Part shown: piece by piece, positions 1-64,000 of the stretch
Position numbering within the stretch: the stretch's first letter is position 1
Layout of the letters: each line of letters starts with the position of its first letter
Assembly (NCBI RefSeq): GCF_016026235.1
Contig: NZ_CP065613.1
Reading direction: 5' to 3' (one strand)
Source of the DNA: Escherichia coli
GTDB taxonomy: Bacteria; Pseudomonadota; Gammaproteobacteria; Enterobacterales; Enterobacteriaceae
Length of the DNA stretch: 64,000 nucleotides
Notes under the pieces: generated by a model
What the model was told of the DNA's origin: nothing
Database searches by the model: none
What the model saw: the letters and a program-made list of their open reading frames with translations, nothing else
Translations under genes and position numbers: made by a program

Positions 1-85
1 GTTGATTCTGGTCGTGGTTCTGGTGGTAGGCGTGCGCTGGTGGCTGAAACGACGCGGGAAGAAAAAGCCGGATAATCAGGCGTAA
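1..85 (+). CDS. yohD: C-terminal fragment of an inner-membrane protein (DedA-family-like); 5' end lies outside the window
   Basis: Frame 2 is open from the window edge to TAA at 83-85 and translates ...LILVVVLVVGVRWWLKRRGKKKPDNQA* (hydrophobic helix then basic tail). Gene name is from recalled synteny upstream of yohF. Confidence 0.5.
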   Translation, partial: LILVVVLVVGVRWWLKRRGKKKPDNQA

Positions 86-92
86 AACCATT

Positions 93-174
93 GCCCTGGA
101 TAAGGCGTTCGCGCCGCATCCGACATCCGGTGCACCATGCCTGATGCGGCGCTTGTGCGTCTTATCATGCCTAC
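93..174. repeat. REP/BIME-type palindromic units between convergent yohD and yohF
   Basis: ggataaggcgttcgcgccgcatcc and gcctgatgcggcgcttgtgcgtcttatcatgcctac match REP consensus shapes (GCCGGATG...CCGGCCTAC / GCCTGATG...CAGGCCTAC). Confidence 0.6.
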
Positions 175-214
175 CAAAATTTTACCCATTGAAATATCCA
201 CACACCTCACTGCG

Positions 215-976
215 CTATTCTGGGTTGAACTGCGGATTCGCCAACATAAAGCCGCCATCCACTATCAACGACTGCCCGGTGGTGTAATTTGCGCCCTCCG
301 AACAAAGCCACGCCACCAGGCTGGCAATCTCATACGTTGCGCCAAAACGCCGCAGAGGAATCGAAGGCTCCGCGTCGGGCTTCACGTCGCTATCATCCAT
401 GCCGTTCATTGGCGTAGCGATCGCCCCAGGTGCGACTGCGTTCACCAAAATCTTATGCCTGACCAACTCCAGCGCCATTGCTTTGGTTAACCCGCCGAGC
501 GCATGTTTAGCGGCTGTGTAGGCGCTGGCATCCGGCAGCGGCGTATGTTCATGTACCGACGTAATGTTGATGATGCGACCACCCTGCCCTTGTTTCACCA
601 TCTGGCGGGCCGCAATTTGTGAGCATAAAAATGCACCATCGACATCAACGGTAAAAATCTTGCGCCACTCATCGAAAGCCATATCAAGAAACGGCGCTTT
701 GGTCATTGCGCCCGCATTATTCACCAGCACATCAATACGCCCCAGCCGTTGAATGAGTTTCTCCAGCGCCTGTGCACCTTCTGGCAGTTTACCGAGATCC
801 AGCTGCACAATCTCCGCACGTACGCCGTGGCTAACTACCTCACGCGCGGTATCTTTTGCCCCTTCTTCATCTGAGTGCCAGGTAATGCCAATATCAAACC
901 CTTGCTGCGCCAGTAATAACGCGCACTCTTTGCCGATCCCCGAATCGGAGGCGGTAATAATCGCAACCTGTGCCAT
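215..976 (-). CDS. yohF: SDR-family oxidoreductase YohF
   Basis: ORF 215..988 (GTG at 988); likely ATG at 976 (MAQVAIITASDSGIGK...) with GGAG 8 nt upstream; glycine-rich Rossmann motif TASDSGIGK. Confidence 0.9.
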   Translation of the reverse strand: MAQVAIITASDSGIGKECALLLAQQGFDIGITWHSDEEGAKDTAREVVSHGVRAEIVQLDLGKLPEGAQALEKLIQRLGRIDVLVNNAGAMTKAPFLDMAFDEWRKIFTVDVDGAFLCSQIAARQMVKQGQGGRIINITSVHEHTPLPDASAYTAAKHALGGLTKAMALELVRHKILVNAVAPGAIATPMNGMDDSDVKPDAEPSIPLRRFGATYEIASLVAWLCSEGANYTTGQSLIVDGGFMLANPQFNPE

Positions 977-1028
977 CGAGTTCTCCACTTAACGCTGAAT
1001 AAACGTTAAGTATAGAAGGCGCATATCA

Positions 1029-2465
1029 TCAGCGTTTGTAACCCCCGCCCAACGCACCAGTGAGTTGAATGGAGGCATCCAGCCACTGCCCTTGCAATAA
1101 CAGGCCATTGGCCCGCTCACGCAGCGCGGGGATTCTGGCTTCGCTGACGCGGGAACCAGCAATGATGCCCGCGTTAAAGCGCGCCTGCGCAAGACCTACC
1201 ACACGCAAGGCATCGCGCTCAATTTGCGCCTGATGCTGGTTTTTCTCCGCAAGTGTCTGAACGTGACTGGCTGCCCGCGCCACGTCATTCACCGCTTCAA
1301 CCACCGCTTTGTTGTAGCTGGCGATAGACAAGTTGCTTTCGGCTTTTGCGATATCAAGATTGGCGTTAAGACGACCACTATCGAAAATGGGTAGCGTCAG
1401 GCCTGCCGTAACGCCCATTTGCTGCGCGGAATGACGGAACAGATCGCTTAAGTGCAACGCATCCTGTTGCAGGAAGGCCATCAGGTTGATGTCAGGATAA
1501 AATGCCGCTTTTGCCGCATCAATGGTGCTTAGCGATGACTCAACGTACCAGTGCGCCGCCTGCAAATCTGCCCGCCGCGCCAGTAAGGAGTACCCCAGTT
1601 CATCAGGAAGCTGGCTTGCCACTTTCGGCAACGCGACCGGTTTAAGCTTCAATGACTTAGTCTGGTGATTTGTGAGTGCATTTAACCGTGCCTCAATAAT
1701 TTTCATTTTCCCCGCGACATCGTTGAGCTGCTGCCGGGTTTTGCTGGCATTAATATCGGTTTCCACACCTTCAACTGAAGAAGTAATCCCGTTCTGATAT
1801 AGCTGGCGATCGGTCGCGATAATGGTGTTCTGCTCTTTTTCGATTTGCTGCAAGACAGTGTTTAACGCCGCCTGGGTTTGCCACTCCCAGTACAGGCGGG
1901 CTACGCTGCCAGCCAGCAATTGGCGGGTTTGCTCGCGTTCCGCCGCCCGTGCTTTAACCGTACCCTGGCGGGCAGTAACCTCCGCCCGATTCTTTCCCCA
2001 GATATCGAGATGCCAGCCCGCCGTTAAGCCAAAAGTACCGTTGGTGTACCACGGACCGGTCGTACCTGCGGCCGGATCGTTCAGAGCAAACGGCCCCATT
2101 AGCCCTTCTGCCGACATTTTTTGCCGCTCCATATCCGCAGAAAAGTCGATCTGCGGACCATCCTGAGTGGCAACTGCCTTCGCCTGGGCTTCAGCTAGCT
2201 GAATGCGCTGTTCAGCCACCTGCATATCCGGTGCGTTCTGTAGTGCATTGTTAATTAATGAAGTGAGTTGATTATCGTGATACTCCAGCCACCATTGGCT
2301 GTCTGGCCAACCATTTTTCAGCGCCGTGGGTAATGCGGTGTCAACTTGTGCAGCGGGCGTTTGCTGGCTTAACGCCTGGCGGGTTTCATGCATAGGCGCA
2401 CACCCGGTCAGCATCAGTAACAGCGGAAAACAGGCGATGGCTGGATAAAAGGAATCACGATTCAT
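1029..2465 (-). CDS. mdtQ: Outer-membrane efflux lipoprotein MdtQ (OMF/TolC-like family), uninterrupted 478-codon frame
   Basis: ORF 1029..2555; conserved start MNRDSFYPAIACFPLLLMLTGCAP (lipobox LTGC) at ATG 2465; full-length OMF-like sequence with no internal stop. Confidence 0.85.
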   Translation of the reverse strand: MNRDSFYPAIACFPLLLMLTGCAPMHETRQALSQQTPAAQVDTALPTALKNGWPDSQWWLEYHDNQLTSLINNALQNAPDMQVAEQRIQLAEAQAKAVATQDGPQIDFSADMERQKMSAEGLMGPFALNDPAAGTTGPWYTNGTFGLTAGWHLDIWGKNRAEVTARQGTVKARAAEREQTRQLLAGSVARLYWEWQTQAALNTVLQQIEKEQNTIIATDRQLYQNGITSSVEGVETDINASKTRQQLNDVAGKMKIIEARLNALTNHQTKSLKLKPVALPKVASQLPDELGYSLLARRADLQAAHWYVESSLSTIDAAKAAFYPDINLMAFLQQDALHLSDLFRHSAQQMGVTAGLTLPIFDSGRLNANLDIAKAESNLSIASYNKAVVEAVNDVARAASHVQTLAEKNQHQAQIERDALRVVGLAQARFNAGIIAGSRVSEARIPALRERANGLLLQGQWLDASIQLTGALGGGYKR

Positions 2466-2688
2466 GGGGGAATAATCAGGTAAGAAAAGGTGCGCGGAGA
2501 TTACCGTGTGTTGCGATATATTTTTTAGTTTCGCGTGGCAATACATCAGTAGCAATAAAACGACATATCCAGAAAAATATACACTAAGTGAATGATATCT
2601 TCCGATTTATCTTAATCGTTTATGGATAACGGCAAAGGGCTTCGTTTTTTCCTATACTTATTCAGCACTCACAAATAAAGGAACGCCA

Positions 2689-2772
2689 ATGAAAATTATA
2701 CTCTGGGCTGTATTGATTATTTTCCTGATTGGGCTACTGGTGGTGACTGGCGTATTTAAGATGATATTTTAA
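2689..2772 (+). CDS. yohP: Small membrane protein YohP (27 aa)
   Basis: ATG 2689 preceded by AGGA; translation MKIILWAVLIIFLIGLLVVTGVFKMIF* is a single TM helix matching the recalled YohP sequence. Below the ORF-track length cutoff. Confidence 0.7.
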   Translation: MKIILWAVLIIFLIGLLVVTGVFKMIF

Positions 2773-2889
2773 AAATCAGATATGACATATAAGTTGTCAG
2801 GTCAGGAACTAGATATTTTGTGTACTTGATTTGCAAACAGCTCCGGTGTTGGTGGCGTCAAAATCGCTGAAGCGTTCCACGAAGGCCGG

Positions 2890-3110
2890 GGCAGCCCACA
2901 TGGATGTGGGCTGAGGGCGCGTCTTACAAGGACGTTTCCTCGCGCCCGACCCGGTAGCCGAAGGGGATAAGCTGAAGGTACCGCGCAGCGGCGATTTTGT
3001 TCGCCAGAGCCCGGGGGTGCAGGGGGAGGAGGCGATTGTCCTCCCCCTGCGCGCTCCTTGCGCCAGTGGCAATATGTGGCTTAGCTCATGAAAGGAGCGC
3101 AACAAGATGA
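2890..3110. other. GC-rich cluster of hairpins/palindromes of unassigned family between yohP and dusC
   Basis: Perfect or near-perfect inverted repeats: gcccacat-gg-atgtgggc (2894-2911); gggcgcg...cgcgccc (2915-2947); cagggggagga-ggcgattg-tcctccccctg (3020-3049); gcgctcctt...aaggagcgc (3051-3110). GC content far above the flanking AT-rich DNA. Confidence 0.4.
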
Positions 3111-3159
3111 TGAAGCTGAATAAGCGATTCATTGTCTCTGATAAACTGCGATTCCACTA

Positions 3160-4110
3160 TTATCGCAGCTTATCGATATCAATTGCCTGAATAGCCCTTG
3201 CAATATCAGGGGAATTATTCAACACCCGAACATGCTGAAATAATTCTGTTGCTTCATCGTATTCTTTACGCAAATAACTCAACCACTGTTTAATCCGCGC
3301 TACGTGATATAACCCGGTATCGCCCTGCTTTTCCAGACGGGTATATTTTTGCAGCAAAGCAACCACCTCCGGCCACGGCATTCGCGGTTCGTTATATTTT
3401 ACTACCCGGCTCAGGTTGGGAATATTGAGCGCCCCGCGACCAATCATCACTGCGTCGCAGCCGCTGATCGCCATGCATTGTTGCGCGCTCTGCCAGTCCC
3501 AGATTTCGCCGTTGGCAATCACCGGAATATTCAGCCGCTGGCGAATCTCGCCAATCGCCTGCCAGTCAATATGCTCCGCGCGGTAACCCTGCTCTTTTGT
3601 CCGTCCATGCACCACCAGCTCCGTAGCACCAGCCTGTTGAACCGCATCGGCGATTTCAAATTTCTTCTCACCGCTGTCCCAGCCCAGACGCACTTTCACG
3701 CTGACGGGCAAATGCGCCGGTACAGCTTCACGCATCGCTTTTGCACCCTGGTAGATGAGTTCAGGATCTTTGAGTAACGTTGCCCCACCACCGCTGCCGT
3801 TGACCGTTTTCGACGGGCAGCCGCAATTGAGATCCACGCCCCAGGAACCTAATTCCACCGCACGGGCGGCGTTCTCTGCCAGCCATTGTGGGAACTGACC
3901 CAACAACTGCACGCGCACCAGCGTACCGGATGGTGTCCGGCTGGCGTTTTGTAGCTCAGGGCAAATGCGATGAAAAACTTTTACCGGCAGCAGTTGATCC
4001 ACCACGCGGACAAACTCGGTGATGCACAGATCGTAGTCGTTAACTTCGGTCAGCAATTCACGCACCAGAGAGTCAAGCACACCCTCCATCGGAGCCAGTA
4101 ACACACGCAT
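3160..4110 (-). CDS. dusC: tRNA-dihydrouridine synthase C
   Basis: ORF 3160..4176; conserved start [13 protein letters not shown] at ATG 4110; Dus-family TIM-barrel sequence. Confidence 0.9.
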
Positions 4111-4312
4111 ATCTTCACCCGCAAAAAAATGAGGCGCCATGTTAGCGCCTATGGTCAACGGATTAAAGGTCTGCAAAGAGGGATTGCTGCAAACTGTAAT
4201 CCCTCTCTATGCTTGATGTATGCCTGAGTTCGTTGCGCATTGCGTAATGCCGGGGAGCGAAAAAATAAGCGCTGATTTCTTAATGTGATCGGTAGCACGT
4301 TTTACGAATTAA

Positions 4313-5439
<1,127 letters not shown>

Positions 5440-5443
5440 AATT

Positions 5444-5459
5444 TGCGATGCGTCGCGCA
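5444..5459. promoter_or_regulatory. Candidate distal CRP site (CRP-2) of the cdd promoter
   Basis: tgcga-tgcgtc-gcgca, a weak match to TGTGA-N6-TCACA, centred 50 bp upstream of the proximal site, consistent with the known tandem-CRP/CytR architecture of cdd. Confidence 0.4.
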
Positions 5460-5493
5460 TTTTTGATGTAAGTTTCACGCGTTGCATAATTAA

Positions 5494-5509
5494 TGAGATT
5501 CAGATCACA
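5494..5509. promoter_or_regulatory. Candidate proximal CRP site (CRP-1) of the cdd promoter
   Basis: tgaga-ttcaga-tcaca; a -10-like TAAACT lies at 5531-5536 and the ATG at 5569; TGCAAC-like CytR motif (gttgca, 5481-5486) lies between the two CRP sites. Confidence 0.55.
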
Positions 5510-5568
5510 TATAAAGCCATAACGGGTTCGTAAACTGTTATCCCATTACATGATTATGAGGCAACGCC

Positions 5569-7564
<1,996 letters not shown>

Positions 7565-7739
7565 TATTTTCTCTTTTCTGTTAATTATTGAGAATAATTA
7601 TTACTTCACTCAATAAGCTGCGGATATAACATTCTGAACCGCAGCTATTTGTGAATCCTTTCACAGTTTAAATTTCCCCACGCGCATAGCCTTAATATCA
7701 GCTCGCAATATTTATACTCTAAATAATTCGAGTTGCAGG

Positions 7740-7853
7740 AAGGCGACAAGTGAGTGAGTCCCCAGGAGCTTACATAAGTAAGTGACTGGGGTGAGCGAAC
7801 GCAGACGCAGCACATGCAACTTGAAGTATGACGAGTATATTAGCGTTCGCCTT
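7740..7853. repeat. ERIC/IRU (enterobacterial repetitive intergenic consensus) element
   Basis: Contains aagtaagtgactggggtgagcg (identical to the ERIC2 primer sequence) and gtgagtccccaggagcttacat (one mismatch to the ERIC1R complement); terminal inverted repeats aaggcga...tcgcctt. Confidence 0.85.
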
Positions 7854-7881
7854 AATTACTCATAGCATTAAGGAAGATCAC

Positions 7882-9120
7882 ATGCCGCAACAAAATTATC
7901 TGGATGAACTCACTCCGGCTTTTACGCCGTTACTGGCGATTAAAGAAGCCTCTCGCTGTTTATTATGTCACGACGCTCCCTGTAGTCAGGCTTGCCCGGC
8001 ACAGACCGATCCGGGGAAATTTATTCGCTCAATCTACTTTCGTAATTTTAAAGGCGCTGCCGAGACAATTCGCAAAAATAATGCCCTCGGTGCCGTTTGT
8101 GCCAGAGTGTGCCCGACGGAGAAATTATGCCAAAGCGGTTGTACCCGTGCCGGTGTTGATGCTCCCATTGATATCGGCCGCTTACAGCGTTTTGTTACTG
8201 ATTTTGAACAACAAACCGGGATGGAAATTTATCAGCCCGGTACTAAAACGCTCGGCAAAGTCGCGATTATTGGCGCAGGTCCTGCCGGATTGCAGGCCAG
8301 TGTGACACTGACAAACCAGGGTTATGACGTCACGATTTATGAGAAAGAAGCGCACCCCGGTGGCTGGTTGCGTAACGGTATTCCGCAATTCCGGTTACCG
8401 CAATCAGTGCTGGATGCAGAGATCGCCCGTATTGAAAAAATGGGCGTGACCATTAAGTGCAACAACGAAGTCGGTAAAACACTCACCCTGGAGCAACTGA
8501 AAGCGGAAAACCGCGCGGTACTGGTCACCGTGGGGTTATCAAGCGGTTCCGGGCTACCGCTGTTTGAGCATAGCGACGTTGAGATTGCCGTCGACTTCCT
8601 GCAACGTGCACGACAGGCGCAAGGCGATATCAGCATTCCACAAAGTGCATTAATTATCGGCGGCGGTGATGTCGCGATGGACGTAGCCAGCACGCTGAAA
8701 GTTCTCGGCTGTCAGGCGGTAACTTGCGTAGCGCGTGAAGAGTTAGATGAGTTTCCGGCAAGCGAAAAAGAGTTTGCCAGCGCCCGGGAGCTGGGCGTTT
8801 CGATCATCGATGGATTCACGCCAGTAGCCGTGGAAGGCAATAAAGTCACGTTTAAGCATGTACGGTTATCGGGCGAACTGACGATGGTGGCAGATAAAAT
8901 TATTCTCGCCGTCGGTCAGCATGCCAGACTGGATGCCTTTGCGGAGTTAGAGCCGCAGCGTAACACCATCAAAACACAAAATTACCAGACCCGCGACCCG
9001 CAAGTCTTTGCTGCTGGCGATATTGTTGAGGGTGACAAAACCGTGGTCTATGCCGTAAAAACCGGGAAAGAAGCCGCCGAGGCGATTCATCACTATTTAG
9101 AGGGAGCTTGCTCATGTTAA
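7882..9120 (+). CDS. preT: NAD-dependent dihydropyrimidine dehydrogenase subunit PreT
   Basis: ORF 7828..9120; conserved start [14 protein letters not shown] at ATG 7882 with AAGGAAG upstream; 4Fe-4S cysteine clusters and GAGPAG FAD/NAD fold. Confidence 0.9.
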
Positions 9121-10349
9121 CGAAAGATCTTTCGATTACTTTTTGCGGCGTGAAGTTTCCCAACCCATTCTGCCTCTCTTCTTCGCCGGTAGGCAACTGC
9201 TATGAGATGTGTGCCAAAGCCTACGACACAGGTTGGGGCGGTGTGGTGTTTAAAACGATCGGCTTTTTTATCGCCAACGAAGTCTCGCCGCGTTTTGATC
9301 ATCTGGTGAAAGAAGATACCGGTTTTATCGGCTTCAAAAATATGGAGCAGATTGCTGAACATCCGTTGGAAGAGAATCTGGCCGCCCTGCGTCGGCTGAA
9401 GGAAGATTACCCGGACAAAGTATTGATCGCTTCGATCATGGGGGAAAATGAGCAGCAATGGGAGGAGCTGGCGCGCCTGGTGCAAGAAGCTGGCGCGGAT
9501 ATGATCGAGTGTAACTTCTCCTGTCCGCAAATGACTTCTCATGCGATGGGTAGCGATGTCGGGCAAAGCCCGGAGCTGGTAGAAAAATATTGTCGGGCAG
9601 TGAAACGGGGTTCCACGCTGCCAATGCTGGCGAAGATGACGCCGAATATCGGTGATATGTGCGAAGTGGCGCTGGCGGCGAAGCGCGGCGGCGCAGATGG
9701 CATTGCGGCGATTAACACCGTTAAATCCATCACCAATATCGATCTTAATCAGAAAATCGGTATGCCGATCGTTAACGGAAAATCGAGTATTTCCGGATAT
9801 TCCGGTAAAGCGGTAAAACCGATCGCCCTGCGCTTCATTCAGCAAATGCGCACCCATCCAGAACTGCGCGATTTCCCAATCAGCGGTATCGGCGGCATTG
9901 AAACCTGGGAGGATGCGGCGGAGTTTTTATTGCTCGGCGCAGCAACGTTACAGGTCACCACCGGCATTATGCAGTACGGCTATCGCATCGTAGAAGATAT
10001 GGCGAGCGGGTTATCGCATTATCTCGCCGATCAGGGATTTGATTCGTTGCAGGAGATGGTAGGTCTGGCGAATAACAATATTGTCCCGGCGGAAGATTTA
10101 GACCGCAGTTATATTGTCTATCCCCGTATCAATCTTGATAAATGTGTTGGCTGTGGACGCTGTTATATTTCCTGTTACGACGGCGGTCACCAGGCGATGG
10201 AATGGAGCGAGAAAACCCGGACACCGCATTGTAATACCGAGAAATGTGTGGGTTGCCTGCTTTGTGGTCACGTCTGCCCGGTGGGTTGTATTGATCTCGG
10301 AGAAGTGAAGTTTAAGAAGGGAGAGAAAGAACACCCGGTAACGTTGTAA
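9114..10349 (+). CDS. preA: NAD-dependent dihydropyrimidine dehydrogenase subunit PreA
   Basis: ORF 9108..10349 (TTG); likely ATG 9114 ([15 protein letters not shown]) with AGGGAG upstream; overlaps the preT stop; C-terminal ferredoxin-like CxxCxxC motifs. Confidence 0.9.
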
Positions 10350-10359
10350 AACCAGAGAC

Positions 10360-10416
10360 GCATCCGGCATTTAGTTCCTGTCGCCGGATGCGGCTTGAAC
10401 GCCTTATCCGGCCTAC
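10360..10416. repeat. REP/BIME element
   Basis: cgcatccggca followed by gccggatgcggcttgaacgccttatccggcctac between convergent preA and mglC. Confidence 0.75.
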
Positions 10417-10475
10417 AAAACCACACAGATCATGATGTTATGTGCGTTTATGACCGAATGCGAACCACAATCACA

Positions 10476-11486
10476 TCACTTCTTACGCGCGTATTTCAGT
10501 GAATCCAGCGCTACGGCGAAGATAATAATCGCCCCTTTGATGATGTACTGCCAGTATGGGTTTACGCCGATGTACGTCAGGCCATAGTTGATGACGGTAA
10601 AAATAATTACCCCGGTCACCACGCCAATCACCGTCCCCACACCGCCGCTGAACGATACGCCGCCTACCACGCACGCCGCGATAGCATCCAGCTCATACAT
10701 AAAGCCGAGGTTGTTGGTGGCAGAGCCGATACGTCCGGCTTCTAACATCCCGCCGAAGGCATAGAACACACCAGACAACGCGTAGATCATCAGCAGGTTC
10801 AGGCCGACATTGACACCAGATACTTTTGCCGCTTCCGGGTTACCGCCAATGGCAAAAATGTTCTTACCGAAGCGGGTTTTGTTCCACAACACCCAGACGA
10901 ACGCCACCGCAATCAACGCGTAGAAGGTGATGTAAGAGAGACGGAAACTCCCCAGCGCGACAAAGCCCTGAGCAAAGGTAGAGAAGCCACTGTCAAAACC
11001 AGAAATTGGCGACGCCCCGACAAAGTCGTAATAGAGCGAGTTGATGCCATAGACGATGATCATCGTGCCGAGCGTGGTAATGAACGGCGTCACGTTGAGA
11101 TAAGCGATAATCAGACCGTTGATCAAACCGATCACCGCACCAATGGCACAGACAATCAGAATAACCAGCGCAATCGGCATCGTCGCCATTTCCGGGAACA
11201 CTTTGTTGGCGTTATCCATGGACTGCAATAACGTCGCCGCTACTACTGCCGCCAGCCCCACCTGGCGACCTGCAGAAAGGTCGGTCCCCTGGGTGACAAT
11301 TAACCCTGCCACGCCGAGCGCGATAATAATACGCACCGATGACTGGGTGAGAATATTACTTAAGTTCAACAGACTTAAAAATGTTGGGTCCTGGAAAATA
11401 ATAATCGCCAGCAAAACTAAAAGAACGACGTAAATACCGCCCTCTTTCAGGTAAGTAAGAAAACTTTTCTTATTTAACGCACTCAT
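10476..11486 (-). CDS. mglC: Galactose/methyl-galactoside ABC transporter permease
   Basis: 336-aa polytopic ORF MSALNKKSFLTYLKEGGIYVV... Confidence 0.95.
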   Translation of the reverse strand: MSALNKKSFLTYLKEGGIYVVLLVLLAIIIFQDPTFLSLLNLSNILTQSSVRIIIALGVAGLIVTQGTDLSAGRQVGLAAVVAATLLQSMDNANKVFPEMATMPIALVILIVCAIGAVIGLINGLIIAYLNVTPFITTLGTMIIVYGINSLYYDFVGASPISGFDSGFSTFAQGFVALGSFRLSYITFYALIAVAFVWVLWNKTRFGKNIFAIGGNPEAAKVSGVNVGLNLLMIYALSGVFYAFGGMLEAGRIGSATNNLGFMYELDAIAACVVGGVSFSGGVGTVIGVVTGVIIFTVINYGLTYIGVNPYWQYIIKGAIIIFAVALDSLKYARKK

Positions 11487-11501
11487 GGGAAGCCCCTAAT
11501 C

Positions 11502-13022
11502 TTAAAGGTGCAAAGACGCAAGACGCAGAATTTCGTTTTGCGTTGTTGTTTTTGTATCGACAATTCCGGAAACGAGACCGTTGCTCATGACCAGAATACG
11601 GTCTGTTATCCCTAACAACTCAGGCATTTCAGAGGAGATAATAATAATCCCTTTGCCTTTCTTCGCCAGTTCGGCAATTAACTGATAGATCTCAAACTTC
11701 GCCCCGACATCAATACCGCGCGTCGGTTCATCGAGCATTAATATTTCCGGTTGCGTTAGTAGCCAGCGACCAATAATCACCTTTTGCTGATTACCACCGG
11801 AGAGCGAACCAATTTGCGTCCGATGACCCGGCGTTTTTACCCGCATCGAATCAATCACCCACTGGGTATCGCTTTTCATCCGCGAGTTATCCAGTAAACC
11901 AACTTTATTTTTGTAGTTGCGAATATTGGAAATTAACGAGTTAAAACCGATATCCAGATAGGCATAAATTCCCGTTGAGCGGCGCTCCTCAGTTACCAGA
12001 GCAAATCCGTGGTTTATGGCTTCATTGGCATTATGGTTATTGATCTTTTTGCCGTGCAACGTAATGGTGCCAGCCGATTTCTCGCGAATACCAAATAACG
12101 TCTCAACAATATCGGTACGTTTCGCCCCCACCAGCCCGGCAATACCGAGGATCTCCCCTTTATGCAGATCAAACGAGACATCACGGATCGACGGCTGGCG
12201 CAGTGACGTCAGGTTACGCACCTCGAGGATGACTTCGCCCGGCTTGTTTTCTTTGTCAGGAAAACGCTGGTTAAGAGAACGCCCAACCATCATGGCGATA
12301 ATCTTGTCCATCGTCAGCCCTGCCAGCGGTTCGGTGGCGATCCACTGACCGTCGCGCAATACGGTAACTTCATCACATAACTGGAAGATTTCTTCCATTT
12401 TATGCGAGATATAAACAATACCGCAGCCGCGCTCTTTTAATTTACGAATAATAGTGAACAGATGATTGACCTCTTTTTCGGTTAACGAAGAAGTCGGTTC
12501 ATCCATAATCACAATTTTCGCGTTATAGGAAAACGCTTTGGCGATTTCGATCATCTGCATTTGCGAAACAGATAATGTGCCGACGCGCGCACGCGGATCG
12601 ATATCAATATCCAGTTCATCAAAAATCGCTTTGGTTTCGCGGTACATTTTGTCCTGATCGACAAACATGCCTTTGGTGGGGTATCGCCCAAGCCACATGT
12701 TGTCCATCACCGAACGTTGTAATACCAGGTTTAACTCCTGGTGTACCATCGAAATACCATTTTCCAGTGCTTCTTTGGCCGAATGGAAATCGATCTCTTT
12801 ACCCTGGAATAAAATGGTGCCGGAGTCTTTTTGATAAATACCAAACAAGCATTTTAATAATGTTGATTTTCCTGCGCCGTTTTCCCCCATTAATGCATGG
12901 ATAGAATGTGGCCGGACTTTTAAATTAACGTTATCAAGTGCCTTAACACCAGGAAAGGACTTGTTGATACCACTCATTTCCAACAAGTATTCCCCGGAGG
13001 ACGGAGTCGTTGAGCTGACCAT
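11502..13022 (-). CDS. mglA: Galactose/methyl-galactoside ABC transporter ATP-binding protein (tandem ABC domains)
   Basis: 506-aa ORF with Walker [10 protein letters not shown] and a second ABC domain. Confidence 0.95.
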
Positions 13023-13051
13023 ATAATTTTACCTTGTTGGTCATACAATAA

Positions 13052-13074
13052 GGGCGCAGTAATAGACTGCGCCC
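13052..13074 (-). other. Intercistronic stem-loop between mglB and mglA
   Basis: gggcgcagt-aatag-actgcgccc, a 9-bp perfect stem in the 60-nt mglB-mglA spacer; a REP-like stabiliser is known at this position. Confidence 0.6.
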
Positions 13075-13082
13075 AATCAGTC

Positions 13083-14081
13083 TTATTTCTTGCTGAATTC
13101 AGCCAGGTTGTCTTTATCTACGCCAACATAAGGTACGCGGACCACTTTGTTGTCGATTTTCCAGTTGGTGCCATCAGCCGCACCTTTACCATCGGCCAGG
13201 TTTTTCGCCAGATCAAAGGTCGCTTTCGCCTGGTTGTTAGCATCGTTCAGTACGGTGCCCGCCAGTGCACCGGATTTCACCAGCGCCAGCGCTTCTGGCA
13301 GCGCATCGACGCCAAACACCGGAATGCTGGACTTGTTGTGTGCTTTCAGCGCTTCAACCGCGCCCATTGCCATCGCATCGTTGTTGGCGATAACCACTTC
13401 GATTTTGTTGGCGTTCGGGCCAGACAGCCAGGCGTCCATCTTATCTTTCGCCTGAGCGGTATCCCACATAGCGGTATCTAACTGTAACTGTTCAGTTTTA
13501 ATGCCTTTGTCGTTCAGCTCTTTAATCACGTAAGTGGTACGTGCTTCTGCATCCGGATGGCCCGGTTCACCTTTCAGCAGTACGAATTGAATCTGACCGT
13601 CTTTATTCAGATCCCAACCCTGATTCGCCGCCCAGTGTTTAGCAATCAAATCGCCTTGAATAATGCCGGACTCTTTGGAGTCAGTGCCAACGTAGTAGGC
13701 TTTGTCGTAGCTATCCAGCGCCTTACGAGACGGTTCTTTGTTAAAGAATACCACCGGCACATTTTGCCCACGCGCTTTCTCAATCACCGTACCCGCAGCT
13801 GCCGGGTCAACCAGGTTGATTGCCAGTGCCTTCACCCCTTTCGCCAGCAATACGTCGATCTGATCGTTCTGCTTGGACTGGTCATTCTGAGAATCATTCA
13901 TCAGCAGCTGAACATCTGGCGCGGCTTTCGCATCTTGCTCAATAGCCTTGCGCACTACAGACATAAAGTTATCGTCGTACTTATAGATTGTTACACCAAT
14001 GCGAGTATCAGCAGCGTGTGCAGCGGCACCGAATAACATGCTGGCCATCACAGCAGACAGGGTTAACACCTTCTTATTCAT
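13083..14081 (-). CDS. mglB: Periplasmic D-galactose/D-glucose-binding protein
   Basis: 332-aa ORF with signal peptide [23 protein letters not shown]. Confidence 0.95.
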
Positions 14082-14332
14082 GGTATCTCCGGTTTTTCTT
14101 ATGCAGGGTAGTGCTTGAGATAAATGCTCGGCGGGGCAGTAGAGTTAATGAAGTGTTACTGAACGCCGAAGCTCACTTTTTAAAATTCGTTCTTCCATGC
14201 CCGGTAACGCTCCAGAAAACGGCTTTAATTGTTGTTATGACGCTATTACCTCGGTGAAAGTGATTATTCACTGTTACATACGGGTTACAACGTTAAAACG
14301 GTGCAATCATAGCTATCACATTGTTAAGATAC

Positions 14333-14348
14333 TGTGAAATCACTCACA
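14333..14348. promoter_or_regulatory. CRP site of the mgl promoter (class II geometry)
   Basis: tgtga-aatcac-tcaca, a perfect CRP half-site pair; on the minus strand a TATGAT -10 lies about 30 nt downstream (plus 14306-14311). Confidence 0.6.
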
Positions 14349-14350
14349 GA

Positions 14351-14366
14351 TTGAAAGCGGTTACAT
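14351..14366. promoter_or_regulatory. GalR/GalS operator-like dyad adjacent to the CRP site
   Basis: Minus strand atgtaaccgctttcaa resembles gal operators (GTGTAAACGATTCCAC / ATGTAACCGCTACCAC); it overlaps the galS stop codon. Confidence 0.4.
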
Positions 14367-15401
14367 CGCCTGATTTGTTGAGTTAGTGATCGCTGCCGCA
14401 TTCTGGCGTGTTGCGACAGAATGGCGACGCACTAACGTCGGCATAAAACAGTGGCTGGCACGAGGATCAATATTGCCTGCTGCCCCCTGCAAGGCCAGTT
14501 CGGTGGCTAATTTCGCCATTGAAGCAATGGGATAACGCACGGTCGTTAATTGCGGGTCGGTGTAACGGGCGATGGGAATATCATCGAAACCGATGATTGA
14601 GAGATGTAACGGAATCGCAATGCCATTATCTTTTAATGCTGTCAGTGCGCCAGCAGCCATATTGTCGTTATAAGCAAATACAGCGGTAAGTTGTAGATTG
14701 CGCCCCAGCAGTTCAACCATCGCCGCCTCACCGCCCGGCATGTCCGGCGTACCAGTGCCAATCCAGCTTTCCGGCGGAATAATATCCTGCTCTTTCAACG
14801 CACTCATCCAGCCTGCTTTACGCATGGCGTCATCTTCAATGCCGTGGCTGGAAGAAAGATAACCAATACGTTGATGACCGTTATTCAGCAACATGCGCGT
14901 CGCCATTCGGGCACCGCTGAGATTATCCAGGCAAACGCAACGATGGGCGTACCCCGGCACAACGCGGTTGATTAACACCATACCGGGAATGTTATCCATA
15001 AATTGCGCCAGTTCATCGTCACTCAATGCTTTTGAGTGAACAATCAACGCATTACAACGCTGGCGAATTAACACCTCAATGGCGTGACGCTCTTTTTCCG
15101 CTTCATGATAGCTATTGCCGATTAGCACGTATTTCTGATGCTGCTGGGCGACCAGATCCACCGCTTTTACCAGCGCGCCGAAAAACGCATCAGAAACGTC
15201 CATCACCACCACGCCAATGGTGTCGCTAACCTGAGTTGCCAGCGCCTGGGCATTGGCGTTTGGCCGATAATCCAGCTCACTCACGGCTTTCATTACTGCT
15301 TCACGCGTGTCGGCACTGACCAGCGTGCTGTTATTGATCACCCGGGAAACCGTTGCCACAGAGACGCCAGCCTGACGCGCTACATCACGAATGGTGATCA
15401 T
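14361..15401 (-). CDS. galS: Galactose isorepressor GalS (LacI/GalR family)
   Basis: ORF 14361..15407; conserved start [21 protein letters not shown] (HTH) at ATG 15401. Confidence 0.95.
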
Positions 15402-15532
15402 ATTCACTACCTGTTAGTAAATGACTGCTTGCTGGCGGCTATTTTGTCAGCACTGAATACAGGACTTCGTGAATCGAGTCACAGCAATGGAAACGGTTAC
15501 AGCCGTTTTGTTAACGAATGTGATCCAGATCG

Positions 15533-16690
15533 TTATCTTGATGTTTTAGATATTGCCGTTCCGGCAGCACGCAAAGTTAACTGACGCCAGAGCCATTCCA
15601 CCGGCCCCTGGCGGAAGTAACGCAGCCAGATAACAGAGAAGAGGATATTCGCCAGCCATACCGGAATAACAAACGCCAGCAGCTCCAGGCGGTCAAAATG
15701 CATAAACAAACCGAGGTGGTAAAAAAGCATGGTACAAATCAGCGTTTGCAATAGATAGTTGGTCAGCGCCATCCGTCCGACGCAGGCGATCGCAAGCACC
15801 AGCTTAAAGCGGCTCAATTGCGGCCAGAAGCCATAAAACAGCGACGCATAGCCAATCGCCTGAAACGGCGCACTCAGTTCCCGCGGCATTTGAAGTAAGA
15901 AGGCACACCAGCGATACGCCCAGTCCAGCTGCCATTGCAGGGCGATGGCAGGAAGGTTAATGGTCACCCCAATCGCCACCAGCACAAAACCAGTACGACG
16001 ATAGTGACGTAAGCTGAACTGCCCTTTCAGCCAGCCGCTGCGCATCAGCGCCGCACCAATGAGCATCATCCCTGCCAGTTGCCAGCCATACTGTGCGCCC
16101 AGTGCCAGTAAACTGTTGCCAACACCATCGGCACGATTACTGATCGCTTCAACGCCGCCGTGAAGCTTCCAGTATTTTTCATACAAAATAGCCGATGCAT
16201 CCGGCGTCCAGGCGCGGCTGGTCTGGCTGTCGGAAATCAGCCCCAATAACAGCAAAACGCCAAGCCCCACCAGATAAAGCATGACGCCTGTATTAAACAG
16301 GCTTTTTACCGATGGCGCATCGCGCACCAGCCGCCAGCAGATTAAGCCCACCAGCCCGTAAGCCAGCAGAATATCGCCGTCCCAGAACAATAAACCGTGA
16401 ATAAAACCCAGCAAGACTAACAGCGTTAACCGCGACTGGATCCAGCGTCTGCCACGGGGCAGCAACATTTGCAGGCCCGCACCAAACAGCAGCGCAAAAA
16501 GCGTGAGGAATTTCACCTGGCCGATGAGATCGAGAAATGCCCAGGTCCATGCATCCTGCGGCGTAATAGCGCCGTACCAGGCGGGATTGAGATAAGCCGC
16601 CTTTGGTAGCCCAAAGGCGCTGATGTTTAATAGCAGGATCCCCAGAATGGCGACGCCGCGAACAAAATCGAGCGTTACGTTGCGCTCCAT
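15533..16690 (-). CDS. yeiB: YeiB, DUF418 inner-membrane protein
   Basis: 385-aa polytopic ORF MERNVTLDFVRGVAILGILLLNI... Confidence 0.9.
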   Translation of the reverse strand: MERNVTLDFVRGVAILGILLLNISAFGLPKAAYLNPAWYGAITPQDAWTWAFLDLIGQVKFLTLFALLFGAGLQMLLPRGRRWIQSRLTLLVLLGFIHGLLFWDGDILLAYGLVGLICWRLVRDAPSVKSLFNTGVMLYLVGLGVLLLLGLISDSQTSRAWTPDASAILYEKYWKLHGGVEAISNRADGVGNSLLALGAQYGWQLAGMMLIGAALMRSGWLKGQFSLRHYRRTGFVLVAIGVTINLPAIALQWQLDWAYRWCAFLLQMPRELSAPFQAIGYASLFYGFWPQLSRFKLVLAIACVGRMALTNYLLQTLICTMLFYHLGLFMHFDRLELLAFVIPVWLANILFSVIWLRYFRQGPVEWLWRQLTLRAAGTAISKTSR

Positions 16691-16706
16691 GGTTCCTGCC
16701 TTTTAA

Positions 16707-17375
16707 TCAGTTGTGATGACGCACAGCGCGCAGAAACTCGTGGCGCGTATTCTGACTGGATTTGAACAATCCACCAAGAGAGGTCGTTGTTGTGGCACTG
16801 GTTGCATCGCGGATGCCACGCGCTTTCACGCAGTAATGCACCGCATCAATGGAGACAGCCACGTTATTGGTGCCCAGCAGCGTTTGTAGCGCAATAAGAA
16901 TTTGCTGCGTCAGACGTTCCTGCACCTGCGGACGCTGGGCAAAGAACTGCACGATACGGTTAATTTTTGACAGACCGATCACCGAATCTTTCGGGATATA
17001 AGCCACCGTCGCTTTGCCATCGATGGTAACAAAATGGTGTTCACAGGTACTGGTCAGAGTGATATCGCGCACGGTGACCATTTCATCGACCTTCATTTTG
17101 TTTTCAATGAGGGTGATTTTCGGGAAGTTGGCGTAATCCAGACCGGAGAAAATTTCATCGACATACATTTTAGCGATGCGATGCGGCGTTTCCATCAAAC
17201 TGTCATCAGCCAGGTCGAGATTCAGCAGCTGCATGATTTCGGTCATATGACCAGCAATAAGGCTTTTGCGCGTTTCGTTATCCATTTCATGCACGGGCGG
17301 GCGCAGCGGTGTTTCCAGTCCTCGCGCAACTAACGCTTCATGAACCAGGGCCGCTTCTTTACTGAGTGATGGCAT
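16707..17375 (-). CDS. folE: GTP cyclohydrolase I
   Basis: 222-aa ORF with the conserved CEHH motif (TSTCEHHFV). Confidence 0.95.
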
Positions 17376-17599
17376 TTATGATTTCTCCTGCAGGTGTGAC
17401 GCCTCCGCCCTGCGTGGGGGCAAAGTTATTAAGCTGATTTACAGCCTGATTATTGTGCGTGAGGCGGCGCACATAATCCAGTATTCACAGCGATAATTAT
17501 TGTAATTGCCGCTGCCTTTCATCAGCAGATGTTAAAACATCGTTATGCAAATACGGAAGTGAAAGTTACTCACAGCACATTGAATAAACGGTATGATGA

Positions 17600-18469
<870 letters not shown>

Positions 18470-18500
18470 AAGTCCGCCCGGTTCGCCGGGCATCTTCTCA

Positions 18501-20480
18501 TCAGAAGCGATAATCCACTGCCATAAAGTAACGACGTCCGTCTTCGTTATAGCTGTAGTCGTCACGACTGAGATCCTTGTTGCCAAGGTTCAGCACGCCT
18601 GCGCGCAGTTTGACGTCTTTAGTCACCTGCCAGGCCGCTCCGGTATTCCAGATGGTATAACCGCCAGGTGTTTTAGCCGTCGCGCTGTCGGCTCGTTTCT
18701 GCCCGGTATAGTGACCAGAAACATAGAATGACCAGTCTTCCAGCGCCAGCGGTTTCCAGTCCAACGTACCGTTAGCGGTATGGAACGGCAGATCAGATAG
18801 CGGTTTATTTTCGCCGTTGCTGACATCACGACCATCGTTGTAGGTGTAGTTGAGTGACAGTTTCCATTCATCGTTGAACGGAATTTTCAGCTCGGTTTCC
18901 ACGCCCTGAATACGTGCTTTGTTAACGTTGTAGTAGCTAAATACCGGCACACCGTTCGCTGTAAAACCAACAAAGTTTTGGTAGCCCGGTGCAGCATTGA
19001 CGTCAGACGTACGGCTGATGCTGATACGATCTTTCACATCGTTACGGAAAACGGTAACGCTGGATTCAACCCCTTCCAGCCAGCCTTCTTCACCCATGTA
19101 GTAAAGCCCCAGCTCCCAACTTTCGCTGGTTTCTGGTTTCAGATCCGGGCTACCCACAATCTTACATGCGCCACGGCAGGAATTGCTCGTCCAGTCAGGG
19201 CTAAGTTGCAACAGAGAAGGTGCTTTAAATGCCGTCGCCCAGCCCCCTTTCACCGTTACGGTGTCGGTGGCGTTATAAACCAGGTAAGCACGCGGACTCC
19301 AGTGTTCACCGTAGGTTTCATGATCGTCCATACGTACGCCGGTCGTCAGCGCCAGCGGCTCGAAGATCCGCCATTCATCTTCCACAAACAGCGCGTACTG
19401 GCTGGCAGACGTTTTGGAGCTGGTTCCCCCGGTCAGGTTCACCGCATCGCTAAGTTTGTCGTGACGCCATTCACCGCCAACCGTGAGAAACTGATTAATC
19501 GCCGTCAGCGGCAACGTGTATTTGCCGTCGACCGTATTGCTTTCGGAAGTTATCGGGCTGCTGTTGCCAGGGTTTTTGTTCTCGACTTTCTCACCGTAGT
19601 ATTTCAGTTCGCTGGTGCCGTAATCCCAACGCCCATTATGGCTGACGGAGTAGTTCTGGCGTTCCAGGCGGTTTTTGTCCAGCGAGTCGGAATCACGATC
19701 CTGACGGTCGAAACCGTATCCGGCAGTAAAATCGTGATTTTGATTCGGTGTCCAGGCAAATTCGACATTGCCGTCGCGGCTGGAGAATCCTTCAATACGC
19801 GGCGTATCTCCGGTATCGGTGGTCGTTGAGTTTTGCGGGTCATCCTTTTCACGTTTTGCCAGGCTGCCGTAAGCTTTCATTCCCAGCACACCATCAATTA
19901 ATGGTCCACTGGTAAAGAACTGACCGTTATAGGTATCACCGCGATCGCGATGTTCCTGAATGGTGGTATCGACGGTAACGGTACCCGACCATTTCTGACC
20001 GATTTTTTTGGTGATGATATTCACTACACCGCCGAGCGCATCGGAACCGTACAGCGACGACATCGGGCCACGGACCACTTCAATACGTTCGATGGAATCG
20101 ACCGGGATCCAGTTCAGATCGAAATCATTGTGGCGGAAGACGGCATTGCGGGAGTTAACGCGTTTACCGTCGACAAGAATCAGGGTGTAGCTGCTGTCCA
20201 GACCACGAATACTAACGCCCTTACGGTTATCCCCTTCGTTCGTCAGTTGTACGCCAGGCACTTCTTTGAGGACATCCTTCAGATTCTGTACCGGTTTTCG
20301 CTGCAGGTCTTCCTGGGTAATGACGCTGATACTGGCGGGTGCATCTTTAAGGTTTTGTTCAACGGAAGATGCAGTGACAACCATCGTTTCGCCATCATCA
20401 TCGACCGCTAACACAGGCCATGCACAAGAAATAGCGGACAAACACAGCCCGACCCGTACGAAAGGGTTCAACCTAAACAT
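18501..20480 (-). CDS. cirA: TonB-dependent catecholate siderophore / colicin I receptor
   Basis: 659-aa ORF with signal peptide, TonB box ETMVVTA, plug and barrel, C-terminal ...AVDYRF. Confidence 0.95.
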
Positions 20481-20649
20481 TCCATATCTCCATGAGGTAA
20501 CTACGAAAATAAAATGGGTTATCGCTCACATCTTCTTCACGTCCCCTTGCGTACGGCAGCATCGCGGTGGACTTATTTGTATGCAGGTGATCATCCCAGA
20601 AAGCCGGACCAGCCTCTGATTTGTCAGCCTTTTTTGATTGCGGCGTAAC

Positions 20650-20674
20650 GATAATGCAAACGATAACAATTATC
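20650..20674. promoter_or_regulatory. Fur box-like sequence upstream of cirA
   Basis: gataatgcaaacgataacaattatc resembles the Fur consensus GATAATGATAATCATTATC; cirA is iron/Fur regulated. Confidence 0.5.
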
Positions 20675-20725
20675 AATCCAAATGTTAAATTTTATATCCG
20701 CATGATTTGTCAGGGAAATGGAATT

Positions 20726-20751
20726 GAAAAAGCCCTCTCGGTTGAGAGGGC
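20726..20751 (-). terminator. Rho-independent terminator downstream of lysP
   Basis: Minus strand GCCCTCTC-aacc-GAGAGGGC followed by TTTTTC, 20 nt after the lysP stop. Confidence 0.7.
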
Positions 20752-20771
20752 TTAGCAAGGAAGGGAGAAAC

Positions 20772-22241
20772 TTATTTCTTATCGTTCTGCGGGAACTTCA
20801 TTTCGCTGTAGCGTACGAAGTGGGTTCCTTTAATCAGCTTGTAGCCGAACCAAATAATCAGGAACAGCGGGATACCAATATACGTTGCCGCTACGCCGCC
20901 CCAGTCAATGGTATCTTTAAGGAACGCTTCGTAGTTCTGGCCCAAAGTGATAATCAGACACAGAATGAATGCGAAGATCGGCCCCAATGGGAAGAAACCT
21001 GAACGGTACGGCAGATCGTTAATGTCGTGTCCCTGCAATACGTAACCGCGACGGAAGCGATAGTGGCTAATGGCAATCCCCAGCCAGGCGATAAAACCGG
21101 TCATCCCGGAGGTATTCAGCAGCCACAGGTATACCGTCTGGTTGCCAAACATGGAGGTCAGGAAGCACAGACCGGCAATCACCGTCGTCGCATACAGCGC
21201 ATTACGCGGCACGCCACCACGCGACAGTTTAGCGAAAATGCGCGGCGCTTTACCGTCACACGCCAGGGTGTACAGCATACGAGTAGACGCATACATACCG
21301 GAGTTACCCGCTGACAGCACCGCCGTCAGAATAACTGCGTTCATCACCGCCGCCGCAGAGAGCAGACCCGCGTGCTGGAACACCAGGGTGAACGGACTAA
21401 CGCTGATGTCTTTAACATCGTTACGCAGCAGGCTCGGATCGGTGTACGGAATAATCAGGCTGATAATCAGGATCGCGAACACATAGAACAACAGGATTCG
21501 CCAGAACACCTGACGTACCGCGCGTGGAATGTTTTTCGCCGGATCTTCGGACTCGCCTGCAGCAATACCGATCAGCTCGGTTCCCTGGAAAGAGAAGCCG
21601 ACAATCATAGCTACGCCGATCATCGCCGCAAAACCACCAGCAAACGGCGCTTCGCCGATTGTCCAGTTGCTCCAGCCCGCAGGCTGCGCGCCTTTGAAGA
21701 TACCGATAATCATCAGCACGCCAACGATGATAAAGACAATAACTGTCGTGACTTTGATCAGTGAGAACCAGTATTCCGCTTCACCAAAGCCGCGAACAGA
21801 GATGTAGTTCAGCAGGAAGATAACGCCGAGGAACAACGCACTCCAGATCCAGCCCGGTGTATCCGGGAACCACCAGCTCATGACCAGCTGAGCTGCAACC
21901 AGGTCAACGGCAATAGTCACCGCCCAGTTGTACCAGTAGTTCCAGCCCAGCGCGAAGCCAAAGCCCTCTTCAACATAGTTCTGACCGTAAGTGGCAAACG
22001 AACCGGAAACCGGCATATATGCAGCCAGTTCACCGAGACTGGTCATCAGGAAGTAAACCATCAGGCCAATCAACATATACGAGAGCAATGCCCCGCCCGG
22101 ACCTGCCTGAGAAATCGTTGCGCCAGAGGCAACAAAAAGACCTGTACCGATGGAACCGCCAATGGCAATCATCGTCAGGTGACGCGCCTTTAATTCACGG
22201 CGTAAGCCCGGCGCTTCTGTGGTTTTAGTTTCGGAAACCAT
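20772..22241 (-). CDS. lysP: Lysine-specific permease (APC family)
   Basis: 489-aa ORF MVSETKTTEAPGLRRELKARHLTMIAIGG... Confidence 0.95.
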   Translation of the reverse strand: MVSETKTTEAPGLRRELKARHLTMIAIGGSIGTGLFVASGATISQAGPGGALLSYMLIGLMVYFLMTSLGELAAYMPVSGSFATYGQNYVEEGFGFALGWNYWYNWAVTIAVDLVAAQLVMSWWFPDTPGWIWSALFLGVIFLLNYISVRGFGEAEYWFSLIKVTTVIVFIIVGVLMIIGIFKGAQPAGWSNWTIGEAPFAGGFAAMIGVAMIVGFSFQGTELIGIAAGESEDPAKNIPRAVRQVFWRILLFYVFAILIISLIIPYTDPSLLRNDVKDISVSPFTLVFQHAGLLSAAAVMNAVILTAVLSAGNSGMYASTRMLYTLACDGKAPRIFAKLSRGGVPRNALYATTVIAGLCFLTSMFGNQTVYLWLLNTSGMTGFIAWLGIAISHYRFRRGYVLQGHDINDLPYRSGFFPLGPIFAFILCLIITLGQNYEAFLKDTIDWGGVAATYIGIPLFLIIWFGYKLIKGTHFVRYSEMKFPQNDKK

Positions 22242-22445
22242 ACAAAAATGCTATCCATCTAAAAAATGAGGCGCGATTGTAGCAGACGATTGGCAATTCT
22301 TCCGGCAGAAATACACGGTTATAAGACACCTTCATGATCGCCCAGGGATTATAAGTAAAGCAGCCAATCTCTTTTCTGGCGAATGCATGCTGAAGGCGCT
22401 GCGTCACGAAATCGACACAGCACCAGCATGTTCTTGTACAGCAAC

Positions 22446-23327
22446 TTAACGCGGCACATTTGCGGGATCGCAATAGTCCAGAAAGCGCCGTAGCGCGTTG
22501 GAAAGGTGTTTTTGCCGATGATGTATACGCCACAACGTACGCATCAGGCGCGGCAGAGGGACCGCAACTTCACTTAATGTGCCTGCCTGCAATTGATCTT
22601 CAATCACCCGTCGCGACAGGCAACTAATTCCCAACCCATGACGCACCGCATGTTTGATTGCCTCGGAGTTACCTAATTCCATCGCCATCTCAAACTTCGG
22701 TAAATGTGACAGCAACAGATAATCGACAATCTCCCGCGTGCCGGAGCCGCGTTCACGCAGGATCCACGGCGCAGCGGCCAGCTGTTCTAAGGTGACCGGA
22801 CCACGGGCAAACGGCGAAGTCGGCGCGGCGAAAACCACCAGCTCGTCTTCCAGCCACGGTTCAGAAATGATTTCAGTGCTGTGGCACGGTCCTTCAATAA
22901 AGCCAATATCAACGCGGAAATCCAGCACCGCTTGCATCACGTCCTGGCTGTTCCCAACGCTAAGTTCAATCGGCAACTGCGGATAATCATGGCGATAACG
23001 GGCGATAACTGCAGACAGAATGTAGTTACCGATGGTACTACTGGCATAGATACGAATCGCGCCGTTGTCTTCGCGAAACAGTTGTTCGATTTCAACCGCC
23101 TGTTCAAGCAATGCCAACGCACGCGGATAGAGCAGCCGCCCGTGTTCATTAACAACCAGTCTTTTCCCCACGCGATCAAACAGTTGCACGCCAAGCTGCC
23201 CTTCCAGGTCGGTCAAGGCTGCGCTCACTGCTGATTGCGACAACGCCAGCATCACCGACGCCTGGGTGGTTGATCCACTTTTCAATACTTCTGCAAAAAC
23301 TTCCAACTGCCGGAGGGTGATGTGCAT
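22446..23327 (-). CDS. yeiE: LysR-family transcriptional regulator YeiE
   Basis: 293-aa ORF with N-terminal HTH, divergent from yeiH. Confidence 0.9.
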
Positions 23328-23425
23328 AGTCGCTTACCACTTATAAAGATTAATTATAAATATATAATCAATTTTATTTTTAAACCAGTTAGTCGTAACC
23401 TTATGCCCGGTTAAAGGAGAGGGTT

Positions 23426-24475
23426 ATGACGAATATCACCTTACAGAAACAACATCGTACACTGTGGCATTTTATTCTGGGGTTAGCCCTGAGTGCAGTT
23501 ATCACCGGGGTCGCCCTGTGGGGTGGTTCCATTCCCGCGGTTGCGGGTGCCGGGTTTAGTGCCCTCACCCTCGCAATCTTGTTGGGGATGGTTTTAGGCA
23601 ACACCATCTATCCGCACATCTGGAAAAGCTGTGACGGTGGTGTGCTGTTTGCCAAGCAATATTTATTACGTCTGGGTATCATTCTTTATGGCTTCCGTCT
23701 GACGTTCTCGCAAATTGCCGATGTCGGTATCAGTGGGATCATCATTGACGTGTTGACGCTGTCCAGTACCTTCCTGCTGGCTTGCTTCCTGGGGCAGAAA
23801 GTGTTTGGTCTGGATAAGCACACCAGCTGGTTGATCGGTGCCGGTAGCAGTATCTGTGGTGCTGCCGCGGTACTGGCGACTGAGCCGGTAGTGAAAGCGG
23901 AAGCCAGTAAAGTAACCGTGGCTGTTGCAACCGTTGTTATCTTCGGGACCGTCGCGATTTTCCTCTACCCGGCGATATATCCGCTGATGTCTCAATGGGT
24001 TAGTCCGGAAACTTTCGGTATCTACATTGGTTCTACTGTGCACGAAGTGGCGCAGGTGGTGGCGGCAGGTCATGCCATCAGCCCGGATGCAGAAAACGCA
24101 GCAGTTATTTCCAAAATGCTGCGCGTGATGATGCTGGCTCCGTTCCTCATCCTGCTGGCGGCGCGTGTTAAACAGCTGTCTGGGGCGAACAGCGGCGAGA
24201 AAAGCAAAATCACTATTCCGTGGTTTGCCATCTTGTTCATCGTAGTTGCCATCTTTAACTCGTTCCACCTGTTACCGCAGAGCGTGGTGAACATGCTGGT
24301 AACGCTGGATACCTTCCTGCTGGCAATGGCGATGGCGGCGCTGGGTCTGACCACTCACGTCAGCGCGCTGAAAAAAGCCGGGGCGAAACCTCTGCTGATG
24401 GCACTGGTACTGTTTGCCTGGCTGATTGTTGGTGGTGGTGCGATTAACTATGTGATTCAAAGCGTCATCGCATAA
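23426..24475 (+). CDS. yeiH: YeiH, UPF0324 inner-membrane protein
   Basis: 349-aa polytopic ORF; AAGGAGAGGG RBS upstream. Confidence 0.9.
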
Positions 24476-24489
24476 ACCACTACATCTTG

Positions 24490-24541
24490 CTCCTGTTAAC
24501 CCGCTATCATTACCGTTTTCCTCCAGCGGGTTTAACAGGAG
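24490..24541 (+). promoter_or_regulatory. Imperfect 15-bp inverted repeat whose 3' arm contains the nfo Shine-Dalgarno
   Basis: ctcctgttaacccgc (24490-24504) pairs with gcgggtttaacaggag (24526-24541) with one bulge; the SD aggag (24537-24541) is in the stem; nfo ATG at 24549. Confidence 0.45.
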
Positions 24542-24548
24542 TCCTCGC

Positions 24549-25406
24549 ATGAAATACATTGGAGCGCACGTTAGTGCTGCTGGCGGTCTGGCAAATGCCG
24601 CAATTCGCGCCGCCGAAATCGACGCAACCGCGTTTGCCTTGTTCACCAAAAACCAACGTCAGTGGCGTGCCGCACCGCTCACGACGCAAACCATCGATGA
24701 ATTCAAAGCCGCCTGTGAAAAATATCACTACACATCGGCGCAAATTCTTCCCCACGACAGTTATCTGATTAACCTCGGACATCCGGTCACTGAAGCTCTG
24801 GAAAAATCGCGCGATGCCTTTATAGATGAAATGCAGCGTTGCGAACAGCTGGGGCTTTCTTTGCTCAACTTCCACCCTGGCAGCCATCTGATGCAGATTT
24901 CAGAAGAGGATTGCCTTGCGCGTATTGCCGAATCCATCAACATTGCGCTGGATAAAACTCAAGGTGTGACTGCGGTGATTGAAAACACCGCCGGTCAGGG
25001 CAGTAACTTAGGGTTTAAATTCGAACATCTCGCGGCGATTATCGACGGCGTGGAAGATAAATCCCGTGTCGGCGTCTGCATTGATACCTGCCATGCTTTC
25101 GCTGCCGGGTATGATTTGCGTACTCCAGCCGAATGCGAGAAAACGTTCGCTGATTTTGCCCGTATTGTCGGCTTTAAGTATCTGCGCGGGATGCACCTTA
25201 ACGATGCGAAAAGCACCTTTGGCAGCCGCGTTGACCGCCATCATAGCCTCGGTGCAGGCAATATCGGTCATGATGCGTTCCGCTGGATCATGCAGGACGA
25301 CCGTTTCGACGGCATTCCGCTGATCCTTGAAACCATCAACCCGGATATCTGGGCAGAAGAGATCGCCTGGCTGAAAGCGCAACAAACTGAAAAAGCGGTA
25401 GCCTGA
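24549..25406 (+). CDS. nfo: Endonuclease IV (AP endonuclease)
   Basis: 285-aa [26 protein letters not shown]..., TIM-barrel AP endonuclease. Confidence 0.95.
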
Positions 25407-25408
25407 AG

Positions 25409-26497
25409 ATGAATAACCGGGAAAAGGAGATCCTTGCAATTTTACGGCGTAACCCGCTGATTCAGCAGAACGAAATTGCGGACATGCTGCAAATCAGTCG
25501 TTCGCGCGTTGCGGCGCATATTATGGATTTAATGCGCAAAGGCCGGATTAAAGGCAAAGGTTACATTCTCACCGAGCAGGAATACTGCGTAGTGGTGGGG
25601 ACAATCAATATGGATATTCGCGGGATGGCGGATATCCATTACCCACAAGCGGCTTCTCATCCCGGTACAATTCATTGCTCGGCGGGCGGCGTGGGTCGCA
25701 ACATCGCCCACAATCTGGCGCTGTTAGGCCGTGACGTCCATTTGCTTTCAGTGATTGGCGATGACTTTTATGGCGAAATGCTCCTGGAAGAAACGCGCCG
25801 TGCCGGCGTGAATGTCTCCGGCTGCGTTCGTTTGCATGGTCAAAGCACATCGACGTATCTGGCAATTGCCAATCGAGACGATCAAACCGTGCTGGCGATT
25901 AACGATACCCATCTGCTGGAACAGTTGACACCGCAACTACTGAACGGGTCGCGCGATTTACTTCGTCATGCGGGCGTGGTACTGGCTGATTGCAACCTGA
26001 CAGCCGAGGCGCTGGAATGGGTCTTTACCCTCGCTGATGAAATCCCGGTGTTTGTCGATACCGTTTCAGAATTCAAAGCGGGCAAAATCAAACACTGGCT
26101 GGCGCATATTCACACCCTGAAACCCACTTTACCGGAGCTGGAAATTTTATGGGGACAGGCGATCACCAGCGATGCTGACCGTAATGCCGCAGTGAATGCA
26201 TTGCATCAGCAAGGTGTTCAGCAACTGTTTGTTTATTTGCCCGATGAGTCAGTTTATTGCAGCGAAAAGGATGGAGAACAATTTTTGCTGACCGCGCCAG
26301 CGCATACGACAGTAGACAGTTTTGGTGCTGACGATGGTTTTATGGCGGGCCTGGTATATAGCTTTCTTGAAGGATACAGTTTCCGCGACAGCGCCCGTTT
26401 TGCGGTAGCCTGCGCGGCAATTTCGCGCGCCAGCGGCAGCTTAAACAACCCTACCCTGTCTGCCGATAACGCGCTTTCATTAGTGCCAATGGTGTAA
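25409..26497 (+). CDS. yeiI: Uncharacterised HTH-fused PfkB-family carbohydrate/nucleoside kinase YeiI
   Basis: 362-aa ORF with N-terminal winged-HTH-like segment (EILAILRRNPLIQQNEIADMLQISRSRVAAHI) followed by a PfkB ribokinase-like domain (GGVGRNIA); ATG is 2 nt after the nfo stop. Confidence 0.85.
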   Translation: MNNREKEILAILRRNPLIQQNEIADMLQISRSRVAAHIMDLMRKGRIKGKGYILTEQEYCVVVGTINMDIRGMADIHYPQAASHPGTIHCSAGGVGRNIAHNLALLGRDVHLLSVIGDDFYGEMLLEETRRAGVNVSGCVRLHGQSTSTYLAIANRDDQTVLAINDTHLLEQLTPQLLNGSRDLLRHAGVVLADCNLTAEALEWVFTLADEIPVFVDTVSEFKAGKIKHWLAHIHTLKPTLPELEILWGQAITSDADRNAAVNALHQQGVQQLFVYLPDESVYCSEKDGEQFLLTAPAHTTVDSFGADDGFMAGLVYSFLEGYSFRDSARFAVACAAISRASGSLNNPTLSADNALSLVPMV

Positions 26498-26504
26498 CAA
26501 TGTT

Positions 26505-26538
26505 GCCGGATTCGACGCTTGACCGCATCTTATCCGGC
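26505..26538. repeat. REP-like palindrome downstream of nupX
   Basis: gccggattcgacgcttgaccgcatcttatccggc; closely resembles the unit after psuT (29696-29732). Confidence 0.55.
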
Positions 26539-26552
26539 TCATAAATTGCGCA

Positions 26553-27803
26553 CTACGCTAAACCAATAAAGAATCCTGCAATAGTAGCACTCATCAGGTT
26601 AGAAAGTGTCGCCGCCGCCAGCGCGCGTAAACCAAGTTGGGCGATTTCCGGCGCACGGTGTGGCGCAACCGCAGAAAACGCCCCCACCACCACCCCGATA
26701 GAACCAAAGTTAGCGAAACCGCACAACGCGAAAGAAATAATCGCCACGGTTTTAGCATCCAGAGTGCCACCCGTTTGCAGATATGGCGAGAAATTGAGAT
26801 AAGCGATAAATTCATTGATCGCCAGCTTCTGCCCAATCAAACTCTCGGCAAGATTTGCATCACTCCAGTCAACCCCCATCACCCACGCCAATGGGGCCAA
26901 CAGGTAACCTAAAATGGACTCCAGCGAGGCATGTGCAAAACCAAACCAGCCGCCAACGCCGCCGATAATACCATTAATTAACGCAATGATGGCGACAAAT
27001 GCCATAACAACTGTCGCTACACCGGCGGCGATTTTCAGCCCGGTCATTGCCCCTGTCGCAGCGGCTTCAATAATGCTTTTTGGCGGTGTTTCGGTGAAAG
27101 AGAGGTTATTAAAGGAAACCTGCGAAGATTCCGTAGCCGGGCTTAACAGGCGGGCAAACAAGATCCCGCCTGGGATCGCCATTAACGATGCCGCCAGCAA
27201 ATATTCCACAGGTACGCCCAGGGCGGCGTAACCAATCATTGTCGAACCAGCAATCGAGGCCATGCCACTACAAATCGCTGTAAATAATTCATTGCGATTC
27301 AGACGATCGATAAAGGGTTTGACGATCGCCGGAATTTCGTTTTGCCCGAGGAAAATGGTGGTGACCGCGACGAATGACTCAATCTTGCTGATATTTAATG
27401 CTTTCTGGAATATACCGCCGAGAATGCGAATTAAAATCCCCATCACACCGATGTAGTAGAGAATACTCACCAGTGCAGTGACGAAGATAATTACCGGTAA
27501 TACCCTGAAACCAAAGATAAATCCTGCGCCATCAAACAGCGTGTCCATTTTCGGCCCGACCAGCGAACCGAAGATAAATGCGCTACCCGCGTCGCTGTAC
27601 GCCATCACTTTATGCACGCCAAAAGCGACTTTTTCAGCGACCCAACACCCTGGCGGTAACCAAAGCATAATCCCGCCAATCACGACCTGTAACACTAACG
27701 CCGCGCCAACGGTACGCAGGCTGATCTTCTTCTTGTTTACTGACAGTAAAAACGCAATCGTCAGCAATACCACCATTCCCAGAACACTTCTCATGACATC
27801 CAT
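26553..27803 (-). CDS. nupX: Concentrative nucleoside transporter (CNT family) NupX
   Basis: 416-aa ORF; paralog of psuT in this window (most residues identical by eye). Confidence 0.9.
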   Translation of the reverse strand: MDVMRSVLGMVVLLTIAFLLSVNKKKISLRTVGAALVLQVVIGGIMLWLPPGCWVAEKVAFGVHKVMAYSDAGSAFIFGSLVGPKMDTLFDGAGFIFGFRVLPVIIFVTALVSILYYIGVMGILIRILGGIFQKALNISKIESFVAVTTIFLGQNEIPAIVKPFIDRLNRNELFTAICSGMASIAGSTMIGYAALGVPVEYLLAASLMAIPGGILFARLLSPATESSQVSFNNLSFTETPPKSIIEAAATGAMTGLKIAAGVATVVMAFVAIIALINGIIGGVGGWFGFAHASLESILGYLLAPLAWVMGVDWSDANLAESLIGQKLAINEFIAYLNFSPYLQTGGTLDAKTVAIISFALCGFANFGSIGVVVGAFSAVAPHRAPEIAQLGLRALAAATLSNLMSATIAGFFIGLA

Positions 27804-27902
27804 AGTTATTATCTCTTCATGTCATATTGGGCGACGGCTTTCTGCCCCTCAGAAATAGCCGGGCCTGCATCTTGCGATACTGACCCGGCTTGTTATCAAC
27901 AC

Positions 27903-28844
27903 TTAATGGGTTTTGATGTAGCCGCGCACGCACTCTTCGACTAAGCCCCAGAACCAGTCGGTATCAATAGTGATGCCGACTTTGGTATTAGCGGGCTTGC
28001 CAAGAACGCCCAGCTCGTCGCAGACGGTACGCCCATAGCAAGGGCCACTGTTGACGTCCACTTCGACGTACATCTCCTGGGTTTTAATGCCATCAGGGTT
28101 AATCAGATAACCGATGCAGGTGGCGTCGTGCACCGGGCCGCCAGCCAGGCCGTAGTTTTCGAACTGGGTTTTGAGAGTGAAGTTCATGATGTCGCTGAAC
28201 AGCTCTCCGGCAGGGCCGCCTGCCCTTTCCATTCGTGCAATCACGTCCGGGGTGCAAACGGTCTGGTTGGTAAGATCGAGGCCCATCATCACTAATGGAA
28301 CGCCAGAAGTGAACACCACGCGTGCGGCTTCCGGGTCAGCAAAGATGTTGAACTCGGCAGATGGCGTGAAGTTGCCTGTACCGTAAGCGCCGCCCATTAG
28401 CACAATTTCACGAATTTTAGGCAGGATCGCGGGTTGCATACGCATTGCCACCGCGATATTTGAAAGCGGACCAACCGGCACCAGAGTGATATCGCCATCG
28501 CTTGCCATCAGGGTATCAATGATGTATTTCACCGCGTGGGTACTTTCTGCCTGGCGGGTCAGCGGCTCGAATACCGGGCCATCCAGTCCGGTTTCACCGT
28601 GAATATTATCGGCAACGATTTGTTGACGCATAATGGGTTGCGGCATCCCCGCATAAACCGGAACATTAATCTCCAGTTTCTGGCAAACATTCAGGCCATT
28701 AATTAATGTTTTATCAAGCGTCTGATTACCCGCTACAATAGTGATGCCTAATAAATCTATTGCCGGATGTTTCGCTGCCATCATCATTGCAATAGCATCA
28801 TCATGACCCGGATCACAATCCAGAATAATTTTTCTCTTTTCCAT
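27903..28844 (-). CDS. rihB: Pyrimidine-specific ribonucleoside hydrolase
   Basis: 313-aa ORF with the nucleoside hydrolase N-terminal aspartate motif DCDPGHDDA. Confidence 0.9.
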
Positions 28845-29012
28845 TGTTTATTTCCTCTGTTTCCAGTTGCGTTATTTTTTCTACAGCAAAGAAAATTCGA
28901 CCGGGCCGATGATTGAATCTTAACAACAGCGTACGTATGCTAAATATGAGAAATCTCACAGCGGATAAACATCGTGAAAGAAATCCACAATAATGATCTT
29001 AAGCTGCAATTG

Positions 29013-29672
29013 ATGAGTGAATCCGCGTTTAAGGATTGCTTTTTAACGGATGTTTCAGCCGATACGCGGCTGTTTCATTTTTTAGCGCGTGACTACATTG
29101 TGCAGGAAGGGCAACAGCCGTCCTGGCTGTTTTACCTGACGCGAGGCCGCGCCAGGCTTTACGCCACGCTAGCTAATGGTCGCGTGTCGCTGATCGATTT
29201 CTTTGCCGCCCCCTGTTTTATTGGTGAGATTGAGTTAATCGATAAAGACCATGAACCGCGTGCGGTACAGGCTATTGAAGAGTGTTGGTGCCTTGCGCTC
29301 CCTATGAAACATTACCGTCCGCTGTTATTAAACGACACCCTATTTTTACGAAAACTTTGCGTCACCTTAAGTCATAAAAATTATCGTAATATTGTTTCTT
29401 TAACTCAGAATCAATCATTTCCGTTAGTGAATCGCCTGGCAGCATTTATATTACTCTCACAAGAAGGTGATCTTTATCACGAAAAGCATACGCAAGCGGC
29501 AGAGTATTTAGGCGTTTCTTATCGACATCTTTTATATGTTCTCGCGCAATTCATTCACGACGGTTTATTAATTAAAAGCAAGAAAGGATATCTAATTAAA
29601 AACAGAAAGCAGTTGTCAGGGCTGGCGCTGGAGATGGACCCGGAGAATAAATTCTCCGGGATGATGCAGTAA
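29013..29672 (+). CDS. yeiL: CRP/FNR-family transcriptional regulator YeiL
   Basis: ORF 28974..29672 (GTG); conserved start [11 protein letters not shown] at ATG 29013; cNMP-binding-like domain plus C-terminal HTH. Confidence 0.85.
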
Positions 29673-29695
29673 AAATTATTTGCAATAGCGCGATT

Positions 29696-29732
29696 GCCGG
29701 ATACAACGCTTGATGCGTTTTATCCGGTCTAC
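29696..29732. repeat. REP-like palindrome downstream of psuT
   Basis: gccggatacaacgcttgatgcgttttatccggtctac between convergent yeiL and psuT. Confidence 0.55.
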
Positions 29733-29742
29733 AAATTGAGCA

Positions 29743-30993
29743 TTACGCCAGACCAATAAAGAACCCGGCAATGGTCGCGCTCATCAGGTTGGAAAGCGTT
29801 GCTGCTGCCAGCGCCCGTAAACCAAGCTGAGCGATTTCCGGTGCACGTTTTGGCGAAATAGCCGAAAATGCGCCAACGACAACACCGATAGAACCAAAGT
29901 TAGCAAAACCACAAAGCGCAAAGGAGATAATCGCAATGGTTTTCACTTCCAGCGTGCCGCCCGTTTGCAGGTATGGGGAGAAACTCAGGTAAGCGACGAA
30001 TTCGTTAATCGCCAGTTTCTGCCCAATCAGGCTACCCGCAAGGTTGGCATCACTCCAGTCCACACCCATGATCCACGCCAGCGGTGCCAGCACATAGCCA
30101 AAAATACTTTCCAGAGAAGCATTGGTAAAACCAAACCAACCGCCAATTCCGCCGATAATGCCATTAATCAGCGCAATAATTGCGACAAACGCCATTACCA
30201 CCGTCGCCACACCGGCGGCGATTTTCAACCCGGTCATCGCACCGCTCGCCGCCGCTTCGATAAAGCTTTTTGGCGGCGTTTCACTGAACGACAGATTTTC
30301 AAATGTGACCTGCGAAGGCTCGGTTGCCGGACTAAGAATACGTGCAAACAAAATACCGCCGGGGATCGCCATCAGCGATGCCGCCAACAGGTAGTCAATT
30401 GGTACGCCCATTCCGGCATAACCAATCATCATCGAACCCGCAATGGACGCCATCCCGCTACAAATTGCGGTAAACAACTCGTTGCGATTCATGCGATCGA
30501 TAAACGGTTTAACGATCGCCGGGATCTCATTTTGCCCGAGGAAAATAGTAGTAACCGCAACAAAAGATTCGATTTTGCTGATGTTGAGGGCTTTCTGGAA
30601 AATGCTGCCAAGGATGCGAATCAGCAGCCCCATCACGCCAATGTAGTACAGCAGACTGATGAGCGCAGTGACGAAGATAATCGCCGGGAGTACGCGAAAG
30701 GCGAAGATAAAGCCTGCGCCATCAAACAGGACATCCATTTTCGGCCCAACCAGCGAACCAAAAATGAAGGCGCTACCGGCATCACTGTAAGACATCACTT
30801 TATGAACACCTAATGCCGCCTGTTCTACTGCCCATTTTCCCGGCGGAAAATAGAGCATGATGCCACCAATAGCGATTTGCAGCAGCAGTGCGGCTCCAAC
30901 CGTGCGCAAACTGATGCTCTTTTTATTTACCGACAACAGAAATGCTATTGCCAGTAACACCACCATCCCCACAACACTTCTCATTATATCCAT
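29743..30993 (-). CDS. psuT: Putative pseudouridine transporter (CNT family)
   Basis: 416-aa ORF; paralog of nupX. Confidence 0.9.
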   Translation of the reverse strand: MDIMRSVVGMVVLLAIAFLLSVNKKSISLRTVGAALLLQIAIGGIMLYFPPGKWAVEQAALGVHKVMSYSDAGSAFIFGSLVGPKMDVLFDGAGFIFAFRVLPAIIFVTALISLLYYIGVMGLLIRILGSIFQKALNISKIESFVAVTTIFLGQNEIPAIVKPFIDRMNRNELFTAICSGMASIAGSMMIGYAGMGVPIDYLLAASLMAIPGGILFARILSPATEPSQVTFENLSFSETPPKSFIEAAASGAMTGLKIAAGVATVVMAFVAIIALINGIIGGIGGWFGFTNASLESIFGYVLAPLAWIMGVDWSDANLAGSLIGQKLAINEFVAYLSFSPYLQTGGTLEVKTIAIISFALCGFANFGSIGVVVGAFSAISPKRAPEIAQLGLRALAAATLSNLMSATIAGFFIGLA

Positions 30994-31086
30994 AATGATT
31001 TTCCCTTCATGCCAGTAAACCCGGCGTCAGCGCCAGGTTTCGGTATGTATGATCAGTACGGGCGACGGCTTTCTGCCCGTCAGAAA

Positions 31087-32021
31087 TTAACCCGCGAGAC
31101 GCTGATATTCTTTGGCAATTTCGCTCGCCAGAATGGCGTTGTTGAACACCAGCTGGATGTTGGATTTCAGGCTGTCACCGCCGGTCAGCTCAGCAACGCG
31201 CGCCAGCAGGAATGGCGTACTTTCTTTACCAATAACACCCTGCGCTTCAGCTTCAGCTACCGCCTGATCGCCGCATTGATAGTGTGTTCCGGCATAGCAA
31301 ACTGTTCCGGGATCGGGTTCGCTACCACGAGGCCACCGTTCAGCCCGCTTTGCCATTTCACCGCCATTGCACGGGCAATTTCGCTGGCGCTGTCGAGACG
31401 AATGCTGACGTCAAACGGGCTGGTACGGCAGAAAAACGCAGGCAGCGCTTTAGTCTGATAGCCAATTAACGGCACACCGAAGGTTTCTAAATACTCAGTG
31501 GTTAATCCTAAATCGAGAATAGATTTCGCCCCGGCACAAACAACGGTGACATTAGTATTTGCCAGTTCTTGCAAATCGGCAGAAATATCGAAGGTATGTT
31601 CCGCCCCGCGATGAACACCACCAATTCCCCCGGTGGCAAATACTTTAATTCCGGCAAGCGCCGCAATAATCATCGTTGAAGCCACAGTGGTTGCGCCATT
31701 TTTTCCGGCGGCAACAACAAAAGGTAAATCGCGACGACTAACTTTGGTCACGTTATGCCCTTCACGACCCAGTAATTCAATTTCTTCTTTGCTTAAACCC
31801 ACTTTCATCACGCCACCAATAATGGCGATAGTGGCAGGTACTGCGCCCTGTTTACGAATAGTTTCTTCAACTTCAATTGCGGTCTGGGCATTTTGTGGGA
31901 ACGGCATCCCGTGAGAAATAATGGTCGATTCCAGCGCCACAACCGGTTTTTTGTTTTTTAAAGCGTCCTGCACTTCCGGGGAAATTTGTAATAATTCAGG
32001 GGAAATTTTTAATTCAGACAT
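31087..32021 (-). pseudogene. psuG: Pseudouridine-5'-phosphate glycosidase with a disrupted reading frame
   Basis: N-terminal 252 residues in ORF 31257..32021 (ends ...PEHTINAAIRR*); conserved C-terminal 60 residues DQAVAEAEAQG...EYQRLAG are in another frame (ORF 31087..31356). Frames meet at plus 31261-31274 cgcctgatcgccgc. Confidence 0.75.
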
Positions 32022-32950
32022 TCTGCGTTCTCCACTAACGATATAACGTTGGCAATCGATAAATCGGGGTTATTGGTGTATTCACAGGAGAGCGCCATTG
32101 ACGAACATCCCTGTGCGAAACGAACAGATTCGGCAAACGGCATTCCGTCTACCCAACACGAAGCAAGTCCCGCCATCATGGCATCGCCCGCTCCGGTAAC
32201 ATTAATAACATTGGTTTTGATCGAGGCAGACCAGCCACTTTCACCGCTGATTTCACTGTAATAAACGCCATCGCCGCCCATGCTCAATACCAATCGGTTC
32301 AGGCCATGTTGATGGAACCAGGCAGCAACTTTTGCCACATCTTCACGCCCTGACAGCGCAATCCCACTCAGTGTTTCCGCTTCAAGGCGGTTTGGCTTGA
32401 GAGTATGGATTTGACTTAATCGCTCGCGTACTTTGACGCATTTCCACGCGGAAACCGGATCGACAAATACGGGTACGTTGGCAGCATTATCCAGAATCCA
32501 TGCCAGTGCCTCTTCACTGATATTACAGTCCGCGACAATGACCTTTGCCCTCTGAATAAATTCACGGTGCTGTGCGAGATATTCAGCTGTAATAGCGTTG
32601 CTAATATTCATGTCATTTATAGCAACCAGCATTTCACCAGTATTATCGAGTAATGATAAATAGCTCGACGTATTTTCTCCCGGCACAATCAGGCATTTAT
32701 CGACATAAACGCCAGATTGATTGGTTTGCGTTAGCAGCGATTGGCCATAAAAATCACTGCCTACGGCGCTCAGTAGCCAGGCTTTATTACCCAGCAACGC
32801 CAGGTTTTGTGCAATATTGCGCCCTACCCCACCAGGCGTAAATTTTATTTTACCTGGATTTGAATCCGCATAATTTAATGATTCATGTGAATATCCGGCG
32901 ACATCAATATTCGCCGAGCCTATAATTACGACATAATCCTTTTCGCGCAT
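32009..32950 (-). CDS. psuK: Pseudouridine kinase (PfkB family)
   Basis: 313-aa ORF MREKDYVVIIGSANIDVAGY... with GGVGRNIA motif; overlaps the psuG start by 13 nt. Confidence 0.9.
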   Translation of the reverse strand: MREKDYVVIIGSANIDVAGYSHESLNYADSNPGKIKFTPGGVGRNIAQNLALLGNKAWLLSAVGSDFYGQSLLTQTNQSGVYVDKCLIVPGENTSSYLSLLDNTGEMLVAINDMNISNAITAEYLAQHREFIQRAKVIVADCNISEEALAWILDNAANVPVFVDPVSAWKCVKVRERLSQIHTLKPNRLEAETLSGIALSGREDVAKVAAWFHQHGLNRLVLSMGGDGVYYSEISGESGWSASIKTNVINVTGAGDAMMAGLASCWVDGMPFAESVRFAQGCSSMALSCEYTNNPDLSIANVISLVENAECLN

Positions 32951-33017
32951 AGCACGTCCTCTGGTAAAAAATTACCAACCCTGTCAATCCACAAGAATAT
33001 AGATACTGCAAAGACGG

Positions 33018-33053
33018 TTTAAACATGTGTTCATATTTAAACATGTGCTCATA
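33018..33053. repeat. Tandem 18-bp direct repeat upstream of psuK
   Basis: tttaaacatgtgttcata (33018-33035) immediately repeated as tttaaacatgtgctcata (33036-33053), 17/18 identical; a third gcatgt follows at 33058-33063. Confidence 0.6.
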
Positions 33054-33190
33054 GTATGCATGTTTTACGTAAAGTAAATTGCCGCCAGAGAGGCAAAGCG
33101 GGCAGATTTGAGCAGGCTCACAAAATGCGATTAAATGCCAGAATTACAAAAGCGAGGAATTTGTGACGGGATGCACAGAACATGAACACT

Positions 33191-33216
33191 AAAAAAGGGC
33201 AGAAAAGAATCTGCCC
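33191..33216 (-). terminator. Rho-independent terminator, probably ending the fruBKA transcript
   Basis: Minus strand GGGCAGA-ttcttt-TCTGCCC followed by TTTTTT (plus-strand A tract 33191-33196), about 160 nt past the fruA stop. Confidence 0.55.
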
Positions 33217-33373
33217 TTGAGGAAATAACCTTAGTGTTTGATGAACGTTTCAGGTTTCTACTGAAAGATAAAACCATTTAAATTCATAAAATTACATTCA
33301 CAAACCGGTCATTCTCTTTGCGCTCATCCAATGATACAGGGCAGTAAATTTCTGCCCTGTAACACACCTTTTA

Positions 33374-35065
33374 TTACGCGGCTTTCGCTACTGCGTCCAC
33401 TTCCGGACGTTTCAGGAAGGCATAGGCCAAACCCGCCACCAGCGTACCGGCAATAATTGCTACCAGGTAACCCAGTACCGGCGTAATAGCGCCAGGGATC
33501 AGCAGAACAAACAGACCACCGTGCGGTGCCATCAGTTTCGCACCAATCGCCATTGAGATTGCGCCAGTCAGCGCCCCACCAACGATACAACACGGCAGCA
33601 CACGCATCGGATCACGAGCAGCAAACGGAATTGCACCTTCCGAAATAAAGCACAGACCAAGAACCAGAGCGGCTTTGCCACCTTCCTGCTGCGCTTTGTC
33701 AAATTTGCGACGCGCCACCATTGTTGCCAGACCCATTGCCAGCGGTGGCACCATACCTGCTGCCATAATCGCCGCCATCGGGCCATAGGTTTGAGTACTC
33801 AGCAGACCCACACCGAATGCGTACGCTGCTTTATTTACCGGACCGCCCATGTCAGTACACATCATGCCACCGAGGATCGCCCCCAGCAGAACCGCATTCG
33901 CAGTCCCCATGGTCTGCAGCCAGTGAGTCAACCCTTCGAGAATGCCAGCAACCGGTTTACCGATCAGGTAGATCATCGCCAGACCGACCACCAGACTGGA
34001 AATTAGCGGAATGATCAGGATCGGTTTCAGCGCCTCCATACTCTGTGGCAGTTTCAGTTGCGTACTGATTAACTTCGCAATGTAACCAGCCAGGAAGCCC
34101 GCAATAATACCGCCAATGAAGCCAGAACCGGTGCTGACCGCCAGCATACCGCCAATCAGACCCGGCGTGAGACCCGGACGATCGGCAATGGAGAAGGCAA
34201 TGTAACCTGCCAGTACCGGCACCATCAGCGCAAAGGCTGAACCACCACCAATCTGCATCAGCGCCGCTGCCAACGTACCCGGCTCTTTAAACGCTTCGAT
34301 ACCAAAAGCAAAAGAAAGCGCGATACACAGACCACCTGCAACGACCATCGGCAGCATGTAAGAGACGCCCGTCAGCAAGTGACGGTATGCGCCTGCACTC
34401 TCTTTCTTACCTTCAGAGGTCGCCGTTTGAGCTTTGCCCACCGGTTCATACGGCGTTGCTTCAGCAACCGCTTTATCCAGTTCCTGCGCGGTTTTCTTCA
34501 GCGCCAGACCGGTAGAGGTACGATACATCGGTTTACCAGCAAATTTTGCCAGATCCACTTCGATATCTGCCGCCACAATCACCAGATCCGCTGCGACTAC
34601 TTCTTCGGGAGTGATTGCATTACCCGCGCCAACAGAACCACGGGTTTCAACTTTCACCCACCAGCCACGTTTTTTCGCTTCGGTTTCAATGGCTTCAGCC
34701 GCCATAAAGGTGTGTGCTACGCCAGTCGGGCAAGCAGTCACCGCAACTACGCGTTTCGGACCGCTGGCGGCAACCGGTGCTGTCGCAGCGACCGGCGCAG
34801 TGTAAGGTTTCGCATGGCCTTTGGCTTCACTCAGGAACAGCTCAGGGTGCGCAACTGCCCGGGAAATATCGCCCAGCCAGACATTTTTACCGTTCAGCGC
34901 GCTGTCATTCGGGATGGAATCACCGAGAACAATCGCCATTTCTGCGTCGTTCGGATTGTCGATGATTTCCAGTTTTGCTTTTCGCGCCGCCGCGCCCAGC
35001 AGGGTCTTCGCCATATAGGCGCGTGCCTGACCGAGATTAGCGTCAATAATCAGCAGCGTTTTCAT
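33374..35065 (-). CDS. fruA: PTS fructose-specific EIIB'BC component
   Basis: 563-aa ORF MKTLLIIDANLGQARAYMAKTLL... with EIIB cysteine (VTACPTGVAHT) and a polytopic EIIC domain. Confidence 0.95.
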   Translation of the reverse strand: MKTLLIIDANLGQARAYMAKTLLGAAARKAKLEIIDNPNDAEMAIVLGDSIPNDSALNGKNVWLGDISRAVAHPELFLSEAKGHAKPYTAPVAATAPVAASGPKRVVAVTACPTGVAHTFMAAEAIETEAKKRGWWVKVETRGSVGAGNAITPEEVVAADLVIVAADIEVDLAKFAGKPMYRTSTGLALKKTAQELDKAVAEATPYEPVGKAQTATSEGKKESAGAYRHLLTGVSYMLPMVVAGGLCIALSFAFGIEAFKEPGTLAAALMQIGGGSAFALMVPVLAGYIAFSIADRPGLTPGLIGGMLAVSTGSGFIGGIIAGFLAGYIAKLISTQLKLPQSMEALKPILIIPLISSLVVGLAMIYLIGKPVAGILEGLTHWLQTMGTANAVLLGAILGGMMCTDMGGPVNKAAYAFGVGLLSTQTYGPMAAIMAAGMVPPLAMGLATMVARRKFDKAQQEGGKAALVLGLCFISEGAIPFAARDPMRVLPCCIVGGALTGAISMAIGAKLMAPHGGLFVLLIPGAITPVLGYLVAIIAGTLVAGLAYAFLKRPEVDAVAKAA

Positions 35066-35081
35066 TATGCCTCTCCTGCTG

Positions 35082-36020
35082 TCAGTTAAAAGGTTGTAAG
35101 TCGACGCGCGCCATCATTGCGGCCAACTGCGGACGATCGGTAATACCCACATTGCTTTGACTTACCGCCAGGGCTGCAACAGCAGTCGCCAGACGCAGTG
35201 TGTGTTCACTGGATTCACGCATTAGCAAGCCATAAATCAGGCCACCAACCATAGAATCCCCTGCGCCAACGGTGCTTACGACATCGACTGACGGTGGTTT
35301 GGCGATCCATTCGCCGGAGGCATTAACCCAAAGCGCGCCTTCGGCACCCAGTGAAATAACGACATGCGCAATACCTTGTTCACGCAGCGCATGCGCAGCT
35401 TCAATCACATCTTTCATTTCAGGCAGTTTACGGCCTGCCCAGATTTCCAGCTCGCGGCGGTTAGGTTTCACCAGCCACGGTGCCGCTTTCAAACCTGCTA
35501 CTAACGCTTCACGACTACTATCAAAGATAATGCAAGGACACTGACTACGCAGGCGAGTCATCCAGTCGGTGAACGCTTCCGGGCTGACGCCTGACGGTAA
35601 GCTTCCGCTGACACAGACCATATCGAACTGACCGAGCCAGCTCAGAGAATCAGTCACAAAGCGTTCCCAGTCGGCGGGAGTGACTTCAAAACCCGAGAAG
35701 TTGAAGTCGGTCACTTCGCCGTCTTTTTCCGTCAGCTTAACGTTAATTCGGGTGCGCCCCTGTACAACCTGGAAACGGTTGGCAATGCCCAGCTCGCTGA
35801 ACAGTTGCTGAAAACCATCCTGATTGTCTTTACCCAGGAAGCCGCCAACGGTGACATCAATTCCCAGGTCTTTTAATACTTTGGCCACGTTGATGCCTTT
35901 ACCCGCCGCATGCAGACCGGTGGTTTTCACCAGGTTCACTTCGCCGCGTTCAATTTCCGGGCAGAAACCAACAAGGTCATAAGCCGGATTAAGGGTGATA
36001 GTAGCAACACGTCTGCTCAT
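35082..36020 (-). CDS. fruK: 1-phosphofructokinase
   Basis: 312-aa PfkB-family [22 protein letters not shown]... Confidence 0.95.
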   Translation of the reverse strand: MSRRVATITLNPAYDLVGFCPEIERGEVNLVKTTGLHAAGKGINVAKVLKDLGIDVTVGGFLGKDNQDGFQQLFSELGIANRFQVVQGRTRINVKLTEKDGEVTDFNFSGFEVTPADWERFVTDSLSWLGQFDMVCVSGSLPSGVSPEAFTDWMTRLRSQCPCIIFDSSREALVAGLKAAPWLVKPNRRELEIWAGRKLPEMKDVIEAAHALREQGIAHVVISLGAEGALWVNASGEWIAKPPSVDVVSTVGAGDSMVGGLIYGLLMRESSEHTLRLATAVAALAVSQSNVGITDRPQLAAMMARVDLQPFN

Positions 36021-37150
36021 TATGCGCCCTCCCCAAGACCAGCAGCGATAGCGTCGCCGATTGCTTTCAGCGCCTGTTCAGCATCTGCACCCTGGGCGGT
36101 AAAGCGTAGGCGATGACCCTTCTTAACGCCAAGTGCCACAACTTTCATCAGACTACGTCCGTTTGCCGGTTTGCCGGTGCCATCAAGGTTTGTCACGGTA
36201 ATATCACTGTTAAATTGTTTAATGGTGTTGACCAGCATGGTACCTGGACGAGCATGCAGGCCGTGTTCATTGCGCACCACAAACTCCGCGCTTAACACGT
36301 CGTCGGTCGGCGCATCATCGCTGGTCAGCAGCGCCAGCAACGTTGCCGCATCCGCTTTCAGCAAGCGGTCAGCTTTATTGTCGAGCAACAAATCAGCGAG
36401 ACGCTTAAGAACCGCAATGGGCTGATCGTCATTCATCGCCACACTCACCAGCATGGCTGCCGTTTCGCCGTCCATATCAAAAGCATTTGCCGCACGGCTT
36501 ACAGCAATCGCGCTACGCAAATTGCCTTCGGCGCTATCGCTCAGCCAGATGCCCTGTCCGAGGTTCAGCGGTTGTTCATTGATGGCTTTGGTGACGAAAG
36601 TGGCGTCAACTGCCCCCGCTTCTTTCAGACGCGCAGCGTTCAGCGCCTGAAGAGTCAGCAGATCGCTGGCGACGATATCCAGCGTCAGCATTTCGTTGTC
36701 GAGCTTCAACTGCTCACTCTGCTTTTCGCCCATCAGCAATGCGCGAAGTTCTTCTGCTGTTGTTGCTGACTTCAGTTGTTCAGCAACGGAATCATCGCTC
36801 AGTACGTGGGTCAGCTGGCGTAGCAGGCCCAGATGCTCATCCGAGCTGGCAGCAATACCGATCGCTACGTACGCTACCTGACCGTCACCCCAAGTGACGC
36901 CTTCCGGGAACTGAAATACCTGAACGCCGGTTTTCAGCACCTGATCGCGGGTGTCGGTAGTGCCGTGTGGAATAGCAATACCATTGCCGAGGAACGTTGA
37001 GGTTTGCTGTTCGCGCGCCAGCATGCCATTGACGTAGCCTTCTGCTACATTACCGGCCTGCACCAGCGCCGCAGCGACCTGGCGAATCGCCTCTTCTTTG
37101 TCTCCGGCCTTTTCGCCCGGATGGATGTCCTGTACGGATAACTGGAACAT
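36020..37150 (-). CDS. fruB: PTS fructose-specific EIIA-M-FPr fusion (diphosphoryl transfer protein)
   Basis: 376-aa ORF with N-terminal EIIA and C-terminal HPr-like domain ([12 protein letters not shown]); stop overlaps the fruK start. Confidence 0.95.
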
Positions 37151-37164
37151 AGTTCTCCTCTCTT

Positions 37165-37185
37165 GCTGAATTGAAACGATTCAGC
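37165..37185. promoter_or_regulatory. Cra (FruR)-like operator dyad close to the fruB start
   Basis: gctgaattgaaacgattcagc, a palindrome containing TGAAACGATTCAGC (Cra consensus GCTGAAtCGaTTCAGC-like). Confidence 0.45.
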
Positions 37186-37236
37186 TTCTATGAGAAAAAA
37201 AGCGCCAACCTGGCTTAGGGTTAAAGACAAGATCGC

Positions 37237-37252
37237 GCTGAAACGTTTCAAG
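37237..37252. promoter_or_regulatory. Cra (FruR)-like operator in the fruB promoter region
   Basis: gctgaaacgtttcaag, a near-perfect TGAAAC/GTTTCA dyad. Confidence 0.5.
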
Positions 37253-37517
37253 AAAGCATAATACTTCTGTTTCAGCACGCAAGGAAAGCCGTAAAGTTAT
37301 GAGCAAAAGTTTGATGTGCTGCACAATTTTTTGTCATTTTTCCGAATTGCTGATGGGAAAATCCGTTATCAGCAATTTCATTTCAGCAGCGTCAGCAGCC
37401 AATCAGCAACAGTGAAATAGCATTTTGATTATTCGTGGCGCTTTTGATTTCGCTGTCTGTTTATTTTCTGACAAGCAGCGTAAACTCCGCGTCTTCCTCT
37501 TCCAGTGATCGACCAGC

Positions 37518-38699
37518 ATGCATAACTCCCCCGCAGTCTCCAGCGCGAAATCGTTTGACCTGACCTCGACGGCGTTTTTAATCGTTGCCTTTCTCACCGG
37601 TATTGCGGGCGCTCTGCAAACCCCGACACTCAGTATTTTTCTTACCGATGAAGTACATGCCCGTCCGGCGATGGTGGGATTCTTCTTTACCGGCAGCGCT
37701 GTCATTGGGATTCTGGTGAGTCAGTTTCTCGCCGGGCGCTCTGATAAGCGCGGCGATCGCAAATCGCTGATTGTCTTTTGCTGCCTGTTAGGCGTGCTGG
37801 CCTGCACCCTTTTTGCCTGGAATCGCAACTACTTTGTTTTGCTATTCGTTGGCGTCTTTCTTAGCAGCTTTGGCTCGACCGCTAACCCGCAAATGTTTGC
37901 CCTTGCCCGTGAACATGCCGACAAAACCGGACGTGAGGCGGTGATGTTCAGCTCTTTTTTACGCGCTCAGGTTTCACTGGCATGGGTCATTGGCCCACCG
38001 CTGGCTTATGCCTTAGCGATGGGTTTCAGCTTTACGGTAATGTATCTGAGCGCAGCGGTAGCATTTATTGTTTGCGGCGTGATGGTGTGGCTGTTTTTAC
38101 CGTCGATGCAAAAAGAGCTTCCGCTGGCGACCGGCACGGTTGAAGCGCCGCGCCGTAACCGTCGCGATACGCTGCTGCTGTTTGTCATTTGTACATTGAT
38201 GTGGGGCTCGAACAGCCTGTACATCATCAACATGCCGCTATTTATTATCAACGAACTGCATCTTCCCGAGAAACTGGCCGGTGTGATGATGGGGACCGCC
38301 GCCGGGCTGGAAATCCCGACCATGTTGATTGCCGGATATTTTGCCAAACGTCTGGGTAAGCGTTTCTTAATGCGCGTTGCTGCCGTGGGTGGCGTCTGTT
38401 TTTACGCAGGAATGCTGATGGCGCATTCACCTGCCATTCTGTTGGGCTTGCAGCTGCTAAATGCTATTTTTATTGGCATTCTGGGCGGTATCGGGATGCT
38501 CTATTTTCAGGATCTGATGCCCGGTCAGGCAGGTTCAGCCACCACGCTCTATACCAACACGTCGCGCGTGGGCTGGATCATCGCAGGATCAGTGGCGGGC
38601 ATCGTCGCCGAGATCTGGAATTATCACGCTGTGTTCTGGTTTGCGATGGTGATGATTATCGCCACTCTGTTTTGCTTACTGCGGATTAAAGATGTTTAA
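37518..38699 (+). CDS. setB: Sugar efflux transporter B (MFS)
   Basis: 393-aa 12-[30 protein letters not shown]... Confidence 0.9.
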
Positions 38700-38950
38700 G
38701 GCGCGGTCAGCATTTCCAGATCGATAAGCCAGGTCATTGCCTGCTGACGCGAGTTACCGCACATTTCAGCGCTGGCTTGTAAGCCTGCACAGACTTTCGG
38801 CCGCAGTGGCGAGGTGAAAATTTTACAGCGTTGCTGTTCATCAAGCTGAATGCAGGGCGTATTGGCGGGCTTGCCATCTGGCATACCGGGAATAGGGCTG
38901 GAAATTGAAGGGGCAGTGCAACACGCCCCGCAACCCGGACGGCATTCCAT
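38696..38950 (-). CDS. yeiW: YeiW, small cysteine-rich protein (UPF0153)
   Basis: ORF 38696..39082; conserved start [18 protein letters not shown] at ATG 38950; 84 aa; stop overlaps the setB stop. Confidence 0.8.
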
Positions 38951-39104
38951 ACGTTGTTCTCTTAAGGTTAACCACCGGATTGATGAGCGCGCACAGTACC
39001 ACCTTTTTTGCACCAGCAAAAGTGCGAATACCACTTGCCCGAAAGGCCCGTCGCGAGTACTTTGTCGCGATATTTTTGACATTTTCGACTACAGGAATTT
39101 TTCG

Positions 39105-39677
39105 ATGCCAAGAGCGAACGAAATTAAAAAAGGTATGGTACTGAATTACAACGGCAAACTGCTGCTGGTTAAGGACATTGATATTCAGTCGCCCACTGCC
39201 CGCGGTGCCGCTACGCTGTACAAAATGCGTTTTTCTGATGTCCGTACCGGGCTGAAAGTAGAAGAGCGTTTCAAAGGAGATGATATCGTTGACACCGTGA
39301 CGCTGACCCGCCGTTACGTTGACTTCTCCTATGTCGATGGCAACGAATATGTCTTTATGGATAAAGAAGACTATACCCCGTATACCTTCACCAAAGATCA
39401 GATTGAAGAAGAGTTGCTGTTTATGCCAGAGGGCGGCATGCCGGACATGCAGGTGCTGACCTGGGACGGTCAACTGCTGGCGCTTGAGCTGCCGCAGACC
39501 GTTGATCTGGAAATCGTTGAAACCGCACCAGGCATCAAAGGGGCATCTGCCAGCGCCCGTAACAAACCGGCGACATTGAGCACTGGTCTGGTGATTCAGG
39601 TACCAGAATACTTAAGCCCGGGCGAAAAAATTCGTATCCATATCGAAGAACGCCGTTATATGGGGCGTGCTGACTAA
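39105..39677 (+). CDS. yeiP: Elongation factor P-like protein
   Basis: ORF 38850..39677; conserved start [22 protein letters not shown] at ATG 39105; EF-P fold paralog (190 aa). Confidence 0.9.
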
Positions 39678-39696
39678 CTTCAGCCGCATGCAGAGA

Positions 39697-39723
39697 AGGG
39701 ATAGCTCAGGCTGTCCCTTTTTT
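39697..39723 (+). terminator. Rho-independent terminator of yeiP
   Basis: agggatagc-tcag-gctgtccct followed by a T6 run. Confidence 0.7.
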
Positions 39724-39899
39724 AATTTATTATACCAATCTTCTATTTTGCGCTTCCTGAACACCTTACGCCCGCAATATTCACTCGTTGATTGATCGCC
39801 CTCACACTTCATCGCATTAACAATCCAGACCAATTTCAATTGCTGTCATATAACTTTACACTGTCATTGTTAATTAATCGTTACTAAGACGTGACTCCT

Positions 39900-41366
39900 A
39901 TGAATACAATCGCCTCCGTTACGCTCCCGCATCATGTACACGCTCCACGCTACGATCGCCAGCAGTTGCAATCACGTATCGTTCATTTTGGCTTTGGAGC
40001 CTTTCACCGCGCACATCAGGCGTTACTGACCGATCGTGTGCTGAATGCCCAGGGCGGCGACTGGGGGATCTGTGAAATCAGCTTGTTCAGCGGTGATCAA
40101 CTGATGAGCCAGCTCCGCGCACAGAACCATTTATATACCGTGCTGGAGAAAGGGGCGGACGGCAATCAGGCGATAATTGTCGGTGCCGTTCACGAATGCC
40201 TGAATGCAAAACTGGATTCCTTAGCGGCAATTATTGAGAAATTTTGCGAGCCACAGGTGGCAATTGTTTCCCTGACGATTACCGAAAAAGGCTATTGTAT
40301 TGACCCGGCCACCGGTGCACTCGACACCAGCAATCCGCGGATTATTCACGATCTACAAACCCCTGAAGAACCTCACTCCGCACCGGGTATTCTAGTCGAA
40401 GCACTGAAACGCCGCCGTGAGCGCGGCCTTACACCGTTTACCGTGCTCTCCTGCAACAATATTCCCGACAATGGCCATGTGGTGAAAAACGCGGTGCTGG
40501 GAATGGCAGAAAAACGTTCGCCAGAACTCGCCGGGTGGATAAAAGAACACGTCAGTTTTCCGGGAACCATGGTCGACCGCATTGTTCCGGCTGCAACAGA
40601 CGAATCACTGGCAGAAATCAGCCAGCATCTGGGGGTAAATGATCCCTGCGCGATTAGCTGCGAACCGTTTATCCAGTGGGTGGTGGAAGATAACTTCGTC
40701 GCTGGGCGTCCTGCCTGGGAAGTCGCAGGTGTACAAATGGTAAATGATGTCCTGCCATGGGAAGAGATGAAACTGCGTATGCTTAATGGCAGCCACTCTT
40801 TTCTCGCTTATCTGGGTTACCTCTCAGGATTCGCCCATATCAGTGATTGCATGCAGGATCGCGCATTTCGCCATGCCGCCAGAACATTAATGCTGGATGA
40901 GCAAGCGCCGACACTGCGGATTAAAGATGTCGATTTAACACAATATGCGGATAAGTTAATTGCACGTTTTGCTAATCCGGCGCTGAAACATAAGACCTGG
41001 CAAATCGCGATGGATGGCAGCCAGAAATTACCGCAACGCATGCTGGCAGGTATTCGCATACATCTGGGGCGCGAAACGGACTGGTCGTTGCTGGCATTAG
41101 GCGTTGCAGGCTGGATGCGTTACGTCAGCGGCGTTGATGATGCCGGAAATGCCATTGATGTTCGCGATCCGCTTAGCGATAAAATTCGCGATCTTGTTGC
41201 GGGCAGCAGCAGTGAGCAACGCGTCACCGCCCTGCTTTCCCTGCGTGAAGTTTTCGGTGATGATCTGCCAGATAACCCGCATTTTGTGCAGGCCATCGAA
41301 CAAGCCTGGCAACAAATCGCACAATTCGGCGCGCATCAGGCGCTATTAAACACCCTCAAAATTTAA
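39900..41366 (+). CDS. yeiQ: Putative mannitol-dehydrogenase-family NAD-dependent oxidoreductase YeiQ
   Basis: ORF 39891..41366 (GTG); likely ATG 39900 (MNTIASVTLPHH); Rossmann motif HFGFGAFHRAH. Confidence 0.9.
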   Translation: MNTIASVTLPHHVHAPRYDRQQLQSRIVHFGFGAFHRAHQALLTDRVLNAQGGDWGICEISLFSGDQLMSQLRAQNHLYTVLEKGADGNQAIIVGAVHECLNAKLDSLAAIIEKFCEPQVAIVSLTITEKGYCIDPATGALDTSNPRIIHDLQTPEEPHSAPGILVEALKRRRERGLTPFTVLSCNNIPDNGHVVKNAVLGMAEKRSPELAGWIKEHVSFPGTMVDRIVPAATDESLAEISQHLGVNDPCAISCEPFIQWVVEDNFVAGRPAWEVAGVQMVNDVLPWEEMKLRMLNGSHSFLAYLGYLSGFAHISDCMQDRAFRHAARTLMLDEQAPTLRIKDVDLTQYADKLIARFANPALKHKTWQIAMDGSQKLPQRMLAGIRIHLGRETDWSLLALGVAGWMRYVSGVDDAGNAIDVRDPLSDKIRDLVAGSSSEQRVTALLSLREVFGDDLPDNPHFVQAIEQAWQQIAQFGAHQALLNTLKI

Positions 41367-41383
41367 CGATTTCTGCGGTTAAA

Positions 41384-41420
41384 GCGGATGAAGCTCGCCT
41401 TCGTCCGCTCTCCCCTTCTC
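41384..41420 (+). terminator. Possible terminator after yeiQ
   Basis: gcggatgaag-ctcgc-cttcgtccgc (10-bp stem with one G-U) followed by T-rich tctccccttctcttttctg. Confidence 0.4.
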
Positions 41421-41483
41421 TTTTCTGCCGTTTTTAGCCAGGATTAACGCTCAGTTAACTTACCAGAGTATTGCGGAGCCGTT

Positions 41484-42470
41484 GTGACCAGGACCAACCT
41501 CATCACCGGTTTTCTCGGCAGCGGGAAAACTACGTCGATTCTTCATCTGTTAGCCCATAAAGATCCCAACGAAAAATGGGCGGTACTGGTTAATGAATTT
41601 GGGGAAGTCGGAATTGATGGTGCTTTGCTCGCCGATAGCGGCGCATTGCTGAAAGAGATCCCCTGCGGCTGCATGTGCTGCGTTAATGGTTTACCCATGC
41701 AGGTAGGGTTGAATACCTTACTGCGTCAGGGAAAACCAGACCGCTTGTTGATAGAGCCGACCGGGCTGGGCCATCCGAAACAGATCCTCGATCTCTTAAC
41801 CGCACCAGTCTATGAACCGTGGATAGATCTACGCGCCACGTTGTGCATTCTCGATCCACGCCTGCTGCTGGACGAAAAAAGCGCCAGCAATGAAAACTTC
41901 CGTGACCAGCTGGCTGCCGCAGACATCATTGTCGCCAATAAATCCGACCGTGCGACACCTGAAAGCGAGCAAGCGCTACAGCGCTGGTGGCAGCAAAATG
42001 GTGGCGATCGGCAATTAATTCACAGTGAGCATGGGAAAGTTGACGGTCATCTTCTGGATTTGCCGCGTCGCAATTTAGCCGAGTTGCCCGCCAGCGCCGC
42101 GCATTCTCATCAGCATGTCGTGAAAAAAGGGTTAGCAGCATTAAGCCTGCCAGAGCATCAACGCTGGCGTCGCAGTCTGAACAGTGGACAAGGACATCAG
42201 GCCTGCGGCTGGATATTCGACGCTGATACGGTATTCGACACCATTGGCATTCTGGAATGGGCGCGACTTGCACCGGTGGAACGCGTCAAAGGCGTGCTGC
42301 GTATTCCCGAAGGGCTGGTGCGAATCAACCGTCAGGGCGATGACCTGCACATTGAAACGCAAAACGTTGCGCCACCAGACAGCCGTATTGAGCTGATTTC
42401 CAGCAGCGAAGCTGACTGGAATGCCTTGCAGAGCGCGCTGTTGAAGCTTCGTTTAGCGACTACCGCGTAA
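41484..42470 (+). CDS. yeiR: COG0523-family zinc-associated GTPase YeiR
   Basis: 328-aa ORF, GTG start with GGAG upstream; P-loop GFLGSGKTT and CxCC metal motif (GCMCCV). Confidence 0.9.
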   Translation: MTRTNLITGFLGSGKTTSILHLLAHKDPNEKWAVLVNEFGEVGIDGALLADSGALLKEIPCGCMCCVNGLPMQVGLNTLLRQGKPDRLLIEPTGLGHPKQILDLLTAPVYEPWIDLRATLCILDPRLLLDEKSASNENFRDQLAAADIIVANKSDRATPESEQALQRWWQQNGGDRQLIHSEHGKVDGHLLDLPRRNLAELPASAAHSHQHVVKKGLAALSLPEHQRWRRSLNSGQGHQACGWIFDADTVFDTIGILEWARLAPVERVKGVLRIPEGLVRINRQGDDLHIETQNVAPPDSRIELISSSEADWNALQSALLKLRLATTA

Positions 42471-42508
42471 GGTTGCCTGCGATTTTCAGTAAGATAATTA
42501 GAGAAAAT

Positions 42509-43222
42509 ATGATTAAAAATTTGCCGCAAATAGTGTTGTTGAATATTGTTGGCCTCGCGCTGTTTCTTTCCTGGTATATTCCCGTTAATCATGGATTCTG
42601 GTTGCCGATTGATGCGGATATTTTTTATTTCTTTAATCAGAAACTGGTCGAAAGTAAGGCCTTTTTGTGGCTGGTTGCATTGACCAACAATCGCGCTTTC
42701 GACGGTTGTTCTCTGCTGGCGATGGGAATGTTGATGCTGAGTTTCTGGCTAAAAGAAAACGCCCATGGCAGACGACGTATCGTGATTATTGGTCTGGTCA
42801 TGCTATTAACTGCAGTGGTATTAAACCAGCTGGGTCAGGCATTAATTCCTGTAAAACGGGCCAGCCCAACATTGACTTTTACCGATATTAACCGCGTCAG
42901 CGAACTGCTCTCTGTCCCCACGAAAGATGCCTCACGAGATAGCTTTCCCGGCGATCACGGCATGATGCTGCTTATTTTTTCGGCATTCATGTGGCGTTAT
43001 TTCGGCAAAGTTGCAGGTCTTATCGCCCTTATTATTTTTGTGGTTTTTGCGTTTCCCAGAGTAATGATTGGCGCACACTGGTTTACTGACATCATTGTCG
43101 GTTCGATGACCGTGATATTGATCGGTTTGCCCTGGGTGTTGCTGACGCCATTAAGTGATCGATTAATCACCTTTTTTGACAAATCACTACCGGGAAAAAA
43201 CAAACATTTCCAAAACAAATAA
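42509..43222 (+). CDS. lpxT: Lipid A 1-diphosphate synthase / undecaprenyl-pyrophosphate phosphotransferase (PAP2 family)
   Basis: ORF 42473..43222; conserved start MIKNLPQIVLLNIVGLALF at ATG 42509; PAP2 motifs (PGDHG, ...HWFTD). Confidence 0.9.
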   Translation: MIKNLPQIVLLNIVGLALFLSWYIPVNHGFWLPIDADIFYFFNQKLVESKAFLWLVALTNNRAFDGCSLLAMGMLMLSFWLKENAHGRRRIVIIGLVMLLTAVVLNQLGQALIPVKRASPTLTFTDINRVSELLSVPTKDASRDSFPGDHGMMLLIFSAFMWRYFGKVAGLIALIIFVVFAFPRVMIGAHWFTDIIVGSMTVILIGLPWVLLTPLSDRLITFFDKSLPGKNKHFQNK

Positions 43223-43633
43223 CTCACAGTAATTAACATCATCAGGTTTATTTTTATAGTGAGGATAATCCTGATGATGCGCACCGTGCTTTCATCCATC
43301 GAAAGCAAAAATCATTCTCTACGTAAATGAATGGATTGCATGCGTTTCACTCAATCGTACTTTAATTGACCAATCCCGCTTATTAACTTTCTGTATCACT
43401 TTTTCTTATAAAAAATCATGTAAAACCGCTCGCCAAGACCGCACCAATCGGGTAATCTCGAACTCGTTTTGCCTCGGCGGTAGATTATCCTCACAGCATA
43501 TAATTTTGTGCGTTAGTCCACAGATTTGGCCTTAAGGAATTGTTTCAACATGCCCAGGTAATTAGTCTCGTGTCGCTTGGCATTTTTTTATAACGATATT
43601 TGTCGTTAAGGACTTCAAGGGAAAACAAACAAC

Positions 43634-44200
43634 ATGGTCAAATCTCAACCGATTTTGAGATATATCTTGCGCGGGATCCCCGCGATTGCAGTAGCGGTTC
43701 TGCTTTCTGCATGTAGTGCAAATAACACCGCAAAGAATATGCATCCTGAGACACGTGCAGTGGGTAGTGAAACATCATCACTGCAAGCTTCTCAGGATGA
43801 ATTTGAAAACCTGGTTCGTAATGTCGACGTAAAATCGCGAATTATGGATCAGTATGCTGACTGGAAAGGCGTACGTTATCGTCTGGGCGGCAGCACTAAA
43901 AAAGGTATCGATTGTTCTGGTTTCGTACAGCGTACATTCCGTGAGCAATTTGGCTTAGAACTTCCGCGTTCGACTTACGAACAGCAGGAAATGGGTAAAT
44001 CTGTTTCTCGCAGTAATTTGCGTACGGGTGATTTAGTTCTGTTCCGTGCCGGTTCAACGGGACGCCATGTCGGTATTTATATCGGCAACAATCAGTTTGT
44101 CCATGCTTCCACCAGCAGTGGTGTTATTATTTCCAGCATGAATGAACCGTACTGGAAGAAGCGTTACAACGAAGCACGCCGGGTTCTCAGCCGCAGCTAA
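43634..44200 (+). CDS. mepS: Peptidoglycan DD-endopeptidase / LD-carboxypeptidase MepS (NlpC/P60 lipoprotein)
   Basis: 188-aa ORF with lipobox LLSACS and NlpC/P60 catalytic region (DCSGFV...H). Confidence 0.95.
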
Positions 44201-44247
44201 TAAACCGTTTGGATGCAATCCCTTGGCTATCCTGACGAGTTAACTGA

Positions 44248-44277
44248 AAGCACTGCTTAGGCAGTGCTTTTTTGTTT
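44248..44277 (+). terminator. Rho-independent terminator of mepS
   Basis: aagcactgc-ttag-gcagtgctt followed by tttttgtttt. Confidence 0.8.
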
Positions 44278-44380
44278 TCATTCATCAGAGAAAATGATGT
44301 TTCCGCGTCTTGATCCAGGCTATAGTCCGGTCATTGTTATCTTTTAAATGTTGTCGTAATTTCAGGAAATTAACGGAATC

Positions 44381-45937
44381 ATGTTCATACGCGCTCCCAA
44401 TTCTGGACGTAAGCTCCTGCTTACCTGCATTGTTGCAGGCGTGATGATTGCGATACTGGTGAGCTGCCTTCAGTTTTTGGTGGCCTGGCATAAGCACGAA
44501 GTCAAATACGACACACTGATTACCGACGTACAAAAGTATCTCGATACCTATTTTGCCGACCTGAAATCCACTACTGACCGGCTCCAGCCGCTGACCTTAG
44601 ATACCTGCCAGCAGGCTAACCCCGAACTGACCGCCCGCGCGGCGTTTAGCATGAATGTCCGTACGTTTGTGCTGGTGAAAGATAAAAAAACATTCTGTTC
44701 ATCTGCGACCGGTGAGATGGACATTCCACTCAATGAATTGATTCCTGCGCTCGACATTAATAAAAACGTCGATATGGCGATCTTACCCGGCACGCCGATG
44801 GTGCCGAACAAACCCGCAATCGTCATCTGGTATCGCAACCCTTTGCTGAAAAATAGCGGCGTCTTTGCCGCTCTGAATCTCAACCTGACGCCTTCTCTCT
44901 TTTATAGTTCAAGGCAGGAAGATTACGATGGCGTCGCCCTCATTATTGGTAATACTGCGCTATCTACCTTTTCTTCACGTTTGATGAACGTTAATGAATT
45001 AACCGACATGCCAGTCCGTGAAACTAAAATTGCGGGCATTCCTCTGACCGTTCGGCTTTATGCAGATGACTGGACATGGAACGATGTGTGGTACGCATTT
45101 TTACTGGGCGGCATGAGTGGAACTGTCGTTGGCCTGCTCTGCTATTACCTGATGAGCGTACGTATGCGCCCCGGCAGAGAAATCATGACCGCCATCAAGC
45201 GCGAACAATTTTACGTGGCGTATCAACCGGTGGTGGATACACAAGCTTTGCGAGTAACGGGCCTGGAAGTACTGCTACGCTGGCGGCATCCTGTCGCGGG
45301 AGAAATTCCCCCGGATGCCTTCATTAACTTTGCCGAATCGCAAAAGATGATTGTGCCGCTGACTCAGCACCTGTTTGAGTTAATTGCCCGCGATGCCGCA
45401 GAATTAGAAAAAGTGCTGCCGGTAGGCGTCAAATTTGGCATTAACATTGCGCCGGACCATCTGCACAGCGAAAGCTTTAAAGCAGATATCCAGAAACTGC
45501 TCACTTCCCTACCCGCACACCATTTCCAGATTGTGCTGGAAATTACCGAGCGCGATATGCTGAAAGAGCAAGAAGCCACACAACTCTTCGCCTGGCTGCA
45601 CTCGGTCGGCGTAGAAATTGCTATTGATGACTTCGGCACCGGGCACAGCGCGCTTATCTATCTTGAGCGTTTTACGCTCGATTATCTGAAAATTGACCGT
45701 GGATTTATCAACGCCATCGGTACGGAAACGATCACTTCACCCGTACTTGACGCGGTGCTGACGCTGGCGAAACGCCTCAATATGCTGACGGTTGCTGAAG
45801 GGGTCGAAACGCCGGAACAGGCGCGATGGCTAAGCGAACGCGGCGTTAATTTCATGCAAGGCTACTGGATTAGTCGCCCGTTACCGCTGGACGATTTTGT
45901 CCGCTGGCTGAAGAAACCGTATACGCCGCAGTGGTAA
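44381..45937 (+). CDS. pdeN: c-di-GMP phosphodiesterase with periplasmic CSS-motif domain and EAL domain
   Basis: 518-aa ORF with N-terminal TM, CSS-like cysteines and EAL-domain motifs (EVLLRW, DDFGTG). Confidence 0.9.
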   Translation: MFIRAPNSGRKLLLTCIVAGVMIAILVSCLQFLVAWHKHEVKYDTLITDVQKYLDTYFADLKSTTDRLQPLTLDTCQQANPELTARAAFSMNVRTFVLVKDKKTFCSSATGEMDIPLNELIPALDINKNVDMAILPGTPMVPNKPAIVIWYRNPLLKNSGVFAALNLNLTPSLFYSSRQEDYDGVALIIGNTALSTFSSRLMNVNELTDMPVRETKIAGIPLTVRLYADDWTWNDVWYAFLLGGMSGTVVGLLCYYLMSVRMRPGREIMTAIKREQFYVAYQPVVDTQALRVTGLEVLLRWRHPVAGEIPPDAFINFAESQKMIVPLTQHLFELIARDAAELEKVLPVGVKFGINIAPDHLHSESFKADIQKLLTSLPAHHFQIVLEITERDMLKEQEATQLFAWLHSVGVEIAIDDFGTGHSALIYLERFTLDYLKIDRGFINAIGTETITSPVLDAVLTLAKRLNMLTVAEGVETPEQARWLSERGVNFMQGYWISRPLPLDDFVRWLKKPYTPQW

Positions 45938-46018
45938 GGTGTGCTTACGTCCCTTATTATTCATAGTGAAAGCATGCCGGATTGCGGCTAATGATGAGTA
46001 AAAGGAAATCCGTTGCAG

Positions 46019-47833
46019 ATGATTGTGCGCATACTGCTGCTGTTTATCGCTCTGTTCACCTTTGGTGCGCAGGCGCAGGCTATCAAGGAAAGCTATGCCT
46101 TTGCCGTGCTGGGCGAACCCCGGTACGCGTTTAATTTCAACCATTTTGATTATGTGAACCCCGCCGCGCCAAAAGGTGGGCAGATAACGTTGTCAGCCCT
46201 CGGCACCTTCGATAATTTCAACCGCTATGCACGGCGCGGCAACCCGGGCGCACGCACCGAGCAGTTGTACGACACGCTATTTACGACTTCCGATGACGAA
46301 CCAGGCAGTTATTACCCGCTGATTGCTGAAAGCGCACGCTATGCTGACGATTATTCCTGGGTGGAGGTCGCTATTAATCCGCGCGCCCGTTTTCATGATG
46401 GTTCGCCCATTACTGCCCGCGATGTAGAGTTTACTTTTCAAAAATTTATGACCGAAGGCGTGCCGCAATTTCGTCTGGTCTACAAAGGCACCACCGTCAA
46501 AGCCATTGCGCCGTTAACCGTGCGCATTGAGTTAGCTAAACCCGGCAAAGAAGATATGTTGAGTCTGTTTTCGCTGCCGGTATTTCCAGAAAAGTACTGG
46601 AAGGATCACAAACTTAGCGATCCGCTCGCCACGCCTCCGCTTGCTAGTGGTCCGTACCGAATTACGTCCTGGAAAATGGGGCAAAATATTGTCTATTCCC
46701 GCGTGAAAGATTACTGGGCAGCAAACTTACCGGTAAACCGTGGACGCTGGAATTTCGACACCATTCGCTACGATTATTACCTCGATGATAATGTCGCCTT
46801 TGAAGCGTTTAAAGCAGGTGCTTTTGATTTGCGTATGGAAAACGACGCTAAAAACTGGGCCACGCGTTATACCGGTAAAAATTTCGATAAAAAATACATC
46901 ATCAAAGATGAGCAAAAGAACGAATCAGCCCAGGATACGCGCTGGCTGGCGTTTAATATCCAACGTCCGGTATTCAGCGATCGCCGGGTCCGGGAAGCAA
47001 TCACCCTCGCCTTTGACTTTGAATGGATGAACAAGGCGTTGTTTTACAATGCCTGGAGTCGCACGAACAGTTATTTTCAGAATACCGAATACGCGGCCAG
47101 AAATTACCCCGACGCCGCGGAGCTGGTGCTTCTGGCACCAATGAAAAAAGATCTACCGTCAGAAGTCTTCACACAAATCTACCAGCCGCCGGTATCTAAA
47201 GGCGATGGCTACGATCGTGACAACCTGTTAAAAGCCGACAAACTTCTCAACGAAGCGGGCTGGGTGCTGAAGGGTCAGCAACGCGTTAATGCCACAACGG
47301 GTCAGCCACTCAGCTTTGAATTATTGCTTCCCGCAAGCAGCAATAGTCAGTGGGTATTGCCGTTCCAGCACAGCCTGCAACGGCTGGGTATCAACATGGA
47401 CATTCGCAAGGTGGATAACTCGCAAATCACCAACCGCATGCGCAGTCGCGACTATGACATGATGCCGCGCCTATGGCGGGCGATGCCGTGGCCCAGTTCC
47501 GATTTACAGATTTCCTGGTCATCGGAATATATCAATTCTACTTATAATGCCCCCGGCGTGCAAAGCCCGGTTATCGACTCGCTGATCAACCAAATTATTG
47601 CCGCGCAGGGAAATAAAGAAAAATTACTGCCGTTAGGGCGAGCACTGGATCGCGTATTAACGTGGAATTATTACATGCTGCCAATGTGGTACATGGCGGA
47701 AGACCGTCTCGCCTGGTGGGATAAATTCTCCCAACCCGCTGTGCGCCCTGTTTACAGTCTGGGTATCGATACCTGGTGGTATGATGTTAATAAAGCGGCC
47801 AAACTGCCGTCAGCCAGACAACAGGGAGAGTAG
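46019..47833 (+). CDS. yejA: Peptide/microcin C ABC transporter periplasmic substrate-binding protein
   Basis: ORF 46013..47833 (TTG); likely ATG 46019 ([21 protein letters not shown] signal peptide); family-5 SBP. Confidence 0.9.
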
Positions 47834-48928
47834 ATGGGCGCTTATCTGATTCGCCGTCTGTTGCTGGTGATCCCAACGTTATGGGCGATTATCACTATCA
47901 ACTTTTTCATCGTGCAAATTGCGCCTGGCGGTCCGGTCGACCAGGCCATCGCCGCCATTGAGTTTGGTAATGCCGGAGTATTACCCGGCGCAGGCGGTGA
48001 AGGCGTTCGCGCCAGCCATGCGCAAACGGGCGTCGGTAATATCAGCGACAGTAATTACCGTGGCGGACGCGGATTAGATCCAGAAGTGATCGCCGAGATC
48101 ACTCATCGCTACGGTTTCGATAAGCCGATCCACGAACGTTACTTCAAAATGCTCTGGGACTACATCCGCTTTGATTTTGGCGATAGCCTGTTTCGCAGCG
48201 CCTCGGTGCTGACGCTGATTAAAGACAGTCTGCCGGTTTCCATCACCCTCGGATTGTGGAGCACGCTGATTATCTATCTGGTGTCGATTCCGTTAGGCAT
48301 TCGCAAAGCTGTTTATAATGGGAGCCGCTTTGACGTCTGGAGTAGCGCATTTATCATCATCGGCTACGCCATTCCGGCCTTTTTGTTTGCCATCCTGCTG
48401 ATTGTCTTCTTCGCAGGCGGCAGCTATTTCGACCTGTTCCCTCTACGCGGCCTGGTTTCCGCTAACTTTGATTCGCTGCCGTGGTATCAGAAAATCACCG
48501 ATTATCTGTGGCATATCACGCTGCCGGTGCTGGCGACGGTGATTGGTGGCTTTGCGGCGCTGACTATGCTGACAAAAAACTCATTCCTTGATGAAGTGCG
48601 CAAGCAATACGTGGTGACCGCGCGTGCGAAAGGGGTAAGTGAAAAAAATATTCTCTGGAAACATGTGTTCCGCAACGCCATGCTGCTGGTGATTGCCGGT
48701 TTTCCGGCGACGTTTATCAGCATGTTTTTTACCGGCTCGCTGCTGATTGAGGTGATGTTTTCACTCAATGGTCTTGGCTTACTGGGCTACGAAGCGACCG
48801 TCTCGCGCGATTATCCTGTAATGTTTGGTACCTTGTATATTTTCACCCTGATTGGCCTGCTGCTGAATATTGTCAGTGATATCAGCTATACGCTGGTCGA
48901 TCCGCGTATAGATTTTGAGGGACGTTAA
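47834..48928 (+). CDS. yejB: Peptide ABC transporter permease
   Basis: 364-aa polytopic ORF immediately after yejA. Confidence 0.9.
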
Positions 48929-49953
48929 TGTCGCGACTCAGCCCCGTCAATCAGGCCCGTTGGGCGCGTTTTCGCCATAACCGTCGCGGCTACTGGTCGT
49001 TATGGATTTTCCTCGTTTTGTTTGGTTTGAGTTTGTGTTCTGAACTTATCGCTAACGATAAACCGTTGCTGGTGCGTTATGACGGCAGTTGGTATTTCCC
49101 GTTGTTGAAAAACTACAGCGAAAGCGATTTTGGCGGCCCGCTGGCAAGTCAGGCTGATTATCAGGACCCGTGGCTGAAACAACGGCTGGAAAATAATGGC
49201 TGGGTACTGTGGGCACCGATTCGCTTTGGTGCTACCAGTATCAAATTTGCTACCGATAAGCCCTTCCCTTCTCCCCCCTCCCGGCAAAACTGGCTGGGAA
49301 CGGATGCCAACGGCGGCGATGTGCTGGCACGTATTCTCTATGGCACGCGGATCTCGGTTCTGTTTGGCCTGATGCTGACTCTCTGTTCCAGCGTGATGGG
49401 CGTGCTGGCGGGGGCGCTACAAGGCTATTACGGCGGTAAGGTCGATCTCTGGGGGCAGCGCTTTATTGAAGTATGGTCGGGGATGCCGACGCTGTTTTTG
49501 ATTATTTTACTTTCCAGCGTCGTACAGCCTAACTTCTGGTGGCTGCTGGCAATTACTGTCTTGTTTGGCTGGATGAGTCTGGTCGGCGTGGTGCGGGCGG
49601 AGTTTTTACGTACCCGTAATTTCGACTACATTCGTGCGGCGCAGGCGCTTGGCGTCAGCGATCGCAGTATCATCCTGCGTCATATGTTGCCTAATGCCAT
49701 GGTCGCGACCCTCACCTTTTTACCGTTTATTTTATGTAGTTCGATCACCACCCTGACCTCACTCGATTTCCTCGGCTTCGGTCTGCCGCTCGGTTCACCG
49801 TCACTCGGTGAACTGCTGTTACAAGGGAAAAATAACCTTCAGGCTCCGTGGCTTGGGATCACCGCCTTCTTGTCGGTGGCGATATTATTGTCTTTGCTGA
49901 TCTTTATTGGTGAAGCCGTCCGCGACGCATTTGATCCTAATAAGGCGGTGTAG
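48928..49953 (+). CDS. yejE: Peptide ABC transporter permease
   Basis: 341-aa polytopic ORF overlapping the yejB stop by 1 nt. Confidence 0.9.
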   Translation: MSRLSPVNQARWARFRHNRRGYWSLWIFLVLFGLSLCSELIANDKPLLVRYDGSWYFPLLKNYSESDFGGPLASQADYQDPWLKQRLENNGWVLWAPIRFGATSIKFATDKPFPSPPSRQNWLGTDANGGDVLARILYGTRISVLFGLMLTLCSSVMGVLAGALQGYYGGKVDLWGQRFIEVWSGMPTLFLIILLSSVVQPNFWWLLAITVLFGWMSLVGVVRAEFLRTRNFDYIRAAQALGVSDRSIILRHMLPNAMVATLTFLPFILCSSITTLTSLDFLGFGLPLGSPSLGELLLQGKNNLQAPWLGITAFLSVAILLSLLIFIGEAVRDAFDPNKAV

Positions 49954-49954
49954 C

Positions 49955-51544
49955 ATGACGCAAACTCTGTTAGCGATTGAAGATTTGTCGGTGGGTTTTC
50001 GCCATCAGCAAACCGTACGTACAGTAGTCAATGATGTTTCACTACAGATTGAGGCTGGCGAAACGCTGGCGCTGGTGGGTGAGTCAGGTTCAGGCAAAAG
50101 CGTTACCGCGCTGTCAATTTTACGCCTGCTCCCTTCCCCGCCGGTTGAATATCTCTCCGGCGATATTCGTTTTCATGGCGAATCGCTGCTTCATGCCAGC
50201 GACCAAACGTTGCGCGGTGTACGCGGTAATAAGATCGCCATGATTTTTCAAGAGCCGATGGTGTCGTTAAATCCATTGCATACCCTGGAAAAACAGCTTT
50301 ATGAAGTGCTTTCACTCCACCGCGGGATGCGTCGGGAAGCGGCTCGTGGCGAAATTCTTAACTGCCTTGATCGCGTTGGTATCCGCCAGGCGGCAAAACG
50401 GCTGACAGATTATCCGCATCAGCTCTCCGGCGGCGAACGCCAGCGGGTGATGATTGCGATGGCGCTGTTAACGCGACCGGAATTATTAATTGCCGATGAA
50501 CCGACCACCGCACTGGACGTCTCTGTCCAGGCGCAGATTTTACAGCTGTTGCGCGAACTGCAAGGCGAGTTGAATATGGGCATGCTGTTTATTACTCATA
50601 ACCTCAGCATTGTCAGAAAACTGGCCCACCGCGTGGCGGTAATGCAAAACGGTCGCTGTGTCGAGCAAAATTACGCCGCTACGCTATTTGCCTCACCCAC
50701 TCATCCTTACACACAAAAGCTACTCAACAGTGAACCGTCAGGCGATCCAGTGCCGTTGCCAGAACCTGCCTCAACGTTGCTGGATGTTGAACAGCTTCAG
50801 GTTGCCTTCCCCATTCGCAAAGGGATTTTGAAGCGCATTGTGGATCATAATGTGGTGGTGAAAAACATCAGTTTTACGCTACGAGCGGGTGAAACACTGG
50901 GTTTAGTGGGCGAGTCCGGTTCCGGGAAAAGCACGACGGGACTGGCGCTGCTGCGACTGATTAATTCTCAGGGCAGCATCATCTTTGACGGTCAGCCACT
51001 GCAAAATTTAAATCGCCGCCAGCTGTTACCTATTCGTCATCGCATTCAGGTGGTATTTCAGGATCCAAACTCCTCGCTCAACCCACGACTCAACGTTTTG
51101 CAGATTATTGAGGAAGGCTTACGGGTTCACCAGCCGACGCTTTCTGCCACACAACGCGAACAACAAGTGATAGCCGTGATGCATGAAGTGGGATTAGATC
51201 CTGAAACACGCCACCGTTATCCGGCGGAGTTCTCTGGTGGTCAGCGACAACGTATTGCGATTGCCAGGGCATTAATTCTTAAGCCCTCGCTGATCATACT
51301 TGATGAACCGACATCATCACTCGACAAAACGGTACAGGCGCAAATATTGACGCTATTGAAATCATTGCAACAAAAGCATCAACTGGCCTATTTGTTTATC
51401 AGCCATGATTTGCACGTTGTCCGCGCGTTATGTCATCAGGTTATCGTACTGCGACAAGGGGAAGTAGTGGAACAAGGACCGTGCGCGCGCGTGTTTGCCA
51501 CACCGCAGCAGGAGTATACGCGTCAGCTACTGGCGTTGAGCTGA
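49955..51544 (+). CDS. yejF: Peptide ABC transporter ATP-binding protein (two ABC domains)
   Basis: ORF 49907..51544; conserved start MTQTLLAIEDLSVGF at ATG 49955; two Walker A motifs GESGSGKS. Confidence 0.9.
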   Translation: MTQTLLAIEDLSVGFRHQQTVRTVVNDVSLQIEAGETLALVGESGSGKSVTALSILRLLPSPPVEYLSGDIRFHGESLLHASDQTLRGVRGNKIAMIFQEPMVSLNPLHTLEKQLYEVLSLHRGMRREAARGEILNCLDRVGIRQAAKRLTDYPHQLSGGERQRVMIAMALLTRPELLIADEPTTALDVSVQAQILQLLRELQGELNMGMLFITHNLSIVRKLAHRVAVMQNGRCVEQNYAATLFASPTHPYTQKLLNSEPSGDPVPLPEPASTLLDVEQLQVAFPIRKGILKRIVDHNVVVKNISFTLRAGETLGLVGESGSGKSTTGLALLRLINSQGSIIFDGQPLQNLNRRQLLPIRHRIQVVFQDPNSSLNPRLNVLQIIEEGLRVHQPTLSATQREQQVIAVMHEVGLDPETRHRYPAEFSGGQRQRIAIARALILKPSLIILDEPTSSLDKTVQAQILTLLKSLQQKHQLAYLFISHDLHVVRALCHQVIVLRQGEVVEQGPCARVFATPQQEYTRQLLALS

Positions 51545-51547
51545 CGC

Positions 51548-51892
51548 TTAAAAAGGATTGTAGTTTGAAAAGGGTTCGGCAATTGCCACACCAAAATTTT
51601 TCAATCGGCATGTTGCAGCAAACTCGTCCTGGCGATTTACAAACAGGCACGGCTCACCTTCACACTCCAGCACCGAACATGGAACTTCGATGTCGCTTAA
51701 CGCCTGGCTTAGTTTATACATCACCGACCATGCATTATCACCATCCGGGCTAAGCAATTTAAGCGCCACCAGGCTGTTGTCACCGCACGGTCCATTTTGC
51801 GGAATCGGTTCAACCTTCGAACCTGCGAAACCAGCAGACCAGCGATAGTTCTGCGGCAGTCGATGGACGATTGAGAGTTGTAATGAAGTCAC
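51548..51892 (-). CDS. yejG: YejG, uncharacterised 114-aa protein
   Basis: [21 protein letters not shown]... (GTG start); convergent with yejF, stops 3 nt apart. Confidence 0.85.
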
Positions 51893-52190
51893 TTATTTTC
51901 CCCGGAAGCACATTCACCTCACAATTTGTTTACATCAATTTTAACACATCATCAACAATCCGTCTTTATACAGATCGTAAAGATTGATGCCTCGCCTGCG
52001 TGGCCTCTATGGCTCTGATTTAAGTAATATCTGCGGGCGTGGTCACGTTTGCGGGGCTATATGTACCCGTTTCTGCGATCTAACTCAACCTTTTTAACTA
52101 CAATGATGTGACTTTTTACATAAATTGATTTTACATAAAATAAACATATATCGGGGGAATGATAGATTTGTGGTTGACATGCATCAACAA

Positions 52191-52210
52191 AGGAAGCCTT
52201 TTAGCTTCCT
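52191..52210 (-). terminator. Possible terminator hairpin after bcr
   Basis: aggaagc-ctttta-gcttcct; on the minus strand followed by a weak UUGUUG tract 15 nt past the bcr stop. Confidence 0.4.
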
Positions 52211-52224
52211 CGTTGTGCAATAGA

Positions 52225-53415
52225 TCACCGTTTTTTCGGCCGACTGGCGTACAGACAGAAGAGAATGGAGCTGGTTGCGCAGAATGCAATTGACCAAATC
52301 ATCGGCCATGCAGAGTTAAAGGTCGCAAGAGAAAGCAATGCGCCAACAATTGCCCCTATGCCAAAACGGAAGGTTCCTGCCAGCGAAGATGCCGTTCCCG
52401 CCATATGGGGAAACTCATCAAGAATGACCGCCATCGCATTGGATGACACCATCGACACGCAGTCCACAAACGGCGCAACGCCAACCACCAGCGACCAGAA
52501 TCCCAGCCCCAGCAGCGCACTGATGACCATCCACGCTGCCATAATAAATTGTATCCACAACCCCGAGCGGAACATATTTAACGCGCCAATACGGCGGACG
52601 AAGCGGCTATTAAAGATGGTCATCACGAACAGGAAAACAATGTTTAGTGCAAAGTAATAACCAAAGTTTTCCGGCGCGACGTGGTTAATTTCAATGTAGA
52701 CAAACGGTCCGGCGCTTAAGAACGAGAACATCCCGGCAAAGCTGAAACCACTGGCCAGCATATAACTCAGGACACGCTTATGACGGAACAGCGCCGCAAA
52801 GTTACCAATAGTGGTACGAATGTGAAAAGGCTGGCGACGCTCCGGTGGTAAGGTTTCTTTGATCAGAAAGAAGATCATTGCCGAAGCCAGAATCGCCGCC
52901 ACGGCGAGGATCCAGAAGATGTAATGCCAGCTCAGCCACACCAGCACCCAGCCGCCAACTATCGGTGCCATCAGCGGTGCAATGGTTGTCACCAGCATGA
53001 CAAACGACATCATCCGCGAGAACTCTTCTTTAGGGTAGATATCACGCATCAAAGCGTTGATAACCACGCTGGCCGCAGCCGCCGCCAGCCCGTGGAAGAA
53101 ACGCATCACAATCAGCTGATCGATGGTTTGTGCCAACGCACACGCCACCGCGGCGGCGGCAAACACCAGCGTACCGCCAAGAACCACCGGCTTACGCCCG
53201 AAGCTGTCTGCCATCGGCCCGTAGATTAACTGCCCCAACGCAAAGCCCAGAATATAAGTACTGAGGGTCATCTGCGTACTGCCCGCCGGTACGCCAAACT
53301 GCGCTGAAATTACCGGTAGCGCGGGCAGATACATATCAATCGACAGCGGCATCAACATGGCCAGCAGGCCAAGGATAAAAACAATAGCAAACGACGAATG
53401 CTGTCGGGTGGTCAC
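52225..53415 (-). CDS. bcr: Bicyclomycin/multidrug efflux MFS transporter
   Basis: 396-aa 12-[28 protein letters not shown]... (GTG start). Confidence 0.9.
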
Positions 53416-53442
53416 AACGGGCTCCTGAAAGTCATTGAAAAG

Positions 53443-54138
53443 TTAGACGACGCTGGCAATTTCTTCTTCAGTTAACGGACGATATTCACTGGGGGCTAAA
53501 TCAGCATCCAGCGTAATGCCGCCAATACGTTCACGATGCAGCTCAACCACATGGTTACCCACGGCGGCGAACATGCGTTTCACCTGATGATAACGCCCTT
53601 CGCTGATGGTCAGACGAACCTGCGTTGGGGTAATCACTTCCAGCACCGCCGGCTTAGTGAGATCTTTTTCGTTATGCAGCTGCACGCCTTTAGCAAATTG
53701 CTCTGCCGTATCGTCAGCTACGGGTGATTCCAGCGTCACCAGATAAGTCTTCTCGCAATGATGGCGCGGAGAAGTAACGCGGTGTGACCACTGACCATCA
53801 TCTGTCATTAGTACCAGACCGGTGGTATCGATATCCAGCCGCCCTGCGGCGTGCAGTTTCCACGCCACTGGTTCATCTAGAAAATAGAGCACCGTTGGGT
53901 GATCAGGGTCGTCCGTGGAGCAAACATAGCCCTGAGGCTTATTGAGCATGAAGTAACGTGGACCGTGTTGCTGCGCCAGCGGGTTGCCATCGTAAGCGAC
54001 ATCATGTTCAGGAAGCAGTTTGAACGCTGCATTACGGACGATTTCGCCATCGACGGTGACACGATTGCCGCGGATTTCACGCCCGGCAATAGCACGGCTA
54101 ACGCCGAGTTGCTGTGCGATAAATTTATCAAGTCGCAT
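53443..54138 (-). CDS. rsuA: 16S rRNA pseudouridine(516) synthase
   Basis: 231-aa ORF with S4 domain ([15 protein letters not shown]) and RsuA catalytic motif ([10 protein letters not shown]). Confidence 0.95.
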
Positions 54139-54286
54139 GTGTGTGATTTTGCCTGTAAAAACGGAGGTCGGGCATTGACCCGAAAATCTGAACTGTTGTC
54201 TGCCCAGTATAGCGGTCTAATAACTTCCCTCAAGGGAAAAAGAACCGTGGCATACTATTAGCAGAATAATCTACCTACGCGAGACC

Positions 54287-56047
54287 ATGATTTTTACACT
54301 CCGCCCATATCAGCAAGAAGCCGTGGATGCCACGCTCAACCATTTTCGTCGTCATAAAACCCCTGCCGTTATCGTGCTGCCCACCGGTGCAGGTAAAAGC
54401 CTGGTGATAGCGGAACTTGCGCGGCTGGCTCGTGGTCGCGTGCTGGTGCTGGCACACGTTAAAGAACTGGTGGCGCAAAACCATGCAAAGTATCAGGCGC
54501 TGGGGCTGGAAGCCGATATTTTTGCCGCCGGGCTAAAGCGCAAAGAGAGCCACGGTAAAGTGGTATTTGGCAGCGTGCAGTCGGTCGCCCGTAATCTTGA
54601 TGCCTTTCAGGGTGAATTTTCGCTGTTGATTGTCGATGAATGTCACCGTATTGGTGACGATGAAGAGAGCCAGTATCAGCAAATCCTCACTCACCTGACA
54701 AAAGTGAATCCCCACTTACGCCTGCTGGGGCTGACTGCCACGCCTTTTCGACTGGGCAAAGGCTGGATCTACCAGTTCCATTATCACGGCATGGTACGCG
54801 GCGATGAGAAAGCCCTTTTCCGTGACTGCATTTATGAACTGCCGCTGCGTTATATGATTAAACACAGCTATCTGACGCCGCCAGAACGACTGGATATGCC
54901 AGTAGTGCAATACGATTTCAGCCGCTTGCAGGCACAGAGTAATGGGCTGTTCAGCGAAGCCGATCTCAACCGCGAGCTAAAAAAACAACAACGTATTACC
55001 CCGCACATCATCAGCCAGATTATGGAGTTTGCTGCAACGCGCAAAGGGGTGATGATTTTCGCCGCCACCGTTGAACACGCAAAAGAGATTGTGGGATTAC
55101 TACCCGCCGAAGATGCTGCACTGATTACTGGCGACACCCCCGGCGCTGAGCGCGATGTGTTAATTGAAGATTTTAAAGCCCAGCGTTTTCGCTATCTGGT
55201 CAACGTCGCGGTACTGACCACCGGATTTGACGCCCCGCACGTCGATCTTATCGCCATTCTGCGCCCTACCGAATCAGTGAGTCTTTACCAACAAATTGTC
55301 GGGCGCGGTCTGCGTCTCGCTCCGGGCAAGACTGATTGTTTAATTCTTGATTATGCGGGTAATCCTCACGATCTCTACGCGCCGGAAGTTGGTACACCGA
55401 AAGGCAAAAGTGACAACGTTCCGGTACAGGTTTTCTGCCCTGCCTGCGGTTTTGCCAACACCTTTTGGGGGAAAACGACCGCCGACGGGACATTGATTGA
55501 ACACTTTGGTCGCCGCTGTCAGGGATGGTTTGAAGATGACGACGGTCATCGCGAACAGTGTGACTTCCGTTTCCGTTTTAAAAATTGCCCGCAATGTAAC
55601 GCAGAAAATGATATTGCCGCTCGCCGCTGCCGCGAATGTGACACGGTACTGGTTGATCCGGATGATATGTTAAAAGCGGCGCTACGACTGAAAGATGCGC
55701 TGGTATTACGCTGTAGCGGCATGTCTTTGCAGCATGGGCACGACGAGAAAGGCGAATGGTTGAAAATCACCTATTACGATGAAGACGGCGCGGATGTGAG
55801 TGAGCGTTTCCGTCTGCAAACGCCCGCCCAGCGTACCGCCTTCGAGCAGCTTTTTATCCGCCCGCATACGCGCACACCGGGCATCCCTCTGCGCTGGATC
55901 ACCGCCGCCGATATCCTCGCCCAGCAAGCCTTATTGCGACACCCGGATTTTGTCGTTGCCCGCATGAAAGGTCAGTACTGGCAAGTGCGTGAAAAAGTGT
56001 TCGATTACGAAGGTCGTTTTCGTCGGGCGCACGAATTACGCGGTTAA
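54287..56047 (+). CDS. radD: Superfamily-2 ATP-dependent DNA helicase-like repair protein
   Basis: 586-aa ORF with Walker [13 protein letters not shown] box, and C-terminal zinc-finger-like CxxC pairs. Confidence 0.9.
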
Positions 56048-56059
56048 TGGTAGTTTTGA

Positions 56060-56456
<397 letters not shown>

Positions 56457-56472
56457 TTGCTGAATAAGTTGT

Positions 56473-56500
56473 AAAAAACCCCGCTCCGGCGGGGTTTTTT
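56473..56500. terminator. Bidirectional Rho-independent terminator between rplY and yejK
   Basis: aaaaaa-ccccgc-tccg-gcgggg-tttttt; the A and T tracts on either side allow function on both strands. Confidence 0.8.
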
Positions 56501-56545
56501 GTATCTGCAGATTATGCCTGATTACGGTATTGCTATTTTTTGCAG

Positions 56546-56575
56546 GCCAGATAAGGCGTTCACGCCGCATCTGGC
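56546..56575. repeat. REP-like palindrome
   Basis: gccagataaggcgttcacgccgcatctggc, a REP variant (GCCAGAT/ATCTGGC arms). Confidence 0.6.
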
Positions 56576-56594
56576 ATTCAGAACACAAAACCGA

Positions 56595-57602
56595 TTAATT
56601 GCCGCCAGACGTCCGGCGCTGCAATTGGTCGCGCAAATTCGGCGGCGTGCCTTTAATGGTCAAGGTATCGGTTGCTGGATCCCAGAAGATGCGTTCACCT
56701 AACAGCATCGCATCAAAGTTAATAGTCAAGCCACCGCCGCTACCGGCAAACTTCGTCAACTGACGCAGTGTGCTACGGTCTGCCGGGAAGCTCTCTTCCA
56801 GTTCGTAGCCTTTTTCAGCCGCAAACTCCGTGAAGCTCACTTCGCTTACGCCTGCCAGCTCTTTCGACAGCGATTCCAGTTCAATCTCTTCGCCTGCCTG
56901 CAGCTGCTCATTACAGTAGCTATAAACCTGCTGGCGCACGTTCTGTCGCTCTGCTTTATCCAGTTGTGCTTCGGCAGTGAAATCATCAACCGCTTGCAAC
57001 AGCCCACGGTTTTGCGCTTTCGCGTTTAACCCTTCGCTGGCCCCGAGGAAATCCATAAAGAAATCCGCCACTTTGCGCCCTACTCGCCCTTTCAGGAAAG
57101 TGAGATAGCGGGTCGACTCTGGATTGGTTTCCCATTCGGTTAAATCGATACGCGCAACAATATCCGCATGATTGATATCAAGATAATGGGTTGGGTTGAT
57201 GTCGAGATTTTCGTTAACGCGCATACTGCTCAGGTTGCTCAGGACTGCCACCAGCAGATACTCCACCGCCAGATAACGGTAGTGGCAAAACAGCACGAAT
57301 CCACCGTCAGCAAAAGGATATTTCGCTAATTCGTCACGCAGGCGACCGGTTGCCGCGCGGCTAAATGCCAGAAAGTCCTCTTCGCCCTGACGCTGTAAGC
57401 GCAGCGTCTGCGCCAGTTCACTCTCTTCGCTAAACAAGCCGTAAGCTTTATTTTTGGCGCTATAGACCCGATGCAGTTCTGCCACCATCTCAACGACGGT
57501 TTCTGTCGGTTCCAGCAATGAATCGCGCAACACCAGCTCAAGGTTCTGCTCATCACGCTTGATAAGCTGGTGCAGAGCAATCTGGTTGATATCCAGACTC
57601 AT
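56595..57602 (-). CDS. yejK: Nucleoid-associated protein YejK (NdpA)
   Basis: 335-aa [33 protein letters not shown]... Confidence 0.9.
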
Positions 57603-57783
57603 GATAAACTCTCCTTTAAGACCGGGCGGTATTCAACCACCGCCGGTTAAGCGACGCAATAAAAGATGGCGGTCATTTTACAGAAGGCAGCGTAACGAGA
57701 ATGATTTAACGCATAAAAAAGCAGAAAAAAAACCGTTGCTACGGTAATATGTTGCCCTTTCATCAACTAACTGATTTCGATTT

Positions 57784-58011
57784 ATGCCACAAATTTCCCG
57801 CTACAGTGATGAACAGGTTGAACAATTGCTCGCAGAGCTGCTCAACGTACTGGAAAAACATAAGGCTCCGACCGACCTTTCCCTGATGGTGTTAGGCAAC
57901 ATGGTCACTAACCTTATCAACACCAGCATTGCCCCGGCCCAACGCCAGGCAATTGCCAACTCTTTTGCCCGCGCCTTACAGTCCTCTATCAACGAAGACA
58001 AAGCGCACTAA
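57784..58011 (+). CDS. yejL: YejL, UPF0352 small protein
   Basis: 75-aa [44 protein letters not shown]... Confidence 0.9.
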
Positions 58012-58030
58012 GGGAAACAGATAACAGGTT

Positions 58031-59791
58031 ATGGTAACTCATCGTCAGCGCTACCGTGAAAAAGTCTCCCAAATGGTCAGTTGGGGGCACTGGTTTGCAC
58101 TGTTCAATATTCTGCTTTCGCTCGTCATTGGCAGCCGTTACCTGTTTATCGCCGACTGGCCGACCACGCTTGCTGGTCGCATTTATTCCTACGTAAGCAT
58201 TATCGGCCATTTCAGCTTCCTGGTGTTCGCCACCTATTTGCTGATCCTCTTCCCGCTGACCTTTATCGTCGGCTCCCAGAGGCTGATGAGGTTTTTGTCC
58301 GTCATTCTGGCAACGGCGGGAATGACGCTATTACTGATCGATAGCGAAGTCTTTACTCGTTTCCATCTCCATCTTAATCCCATCGTCTGGCAACTGGTTA
58401 TCAACCCAGACGAAAATGAGATGGCGCGCGACTGGCAGCTGATGTTCATCAGCGTGCCGGTTATTTTATTGCTTGAACTGGTGTTTGCGACGTGGAGCTG
58501 GCAAAAGCTGCGCAGCCTGACGCGTCGTCGACGCTTCGCGCGCCCGCTGGCCGCATTCTTATTTATCGCCTTTATCGCCTCGCATGTGGTGTATATCTGG
58601 GCCGATGCCAACTTCTATCGCCCGATCACCATGCAGCGCGCTAACCTGCCGCTTTCGTACCCGATGACGGCGCGACGTTTTCTTGAGAAGCATGGCCTGC
58701 TTGATGCGCAGGAATATCAACGCCGTCTTATTGAGCAAGGTAATCCAGACGCCGTTTCCGTTCAGTATCCGTTAAGCGAACTGCGCTATCGCGATATGGG
58801 CACTGGGCAGAATGTGCTGTTGATTACTGTCGATGGCCTGAACTACTCACGCTTCGAGAAGCAGATGCCTGCGCTGGCAGGTTTTGCTGAGCAAAATATT
58901 TCGTTCACGCGCCATATGAGCTCCGGCAACACTACAGACAACGGCATCTTTGGCCTGTTCTATGGCATCTCGCCGAGCTATATGGACGGCATTCTGTCGA
59001 CCCGTACGCCTGCGGCATTAATTACTGCGCTTAATCAGCAAGGCTATCAGCTGGGGTTATTCTCATCAGATGGCTTTACCAGCCCGCTGTATCGCCAGGC
59101 ATTGTTGTCAGATTTCTCGATGCCGAGCGTACGCACCCAATCCGACGAGCAGACCGCCACGCAGTGGATCAACTGGCTGGGACGCTACGCACAAGAAGAT
59201 AACCGCTGGTTCTCGTGGGTTTCTTTCAATGGTACTAACATTGACGACAGCAATCAGCAGGCATTTGCGCGGAAATATAGCCGGGCGGCAGGCAATGTCG
59301 ATGACCAGATCTACCGCGTGCTCAATGCACTGCGTGATTCTGGCAAACTGGACAATACGGTGGTGATTATCACTGCCGGTCGGGGTATTCCACTGAGCGA
59401 AGAGGAAGAAACCTTTGACTGGTCCCACGGTCATCTGCAGGTGCCATTAGTGATTCACTGGCCAGGCACGCCGGCGCAGCGTATTAATGCTCTGACTGAT
59501 CATACCGATCTGATGACGACGCTGATGCAACGCCTGCTACATGTCAGCACACCTGCCAGCGAATATTCGCAAGGTCAGGATTTGTTCAACCCTCAACGCC
59601 GTCATTACTGGGTTACCGCAGCGGATAACGATACGCTGGCAATTACCACCCCGAAAAAGACGCTGGTGCTGAACAATAACGGTAAATACCGCACTTACAA
59701 CTTACGTGGTGAAAGAGTGAAAGATGAAAAACCACAGTTAAGTTTGTTATTGCAAGTACTGACAGATGAGAAGCGTTTTATCGCTAACTGA
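58031..59791 (+). CDS. yejM: Inner-membrane LPS/cardiolipin homeostasis protein YejM (PbgA/LapC), sulfatase-like periplasmic domain
   Basis: 586-aa ORF with five N-terminal TM helices and an alkaline-phosphatase-superfamily domain. Confidence 0.9.
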   Translation: MVTHRQRYREKVSQMVSWGHWFALFNILLSLVIGSRYLFIADWPTTLAGRIYSYVSIIGHFSFLVFATYLLILFPLTFIVGSQRLMRFLSVILATAGMTLLLIDSEVFTRFHLHLNPIVWQLVINPDENEMARDWQLMFISVPVILLLELVFATWSWQKLRSLTRRRRFARPLAAFLFIAFIASHVVYIWADANFYRPITMQRANLPLSYPMTARRFLEKHGLLDAQEYQRRLIEQGNPDAVSVQYPLSELRYRDMGTGQNVLLITVDGLNYSRFEKQMPALAGFAEQNISFTRHMSSGNTTDNGIFGLFYGISPSYMDGILSTRTPAALITALNQQGYQLGLFSSDGFTSPLYRQALLSDFSMPSVRTQSDEQTATQWINWLGRYAQEDNRWFSWVSFNGTNIDDSNQQAFARKYSRAAGNVDDQIYRVLNALRDSGKLDNTVVIITAGRGIPLSEEEETFDWSHGHLQVPLVIHWPGTPAQRINALTDHTDLMTTLMQRLLHVSTPASEYSQGQDLFNPQRRHYWVTAADNDTLAITTPKKTLVLNNNGKYRTYNLRGERVKDEKPQLSLLLQVLTDEKRFIAN

Positions 59792-59812
59792 TTAATTATA
59801 AATCAGTTAGCG
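59782..59812 (+). other. Perfect 12-bp stem-loop spanning the yejM stop codon
   Basis: cgctaactgatt-aattata-aatcagttagcg; the TGA stop (59789-59791) lies in the 5' arm; no U tract follows. Confidence 0.5.
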
Positions 59813-59865
59813 AAATATCTTACTTGCAATCGGTGTGGAAAACGGTAGTATTAGCAGCCACGAGT

Positions 59866-59942
59866 CGGCACGTAGCGCAGCCTGGTAGCGCACCGTCATG
59901 GGGTGTCGGGGGTCGGAGGTTCAAATCCTCTCGTGCCGACCA
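59866..59942 (+). tRNA. proL: tRNA-Pro (anticodon GGG)
   Basis: 77-nt CGGCACGTAGCGCAGCCTGGTAGCGCACCGTCATGGGGTGTCGGGGGTCGGAGGTTCAAATCCTCTCGTGCCGACCA with cloverleaf-compatible stems, GGG anticodon and encoded CCA end. Confidence 0.9.
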
Positions 59943-59955
59943 AAAATCCCAAAAA

Positions 59956-59981
59956 AACCAACCGTAAAGGTTGGTTTTTTT
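59956..59981 (+). terminator. Rho-independent terminator of proL
   Basis: aaccaacc-gtaaa-ggttggtt followed by a T7 run. Confidence 0.8.
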
Positions 59982-60042
59982 ATATCTGCATTTAATTCGA
60001 TAAACAGACCGCGACACATCACGGCCTGTTTATTGTCTGTTA

Positions 60043-62634
60043 TCAGAACGTCCAGACCACACCCGCCTGGGTATTCCACGGCGATTCTACCCCTGCGCCA
60101 TTGCCATAGCTGACTGACAAATGACCGCTTAACGTCGGGGTAAACGATGACCTTATCCCAGCCTGATAAACGCCACTGGTTCCAGCCACATCATTATTAA
60201 ATTTGCCATCGTCATTAACTTTCACCTGGTTAGAATCGGCGTATTCCTGACGTACGGCGGCTTTCAGCCAGGGTTCCAGCGTCGTACCGTTTTGCAGGTC
60301 CATGTGATAGCTTACCGCCGTTCCCGCTTCAGCGCGTAATATCCGGGTATTTCCCACATCCGCGCGCATGCCGTTTGATAACGTGTAGTCCTGACCATCT
60401 GTGGTAAAGCCGGTAAAGGCCAGATAGGGTCTAACACTCCACAATCCGTCAACCCAACGGAACCCGCTCTCAACATGAGCACCCGCGCCGTTACTATTGT
60501 AATCGCCAAACGCTGTTGCCCCATTACTCATCTTGCCATGGATGGTGTTGGCAAAACGGTCAACTTTCACCACCCCATCAACATAGGCACCGTTCTGATG
60601 CTCCCAACCGGCATAAGCCCCCAGGGTATAGCTATCGACATTGCCTTTGCCGCCGCGATCAAAACCAATATCAGAATGAGAGTAACCAAAGAACAAGCCG
60701 CGAATTGTGCTGCTTTCTTCACGGGAGAAACGGCTATCGATACCGAGCGTCAGGCCCGTCAATGTTTGCTCAAAACCAGCTCCCGCATCAGTGGTCACGT
60801 TGTTGCGGGTGTTAATTGCCGAACTCCACATCGCCGTATCGTAACTAACGCCTTTTACGCTACCAAGACGCTCACGCACGGTGTCCAGTTCTGCATCAAA
60901 TACCAGCGGTTGTGCTGCCGCCATATTTAGCACATCAGTGGTTGAAGGGGTAATTTGCGCGCGATTCTCTGCCAGACTCCAGCTATGATTGCCATTATCC
61001 AGCAAGGTATATTCATACGTACCGATATCAACAACGCCTCCGGCATTGCCCAACGTAAATGCAGCATCACCGCCGCCCGTTGTTACCAGTGTAAGGCTAT
61101 CTCCTGCTGCCGGGCTGGCACCGGTGTCCGTCACGAATATTTTGAAATCACCTGTTGCCTGGCCAGTGACGTTAAGCTGATCGCTCTGATGATTGGCCAT
61201 ATCGGTACGCATATAAAAATTGCCGTTTCCCGACAGGGTATTGGTGGTCAACGTTATGAAATTTTCCGCACTTGCCGTCACTGATGAACGAGTCACTGGC
61301 TCAGCCATCATAATCACATTTGCGCCAGACATCGCAAGGTTGGCTAAGTTGAGGAGGGTGTTTTGGTTCGTCGTAGTGATATTGGCAATGATGGTCCATG
61401 CGCTATTTTCGAGCGAAACATCCGCTTTGCTGGTATCCACGGCACCATGCGTTCTAAAAGAAGCGCCCTCAGAAACCACGACCTTACCCACCAACATAGC
61501 GGGTGCATAATTTATTTGCGGCTTCATGACCTCAAGAATGCCATCATTCCCTCTGACTGAAACGTTAACCATTGTGCCAGCCCAGACGTTAGCGCGGCCA
61601 TTGTTGATAACCATATTTTCAGAGATGGCTTTAGAGGAATACGTTATACTTCCATTCTGATCTGATCGACCGAGATCATATACCGCATTTGCCTGCACTC
61701 TCGTACCAGTATCCTTTCCCAGCGATTGCATAGTGGCATGCTCATCAAGGATAGTGTCAATGGCCTGCGTGTCCTCCATAACAATGAGCCCGGAACCATC
61801 ATCCAGTTCATAATTTTTTGACACACCATCTTTTATACTAAATTGGCCTTTACTGTTTGTACCACTCACTTCCAGCGCATTCGTTGAGACAATTAATTTT
61901 CCGCCTGCTTTTTTATCAACGCCAGTTGCAGTCCCGCCATCCATAACCTCCAGTAAGCCGCCACTATCTACAGTAGTATTATAAGCGAAGTCATTTTCTT
62001 CAACTCGCAAACTTCCGCCGTTTTCCAACAGCATATTGTTAGCAATACCATTCTTGATTTCGAACTGACCGAGACGGTTTGTTCCGAATACCTCCATGAC
62101 CCGCGTGCTTGCTTTAATAGCACCGCCTGCTTTCTGATCTACCGCAATCGCTAATCCCCCCTCTTTAACCTCCAGTAATCCTCCCTTTTCGATAGCGGCA
62201 AGGACGGTAATCCCATCTTTTTCAACGATTAAGCGCCCGCCTTTAATCGTGGGATCATTCGCTGCGCCATAAACCTGTAGCACACCATTATTGAGGGTAG
62301 TCTGGTTTGCCGCGCCACCCATTTGAACAATTTGATAACCATCATTTAATACGGAGTATTCTGCGGTGCCATTCATTTCAATGTACTGATACCCGCCGTT
62401 AATTTCAGTATTACTACTTATACCAAATTCTTTAATATGCTGTTCTCCGCCAGGATTGATTTTCGTATTATTGGCGGTCCCATAAACCAGCTGGATATCT
62501 TTTTCCAGGACAACACCATCAACTGTCTCACCATACTCAACTGTTGATGCCAATGCTATGGGTGAATATAACGCTGTAGCCACCAGAACAGATATTGCGG
62601 AACGACAAAGAGAAACAGAACCAGATTGATGCAT
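60043..62634 (-). CDS. yejO: Type Va autotransporter (adhesin-like) YejO, uninterrupted
   Basis: 863-aa ORF with signal peptide MHQSGSVSLCRSAISVLVATALYSPIALA, repetitive Gly/Asn/Thr-rich passenger and C-terminal beta-barrel ending ...QAGVVWTF. Confidence 0.85.
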   Translation of the reverse strand: MHQSGSVSLCRSAISVLVATALYSPIALASTVEYGETVDGVVLEKDIQLVYGTANNTKINPGGEQHIKEFGISSNTEINGGYQYIEMNGTAEYSVLNDGYQIVQMGGAANQTTLNNGVLQVYGAANDPTIKGGRLIVEKDGITVLAAIEKGGLLEVKEGGLAIAVDQKAGGAIKASTRVMEVFGTNRLGQFEIKNGIANNMLLENGGSLRVEENDFAYNTTVDSGGLLEVMDGGTATGVDKKAGGKLIVSTNALEVSGTNSKGQFSIKDGVSKNYELDDGSGLIVMEDTQAIDTILDEHATMQSLGKDTGTRVQANAVYDLGRSDQNGSITYSSKAISENMVINNGRANVWAGTMVNVSVRGNDGILEVMKPQINYAPAMLVGKVVVSEGASFRTHGAVDTSKADVSLENSAWTIIANITTTNQNTLLNLANLAMSGANVIMMAEPVTRSSVTASAENFITLTTNTLSGNGNFYMRTDMANHQSDQLNVTGQATGDFKIFVTDTGASPAAGDSLTLVTTGGGDAAFTLGNAGGVVDIGTYEYTLLDNGNHSWSLAENRAQITPSTTDVLNMAAAQPLVFDAELDTVRERLGSVKGVSYDTAMWSSAINTRNNVTTDAGAGFEQTLTGLTLGIDSRFSREESSTIRGLFFGYSHSDIGFDRGGKGNVDSYTLGAYAGWEHQNGAYVDGVVKVDRFANTIHGKMSNGATAFGDYNSNGAGAHVESGFRWVDGLWSVRPYLAFTGFTTDGQDYTLSNGMRADVGNTRILRAEAGTAVSYHMDLQNGTTLEPWLKAAVRQEYADSNQVKVNDDGKFNNDVAGTSGVYQAGIRSSFTPTLSGHLSVSYGNGAGVESPWNTQAGVVWTF

Positions 62635-62953
62635 TGAGCTTTCATCCTATGAAATTAATTGCTGTTAAAAGCATTGGGTACGGAAAATACCCATAGCTCC
62701 ATACCCGGAGTCAGTTTTTAAAAACTGTTTAAAGAAATGCACAAGTATTGTGATTGATTTTTTAGTTGTTTTTCTTGATGAGAAGCTGATGCAAAATTCC
62801 GTCTTTATAATGAAAATGATGCCAAAGCGAACGACAAGGTTGTAGTTTTCACTACATGTCCATACATAAAATGGGGTAACATTCACGCGCCTGGTAGCGA
62901 TACCAACGCTACGCTCAAACATAATGATTCTAATAAAACCTCAGGAGACTACT

Positions 62954-63601
62954 ATGCCTGAAGCAACGCCTTTTCAGGTGATGATTGTGGATGATCATCC
63001 ACTTATGCGACGCGGTGTTCGTCAGTTACTGGAGCTTGATCCTGGCTTTGAAGTGGTCGCCGAAGCGGGCGACGGCGCGAGTGCTATCGATCTGGCGAAT
63101 AGACTGGATATCGACGTGATCTTGCTGGATCTCAATATGAAAGGTATGAGTGGCCTGGATACCCTCAATGCCTTGCGCAGGGATGGCGTTACCGCGCAAA
63201 TTATTATCCTGACCGTATCAGATGCCTCCAGCGATGTCTTTGCGCTGATAGACGCAGGCGCAGACGGTTATCTGTTGAAAGACAGCGACCCGGAAGTGTT
63301 GCTGGAAGCGATTCGTGCCGGAGCGAAAGGCAGCAAAGTCTTTAGCGAACGCGTCAATCAGTACTTACATGAACGTGAAATGTTTGGCGCGGAAGAAGAT
63401 CCCTTCAGCGTGCTGACGGAGCGCGAGCTGGATGTTCTGCACGAGCTGGCACAGGGGCTGTCAAATAAACAGATTGCCTCGGTGTTGAATATTTCCGAGC
63501 AGACAGTAAAAGTACATATTCGCAATCTGCTGCGTAAACTCAATGTCCGCTCACGCGTGGCAGCCACCATTCTATTCCTGCAACAACGCGGGGCACAATA
63601 A
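62954..63601 (+). CDS. narP: Nitrate/nitrite response regulator NarP (NarL/FixJ family)
   Basis: ORF 62924..63601; conserved start MPEATPFQVMIVDDHPLMRRG at ATG 62954 with AGGAG upstream; receiver domain plus LuxR-type HTH. Confidence 0.95.
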   Translation: MPEATPFQVMIVDDHPLMRRGVRQLLELDPGFEVVAEAGDGASAIDLANRLDIDVILLDLNMKGMSGLDTLNALRRDGVTAQIIILTVSDASSDVFALIDAGADGYLLKDSDPEVLLEAIRAGAKGSKVFSERVNQYLHEREMFGAEEDPFSVLTERELDVLHELAQGLSNKQIASVLNISEQTVKVHIRNLLRKLNVRSRVAATILFLQQRGAQ

Positions 63602-63654
63602 AAATAGCCCGATGGATTTATCATCGGGCTGAGATTTATGACAAACGCAAAACT

Positions 63655-63751
63655 GCCTGATGCGCTACGCTTATCAGGCCTACGCGGATCGATCAATTTA
63701 TTGAATTCACACGATTGTGTAGGCCGGATAAGGCGTTCACGCCGCATCCGG
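63655..63751. repeat. BIME: two REP units in opposite orientation
   Basis: gcctgatgcgctacgcttatcaggcctac (63655-63683) and gtaggccggataaggcgttcacgccgcatccggc (63719-63751), between narP and the ccmH 3' end. Confidence 0.7.
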
Positions 63752-63811
63752 CATAAAATAAGCGCACTTTGTCATCAGTCTGGCCTGATGGAATCACCAT
63801 CGGGCCACTTT

Positions 63812-64000
63812 TTATTTACTCTCCTGCGGCGACAAATGTTGCATCGCCTGCGCGATACTACGTTCAATCACCGCACGGCGAGTATCGTTGGCAGGTAAGA
63901 GTTTCAACATCATCTCCCACGCGGCAACGGCTTCGCCAAATCGCTGCTGCTCAAAGGCATTAAACGCATACATGCTTAACACACGGATATTGCTGTGGTC
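63812..64000 (-). CDS. ccmH: C-terminal fragment of cytochrome c maturation protein CcmH (TPR-containing C-terminus); 5' end outside window
   Basis: Minus-strand frame ends ...IAQAMQHLSPQESK* with stop at 63812-63814 and is open to the window edge. Name is from the recalled C-terminal sequence and synteny after narP. Confidence 0.65.
   Translation of the reverse strand, partial: DHSNIRVLSMYAFNAFEQQRFGEAVAAWEMMLKLLPANDTRRAVIERSIAQAMQHLSPQESK

Follow-up and report, generated by a model that had tools for sequence, protein, structure and literature searches.

The multidrug-efflux gene mdtQ (formerly yohG/yohH) is one of four TolC-type outer-membrane-factor genes of Escherichia coli, and lies close to one end of the window, the whole stretch of 64,000 nucleotides that was analysed. 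It is flanked downstream by yohF, encoding an SDR oxidoreductase, and upstream by the divergent yohP, encoding a small membrane protein (Table 1). The order yohF-mdtQ-yohP-dusC is the same in the window, in K-12 and in FDAARGOS_943, and the position of mdtQ is thus orthologous and colinear in all three. No transporter or adaptor gene adjoins mdtQ in the annotated neighbourhoods of K-12 and FDAARGOS_943; because pump genes are not adjacent, it is regarded here as an orphan channel gene, as it also is in a 2025 review of TolC (PMC11762307). The neighbouring yohF may be co-transcribed with mdtQ, and no terminator-like site was detected in a scan of the minus strand between positions 976 and 1029. 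A promoter scan around mdtQ returned two sites, against 3.0 expected by chance; the promoter and terminator scan performed no better than on shuffled sequence and is therefore uninformative on the regulation of mdtQ. An Rfam scan at gathering thresholds found no structured RNA in positions 1-8000 of the window.

Beyond yohP, the spacer that separates it from dusC (2849-3120) is occupied by a repeat of ~272 bp at the site known in the literature as TRIP1c; its orientation is opposite to that in K-12, with which it shares only 88% identity. Its arrangement is identical in FDAARGOS_943, and a 107-aa ORF inside it (2809-3132, minus strand) is probably spurious. TRIP1 repeats are described in forward and reverse copies, with recombination between copies (PMC10888264).

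Table 1. Features of mdtQ and its immediate neighbours in the window
Feature	Coordinates	Strand	Basis
mdtQ CDS, intact	1029..2465	-	Open frame; NF008524 match; two PF02321 stretches; PGAP CDS in FDAARGOS_943
Lipoprotein signal peptide, residues 1-22, lipobox L19-T20-G21-C22	2400..2465	-	Read from the translation
A5 run (T5 on the plus strand), gene nt 148-152, codons K50-N51; A4 in K-12	2314..2318	-	Alignment with NC_000913.3
mdtQ 5' leader with in-frame upstream TTG (2553-2555)	2466..2555	-	508-aa ORF; 508-aa cluster members
yohF (SDR oxidoreductase)	215..976	-	52 nt downstream of the mdtQ stop, same strand, own GGAG
yohP (27-aa small membrane protein), divergent upstream neighbour of mdtQ	2689..2772	+	100% identical to K-12 yohP; annotated

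The mdtQ frame runs from ATG 2465 to a TGA at 1029-1031 and comprises 1437 bp, or 478 codons and a stop, with no internal stops; a single uninterrupted frame of 478 codons had been proposed in the first-pass annotation, which gave no strand. By simple arithmetic, an open frame of this length has a probability of ~1e-10 ((61/64)^478), and is therefore not attributable to chance. A mechanically compiled ORF list extends the frame to the upstream TTG at 2555, yielding 508 aa. The ATG start, which the first-pass annotation had also used, is adopted because the NCBIfam model NF008524 ('multidrug resistance outer membrane protein MdtQ') aligns over positions 1-478 of its 478 with residues 1-478 of the ATG-started protein (1018.6 bits; cut-off 650). 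It is very improbable that the 508-aa protein, with a 30-residue cytoplasmic extension ahead of the signal peptide, is the true product. The frame is open as far as the TTG and several NCBI entries of the same 90%-identity cluster are 508 aa long, but the equivalog model has 478 positions, PGAP gives a 478-aa MdtQ in every complete genome inspected, and a signal peptide works only at the N-terminus; the TTG-started form was dropped on the model alignment and the signal-peptide position. No Shine-Dalgarno-like purine run was found within 15 nt of the mdtQ ATG (upstream sequence ...CTTACCTGATTATTCCCCC-ATG; leader 2466-2525, minus strand), which hints that mdtQ may be weakly translated.

In the translated N-terminus (MNRDSFYPAIACFPLLLMLTGC), a charged n-region precedes a hydrophobic core and an L-T-G-C lipobox whose cysteine is Cys22, with Ala next at position +2; the intact lipoprotein signal peptide noted in the first-pass annotation is thus confirmed in the translation. 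Lipoboxes follow the consensus [LVI][ASTVI][GAS]C, and under the Lol +2 rule Ala at +2 is the default for outer-membrane sorting. As in the NodT/OprM subfamily, a lipoprotein signal (MNRDSFYPAIACFPLLLMLTG directly ahead of Cys22) can be read from the translation, and residues 16-475 match the model of NodT-type efflux outer-membrane subunits (TIGR01845; 275.4 bits, cut-off 210.05). The Pfam OEP domain (PF02321; 106.4 bits, cut-off 22) is found in two stretches, corresponding to the two tandem repeats of the family. Among proteins of solved structure, the best homolog is VceC of Vibrio cholerae (1yc9, E = 4e-39), followed by OprM, CusC, SilC, CmeC and OprN (E = 1e-20 to 1e-23), over ~420-460 residues and thus nearly full length; MdtQ is therefore homologous to trimeric channel-tunnel proteins of solved structure. 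Identity with MdtP was considered and rejected, since the score of the window protein with the MdtP equivalog model NF007390 (352.7 bits) is below the cut-off of 597 and marks a paralog rather than a member. MdtQ would work like TolC yet falls outside the TolC subfamily proper (type I secretion TolC model TIGR01844; 53.5 bits, below the cut-off of 225.15).

In K-12 MG1655, the orthologous locus b2139 (NC_000913.3 2227323..2228758), which has the same neighbours as in the window, is annotated as a pseudogene of 1436 bp. Its alignment to the window is 98.6% identical, with 19 substitutions and a single 1-bp gap. The gap corresponds to the loss of one A from the A5 run, leading to a stop at codon 70; K-12 therefore retains a 69-codon N-terminal piece that includes the signal peptide, and the long rest of the gene is out of frame, whereas the window frame is intact. 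The first-pass annotation had described mdtQ as a frameshifted pseudogene in K-12, and had named comparison with the reference allele as the test of its claim; the description is correct, and no identical intact allele is found in K-12.

A contrast that hangs on one base in a homopolymer run could in principle reflect a sequencing error, either a false A5 in the window or a false A4 in the K-12 reference. Such runs are a classic site of base-calling errors, and the singleton frameshift of S88 and the +1 change in a G run of PKF8, described below, could be errors of this kind. For the K-12 lesion, however, this explanation is vanishingly improbable. An 81-mer carrying the A5 run of the window is exact in 3054 independent complete genomes, with the other genomes, the K-12 set among them, 1-3 positions off. 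Of 5411 complete E. coli genomes, 355 contain the corresponding K-12 A4 80-mer without a mismatch, and all 60 carriers among the matches listed look, from their names, like K-12 laboratory derivatives (including MG1655, DH5alpha, C600, J53, DH1 and NCM3722), which were sequenced independently. Because each allele recurs exactly, in 3054 and 355 genomes respectively, both are real, and an error in the homopolymer was ruled out.

Intact mdtQ is the norm in E. coli; it is K-12 that departs from it, and the window has the usual state. Of 5426 complete RefSeq E. coli genomes, 5420 possess the gene, on the chromosome every time. Forty rows were sampled across the entire ranking, and in 35 of them the copy is exactly 1437 bp long; the remainder comprise three of 1436 bp (one of them from S88), one of 1438 bp (PKF8) and one IS1-truncated remnant. 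The two 1436-bp copies other than that of S88 appear to be from K-12-type strains, as shown directly for KR2009 only. Intact 478-aa MdtQ is annotated by PGAP in ST131, in BL21(DE3), in the ground-beef isolate F3398 and in two further isolates, and the same gene is found in O157:H7 (UniProt Q8X659). Consistent with this picture, a 2025 review places mdtQ in the conserved E. coli core genome even though it is annotated as a pseudogene (PMC11762307). It was already documented that the gene exists, is intact in most E. coli and is a pseudogene in K-12. The exact window protein is also public, having been deposited in NCBI/UniRef as MdtQ of Escherichia coli from 23 contigs, the longest of 5.07 Mb, and its 90%-identity cluster holds 11,156 sequences, including some from E. 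albertii.

Lesions other than that of K-12 do occur. A -1 frameshift at nt 87 is seen in S88 alone of the 5426 genomes and could stem from an assembly error; in STEC379, the 5' 60% of mdtQ has been lost in association with IS1; and in PKF8, an additional base in a G run near the 3' end replaces the last four residues and adds eight, giving 486 aa. Since these lesions are sporadic and independent, mdtQ is taken to be dispensable, if only in the laboratory and for certain isolates. Recurrent pseudogenization at the level of lineages was considered and rejected, the S88 lesion being confined to one of 5426 genomes and the others being sporadic. No second widespread broken allele was found, either by checking the S88 lesion across the 5426 genomes or in the 40-row sample.

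The window allele of mdtQ was compared with seven other lineages by the Nei-Gojobori method, after in-silico repair of the frameshifts in K-12 and S88; dN/dS is 0.06-0.15 at dS of up to 0.10, indicating that mdtQ evolves under purifying selection as a protein-coding gene. The alleles of other phylogroups have 97.3-99.0% DNA identity to the window, with the same length and context. That of FDAARGOS_943 (WP_096854100.1), a PGAP-annotated mdtQ CDS of 478 aa, has 99.9% DNA identity and its product differs from the window protein by a single residue (L167, compared with Q167 in the window). Between the window protein and the other alleles compared there are 5-9 residue differences, including T20 (Ala), Q167 (Leu) and H401 (Gln); T20 and H401 are common to the window and FDAARGOS_943, while the seven other alleles compared have Ala20. 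Residue 20 is position -2 of the lipobox, where Thr and Ala are both acceptable because both fit the consensus. No defining feature of MdtQ is disrupted by these differences.

Two further loci had been cited in the first-pass annotation, which described yejO as intact and psuG as broken; both descriptions hold. The autotransporter gene yejO (60043..62634, minus strand) is an uninterrupted frame of 863 aa free of IS5K, whereas yejO of K-12 is split by a 1195-bp IS5K; the window runs from K-12 fragment 2 straight into fragment 1. A tRNA-Pro gene (proL) directly adjoins yejO in the window as in K-12, at a site where FDAARGOS_943 has an integrase/IS21 island. In psuG (31087..32021, minus strand), a 4-bp deletion near 31270 removes one CGAT of the CGATCGAT repeat (gene nt 752-755) and introduces a stop at residue 255 of 312. 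This deletion is found in no complete RefSeq E. coli genome, the best 80-mer match (95.2%) reflecting the 4-base gap itself. FDAARGOS_943 retains CGATCGAT; its psuG is instead interrupted by a separate IS5-family insertion, and its psuK stops prematurely at codon 58. Within one lineage, the pseudouridine-catabolism operon has been hit independently in the two strains.

Every other K-12 gene of the window with a full-length alignment is open; the alignments of dusC and nupX end four bases before the 3' end and leave the stop codons uncovered. FDAARGOS_943 is the complete RefSeq genome closest to the window (99.9%), and it differs structurally from the window, with the IS5 in psuG and the integrase/IS21 island at proL. 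Several minor differences from K-12 were also observed. The cirA gene (18501-20480, minus strand) measures 1980 bp, an in-frame shortening by 12 bp compared with the 1992 bp of K-12, and has the same length in FDAARGOS_943. Both nupX (26557-27803; 95.0%) and yohF (215-976; 96.3%) are clearly further from K-12 than the genes around them (98-99.6%), which suggests that they are recombination patches. Short breaks or overlaps in colinearity with K-12 at the yeiS-preT (7701-7844), preA-mglC (10360-10439) and yeiI-nupX (26538-26551) spacers are probably REP/BIME-type variation. A 25-kb query from the window has a median of nine match places per genome, consistent with short dispersed repeats.

Taken together, these observations support the reading, to which we assign a probability of roughly 93%, that mdtQ of the window is an ordinary, functional-looking allele, namely an intact full-length ortholog in a conserved context and under purifying selection, and that the loss of an A is specific to the K-12 lineage. 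Because K-12 is the exception, the contrast with K-12 is uninformative about this strain; the differences in mdtQ and yejO tell only that the strain is not K-12. In annotation and typing alike, the label 'pseudogene in the reference' attached to K-12 should not be taken as the state of the species.

An intact frame does not prove expression, however, given the lack of a Shine-Dalgarno sequence, the chance-level promoter scan, the unestablished promoter and function, and the existence of strains without the gene. A related possibility is that mdtQ is intact but silent or cryptic, an orphan channel gene that weak selection or recent ancestry has kept open and that is idle under normal conditions. 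This is consistent with the absence of both a Shine-Dalgarno-like motif and a convincing promoter, with the absence of pump genes alongside, and with the survival of K-12 and a handful of other strains in the absence of an intact gene; moreover, the available review notes that the mdtQ promoter has no experimental confirmation and that the function has not been elucidated (PMC11762307). Such silence is nevertheless unlikely. The low dN/dS over this range of dS indicates selection on the protein, the gene is kept in nearly all complete genomes and predominantly at its exact length, and null mutants of mdtQ have been reported to be more susceptible to puromycin, as well as to acriflavine and tetraphenylarsonium, and these phenotypes constitute the only functional data (PMC11762307).

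A further possibility is that efflux genetics conducted in K-12 has missed a real function of MdtQ, for example as an alternative exit duct for a pump assigned to TolC or as a stress-specific channel. This appears distinctly unlikely. In a weaker variant, the A20T (lipobox), L167Q and Q401H substitutions could alter the maturation or gating of MdtQ. A strain with an intact allele, such as this one, is the right background for studying MdtQ function. Under the preferred reading of an ordinary, functional-looking allele, and by analogy with the outer-membrane-factor family, the MdtQ precursor would be exported through Sec, lipidated at Cys22 and transferred to the outer membrane by Lol, this destination being predicted because the +2 residue is Ala and not Asp. 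The mature protein would then form a trimer with a 12-stranded beta-barrel and a long alpha-helical periplasmic tunnel, as in TolC, OprM and CusC, and may provide the exit duct for a tripartite efflux pump by docking transiently to an adaptor and an inner-membrane transporter encoded elsewhere.

MdtQ resembles OprM (1wp1), CusC (3pik), SilC (9rmm) and VceC (1yc9) in its lipoprotein N-terminus and two-repeat OEP architecture, though unlike these proteins it is without a solved structure. OprM, CusC and SilC are encoded in operons with their own pumps, in contrast to the solitary mdtQ. The closest E. coli paralog of MdtQ is MdtP, the outer-membrane component of MdtNOP, which belongs to the same subfamily. 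Null mutants of the two genes are reported to have similar drug susceptibilities; however, mdtP shares an operon with mdtN and mdtO, and mdtQ stands alone (PMC11762307).

Follow-up and report, generated by a model that had tools for sequence, protein, structure and literature searches.

Assignment of a GC-rich palindromic block between yohP and dusC of Escherichia coli to the TRIP1 repeat family, with two predicted CsrA-type loops in its 5′ domain

INTRODUCTION

TRIP1 repeats, GC-rich non-coding sequences in the intergenic regions of Escherichia, were catalogued in 1999 (Rudd 1999) and revisited by Li et al. (2024), and their function is given as unknown (PMC10888264). Five types occupy fixed loci: a at aqpZ/ybjE, b at putP/ycdN, c at yohG/yohI, d at alx/sstT, and e at copA/ybaP (PMC10888264). 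The repeats have a GC content of 62 to 65% and a length of 146 to 273 bp, with 84 to 94% similarity among types, and each type sits 38 to 96 bp downstream of a stop codon (PMC10888264). Types d and e occupy 23% and 3% of genomes, respectively; copies at loci a and c are known in either orientation, and 156 TRIP1-mediated rearrangements, mainly of a with c, have been reported (PMC10888264). For TRIP1c, the published locus runs from yohG (mdtQ)/yohP to yohI (dusC), about 43 bp past the dusC stop codon (PMC10888264).

The alignment of a second family, the Rfam motif TwoAYGGAY (RF01731), includes several copies from the single genome of Psychromonas ingrahamii, and its authors remarked on very long P1 stems (Weinberg et al. 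2010). Binding of CsrA to TwoAYGGAY has been proposed earlier on motif grounds (PMC4333381). The SELEX consensus of CsrA is RUACARGGAUGU, in which ACA and GGA are invariant, typically in a hexaloop closed by AC/GU, and the CsrA dimer bridges sites 10 to 63 nt apart (PMC7652899). In the literature searched, a link between TRIP1, TwoAYGGAY, and CsrA was not found, and the only recent TRIP1 paper mentions neither TwoAYGGAY nor CsrA (PMC10888264).

Here, a GC-rich block was analyzed in a 64,000-nucleotide stretch of E. coli DNA (the window), and its identity, orientation, fold, and relatives were compared with these systems. No mechanism has been put forward for TRIP1 since 1999, and the combined link to TwoAYGGAY and to the CsrA motif makes its function testable.

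RESULTS

Assignment of the block to TRIP1c

The spacer between yohP (2689 to 2772, plus strand) and the convergent dusC (3160 to 4110, minus strand) spans 2773 to 3159 and holds a GC-rich block of about 285 bp, at 2831 to 3116, packed with inverted repeats. The GC content was 0.62 to 0.67 in 100-nt windows across 2850 to 3099, compared with 0.33 to 0.39 on either side. A preliminary description of this DNA had reported such a block, and its GC richness and all of its described repeats were recovered; the extent that it gave (2890 to 3110) fell inside the block but was somewhat too narrow, since homology to other copies spans 2831 to 3116, with a core of about 265 bp at 2848 to 3111. The end of the element lies 44 bp from the dusC stop codon, and the plus strand is the one that bears the GGA loops described below.

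The window copy agreed with the TRIP1 family in similarity, position at the c locus, GC content, length, and multi-copy status. In K-12, copies are found between lysO and aqpZ (TRIP1a) and between yohP and dusC (TRIP1c). The identity of the window copy was 92.5% to the former over 255 nt and 88% to the reverse complement of the latter over 272 nt. From the megablast search, these alignments, and the published family (PMC10888264), the block is almost certainly TRIP1c, the yohP/mdtQ-dusC member of the family. The preliminary description had regarded the block as being of unknown identity and had named a match to a known, catalogued family as the outcome that would speak against this; such a match is what was obtained. 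Because the repeat had already been catalogued, the block should not count as a discovery.

A megablast search with 2860 to 3120 as the query found copies in 5425 of the 5426 complete E. coli genomes, with a median of 3 and a maximum of 8 places per genome. Thus, the BLASTN copy-number check suggested earlier returned a multi-copy repeat, with 1 to 8 TRIP1 copies per E. coli genome. No annotated RefSeq feature lay under the match, among the matches listed. Within the 64-kb window, TRIP1c was the sole copy of TRIP1 when searched with a covariance model derived from the family (R1, see below). At the yohP-dusC locus itself, the element was present in 5412 of the 5426 complete genomes and its orientation alone varied, contrary to the earlier suggestion of a strain-specific insertion. 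E. coli, E. albertii, and E. whittamii carry the repeats at orthologous loci, which argues against recent mobility in Escherichia. TRIP1c is inherited vertically at a fixed locus and is carried by virtually all E. coli.

Divergence among the Escherichia copies was 2 to 12%, a level that could be near-neutral, and the K-12 TRIP1b has lost 125 bp. The window copy is mosaic: its 5′ domain was 98% identical to two copies from loci a and b (MDK_a and MB49_b) and its 3′ domain 95% identical to K12_a, and its 5′ half resembles flipped TRIP1a and full-length TRIP1b variants. K-12 is without TRIP1d and TRIP1e; its d site holds another GC-rich palindrome and its e site holds REPs, and comparison of occupied sites with these two K-12 sites gave neither exact ends nor a target duplication. 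The only e-locus example, from a metagenome-assembled genome (MAG; L018), includes 70 bp of the dusC 3′ end and for this reason is either a c/e recombinant or an assembly chimera.

Two stable orientations at the yohP-dusC locus

In K-12, the copy between yohP and dusC has the same flanks as the window copy but reads as its reverse complement. With junction-specific queries, the window type was found in 2002 genomes and the K-12 type in 3410, which together make up the 5412 genomes mentioned above; 63% of genomes thus carry the element inverted relative to the window copy. Each complete genome had one junction type, and the junctions were conserved at 95 to 100% identity. E. whittamii and Escherichia sp. 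E1V33 had the window-type orientation at locus c. Among the matches listed, O157:H7 genomes were of the window type and K-12 derivatives were of the K-12 type, and orientation looks lineage-bound, judged on these few rows. The allele-specific block extends into the final codons of dusC, which end in ...IDIDKLR before the stop here versus ...IDIEKL before the stop in K-12. No recombinase gene was found adjacent to the element, the neighbors being mdtQ, yohP, dusC, and yohJK. Orientation at this locus is a stable two-allele inversion polymorphism and represents neither an insertion polymorphism nor a switching element. The split of 2002 versus 3410 genomes provides a natural comparison of both configurations.

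An origin of the two orientations from independent insertions, with orientation tied to sequence type, was also considered and was ruled out, because window-orientation c copies carry both 5′-domain types and the copies are mosaic. The GGA strand was co-directional with replication at 4 of the 5 loci, judged from element orientations and replichore positions, a count that is not significant, since the loci are few and flips are common.

Fold and domain structure

Perfect inverted repeats of 12 bp (3019 to 3030/3039 to 3050), 10 bp (2892 to 2901/2904 to 2913), 9 bp (3051 to 3059/3092 to 3100), and 7 bp (2915 to 2921/2941 to 2947) were located in the element, together with one of 16 nt at 81% (2859 to 2874/2984 to 2999). 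The 12-bp repeat is the hairpin with cagggggagga and tcctccccctg arms around ggcgattg that had been singled out earlier. The minimum free energy (MFE) was -130.5 kcal/mol for the plus strand (z = -4.2) and -116.8 kcal/mol for the minus strand (z = -5.1), and for each strand 0 of 200 dinucleotide shuffles folded as well. TRIP1c is a folded single-strand element of two domains, a 5′ domain of the TwoAYGGAY type and a 3′ domain made up of a perfect hairpin and then a terminal stem.

The 5′ domain (2854 to 3004, plus strand) consists of an outer stem, P1, an inner stem, P2, and two neighboring GGA hairpins, and was delimited by the RF01731 match, model R1, and covariation; the R1 match to 2854 to 3004 is expected by construction, as R1 was built from the TRIP1 family. 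P1 (2859 to 2999) pairs the arms of the 16-nt repeat, and in the curated 5′-domain structure 92.9% of its cells were paired and 3 pairs had changed on both sides. P2 (2885 to 2955), predicted by the MFE fold from GCCGGG at 2885 to 2890 and CCCGGU at 2950 to 2955, would enclose both hairpins; with 85% of cells paired and zero covariation, it is a weakly supported stem. Hairpin 1 (2892 to 2913) has an 8-bp stem and the hexaloop AUGGAU (2900 to 2905), so that ACAUGGAUGU at 2898 to 2907 forms a CsrA-type site. Its stem covaries (GCCCAC/GUGGGC versus GUCCGCC/GGCGGAC) and its loop is invariant. Hairpin 2 (2915 to 2947), with the base stem GGGCGCG/CGCGCCC, presents a second CsrA-type site at its apex, ACAAGGACGU at 2926 to 2935, 28 nt past the first, and its GGA and GU are invariant across 17 family members.

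In the 3′ domain, the hairpin at 3019 to 3050 has the 12-bp perfect stem and the loop GGCGAUUG. Relative to both K-12 copies, it shows a double compensatory change (GGAGGA/UCCUCC versus GGCGGC/GCCGCC), and more covariation was seen in the D and B types defined below. The terminal stem-loop (3051 to 3100) pairs the arms of the 9-bp repeat; its 3′ arm contains a Shine-Dalgarno-like AAGGAG (3092 to 3097), and in the D and B types the covarying stem reads GUUCAC/GUGAAC. A closing stem of 5 bp, UGUUG at 2847 to 2851 with CAACA at 3100 to 3104, was predicted by the MFE fold and by alignments of the element ends (2847 to 3104); the element has no other terminal inverted repeat.

Covariation across the family and choice of strand

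One genome per species was scanned with an 18-mer from hairpin 1. TRIP1 was found in Escherichia species, Pseudocitrobacter, Kluyvera, and an Enterobacteriaceae gut isolate, and related non-coding elements were found in Edaphovirga (11 loci), Shewanella, a Thiotrichaceae MAG, and Lachnospiraceae MAGs; chance matches within coding sequences were also obtained. The 23 sequences of the alignment used (A3) fell into three subfamilies, namely, A, the D type, which is divergent and comes from E. coli, and the B type, which lies head-to-head with A in Pseudocitrobacter and Kluyvera. Across A, D, and B, the stems covaried, P2 excepted, and the loops were fixed. By RNAalifold, 27 of 54 pairs were kept through changes on both sides. 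In the curated 5′-domain structure, 11 pairs had changed on both sides, compared with 5.5 ± 1.5 in shuffles (0 of 500 reached 11) and 0 to 3 in slid controls.

Perfect palindromes can also gain compensatory changes through DNA template switching, a route that operates without selection on RNA.

The GGA strand folded better in 22 of the 23 copies, and its consensus structure had 119 G-U cells versus 28 on the other strand, an excess that may partly mirror G-richness, since shuffles of the G-rich strand fold better too. Measured against shuffles of matched composition, the two strands were equally structured. The folding models lend moderate support to the GGA strand as the RNA strand. Use of the G-U excess as proof of the RNA strand was rejected; in view of the shuffled controls, it is suggestive only.

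Relationship of the 5′ domain to TwoAYGGAY

In Rfam, the window copy matched RF01731 (TwoAYGGAY) best, full length at 2858 to 2997, with 26.2 bits (E = 0.2), below the gathering score of 43 bits. The other Rfam matches were chance matches of the miRNA/snoRNA type to the GC hairpin only, and no Rfam family passed its gathering threshold for the window copy. By Rfam's criterion, the E. coli copies are not TwoAYGGAY members. The B-type elements next to TRIP1 in Pseudocitrobacter and Kluyvera (L019:2218-2281 and L068:4104-4167) reached 49.2 bits, above 43, and align with TRIP1 along its length up to their truncated 3′ end; the Lachnospiraceae loci scored 72 to 79 bits to RF01731, above the gathering score. 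In the TRIP1 orthologues of Kluyvera genomosp. 3 and MGYG-HGUT-00110, both loops read AUGGAU. In the window copy, the AUGGAU of loop 1 fits AYGGAY, and loop 2 reads AAGGAC in this strain and AGGGAU in K-12, which puts a purine at the first Y.

For the reverse comparison, covariance model R1 was built only from TRIP1-family 5′ domains. R1 matched three Rfam-confirmed Lachnospiraceae TwoAYGGAY elements (L078, L079, and L049) at full length, with E = 7e-9 to 7e-6; these, like the other foreign loci, had been retrieved by the hairpin-1 18-mer, which biases them toward identity in that hairpin and adds about 15 bits to their R1 scores. Shewanella elements and about 35 Edaphovirga copies were also matched at full length, some of the latter without the seed 18-mer at 40.8 bits, and on coding decoys R1 matched the 18- to 20-nt hairpin only. 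The spacing of the two GGA sites was 28 nt in almost every E. coli copy, 27 to 29 nt in Kluyvera/Pseudocitrobacter, and 28 nt in Lachnospiraceae. As with the very long P1 stems remarked on for TwoAYGGAY, the L049 core caps an imperfect hairpin of about 450 nt between convergent genes.

These comparisons indicate that the TRIP1 5′ domain represents a divergent version of the TwoAYGGAY motif in enterobacteria; TRIP1 would work as a TwoAYGGAY element does and is very probably homologous to it. The Drum RNA motif was also considered as a relative and was judged not relevant.

Coding potential, known repeats, and transcription signals

The open reading frame that spans the block (2809 to 3132, minus strand, 107 aa) is spurious, since the stop-free stretches shift frame and strand between copies. 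A coding gene, either this frame or a small frame after AAGGAG, was rejected because the frames are not conserved among the 23 family members. The AAGGAG arm covaries to GUGAAC, which identifies it as part of a stem and not as a ribosome-binding site. With the REP consensus (GCCKGATGNCGRCGY..., 2 mismatches allowed) and the ERIC core inverted repeat as queries, 9 REP matches were found in the window, none of them in 2831 to 3116, and the sole ERIC match lay at 7776 to 7797, outside the element. Several readings of the preliminary description held: the open reading frame is an artefact, the block belongs to a repeat family other than REP and ERIC, and, in line with the suggestion of a structured RNA, it has a conserved fold with compensatory changes. 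The Rfam scan that it proposed gave the RF01731 match described above.

Searches of the element and its flanks, for the window copy and for the two K-12 copies, revealed no sigma-70-like promoter or intrinsic terminator; a U-tract was missing at the element, hence no intrinsic-terminator match. In the supplementary files of a Term-seq study (Adams 2021), no 3′ end was listed next to dusC, yohP, aqpZ, or lysO.

Two predicted CsrA sites

In the alignment, the most conserved features of the family are two predicted loops of the form ACA-N-GGA-N-GU, hexaloops closed by AC/GU. In the window copy, the two motifs (ACAUGGAUGU at 2898 to 2907 and ACAAGGACGU at 2926 to 2935) both fit the SELEX form, and their spacing of 28 nt falls within the range of 10 to 63 nt bridged by a dimer. 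In K-12, hairpin 2 reads UACAGGGAUGU and matches 11 of 12 consensus positions. The pattern ACANGGAYGU occurred at 3 sites in 128 kb of window sequence (both strands), two of which are the TRIP1c hairpins. Typical SELEX ligands have less stable stems than the 8-bp GC stem of hairpin 1 (PMC7652899). In the published CsrA CLIP-seq table for K-12 (Potts 2017), no peak lay over TRIP1a, b, or c, a negative result weakened by the use of one growth condition and by the near-identity of the repeats. The GGA strand runs antisense to its neighboring genes at four loci, a (K-12 type), b, d, and e, where read-through would yield the UCC strand.

DISCUSSION

We propose, at a rough probability of 0.38, a reading that combines the identity of the block as TRIP1c, its conserved fold, and a mechanism acting through CsrA. 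TRIP1c, without signals of its own, would be transcribed within the transcripts of its neighbors. Because no terminator-like site was found between yohP and TRIP1c, read-through from yohP would yield GGA-strand RNA in this strain, and in K-12-type genomes the same strand would form part of the dusC 3′ untranslated region (UTR). Such RNA would display two near-consensus ANGGAN hexaloops of high predicted affinity that one CsrA dimer could bridge, and it would bind or titrate CsrA or place the host transcript under CsrA control. At the DNA level, the copies also act as substrates for homologous recombination, and inversions between TRIP1a and TRIP1c are documented (PMC10888264). Taken by itself, binding of CsrA to TRIP1c RNA through the two predicted sites is a tentative claim, at somewhat less than even odds. 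A broader proposal, which we regard as unlikely, is that TRIP1 is the enterobacterial branch of TwoAYGGAY and serves as a set of modular CsrA-binding domains, in which the stable orientation dimorphism would set which mRNA carries the twin high-affinity sites in its 3′ region, that of yohP in O157:H7-type genomes or that of dusC in K-12-type genomes. If true, this would mean lineage-specific rewiring or titration of the Csr system. On the same condition, a repeat orphaned for 25 years and an orphan Rfam motif would both gain a function.

A rival explanation is a selfish or neutral palindromic repeat similar to REP/BIME or MITE elements, whose hairpins and loops a transposase or recombinase would recognize in single-stranded DNA in the multi-copy lineages; the few fixed E. 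coli copies would be relics with recombination as their sole effect. The multi-copy lineages point this way, with about 35 model matches at 11 loci of Edaphovirga cremea, which frequently form arrays repeating every 313 bp or so and lie on both strands, and with several P. ingrahamii copies in the original TwoAYGGAY alignment. So do the polymorphic occupancy (23% of genomes for d, 3% for e), the two orientations at loci a and c, the mosaic copies, the other palindromic repeats at the d and e sites of K-12, the failure to find transcription signals, the independence of the GGA strand from gene orientation, and the 156 rearrangements (PMC10888264). However, no transposase or recombinase is linked to TRIP1, the terminal inverted repeat is only 5 bp with no visible target-site duplication, and the loci are orthologous across three Escherichia species. 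The loops, moreover, fit the motif of an RNA-binding protein and are conserved from Lachnospiraceae to Enterobacteriaceae. On balance, we consider the selfish-repeat explanation possible but doubtful. A protein-coding gene was also weighed: the 107-aa frame spans the block, and AAGGAG-N7-AUGAUG stands at its right end (3092 to 3112), but open frames that switch frame and strand between copies, a Shine-Dalgarno-like arm that covaries as a stem, and an element inverted in 63% of genomes leave it a negligible chance.

A further candidate role is that of an orientation-independent structure at the 3′ ends of the convergent yohP and dusC transcripts, where very stable GC hairpins on either strand would, like REP, block 3′-to-5′ exonucleases and impede read-through or polymerase collision. 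Each TRIP1 type lies 38 to 96 bp past a stop codon (PMC10888264), shuffled sequences fold far less well than either strand, this convergent locus accommodates the element in both orientations, and the L049 copy of TwoAYGGAY in Lachnospiraceae also lies between convergent genes. Such a role would leave the conserved loops and the 28-nt spacing across taxa unexplained, and the element has neither a U-tract nor listed Term-seq 3′ ends near dusC, yohP, aqpZ, or lysO of K-12. In addition, aqpZ has its own terminator hairpin upstream of TRIP1a, both by sequence reading and by the published account (PMC10888264), and both genes flanking L049 have their own terminators, so we rate this role as quite unlikely. 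The occurrence of both orientations between the same flanks at two loci might also reflect a site-specific, phase-variable invertible switch that sets the neighboring genes. This is very improbable, as a single orientation per complete genome, junctions of 95 to 100% identity, an orientation that seems to follow lineage in the few rows listed, allele-specific sequence reaching into the last codons of dusC, a terminal inverted repeat of 5 bp, and the lack of an adjacent recombinase all stand against it. The preferred reading remains a folded TRIP1c RNA with two loops that may be bound by CsrA.

Compared with the published TRIP1c, the window copy is alike in sequence (88 to 95% to the K-12 copies), locus, length, GC content, and orientation dimorphism; it has the non-K-12 orientation and is mosaic, and otherwise no essential difference was seen. 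With REP/BIME and ERIC (IRU) elements, TRIP1c shares extragenic, palindromic, repeated sequence located after genes, possible stabilization of mRNA 3′ ends, and use as a recombination substrate. In contrast to them, it is without their consensus, greatly exceeds REP in length, occurs in far fewer copies (1 to 8), and has a different conserved core. TwoAYGGAY elements and TRIP1c both have an outer P1 with two adjacent A-N-GGA-Y hairpins, a spacing of 28 nt, and multiple copies in gamma-proteobacteria, whereas the window copy has an extra P2, an internal segment of about 35 nt, and a 3′ domain (3005 to 3104) absent from the Rfam model.

CsrB and CsrC carry 13 to 22 CsrA sites. In comparison, TRIP1c has only two strong sites, much more stable stems, and no promoter or terminator of its own; the features of a sponge sRNA of the CsrB/CsrC type, namely, its own promoter, a Rho-independent terminator, and many GGA repeats, were absent from it. 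TRIP1c nevertheless resembles CsrB, CsrC, RsmZ, and dual-site leaders such as that of glgC in carrying GGA in predicted hexaloops with ACA and GU, at two sites within the reach of one CsrA dimer.

Gene ends and genome position of TRIP1c

The C terminus of DusC and the position of its stop codon differ with the orientation allele of the adjacent TRIP1c element. The window's gene ends in ...IDIDKLR* (window 3160-3180), whereas the K-12 gene, next to the inverted element, ends in ...IDIEKL* (K-12 yohP-dusC locus L004, 3439-3460). Therefore, the allele-specific block reaches into coding sequence. In the same neighborhood, mdtQ (window 1029-2555, minus strand) is an intact open reading frame (ORF) and carries a CDS annotation in FDAARGOS_943, a strain identical to that of the window; in K-12 MG1655, mdtQ is a pseudogene.

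In K-12, TRIP1a lies at about 915 kb and TRIP1c at about 2229 kb, with a midpoint of about 1572 kb, so that the two are nearly mirror symmetric about the replication terminus (dif lies near 1.59 Mb). This symmetry may be the reason why a-c inversions dominate the published TRIP1 rearrangements.

K-12 spacers lacking TRIP1d and TRIP1e

In K-12, the sites without TRIP1d and TRIP1e are occupied by other palindromic repeats: the alx-sstT spacer (L091 3547-3944) by a GGGTGAGGG...CCCTCACCC element and the ybaQ-copA spacer (L090 3561-3875) by REP units. Palindromic repeats seem to use gene-distal 3' spacers as interchangeable landing sites.

Other motifs in the window

An exact ERIC/IRU core inverted repeat was found at window 7776-7797 (plus strand). 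Of the three ACANGGAYGT sites in the window, the third, ACAGGGATGT (32105-32114, minus strand), is located within an ORF on the same strand (32009-32950) and is probably a chance occurrence.

Related elements outside Escherichia

Pseudocitrobacter and Kluyvera carry a pair of divergent TRIP-like elements arranged head to head with a gap of less than 100 bp, as at L019 1859-2137 (minus strand) and 2165-2400 (plus strand); the same arrangement was found in L068 and L089. The B-type element of this pair passed the Rfam threshold for TwoAYGGAY (RF01731, 43 bits), and its stems are completely covaried (GUCCGCC-AUGGAU-GGCGGAC).

In Edaphovirga cremea (L055-L065), TwoAYGGAY/TRIP-like units occur by the dozen on both strands, arrayed at intervals of about 313 bp (e.g., L063 645-1708, L058 3172-4232, and L061 7459-8492). 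The units lie within larger composite repeats, in which AAAGAC-type short tandem repeats are also present. A Lachnospiraceae locus (L049 1400-1830) contains an imperfect hairpin of about 450 nt with a TwoAYGGAY core at its cap, flanked by two convergent genes; each of these genes has a separate bidirectional terminator-like hairpin (1244-1270 and 1941-1967).

Unusual TRIP copies in Escherichia

In a copA-adjacent TRIP copy (L018 300-730), about 70 bp from the 3' end of dusC occur together with the K-12-type TRIP1c flank; the copy is either a c/e recombinant or a chimera of metagenome assembly. Plasmid pMTY11352_3 (NZ_CP134387.1, 88 kb; L003) carries a chromosomal poxB-to-macA segment, in which TRIP1a (L003 4001-4171) has lost about 80 bp internally.

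A more divergent TRIP1-like type was found in E. coli and Escherichia species (L020 8746-9002, L085 839-1085, and L086 318-574). None of the 10 reference flanking genes was found beside these copies. This type shares about 72% identity with TRIP1a. It may represent a sixth, outside the five published TRIP1 types.

Follow-up and report, generated by a model that had tools for sequence, protein, structure and literature searches.

What occupies the spacer between yeiS and preT in the 64,000-nucleotide stretch of Escherichia coli DNA analysed here (the window), and could it alter how the preTA operon is expressed? We find that the feature is a bona fide, intact, full-length ERIC/IRU copy, that is, a non-autonomous miniature inverted-repeat mobile element. 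Our confidence in this reading is high, and applies jointly to the ERIC identity, to insertion at a TA dinucleotide, to a position after the preTA promoter, to a co-transcribed leader hairpin and to a post-transcriptional mode for any effect on the operon.

An ERIC copy upstream of preT

The initial annotation had recognised in this spacer an ERIC/IRU copy carrying the exact ERIC2 primer sequence, and we find that this primer, AAGTAAGTGACTGGGGTGAGCG, matches the + strand at 22 of 22 positions (7776-7797) and has no other match in the 64 kb. The ERIC1R primer likewise has a sole match in the window, at 21 of 22 positions (one mismatch) on the - strand at 7754-7775. The two sites are adjacent and in the expected opposite orientations, together making up the conserved ERIC core (7754-7797, +), an arrangement for which zero occurrences are expected by chance. 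None of 100 shuffled sequences contained any match to either primer, and this control together with the empty-site comparison described below rules out that mere chance matches to the ERIC consensus were being read as an element.

Both the inverted arms and the alignment with empty sites place the complete element at 7713-7839 (+), a length of 127 bp including both TA copies, with a net insertion of 125 bp (7715-7839, +). Its 25-nt left terminal arm (7713-7737, +) is 80% complementary to the right terminal arm with which it pairs (7815-7839, +), and the ends read TATACTC and GAGTATA. The limits first proposed, 7740 and 7853, were thus wrong by 27 bp and 14 bp respectively; these two positions match the ends of a fortuitous 7-nt complementarity (AAGGCGA/TCGCCTT) between a stretch within the ERIC and one in the downstream flank. 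Since empty alleles read ...ATATTTA-TTTAGCG... with a single TA, and filled alleles align to them as ...ATATT-TA-(TACTC...GAGTA)-TA-TTTAGCG, the TA was duplicated on insertion and is now present as a left copy at 7713-7714 and a right copy at 7838-7839. Insertion at TA with duplication of the dinucleotide is a described property of ERICs (PMC2229807).

The spacer itself measures 317 bp, as had been annotated, running from the yeiS stop codon at 7564 to the preT ATG at 7882, and the ERIC accounts for 40% of it: it starts 149 bp past the yeiS stop and ends 42 bp upstream of the preT ATG, 30 nt before the Shine-Dalgarno sequence. The flanking genes, identified as open reading frames and from the RefSeq annotation of matching loci, are yeiS (DUF2542; 7325-7564, +) and preT, also called yeiT, which encodes a subunit of NAD-dependent dihydropyrimidine dehydrogenase (7882-9120, +). 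RefSeq annotates nothing within the yeiS-preT spacer.

In every respect that we compared, namely core, length, inverted ends, TA duplication, multiple copies and enlarged variants, the preT element agrees with the ERIC/IRU/RU-1 family of Enterobacteriaceae and Vibrio, which has been reviewed (PMC2229807). Like other members it is a 127-bp imperfect palindrome with a core holding both ERIC-PCR primer sites, it has TA termini and a TA target duplication, copies are dispersed in the genome and variants with internal inserts of ~70-80 bp exist, and it sits at an intergenic site in a region that, judging from its position, should be transcribed. It differs in nothing of kind; the preT copy is absent from K-12. 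Such elements were reportedly described by Sharples and Lloyd in 1990 and Hulton et al. in 1991, and revisited by Wilson and Sharp in 2006, and enlarged ERICs that carry an internal insert at a constant position are said to go back to Sharp in 1997. The preT ERIC is then typical of its family, which has been known since 1990-91, and that ERICs come and go between strains was already known.

E. coli genomes hold a median of 5-6 megablast places for the ERIC. The copy between pgk and fbaA is 98% identical to that at preT, from which it differs by 2 nt, and longer paralogs are found at dxs-yajO and yehK. One and the same 78-bp insert is found at three loci (preT, dxs-yajO and yehK), each time at an identical ERIC position; at preT its insertion point corresponds to 7798-7799, after ERIC position 86, and 232 of the genomes with a filled site carry this enlarged form, or long ERIC. 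As side observations, the 78-bp insert consists of four short hairpins (E. coli AR435 copy, L002 936-1013; also L083 and L085) and gives a weak, sub-threshold Rfam match of 28.6 bits to Aggregatibacter sRNA 22 (AaHKsRNA22). Moreover, in the metagenome contig OFGE01000001.1 the ERIC and its preT upstream flank run into the start of fbaA, the right flank of the pgk-fbaA ERIC; the join reflects either a chimeric assembly, the repeats being 98% identical, or a genuine rearrangement between two ERIC copies.

When folded as + strand RNA the element forms one long imperfect hairpin (MFE -52.7 kcal/mol, z -7.5), with the AU-rich arm on the 5' side of the preT-sense RNA. The - strand folds less well (MFE -38.9 kcal/mol, z -4.4) as several of the + strand pairs are G-U. 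Rfam has no ERIC family, and its only matches here are sub-threshold, that to the 78-bp insert and V_AS5 on the ERIC itself. That the element constitutes a gene of its own for a small or antisense RNA resembling V_AS5, or that it resembles an ERIC by chance, is very improbable: V_AS5 (RF02818, 'Vibrio RNA AS5') does align with it end to end at 7712-7835 (46.7 bits, E 3e-8), but far under its gathering threshold of 96 bits and best read as V_AS5 appearing to be itself a Vibrio ERIC copy, the consensus scan finds neither a promoter nor a terminator flanking the element, and chance is excluded by the primer matches, the shuffles and the empty sites.

The preTA promoter and the position of the insertion

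Outside the ERIC, the preTA promoter carries a CRP site, TGTGAATCCTTTCACA, at 7650-7665 (+, centre 7657.5), with a perfect half-site pair that is conserved in 17 taxa. The same site is the yeiTA activator site of RegulonDB and a genomic SELEX peak (PMC3105977 supplements). At a fixed spacing from it lies the predicted class II -10 hexamer TAGCCT (7687-7692, +); in 16 of the 17 taxa, which span six genera (Escherichia, Citrobacter, Pseudocitrobacter, Kluyvera, Salmonella arizonae and an Aeromonas), the first base of a TAG(C/G)CT hexamer is exactly 29.5 nt from the CRP centre while the intervening sequence varies. From this geometry we infer a class II CRP-dependent promoter that would start transcription at about 7699-7700, or about -59 relative to preT.

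Published indications of the start do not coincide with this footprint or with each other. In K-12, directed 5' RACE mapped the 5' end of yeiT to -47 (Tttactaaacg...; PMC2760140 supplementary file 3), which by alignment is equivalent to 7711-7714 (+), 3-4 nt short of the target TA. A weak start supported by two reads has been reported at -228, inside yeiS (Kim 2012). The Cappable-seq supplement has no start-site entry in the range. The three indications (~-59, -47 and -228) thus disagree, and the class II start is also at odds with the RegulonDB placement of the CRP site at -57.5, which would make the A of the target TA the +1. In addition, the hexamer that fits the K-12 RACE start as a -10, TACATT, is limited to the K-12-type haplotype, and ERIC-associated alleles have CACGCA there. 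Our searches of the literature for the preTA promoter, preTp and yeiTp returned nothing relevant.

Since each of these starts precedes the insertion, the ERIC is expected in the preTA leader transcript, where it should form a hairpin of ~-53 kcal/mol. The statement of the initial annotation that ERIC elements are transcribed finds its support here in position, that is, in the location of the element after the CRP site, the cross-genus -10 and the K-12 start, from which transcription in ERIC-bearing strains would follow. A consensus scan of the + strand within and after the ERIC detected no sigma-70 promoter and no terminator-like site, which fits an activator-dependent promoter and the absence of attenuation by the element. 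On the result of the same scan we rejected an ERIC-borne promoter or terminator.

The closeness of the K-12 RACE end (TTTAC, -47) to the target TA, and the RegulonDB coordinate that makes the A of this TA the +1, could instead mean that the insertion disrupts or displaces the promoter, either by changing the choice or strength of the start or by adding 125 bp between the gene and its start and so uncoupling preTA from CRP. A -10-like AATATT (7707-7712) adjoins the insertion, and a start set by it would fall in the left arm of the ERIC. Against this, the invariant TAGCCT at class II distance in six genera predicts a start ~15 nt upstream of the insertion, Kluyvera is without any second -10-like box, and the elements upstream of +1 are intact either way, and the ERIC would still be transcribed. 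We consider promoter displacement improbable, and hold to an insertion that would lie within the transcribed leader.

Several other features surround the element. Downstream of it and unchanged by it is a leader hairpin, CCTTAAT/ATTAAGG with an N10 loop (7850-7876, +), which overlaps the preT Shine-Dalgarno sequence AAGGAAG (7870-7876, +) such that the first bases of the latter are paired. In all genera examined the stem keeps its sequence and the loop varies; the hairpin may serve to control preT translation. Upstream of the CRP site, at 7582-7600, there is an AT-rich palindrome, TAATTATT-GAG-AATAATTA, in a block that is invariant in the ten Escherichia-genus alleles aligned and that looks like a putative regulator binding site. 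After yeiS and adjoining the CRP site we also observed an inverted repeat, CAATAAGCTGCGG / CCGCAGCTATTTG (7611-7651, 15-nt loop), which failed the terminator scan. Further away, a REP-like palindrome upstream of sanA (6454-6491, -) gives an Rfam naRNA4/CssrE match of 31.4 bits against a gathering score of 59.5.

Distribution in E. coli and its relatives

That presence of the element varies between strains, as the initial annotation had stated, was borne out by a survey of 5426 complete E. coli genomes, 2197 of which (~40%) have a filled site upstream of preT. The remaining ~3200 are empty and include K-12 MG1655, HS, O157:H7 and an ST131 strain; E. coli is thus polymorphic for the insertion of an ERIC in the preT leader. 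Two classes of empty site can be told apart, an O157 type with flanks 99.5% identical to the window and a K-12 type comprising ~1484 records (90-95% identity band). Where present, the ERIC is almost invariant at preT in E. coli, with one G18A variant seen that converts a G-U pair to A-U.

The exact allele of the window is rare, being at least 99% identical in 14 genomes, and is distinguished by a GCTCG SNP and the loss of one T from the TTT run after the element. Because of this deleted T, an ATG in the right arm of the ERIC (7828) is in frame with preT in the rare allele, where it opens a 430-aa reading frame with an 18-residue N-terminal extension; no Shine-Dalgarno sequence was found upstream of it. 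In the common ERIC-bearing allele the right-arm ATG opens a 12-codon uORF that ends at a TAG just before the Shine-Dalgarno sequence.

The spacer is polymorphic beyond the ERIC. With the element removed, the window and K-12 are 86.2% identical across the spacer, compared with 240 of 240 positions in yeiS and 99.2% over the first 600 nt of preT, such that two spacer haplotypes ~14% apart are found between virtually identical genes. Differences between the window and K-12 cluster around the K-12 start and -10 region (TACATTATT vs CACGCAATATT). This deep divergence between virtually identical genes resembles the switched intergenic regions, or horizontal regulatory transfer, reportedly described by Oren et al. 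in 2014 and Thorpe et al. in 2018, and the spacer (7565-7881) behaves as such a switched region. That concept covers the whole spacer, however, whereas the ERIC is one component of one haplotype.

Among the species-representative genomes with PreT that we scanned, no ERIC was found upstream of preT in Citrobacter, Kluyvera, Pseudocitrobacter or Salmonella arizonae. Within Escherichia the site has several states. All 10 E. albertii genomes examined carry an ERIC at this site, which occurs in four variants and is 78% identical to the window copy. Genomes of the 'E. coli E69' type retain a 69-bp remnant of the E. albertii-type ERIC, left by a 58-bp central deletion, that folds as a hairpin of -24.6 kcal/mol; Escherichia sp. 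MOD1-EC7003 has the E. coli long ERIC form minus 32 bp of core; and E. whittamii, Escherichia sp. E1V33 and one E. coli representative have an empty site with a K-12-type flank, the K-12-type spacer being common to the first two.

The E. albertii copies raise the question of whether the hairpin has been exapted as a regulatory RNA, that is, selected at preT since before the E. coli/E. albertii split to control the fate of preTA mRNA. Besides the shared site in all ten genomes, the pattern of substitution speaks for this: the E. albertii and window elements differ at 28 of 127 positions and yet all 41 + strand pairs are kept, compared with 34 of 41 on the - strand, through seven one-sided and three two-sided pair changes, and with five extra pairs the E. 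albertii RNA reaches an MFE of -56.4 kcal/mol. When the same 28 substitutions were placed at random the MFE was -34.1 +/- 4.5 and none of 500 trials reached the observed value, and E. coli ERIC paralogs with as few as 3-14 substitutions break 2-5 pairs. Furthermore, the 78% identity of the element is close to the 68-76% identity at third codon positions, as expected of an old orthologous insertion.

A scan of metagenome contigs for T39/G46, the states common to the window and E. albertii and absent from the paralogs, points the other way. Of its 30 matches 29 were the preT locus, but one was an ERIC at an unrelated locus of another species (L132), which at the 28 differing sites shares 11 states with E. 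albertii and 15 with the window. Since an unrelated locus carries 11 of the 28 E. albertii states, much of the apparent compensation is an ERIC-subfamily difference inherited from different source copies, and we have withdrawn compensatory evolution at preT as proof of selection. Preservation of the pairs is real, and probably reflects a constraint on the ERIC family that cannot be assigned to preT function. The E. coli preT ERIC is of the E. coli subfamily and differs from the pgk-fbaA copy by 2 nt; it may have inserted recently and independently at the same TA, or be a converted copy. Polymorphisms arising in situ in E. albertii keep three of five affected pairs and break two, remnants with internal deletions exist, and ~60% of E. 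coli are without the element. Exaptation at preT before the species split is accordingly a reading we regard as unlikely.

Expected consequences for preTA expression

Insertion of the ERIC leaves the CRP site, the -10 hexamer, the conserved Shine-Dalgarno hairpin and the ribosome-binding site all intact. The mean unpaired probability between -20 and +15, calculated with the ViennaRNA partition function, is 0.65 with the ERIC and 0.66 without it, and the long-ERIC form and the K-12 allele have similar accessibility. As the four folded alleles show no meaningful change in accessibility of the Shine-Dalgarno sequence or AUG, occlusion of the ribosome-binding site was rejected. With promoter elements and ribosome-binding site intact, any effect of the ERIC should be post-transcriptional.

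We propose that the ERIC, which inserted at a TA, duplicating it, 42 bp before the preT ATG and downstream of the CRP-activated promoter, would be co-transcribed with preTA to give, near the start of the 5' leader, an extended imperfect hairpin of ~125 nt, beginning at about +16 if the class II start is used or at about +5 if the K-12-mapped start is used. Stable hairpins near an mRNA 5' end impede RNase E as it enters or scans, and RNase III can act on long duplexes. The hairpin could thus be an obstacle to or a substrate for these enzymes, with altered leader processing or mRNA half-life as the result. An effect on preTA mRNA stability or processing, in either direction, is plausible in this model.

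Three known systems offer comparisons. In Yersinia, as the work of De Gregorio et al. 2005 is summarised in PMC2229807, ERICs are co-transcribed as hairpin RNA, have orientation-dependent, RNase E-related effects on transcript level and differ between strains in being filled or empty. A hairpin RNA, expected here to be co-transcribed, and strain-variable filled and empty sites are features also of preT; however, in the Yersinia cases so summarised the ERIC abuts the upstream stop codon and ribosomes unfold the hairpin, whereas the preT copy lies in a 5' leader behind its own promoter. Since 149 bp, including the preTA promoter, separate the element from the yeiS stop, this ribosome-unfolding mechanism is inapplicable to preT. 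With its AU-rich arm 5' in the sense RNA the preT ERIC has what we take to be the Yersinia 'A' orientation. On account of that arm and of the distance from yeiS we rejected a 'B-oriented' mRNA destabiliser of the Yersinia type, which would require an ERIC that overlaps or adjoins the stop codon of a co-transcribed upstream reading frame and has its RNase E site in the 3' arm. Correia/NEMIS elements of Neisseria are also TA-duplicating miniature elements often found in 5' leaders, with a transcribed hairpin that is cut by RNase III, but they are an unrelated sequence family, and some Correia elements carry promoters or IHF sites whereas the preT ERIC is without a promoter-like site. The ompA-type 5'-UTR stem-loops, which according to Emory, Bouvet and Belasco (1992) reportedly protect E. 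coli mRNAs from RNase E, resemble the predicted preT leader in having a very stable hairpin near the mRNA 5' end and upstream of the ribosome-binding site; obstacles to RNase E scanning are likewise said to have been described by Richards and Belasco in 2019. Protection of the ompA type needs the stem within a few nucleotides (~0-4) of the 5' end, and at preT this distance is 0-2 or ~14 nt depending on the start. More fully, folding with an assumed start for this allele leaves 0-2 unpaired nucleotides ahead of the hairpin for starts at 7711-7716, 2-13 for starts at 7719-7721 and ~14 for 7699-7700.

We give an even chance to the ERIC being a neutral passenger, transcribed with preTA and of no measurable consequence for it, with a frequency that mirrors lineage history only. 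Unchanged predicted accessibility of the ribosome-binding site, an untouched promoter, CRP site and Shine-Dalgarno hairpin, the coexistence of filled alleles with empty ones that have 99.5% identical flanks, and the tolerance of decayed remnants in other Escherichia lineages all favour neutrality, and the near-monomorphism of the element in E. coli, together with its 98% identity to the pgk-fbaA paralog, suggests a young insertion. The decay variants, unchanged accessibility and pair-breaking E. albertii polymorphisms are compatible with near-neutrality. On the other side, a -53 kcal/mol hairpin 5-16 nt from the mRNA 5' end belongs to a type of structure established as altering RNase E access, and Yersinia ERICs change the levels of flanking transcripts in the account of De Gregorio 2005 that PMC2229807 gives.

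Beyond the post-transcriptional effect proposed above, it is possible, if doubtful, that presence or absence of the ERIC and of its 78-bp-enlarged form is a common natural cis-regulatory variant of preTA mRNA stability, and hence of the rate of uracil reduction and 5-fluorouracil inactivation across gut E. coli lineages; in a stronger version, to which the same doubt applies, the hairpin would be kept by selection in both E. coli and E. albertii. In the literature on preTA we found no mention of this ERIC copy or of the spacer haplotypes. In mouse models the level of preTA expression determines 5-fluorouracil inactivation and protection from capecitabine toxicity, and functional studies of the operon used the K-12 derivatives MG1655 and BW25113 (bioRxiv 10.1101/820084; PMC11185696). 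The preTA leader of these two strains is without the ERIC, and ~40% of sequenced E. coli have a structured insertion of 125-203 nt in it. If the leader variants alter expression, preTA gene-copy counts from metagenomes would misestimate activity. The ERIC thus presents the modest possibility of a natural cis-regulatory variant of preTA, the operon for E. coli dihydropyrimidine dehydrogenase, which is pharmacologically relevant in that it inactivates 5-fluorouracil.

Follow-up and report, generated by a model that had tools for sequence, protein, structure and literature searches.

In the lac system, the gene of a LacI-family repressor lies directly upstream of, and is co-directional with, the operon that it controls, and the stop codon of the repressor gene falls inside an operator that abuts a CRP site. 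CRP acts at lac from a class I position (-61.5), the main operator O1 overlaps the transcription start site, and O3 acts through looping. The promoter of galP is inactive without cAMP-CRP and GalR inhibits its CRP-mediated activation, an AND logic; galP has two operators and is mainly under the control of GalR. At the level of RNA, a number of mRNAs are repressed by Spot 42 (spf) and Hfq, and the mglB 5' UTR likewise contains, immediately ahead of the ribosome-binding site, a stretch that pairs with the Spot 42 5' seed; this pairing was validated in Salmonella, and the E. coli duplex is a prediction. The mglB promoter (mglBp) and the mgl operator of E. coli K-12 have themselves been assigned to the gal regulon (Hogg 1991; Weickert & Adhya 1993, both as represented in the papers that cite them).

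In this study, we analyzed a 64-kb stretch of Escherichia coli DNA (hereafter the window), which contains the galS-mglBAC locus with all of its genes on the minus strand (Table 1). The locus shares with lac both the co-directional arrangement of repressor gene and operon and the repressor stop codon inside an operator that adjoins a CRP site. It differs from lac in that its CRP site is class II (-41.5) and its single operator is the main one, and from galP in that one operator stands beside CRP and the input function is monotonic in cAMP (Kaplan et al. 2008). Window positions correspond to NC_000913.3 coordinates minus 2226267, a constant offset taken from the MG1655 annotation. Of 5426 complete E. 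coli genomes, 5425 matched an 801-bp query around the control region at an identity of at least 95%. The control region does not differ from the MG1655 sequence between the end of galS and leader position +43, and the locus has the gene order of K-12; the leader has three SNPs relative to MG1655 (14256-14255, CA versus TG; 14245, T versus C) and galS has one (14394), which is the last difference upstream of the control region, and none of the four falls in a regulatory site. We are highly confident in describing this as the canonical promoter of mglBAC, the galactose/glucose transporter operon of E. coli. An operator at the 3' end of galS, a class II CRP site and a long leader are all already known, having been published for exactly this locus, and as a discovery the result matters little, this being a classic and experimentally dissected promoter. 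Its relevance is practical: glucose-starved E. coli first adapts through sweeps of single-base changes at the mgl operator and CRP site.

Table 1. Coordinates of features in the galS-mglBAC control region (window positions)
Feature	Position	Strand	Basis
galS promoter-proximal operator, known galS autoregulation site	15487-15502	-	pattern match; GalR ChIP-chip
galS (mglD) CDS, 346 aa	14361-15401	-	ORF list; MG1655 b2151, 2240628-2241668
Second operator, inside galS	15344-15359	-	pattern match; GalR ChIP-chip
mgl operator ATGTAACCGCTTTCAA, 16 bp, centre -59.5	14351-14366	-	sequence, GalR ChIP-chip, genetics, conservation
galS stop TAA	14363-14361	-	end ...CAG GCG ATG TAA; C-terminus ...NSTNQAM*
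CRP site core TGTGAGTGATTTCACA, centre -41.5 (class II)	14333-14348	-	perfect TGTGA-N6-TCACA
-10 hexamer TATGAT	14306-14311	-	sequence
mglB transcription start (G), 218 nt upstream of ATG	14299	-	Kim et al. 2012
mglB 5' untranslated leader, 218 nt	14082-14299	-	start site and mglB ATG
5'-terminal hairpin, +1 to +66	14234-14299	-	predicted fold
Secondary 5' end, 140 nt upstream of ATG	14221	-	Kim et al. 2012: 2238510(-), 9 reads
17-codon ORF MEERILKSELRRSVTLH in leader	14145-14198	-	sequence
Predicted Spot 42 pairing region	14102-14128	-	windowed duplex scan
Shine-Dalgarno GGAG (14090-14087) and mglB ATG (14081-14079)	14079-14090	-	sequence
mglB CDS, 332 aa (b2150)	13083-14081	-	ORF list and MG1655 annotation

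For comparison with relatives, species-representative genomes were scanned with a codon pattern for the MglB motif YKYDDNFM, which yielded 120 loci. In 48 Enterobacterales and about a dozen Pasteurellaceae loci, mglB is immediately preceded by a galS-like gene in the same orientation, and no such gene was found in that position in the Aeromonas, Vibrio and Firmicutes loci of the scan. At all 48 Enterobacterales loci the CRP core has no mismatch, the operator has no mismatch at its 10 core positions and the centres of the two sites are exactly 18 bp apart, as against a spacing of mostly 19 bp in Pasteurellaceae. The promoter and leader were further aligned between the window and 23 other Enterobacteriaceae (24 sequences), in which the operator, the CRP site, TTAACA and CTATGAT form invariant blocks.

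The CRP site carries a perfect TGTGA-N6-TCACA, a pattern that occurs twice in the 64-kb window where shuffled sequences led us to expect 0.03, and it is separated from the operator by a gap of 2 bp. A perfect CRP site at these positions had been proposed in the original prediction, and it is borne out by the minus-strand sequence; the core is invariant throughout the Enterobacterales set. The start site comes from the supplementary TSS table of Kim et al. 2012 (PMC3415461), which gives an mglB 5' end at NC_000913.2 2238588(-) with a 5' UTR of 218 nt and an upstream sequence that ends ...TATGATTGCACCG (...CTATGATTGCACCG). That 5' end is a G located 7 nt downstream of TATGAT, and its distance from the CRP centre at 14340.5 gives the value of -41.5 that defines class II geometry. 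The start evidence is one dataset with low counts, namely six reads at 14299 and nine at 14221. The prediction of a class II promoter with -10 TATGAT, a start near 14298 and a leader of about 215 nt thus agrees with the published mapping, being off by 1 nt for the start and 3 nt for the leader. The arrangement is also shared by relatives: CTATGAT is conserved across the 24 Enterobacteriaceae sequences, three of which have TATTAT or TATAGT; in all 23 related species the CRP site keeps its geometry relative to the -10, a G follows the -10 at 7 nt, and the inferred leader is 193-219 nt long.

Published experiments point to the same promoter. The mglBAC operon is under cAMP-CRP control and its transcription in vitro requires regulatory proteins, Reg-Seq used the mglB promoter as a confirmed CRP site, and an adaptive mutation that Kinnersley et al. 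place in the CRP activator site maps at 2,238,630, which is window position 14341. This mutation, a G to T change at position 8 of the core, would represent a shift towards the CRP consensus. The invariance of the CRP site, its being hit by an adaptive mutation and the dependence of transcription in vitro on regulatory proteins all indicate that it is functional, and the published start is far from the mglB ATG. As a separate observation, the stretch from the CRP site to the -10 contains the TTAACA block (14322-14327, minus strand; -28 to -23), which does not vary among the 24 Enterobacteriaceae sequences of the alignment; its distance of 10 nt from TATGAT is too short for a -35.

The larger number of reads at 14221 than at 14299 raises the question of whether the functional mglB promoter is instead one that fires at 14221 and produces a 140-nt leader, with the CRP/operator module acting from afar or on another transcript. 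The sole promoter-like match that a consensus scan returned in the region, TTGTAA-16-AATAAT at 14290-14263, could be cited in its favor, but the -10 of this match stops 42 nt short of 14221 and matches of this kind occur just as often as expected by chance. In the 24-sequence alignment neither a conserved -10 nor a conserved -35 was found ahead of 14221, whereas the CRP site, the -10 and the +1 G keep an exact class II geometry in 23 species, and mutations in the CRP site and in the operator alter mgl expression. In addition, 14221 lies in an A/U-rich single-stranded stretch 10 nt downstream of an abundant RNA 3' end at 14231, as expected for a cleavage site. We consider a promoter at 14221 very improbable; this 5' end is probably a processing site.

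The operator matches the gal consensus GTGNAANC.GNTTNCAC at 10 of the 12 specified positions, with mismatches only at the outer positions 1 and 16, and positions 3, 5, 9 and 15, at which mutations inactivate gal operators (Qian et al. 2016), are all intact. By sequence statistics alone, however, the match is not significantly above chance: the window contains six gal-operator matches with at most two mismatches against 3.2 expected, and six or more were obtained in 7 of 100 shuffles. The operator is accepted because of its conservation, in vivo binding and genetics rather than its match statistics. In the GalR ChIP-chip data of Qian et al. 2016, a peak at NC_000913.3 2240625 (score 9.5) has the inferred site TTGAAAGCGGTTACA, which is window 14351-14365. 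Derepressing operator mutations at 2,238,647 and 2,238,648 of NC_000913.2 (Kinnersley et al.) correspond to window 14358 and 14359, that is, operator positions 9 and 8. The position 9 change, G to T, recurred across independent chemostat experiments and raised mglBAC expression, and one operator mutation obtained from glucose-limited chemostats, 3 bp from the end of mglD, is described as making mgl transcription semi-constitutive. The GalR/GalS-like dyad over the galS stop that had been predicted here is supported by conservation, by binding in vivo and by mutation.

Elsewhere in the window, an operator-like sequence inside mglB (13265-13280, plus strand; GTGCACCGGATTTCAC) has two mismatches to the gal consensus. 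In the 3C and in silico tables of Qian et al. 2016 it is this sequence that is named 'O (mglB)', while the real mgl operator at 14351-14366 is named 'OE (galS)', a naming inconsistency in the literature. A simple scan also returned a terminator-like hairpin on the plus strand at 14357-14369, GCGGTTACATCGC followed by CTGATTTGTT, in overlap with the operator and with the 3' end of galS. Both genes run antisense to it, the hit count is near the shuffle expectation, and it is probably a chance match.

Taken with the published physiology, these sites describe a promoter at which RNA polymerase starts at 14299 in class II CRP-dependent fashion, with the CRP dimer at -41.5 standing in for a -35 element and working together with the -10 TATGAT. 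A single GalS or GalR dimer occupies the 16-bp operator, abutting the CRP site, and in the absence of galactose the bound repressor keeps CRP from activating. Galactose frees the operator of repressor, such that the operon is on only when high cAMP coincides with galactose or with lost repression. Repression may be achieved by steric competition with CRP, by occupation of the position that alpha-CTD would take upstream of a class II CRP, or by both. Kaplan et al. 2008 observed that in this promoter the repressor and activator sites partly overlap, and proposed that they interfere with each other.

The galS stop codon occupies operator positions 4-6, within the left half-site, and this overlap had been called autoregulatory in the original prediction. 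The overlap itself is real, whereas no evidence was found that it regulates galS, which has operators of its own at GalR ChIP-chip sites 2241771 and 2241619 (Qian et al. 2016; Table 1). To compare relatives, the galS stop was located as the first in-frame stop at each locus. It starts 3 nt inside the operator in 15 of 48 Enterobacterales (Escherichia, Erwinia/Pantoea/Mixta and Acerihabitans), and lies upstream of the operator by 3 nt in two, by 12-19 nt in 26 and by 39 nt in five, so that the operator begins no more than 39 nt past the stop in all 48. In the Pasteurellaceae, the stop is 34-182 nt upstream of the operator at all 12 loci and overlaps it at none. Nearly all of the earlier stops share the frame of the operator TAA and are followed by a recognizable remnant tail. 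Most simply, the galS frame in the overlapping group runs on until it meets the TAA that is built into the operator half-site ATGTAAC, and the last five or so residues of GalS appear to be dispensable. In view of its restriction to 15 of 48 Enterobacterales, the overlap looks incidental and is best read as a by-product of a compact layout, neither under selection itself nor a conserved regulatory device.

The likeness to lac nevertheless suggests a device of the LacI-O3 type, in which GalS or GalR bound at 14351-14366 would block polymerase before it reaches the galS stop, giving a non-stop mRNA, SsrA tagging and degradation of GalS. The geometry matches, with a co-directional repressor gene and a stop codon inside an operator next to CRP, as in lacI-O3-CRP. 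A simple scan of the minus strand returned no intrinsic terminator, either in the leader or in the stretch from galS to the operator, and with no terminator before the operator galS transcription must run into the operator or its bound repressor; the close following of the operator on the galS stop throughout the Enterobacterales set would also be in keeping with such a block. There are precedents as well. A LacI roadblock at O3 yields a truncated lacI mRNA and an SsrA-tagged product (Semsey et al. 2013, where Abo et al. 2000 is cited for this), and in a 2026 preprint GalR bound in vitro to a gal operator placed inside an ORF truncated the transcript and triggered tmRNA tagging, which galactose reversed. 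The block by GalR was leaky and required micromolar GalR, however, and the preprint makes no mention of galS; lac O3 needs looping to O1 for an efficient block, dimeric LacI giving only a faint band, whereas mgl has a single operator. The confinement of true overlap to 15 of the Enterobacterales and its absence from the Pasteurellaceae loci also speak against it, as do the promoter-proximal operators that galS already has. The Term-seq tables of Adams et al. 2021 list no galS 3' end, and in contrast to lac our literature search found no report of a roadblock of galS transcription or of SsrA tagging of GalS. We regard such a roadblock as unlikely. For E. coli and the Erwiniaceae that share the overlap, it may tentatively be proposed, on the analogy with lac, that a fraction of galS mRNA would be stopless and nascent GalS tagged by tmRNA, an outcome to which we give a low probability. 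If true, the roadblock would add a second layer to the autoregulation of GalS, relieved by galactose and comparable to that of LacI at O3. The preferred reading of the overlap is still that it is an incidental consequence of compaction.

A 218-nt leader with a length held at 193-219 nt in Enterobacteriaceae and several conserved sequence islands could in principle be a structured cis-regulatory RNA that responds to a metabolite or to translation, for example as a riboswitch or as an attenuator of the leader-peptide or terminator type. Our analyses make this highly improbable. An Rfam search of the leader returned no family at E <= 1, the whole leader folds no better than shuffled sequence (z = -0.54), and a simple scan found no terminator-like site in it. 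The consensus fold of the 24 sequences amounts to just -6.4 kcal/mol with a covariation term of -0.21. Small conserved helices are present (AGUGA/UCACU at 14272-14259; GUUAC/GUAAC, 14208-14204 with 14159-14155; GGAAG/CUUCG within 14197-14166), in which 94% of cells pair and double changes occur in five pairs against 1.5 in shuffles, but these values are at most suggestive of selected structure, the helices having come from the same alignment on which they were tested, which inflates their support. The E. coli leader does contain a 17-codon ORF, which would be a candidate for a leader peptide; its ATG is ACG in most other Enterobacteriaceae and it is probably not a gene. Furthermore, the mgl promoter is conserved in Yersinia while its 5' UTR of roughly 250 nt is not (Csiszovszki et al. 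2011), that is, the Yersinia leader is unrelated in sequence. We accordingly rejected a riboswitch, an attenuator or a leader peptide as the role of the leader.

Structure prediction, which had been proposed as a check on the long leader, gave a divided result: the leader as a whole is unremarkable, and its 5' end forms a stable hairpin. The segment +1 to +69 folds with -16.9 kcal/mol and a z-score of -3.03 against shuffles, and in 22 of 24 species the first ~70 nt have a negative z-score and a comparable 5'-terminal hairpin is predicted, although the consensus fold of the alignment retains only the apical 5 bp of it. In the Term-seq data of Adams et al. 2021, a 3' end with 92,182 reads maps to 2240498(-), which is window 14231 (+69), 3 nt past the hairpin. 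Both its Rho score (0.44) and its intrinsic terminator score (1.47) are low, and the 3' end looks like that of a stable 69-nt 5' UTR fragment, not a terminator. Potentially, the leader is processed at about +70 to +79; its first ~66 nt form the 5'-terminal hairpin and survive within this abundant fragment, and the 5' end 140 nt upstream of the ATG is most likely a product of processing. The 5' hairpin may also protect the mRNA.

Two further features of the first part of the leader were noted. Each of the three SNPs that set this leader apart from MG1655 affects a base that is paired in the predicted 5' hairpin, and the pairing is retained (U-A and G-C instead of U-G and G-U, and G-U instead of G-C), a weak signal since all three are transitions. 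Two direct copies of TGTAAC, the hexamer of the operator left half-site, occur on the minus strand 11 bp apart at 14284-14289 and 14273-14278 (+11 to +16 and +22 to +27), and other genera retain them as TGAAAC/TGTAAC; since neither copy makes a full dyad, it is doubtful that a repressor binds to them.

The 3' part of the leader is more readily assigned a role. A windowed duplex scan gave its best result, -20.2 kcal/mol, for pairing with nt 1-22 of E. coli Spot 42, and the core of the predicted site, CTACCCTGCA (14111-14102; -30 to -21 from the ATG), shows no variation among the 24 sequences. The adjoining Shine-Dalgarno/ATG region of mglB, AACCGGAGATACCATG, is unchanged in 23 of the 24. In Salmonella, Holmqvist et al. 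2016 found that Spot 42 represses mglB through a conserved pairing in the 5' UTR, with compensatory mutations, at a site downstream of an Hfq peak. The E. coli mglB mRNA, with conserved seed complementarity near its ribosome-binding site, accordingly fits the class of Spot 42/Hfq targets, as far as the predicted duplex allows. Such a target immediately ahead of the ribosome-binding site would place mglB in a feed-forward loop of CRP and Spot 42.

Lastly, the window has one further perfect TGTGA-N6-TCACA, situated between yeiS and preT (7650-7665, plus strand; TGTGAATCCTTTCACA) about 101 nt upstream of the preT ATG at window ~7766. This site may belong to a CRP-dependent promoter of preTA.

Follow-up and report, generated by a model that had tools for sequence, protein, structure and literature searches.

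Is the CirA protein encoded in a 64,000-nucleotide stretch of Escherichia coli DNA (hereafter, the window) truly shorter than that of strain K-12 and, if so, what kind of change is responsible, where does it lie in the protein and what might it do? The original prediction had put K-12 CirA at 663 aa and the window protein four residues below it. The annotation of the K-12 MG1655 gene (b2155, NP_416660.1; 2244778-2246769, 1992 bp) and its translation agree with this value, and translation of both genes gave 659 aa for the window and 663 aa for K-12, with the start and the C-terminus common to both, confirming the shortfall. Taking all the evidence together, the best explanation, which we consider very probable, is that of an intact cirA gene carrying a common allele with a short loop 8, one side of an old recombining dimorphism, with function retained.

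An intact cirA gene at its normal locus

The ORF listing of the window shows, on the minus strand, one long ORF (18501..20480) encoding 659 aa plus the stop codon, which corresponds to cirA and specifies a TonB-dependent catecholate-siderophore transporter and colicin I receptor in its short-loop-8 form. Its identity was established by a match to the NCBIfam equivalog NF007478 (catecholate siderophore receptor CirA) with 1441.4 bits against a cut-off of 745, extending over the full length (residues 1-659 aligned to profile positions 1-663), and by its near identity to the 'Colicin I receptor' chains 2HDF, 2HDI and 9NN6 of the PDB. Pfam domains (PF07715 Plug, 117 bits; PF00593 TonB_dep_Rec_b-barrel, 217 bits) and the structural model described below gave the TBDT architecture, an N-terminal plug and a 22-stranded β-barrel. 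The signal peptide (residues 1-25; 20406..20480, minus strand) is identical to that of K-12, with the mature PDB chain starting at V26 (VDDDGETM). Residues 26-60 are also the same as in K-12, including the motif ETMVVTA near the mature N-terminus, which we take to be the TonB box.

The gene is flanked by yeiG (17633-18469) and lysP (20772-22241), as in K-12, and collinearity with K-12 (positions 2226295-2291546, ~98.2-98.7% identity) extends over the entire window. The cirA-lysP intergenic region (20481..20771, minus strand for cirA), which contains the cirA promoter and leader, exhibited 99% mean column identity when we aligned the window, K-12, O157:H7 and ZH063; this promoter is presumably regulated by Fur. 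Two antisense ORFs (18978-19829 and 19950-20411) lie fully within cirA on the opposite strand; we took them to be chance ORFs. With an intact in-frame ORF, a conserved promoter and a full-length equivalog match, we saw no signs of cirA decay in the window, where cirA is an intact gene at its normal locus.

Several other differences from K-12 were found along the window. The gene yejO (60043-62634, minus strand), encoding an adhesin-like autotransporter, is an intact ORF of 863 aa, whereas the K-12 copy is a pseudogene interrupted by IS5K; in the window, K-12 positions 2288918 and 2290114 are directly joined, without IS5. Between yohP and dusC, a segment of 272 bp (2849-3120) aligns, inverted and at only 88% identity, with K-12 2229106-2229376, within collinear flanks at ~98%; we found no flanking inverted repeats able to explain this inversion. 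The yeiS-preT region (7702-7843) contains ~140 nt without K-12 counterpart, where K-12 has ~19 nt, and 80 nt of the preA-mglC intergenic region (10360-10439) align twice, which suggests a repeat-like intergenic sequence. Among relatives, E. coli WW2 carries genes for an MFS transporter and a SerB-like phosphatase directly downstream of cirA, in the place of yeiG (locus L007, 2596-4152), and the arrangement downstream of cirA at the Salmonella locus (L011, 3536-4992) is the same as in WW2. As judged from these sequences, the two genes are a variable insertion adjoining cirA within E. coli.

A replaced segment instead of a simple deletion

Global alignment of the two proteins showed that they differ in length only at K-12 residues 507-515, where ETGANGRRI (in the local context FVGF-ETGANGRRI-PVFSYY) gives way to TANGV (window residues 507-511). 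The same gap was seen on aligning the window protein with PDB chain 2HDF/2HDI. At the DNA level, the 27 nt of K-12 (GAG ACG GGC GCT AAC GGA CGG CGC ATA) face only 15 nt in the window (18948..18962, minus strand), whose codons, read directly, are ACA GCG AAC GGT GTG for T507, A508, N509, G510 and V511. Even when the 12-nt gap is set as one block, nine of the 15 aligned bases are unlike those of K-12. We rejected a single clean 12-nt deletion, since the DNA alignment requires several gaps and nine substitutions inside the block. The small in-frame indel that had been proposed is therefore right as to its frame and its four residues, but it consists of a 27-nt segment replaced by a 15-nt one and not of a single deletion. 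The K-12 turn holds two arginines, R513 and R514, and the short turn of the window has no counterpart to either.

Outside this block, the two proteins are distinguished by just three substitutions (E225D, I547L and D638N in K-12 numbering), which fall mostly in exposed loops. Over all 1980 aligned positions, the two genes show 34 nucleotide differences. Codon 225 (GAT, Asp; 19806..19808, minus strand), which is Glu in K-12 and in O157:H7 Sakai, belongs to extracellular loop 2. Codon 634 (K-12 638; 18579..18581, minus strand), Asn in the window and Asp in K-12, belongs to extracellular loop 11, between model strands 623-630 and 650-658, and L543 (K-12 I547) is located by the model in barrel strand 17. 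Asn634 was missing from all 10 of the other alleles compared, including the otherwise near-identical one of FDAARGOS_943; nevertheless, the window protein with Asn634 occurs exactly on 28 public contigs. K-12 CirA shares with that of the window the locus, start, signal peptide, plug, 22-strand barrel, the arginines R116, R436 and R490, and the cysteine pair C435/C439.

Predicted position at the tip of extracellular loop 8

To place the replaced segment on the barrel, we used an AlphaFold2 model of the window protein built on an alignment of 108 sequences of diverse homologues, taken from protein-cluster representatives; an earlier model from an 11-sequence alignment of close relatives had a mean pLDDT of 27 and was discarded. 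The retained model had a mean pLDDT of 89.6 and a pTM of 0.88, superposed on 9NN6_A with TM scores of 0.94/0.97 and an rmsd of 1.2 Å, and also matched 2HDI and 2HDF. It contains 22 barrel strands, and we numbered the loops from strand 1. Loop 2 comprises residues 211-230 in the model and 210-231, in precursor numbering, in the cryo-EM study of the Cir/MccV complex, where R436 belongs to loop 7 and R490 to loop 8 (PMC12511343); our loop assignment agrees with that of this work.

In the model, extracellular loop 8 spans residues 488-516 (18933..19019, minus strand), that is, 29 aa for 33 in K-12, between strands β15 (472-487) and β16 (517-533). It includes R490 (codon 19011-19013, minus strand), invariant in the alignment. 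Extracellular loop 7 (residues 420-449; 19134..19223, minus strand), between strands β13 (408-419) and β14 (450-462), contains C435, R436 and C439 and is the same as in K-12. Loop 8 is predicted to form a small β-hairpin with a first strand at 503-506 (FVGF), a turn at 507-511 (TANGV) and a second strand at 512-515 (PVFS), followed by Y516 and then by barrel strand 16; pLDDT values in the hairpin blocks are 92-94. According to this model, the length change is confined to the hairpin turn in the distal part of loop 8, which has five residues here versus nine, two of them arginines, in K-12. The surface loop location that had been suspected is thus borne out by both the alignment and the structural model, which locate it at the hairpin tip of loop 8.

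A widespread and already annotated allele

We estimated how common the short form is with a 140-nt probe across the loop 8 site, which matched 5422 of the 5426 complete E. coli genomes. The short form, defined by a colinear 140-nt match with at least 95% identity, was present in 1039 of these 5422 genomes (~19%), with 455 matches at 99% identity or above and 584 between 95 and 99%, whereas the other 4383 had the long form, recognized by a 152-nt match at 80-90% identity. No intermediates between the two probe classes were found among the 5422 genomes; among the full-length matches listed, all those at 97.9% or above covered 140 nt and all those at 88.8% or below covered 152 nt. In FDAARGOS_943, O157:H7 PV15-279, EC21Z-144 and CFSAN018748, PGAP labels the short form (1980 bp) 'catecholate siderophore receptor CirA'. 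In O157:H7 Sakai, ECs_3047 (NP_311074.1), annotated as 'colicin IA outer membrane receptor and translocator', likewise encodes 659 aa with the short loop 8 allele; it is identical to the window protein at 657 of 659 positions and differs only by E225 (D225 in the window) and D634 (N634 in the window). The exact window protein is itself already in NCBI as CirA of E. coli (e.g., EFK2886526.1). A literature search for discussion of the short cirA form found no paper. The short-loop-8 allele is an ordinary, widespread, already annotated and already known form of the gene.

These data bear directly on whether the shortfall might be a deletion private to this strain, an artefact of sequencing or assembly, or evidence of cirA decay. 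The length difference itself could suggest as much, and cirA is naturally inactivated in at least two other strains: in E. coli E371 the cirA gene, of the short allele, contains an internal stop (locus L004, 546-2525), and in E. coli LCP30S3_I5 cirA is split near the loop 8 region by an ISVsa5-family IS4-like element (locus L009, 546-3875). However, an identical 15-nt segment occurs in the 1039 complete genomes, the occurrence of the exact protein on 28 contigs and the 657/659 identity with Sakai refute a strain-private origin, and the window gene has the intact frame, conserved promoter and full-length equivalog match described above, so that we regard the probability of any of these three explanations as close to nil. 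The short form is no peculiarity of this genome, the same allele being common to about a fifth of complete E. coli genomes, Sakai among them.

Two further observations concern the relatives of the window and the database record of CirA. For window positions 8001-32000, only one complete genome labelled 'E. coli', FDAARGOS_943 (NZ_CP065615.1), matched at 99.8% and all others were at or below 98.8%, so the lineage of the window is sparsely represented among complete genomes, as judged from these 24-kb matches. For cirA alone, the next-best matches were O157:H7 strains at 99.5%. Many older database entries for CirA ('colicin I receptor') have 690 or 728 aa, evidently by calls of upstream start codons, and raw CirA length comparisons across databases are therefore unreliable unless the starts are checked.

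An apparently old, recombining dimorphism

To examine the history of the two forms, we aligned eleven cirA sequences, comprising nine from E. coli (six short, three long) and a single sequence each from E. albertii and Salmonella. Differences specific to the short and long classes were limited to alignment columns 1519-1545. The flanking polymorphic columns, 1485 upstream and 1578, 1602, 1638/1639 and 1716 downstream, occurred in all combinations with both classes: EC21Z-144 (short) has the downstream haplotype of K-12 (long), and the window (short) shares most of its downstream haplotype with WW2 (long). Because these flanking SNPs are shuffled between the classes, the block has been separated from its flanks by recombination within ~35 nt on each side.

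Comparison with other species showed that both turn types extend beyond E. coli. E. albertii CirA (e.g., P0040) has the length of the window protein (659 aa), a short turn (TADGV) and 96% protein identity, whereas its gene differs from that of the window at 211 of 1980 nt (10.7%), including three of the 15 nt in the block. These three differences within the block, together with flanks at species-level divergence, led us to reject a recent introgression from E. albertii. The CirA proteins of Salmonella enterica and Citrobacter (663 aa, 87-88% identity) conserve the arginine cavity residues and have long nine-residue turns like that of K-12 (ETNSRGQRV or ETNANGQRV), while the Enterobacter turn (NADGE) is of the short type. 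In CirA-like proteins at 40-48% identity, the turn has the form xxDGx. Among the 108 homologues, turn length ranged from 1 to 22 residues, with five residues as the commonest state (38 of 108), for which reason the short turn is the family-typical state; the long turn of K-12 may be a derived form or an insertion. Taken together, the alignments indicate that the short and long forms most probably are the two states of an old, sharply two-state, tightly localised and recombining loop-tip dimorphism within E. coli. This pattern would be compatible with diversifying or balancing selection on the receptor surface.

Loop 8, bacteriocin docking and the function of the short form

Loop 8 is part of the surface on which bacteriocins dock. 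Loops 7 and 8, the longest ones, both cover the Cir barrel; microcin V (MccV) opens them by 11.5 Å and 12 Å, respectively, and colicin Ia by 17 Å and 21 Å (PMC12511343). The electropositive cavity that serves both ligands is formed by one arginine each from the plug (R116), loop 7 (R436) and loop 8 (R490); these three residues matter for MccV according to mutagenesis, with R490A almost abolishing MccV binding, and they lie at the colicin Ia interface (PMC12511343). R116, R436, R490 and also C435 are all kept in the window CirA and are invariant in our alignment. Among the residues lost in the short form is R513, for which a minor contact with E61 of MccV is predicted; it is named once in the text of that study and is not among the mutants listed there (PMC12511343). 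The claim that variation in this loop is biologically meaningful is plausible. Loop 8 is one of those that admit colicin Ia and microcin V.

Given these data, we propose that the window CirA would be a functional TonB-dependent ferric-catecholate transporter that may also serve as receptor for colicins Ia/Ib and microcin V. The two forms of its loop 8 tip would represent an old dimorphism contained in a block of at most ~90 nt, which recombination would carry between E. coli backgrounds. No change affects the plug, the region of the TonB box, the disulfide of loop 7 or the docking cavity (R116/R436/R490). Transport and receptor function of the short allele are expected to be retained because the gene is intact, its promoter is conserved, the docking residues are kept and the predicted change lies at a solvent-exposed tip. 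There would be at most a modest shift in the grip of bacteriocins or phages on the loop 8 tip. A larger effect of the short allele on colicin I recognition is possible, given the reported insensitivity of Sakai to producers of colicins Ia and Ib (PMC6323730).

Whether selection acts on the tip is a separate question, and we give about even chances to the loop-length polymorphism being selectively neutral and without phenotypic effect, drifting and recombining like other surface-loop variation. The model places the change at what would be the most distal, solvent-exposed hairpin turn, and no residue of known function is lost. Both forms occur frequently, with annotation as intact CirA, and homologues tolerate turns of 1 to 22 residues. 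However, drift explains poorly the existence of two sharp haplotypes without intermediates among 5422 genomes, and equally poorly the sharing of both forms with other genera.

It has to be weighed whether the dimorphism is adaptive, maintained by frequency-dependent selection from colicin Ia/Ib, microcin V or phages docking on loops 7 and 8, with the short arginine-free turn materially lowering susceptibility to at least one of them, for instance as a contribution to the insensitivity of O157:H7 to colicins Ia/Ib. We consider this rather unlikely, although several observations point in its direction. The divergence is extreme yet local (9 of 15 nt and 12 nt of length versus ~1.5% over the whole gene), recombination has apparently acted within ~35 nt on both sides of the block, both turn forms are found across species and the length of the hairpin turn is highly variable in the family. 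In K-12, a contact of the tip residue R513 with MccV is predicted, and ligand binding shifts loop 8 by 12-21 Å (PMC12511343). Sakai, which carries the short allele, resisted producers of colicins Ia and Ib and was inhibited by colicin V producers (PMC6323730), and the resistance of Salmonella to colicin Ib has been ascribed in a bioRxiv preprint partly to natural differences in the CirA sequence, with no loop-level analysis in that paper. On the other side, the experimentally critical R116, R436 and R490 are intact, the authors of the Sakai study explained its resistance by O-antigen shielding or immunity (PMC6323730), and plant-made ColIa and ColIb are reported to have a broad spectrum against the Big-7 STEC panel, in a review text without per-strain data (PMC6465592). 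A literature search on CirA as a phage receptor gave passing mentions only. Overall, the evidence on bacteriocin phenotypes is mixed and indirect, no source isolating the loop 8 tip. The likelihood that remains beyond neutrality and adaptation belongs to something in between.

In its strongest form, the selective explanation would make the two-state tip a balanced, trans-specific receptor polymorphism under pressure from colicin Ia/Ib, microcin V or phages, in which the short form cuts colicin I docking. We think this improbable; if true, it would provide a receptor-level account of the colicin Ia/Ib insensitivity of O157:H7, now ascribed to O-antigen shielding.

Significance

As a discovery, the short allele carries little weight, as it became public with the genome of O157:H7 Sakai and routinely receives the annotation CirA. 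Its interest is that K-12 numbering and the structures 2HDF, 2HDI and 9NN6 do not represent the tip of loop 8 in about one fifth of E. coli. This is relevant to the engineering of colicin Ia, colicin Ib and microcin V derivatives, or of CirA-targeted antibodies and vaccines, against STEC, and to the reading of cirA variants in surveys of cefiderocol resistance. If the tip dimorphism does alter susceptibility to bacteriocins, it would offer a small example of a receptor polymorphism kept by bacterial warfare.

Follow-up and report, generated by a model that had tools for sequence, protein, structure and literature searches.

A conserved hairpin around the nfo promoter of Escherichia coli that may insulate nfo from yeiH transcription

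An inverted repeat over a Shine-Dalgarno sequence (SD) should not be taken for translational control until the transcription start site (TSS) is known. The spacer between yeiH and nfo in Escherichia coli, which contains such a repeat, raises the question of which RNA can carry the hairpin. The spacer, 73 bp long, lies in a window of 64,000 nucleotides (the whole stretch of DNA analysed, from contig NZ_CP065613.1), where the gene order is yeiE, yeiH, nfo, yeiI; adding 2,226,291 to a window coordinate gives the MG1655 coordinate. A first-pass annotation had described an imperfect inverted repeat of 15 bp between the yeiH stop codon and the nfo ATG, with aggag inside its 3' arm, and had suggested that it controls the translation of nfo or the processing or stability of its mRNA. 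The features on which the question turns are the following:

23426 to 24475, plus strand: yeiH coding sequence, 349 aa (list of open reading frames; RefSeq annotation of MG1655 and other E. coli)
24467 to 24486, plus strand: putative marbox/soxbox ATCGCATAAACCACTACATC (SoxS/MarA/Rob), overlapping the yeiH stop codon and ending 18 bp before the -10 hexamer
24490 to 24505, plus strand: 5' arm CTCCTGTTAACCCGCT, lying in the promoter spacer, roughly from -25 to -10 with respect to the TSS
24505 to 24510, plus strand: nfo promoter -10 hexamer TATCAT, bordering the loop on its 5' side, 4 nt before the TSS
24506 to 24524, plus strand: loop of 19 nt, with the -10 box, discriminator, TSS and the first 10 or so transcribed nt
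24515, plus strand: primary nfo-yeiI TSS (G), equal to MG1655 position 2250806, within the hairpin loop
24525 to 24541, plus strand: 3' arm AGCGGGTTTAACAGGAG, with the bulged U at 24533, in the nfo 5' UTR (+11 to +27)
24537 to 24541, plus strand: Shine-Dalgarno AGGAG of nfo, within the 3' arm and 7 nt from the ATG
24549 to 25406, plus strand: nfo coding sequence, endonuclease IV, 285 aa
25409 to 26497, plus strand: yeiI coding sequence, co-transcribed with nfo from 24515

The repeat itself was borne out. Its arms, CTCCTGTTAACCCGC(T) at 24490-24505 and (A)GCGGGTTTAACAGGAG at 24525-24541, form 16 bp, the original 15 being extendable by a T-A pair, with one bulged U (24533) and a loop of 19 nt; RNAfold adds an extra pair, G24489-U24542. 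The yeiH stop codon (24473-24475) is 14 nt 5' of the hairpin and the nfo ATG (24549) 7 nt 3' of it, and AGGAG does lie within its 3' arm, at 24537-24541. As RNA, the repeat has a dG of -23.3 kcal/mol, as against -7.7 +/- 2.2 for 200 dinucleotide shuffles (z -7.1), none of which was as stable. The folding of the wider region 24476-24560 likewise confirmed a strong hairpin (-25.8 kcal/mol, z -5.6).

One simple explanation would be that this is a dispersed repeat of the REP/BIME, ERIC/IRU or MITE type. This was ruled out, since 5425 of 5426 complete E. coli genomes each have the repeat at a single place (5264 at least 99% identical over the spacer); the 401-nt stretch around it is at least 99% identical, and annotated yeiH / nfo, in 5425 of the 5426. 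A search of Rfam found no relevant family, the best match being an irrelevant miRNA model (15 bits, E = 8.7), and no earlier description of the repeat was found in the openly searchable literature. A single ST80 isolate (NZ_CP031215.1) has a 2-bp TG deletion in the 5' arm, equivalent to window positions 24494-24495, which may be natural, and would then weaken the stem, or may be an assembly error, and was not used as evidence. The window contains other strong inverted repeats, at 59781-59813 (a near-perfect 16-nt palindrome with a 1-nt gap), 59951-59981 (an A7.../...T7 hairpin resembling a bidirectional terminator), 60000-60033, 43237-43279 (a 15-nt repeat) and 19680-19750. There is also a direct repeat of 13 nt, 85% identical, which links the contexts of the yeiH stop and the nfo start (GTCATCGCATAAA at 24464-24476 and GTCCTCGCATGAA at 24541-24553, spacing 77 nt) and is probably due to chance.

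On which RNA can the hairpin form? SMRT-Cappable-seq, which captures triphosphate 5' ends on full-length reads (PMC6131387), places the nfo TSS at NC_000913.3:2250806 (+), a start supported in M9 by 145 reads and in rich medium by 123 (PMC6131387, Supplementary Data 1 and 2). TSSs no more than 5 bp apart were merged, which gives a precision of about +/-5 nt (PMC6131387), and each position within 24515 +/- 5 lies in the loop or in the -10 box that borders it, all of them 3' of the 5' arm. The start comes from one dataset, obtained without SoxS induction. The transcript, b2159/b2160 (nfo-yeiI), extends over 2250806-2252832, or 24515-26541 in the window (PMC6131387), and nfo has one transcriptional context only, in both media (PMC6131387). 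The gap between nfo and yeiI is 2 nt, and their single transcript is flagged as 'novel' relative to RegulonDB, where they are separate operons (PMC6131387).

The sequence upstream of this start has been kept. In the -10 hexamer (TATNAT), the T, A, T and final T are invariant in 33 aligned Enterobacteriaceae spacers, and the ACCCGC that precedes it is nearly invariant; the TSS follows the -10 box unusually closely, at 4 nt. A scan for sigma70 promoters gave a regional match count barely above the shuffle mean, and its only match here, TTAACA-17-TACATT (24532-24560), was rejected because the start would fall within the nfo coding sequence. Further upstream, the marbox-like ATCGCATAAACCACTACAT (24467-24485) has 2 mismatches to the consensus AYNGCACNNWNNRYYAAAY, which is a chance-level resemblance (21 matches in 64 kb, against 18 expected), and the ACCACTACAT of the putative marbox is kept in several genera. 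In the class II geometry of promoters activated by SoxS, MarA or Rob, a 20-bp forward marbox covers the -35 region and leaves about 18-19 bp to the -10 hexamer. Martin et al. (1999) reportedly placed nfo among the class II mar/sox/rob promoters, and the position of the putative marbox is consistent with such a promoter. That nfo is driven by a marbox and SoxS has been described (PMC2989944).

Since transcription starts in the loop, the 5' arm is missing from nfo's own mRNA, which cannot form the hairpin. In partition-function folding, the probability that the SD is unpaired is 0.4-0.9 in RNA from 24515 or 24517 and 0.00 in RNA from the yeiH stop codon or further upstream. This gap between own and read-through RNA has the same direction in about 24 of the 28 Enterobacteriaceae species having AGGAG, and is absent in three. 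The first-pass expectation that the hairpin occludes the SD is thus right for an RNA with both arms and wrong for nfo's own mRNA. It had also named, as the observation that would speak against control of the nfo message, a start downstream of the 5' arm, and this is where SMRT-Cappable-seq puts it. On the folding models, SD occlusion probably matters for silencing read-through RNA, not as a switch on nfo's message. In the minimum-energy fold of nfo's own mRNA, CCUCC (24520-24524) pairs with the GGAG of nfo codons 5-6 (24561-24565), so that the SD bases are partly paired (G24539-G24541 have a probability of about 0.4-0.5 of being unpaired). Other genera often have a C-rich tract, TTTCCCC, downstream of the TSS.

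A riboregulator in the 5' UTR of nfo, be it a riboswitch, a thermometer or an SD-sequestering leader, was rejected because the 5' arm is not transcribed with nfo. More generally, a hairpin in nfo mRNA might switch translation, or govern processing or stability, in response to temperature, a protein or an sRNA, and the full pairing of the SD when both arms are on one RNA and the conservation of the structure are what such a switch would need. This explanation is nonetheless very improbable given that both the primary TSS and the conserved -10 box come after the 5' arm, that the two media reveal a single transcriptional context, that no Rfam family matches and that, in Citrobacter and Kluyvera, the hairpin is kept with no SD inside it.

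The hairpin can only form, then, on transcripts that enter from yeiH, the sole gene whose transcripts can contain both arms. The yeiH TSS is at 2249699 (window 23408) and yeiH is given as operon b2158 alone (PMC6131387). In that study, operons that lacked a defined transcription termination site were assigned by their longest read (PMC6131387), so the assignment of yeiH to b2158 alone means that no read from the yeiH TSS spanned all of nfo. This is weak evidence against read-through because yeiH is weakly expressed in the media profiled.

Has the hairpin been maintained by selection? The nfo loci of 80 Enterobacterales species, along with those of four more genera obtained by protein look-ups, were compared, and yeiH is upstream of nfo in most of the loci fetched. 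The hairpin is kept in about 34 species of Enterobacteriaceae, where each spacer (about 60-110 nt) has a strong ACCCGC...GCGGGT hairpin surrounding the -10 box. In all 33 aligned spacers the energies lie between -20 and -36 kcal/mol, with z < -3 in 25 of the 33 and a median of -4.1. Standard pairs fill 83-84% of cells in the E. coli scheme, as against 35-55% when the partners are slid by 1-3 columns. Six of the 16 pairs have changes on both sides, a count reached by 12 of 500 and 3 of 500 shuffles in two alignments; the pairs were counted on the stated structure and on a covariance-model alignment, the latter being fitted to the structure. RNAalifold, run on a plain MAFFT alignment, found no consensus structure because variable loop lengths and a moving bulge put the arms out of register. 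In an Intestinirhabdus alba-like contig (locus L084, 1227-1503), the spacer is G+C-rich and expanded to 271 nt, perhaps by an insertion or a mis-called start: the contig has the 5' arm and a TATTAT -10 box but no usual 3' arm or SD ahead of the called start, and the product has 281 aa instead of 285.

The changes on both sides of the stem take several forms. A core C-G has become G-C in Enterobacter ENT03 (ACCCGG/CCGGGT), an A-U has become G-C in Kosakonia (AGACCCGC/GCGGGTCT), a U-A has become C-G in Shimwellia, where the bulge is resolved (CTGTCAAACCCGC/GCGGGTTTGACAG), and a U-A has flipped to A-U in Enterobacter Bisph1. In three lineages, Citrobacter, Cedecea and Entomohabitans, pairing continues inward into the -10 box, and the base facing its fourth position co-varies with it: TATACT/AGTATG in Citrobacter (TATA/UAUg), TATC/GATA in Cedecea and TATG/CATA in Entomohabitans. 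The covariation is modest overall because the core ACCCGC/GCGGGT is nearly invariant.

These data bear on another possibility, namely that the hairpin is a decayed yeiH terminator, a relic without function, whose arms are constrained separately, the 5' arm by the promoter and the 3' arm by the SD and UTR. The loss of the U tract and the long loop in E. coli are as expected of a relic; the pairing may largely mirror the conservation of nearly invariant core hexamers, and the outer helix is merely about 75% paired across species. Against this, compensatory double changes have arisen in several independent lineages, three different Watson-Crick solutions pair with the variable fourth base of the -10 box, sequence conservation is not usual in promoter spacers, and a stability of -20 to -36 kcal/mol has been held in 33 of 33 species. 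A functionless relic is therefore unlikely.

If the structure is selected, is it selected as DNA or as RNA? The distance from arm to arm ranges from about 8-17 nt in Enterobacter and Leclercia to more than 50 nt in Phytobacter, the loop of Citrobacter (about 9 nt) being shorter than the 19 nt of E. coli, and the maintenance of complementarity despite such changes in spacing speaks for a single-stranded hairpin rather than a protein operator. An element at the DNA level could be either an operator at which a dimeric or looping regulator binds or a supercoil-dependent cruciform that controls the nfo promoter; the arms (about -25 to -10 and +11 to +27) bracket the melting region of the promoter, the folding energy is without strand bias, as for a DNA palindrome, and the 5' arm occupies a promoter spacer whose sequence could otherwise drift freely. 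However, an arm spacing that varies from about 8-17 to more than 50 nt with compensatory changes is the opposite of fixed half-sites, no known regulator motif was recognised, and a 19-nt spacer with a bulge is beyond the range of E. coli cruciform surveys (spacer of at most 8-10 bp; PMC6060812), all of which makes a DNA-level element quite improbable.

The strand is a related question. The plus strand is the more stable in 16 of the 33 spacers (p = 0.59), that is, the folding energy has no strand bias, and G-U cells number 39 as against 23 for A-C cells; the data do not prove that the selected molecule is the plus-strand RNA. The matches of the covariance model are confined to the yeiH-nfo spacers of Enterobacteriaceae, with one plus-strand match in the 64-kb window, and its weak reverse-strand matches are due to the element being a palindrome. 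These matches, and the fact that the minus-strand RNA folds equally well, would also suit a role on the minus strand, as a terminator or stabiliser of an antisense transcript from within nfo. Such a role is extremely improbable since no U tract follows the stem on that strand, yeiH, nfo and yeiI are all on the plus strand, the minus strand has no known gene or TSS here, and the only minus-strand terminator-like site of the region is elsewhere, at 24677-24660.

What might an RNA hairpin do in this position? In Citrobacter and Kluyvera, AGGAG has been lost and a 14-bp hairpin, followed by UUUAAUUUAUG, has been kept, which means that masking the SD is not its sole conserved role. The loci of Citrobacter werkmanii, C. 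youngae, Citrobacter sp. FP75 and Kluyvera have no AGGAG-type SD and have GGCGGGTTTAATTTATG in the roughly 20 nt upstream of the nfo ATG; their 3' arm abuts the start codon, with a U-rich tail after it. U-rich tails are found in Scandinavium (UUUUUCUU), RIT691 (UUUUUU) and Citrobacter (UUUAAUUUAU), and also in Pluralibacter and Enterobacter cloacae, while E. coli has none. In those relatives that keep a U-rich tail, the hairpin looks like a terminator.

Other families of the Enterobacterales provide a further clue. In Serratia, Yersinia, Edwardsiella, Providencia and Budvicia, a canonical terminator (stem of 8-12 bp, loop of 4-9 nt, U tract) comes directly after yeiH and upstream of the nfo promoter; the spacer is longer, and the nfo promoter (...CATAAT) lies downstream of the terminator. 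The 5' arm of the Edwardsiella terminator is CACCCTGTTAACC(C), which has the 10-mer CCTGTTAACC in common with the E. coli 5' arm, and this 10-mer has just two other occurrences in the approximately 490 kb of loci fetched. By this shared 10-mer, the E. coli hairpin is probably homologous to the Edwardsiella terminator stem, and the E. coli repeat is probably derived from an ordinary yeiH terminator. In the ancestor of the Enterobacteriaceae, the spacer would have been compacted in such a way that the loop took in the promoter core and the SD region turned into the 3' arm. The long spacers (255-402 nt) of Yersinia artesiana, Pectobacterium betavasculorum and Yersinia aldovae have a common block, ending in ...AGCCAACGCACATGCA(G/A)CTTGAAGTATGAC, between the yeiH terminator and the nfo promoter; this block resembles an enterobacterial repeat of the ERIC/IRU type and may be an insertion.

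The E. coli hairpin has the stem of an intrinsic terminator (16-17 bp, dG -23.3 kcal/mol, 14 nt after the yeiH stop), but its loop of 19 nt exceeds the usual 3-8 nt or so and the sequence 3' of the stem, UCCUCGCAUG, is without a U tract; for these two reasons it is not a canonical intrinsic terminator. The first pass had come to the same view from the missing U tract, and a terminator scan found no plus-strand terminator-like site in 24200-24700. The Term-seq supplement of Adams 2021 holds no entry for yeiH or nfo.

We lean towards the explanation that the hairpin belongs to the 3' end of yeiH transcripts, encloses the nfo promoter and insulates nfo from yeiH transcription. It is known that yeiH is regulated by YeiE and sulfite (PMC12880088). 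An RNA coming from yeiH would carry both arms and form the hairpin of -23 kcal/mol just past the reach of the terminating ribosome. On such read-through RNA, the hairpin would define or protect the 3' end of yeiH and, in E. coli, might act as a weak or factor-assisted terminator. With the nfo SD buried, the read-through RNA would not be translated, and this would favour Rho-dependent termination within nfo. RNA from the nfo promoter, putatively of the class II SoxS/MarA/Rob type, escapes the hairpin because it starts inside the loop: it would have the 3' arm only, leaving the SD accessible and nfo translated. The net effect would be that, within a spacer of 73 bp, a DNA-repair gene is insulated from its sulfite-responsive neighbour in both transcription and translation. 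More tentatively, a stress-inducible promoter may be nested in the loop of a terminator-derived hairpin, with the choice of promoter setting whether the RNA has an open ribosome-binding site (RBS) or a terminator and translation lock.

If confirmed, insulation would mean that the 73-bp spacer holds the end of one unit and the promoter and RBS of the next without cross-talk. It would keep sulfite-induced yeiH transcription from expressing the SoxS-controlled endonuclease IV, and it would leave the picture of nfo regulation by SoxRS as it stands. It would also be a conserved, family-wide insulator at a core chromosomal locus, with a logic known so far mainly from insertion sequences. Composite elements of this sort escape genome surveys in which hairpin loops are capped at 8-10 nt.

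The mechanism is of a known kind; what appears to be new is this instance of it, along with its conservation across the family and the nesting of the promoter. The transposase genes of IS10/Tn10 and IS50/Tn5 are reportedly protected from outside transcription in this manner ('fold-back inhibition'; Davis, Simons and Kleckner, Cell 43:379, 1985, cited in PMC13181058). In these elements, an upstream segment of the read-through RNA pairs with the RBS, which silences that RNA, and the resident promoter starts between the arms, so that its mRNA can be translated. Similarly, the 3' arm at nfo covers the SD and the TSS of nfo itself is between the arms. The differences are that nfo is a single-copy housekeeping gene of the chromosome rather than part of a mobile element, that the -10 box itself is in the loop, that silencing of the read-through RNA is a prediction only, and that the hairpin occupies the site that, in other families, belongs to the terminator of the upstream gene.

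Another parallel is the overlap of the ampC attenuator with the frd terminator in E. coli, reportedly described by Grundstrom and Jaurin in 1982. There, too, one hairpin is the terminator of an upstream operon within the regulatory region of a downstream gene. However, the ampC TSS is upstream of the whole hairpin, so ampC's own transcripts are attenuated, whereas the nfo TSS is in the loop and nfo's own transcripts escape. The intrinsic yeiH terminators of Serratia, Yersinia, Edwardsiella, Providencia and Budvicia resemble the E. coli hairpin in being stable, G+C-containing hairpins that start about 14 nt past the yeiH stop; the 19-nt loop of E. coli holds a promoter, and the tail there is UCCUCGCA.

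The spacer as a whole may be compared with the PeSL (promoter-early stem-loop) cassettes of the T4-type phages RB49 and phi1, in which a stop codon, a sigma70 promoter, a stem-loop, an SD and a start codon follow each other (PMC2839356). Their stem-loop overlaps promoter elements and has been proposed or shown to terminate upstream transcription, thus isolating the downstream gene (PMC2839356). Both are compact intergenic modules with a stem-loop that overlaps promoter elements. However, the PeSL hairpins are short, G/C hairpins in or beside the promoter, multi-copy and recombinogenic (PMC2839356), whereas at nfo the promoter core is inside the loop, the SD is part of the 3' arm and the genome has a single copy of the element. 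Finally, the left end of IS200 has a terminator that blocks impinging transcription and an SD-sequestering stem-loop, both upstream of the same gene (PMC4513863). These are two separate hairpins, and the one over the SD is present in the transposase mRNA (PMC4513863); at nfo, both tasks would fall to one hairpin, and on foreign transcripts only.
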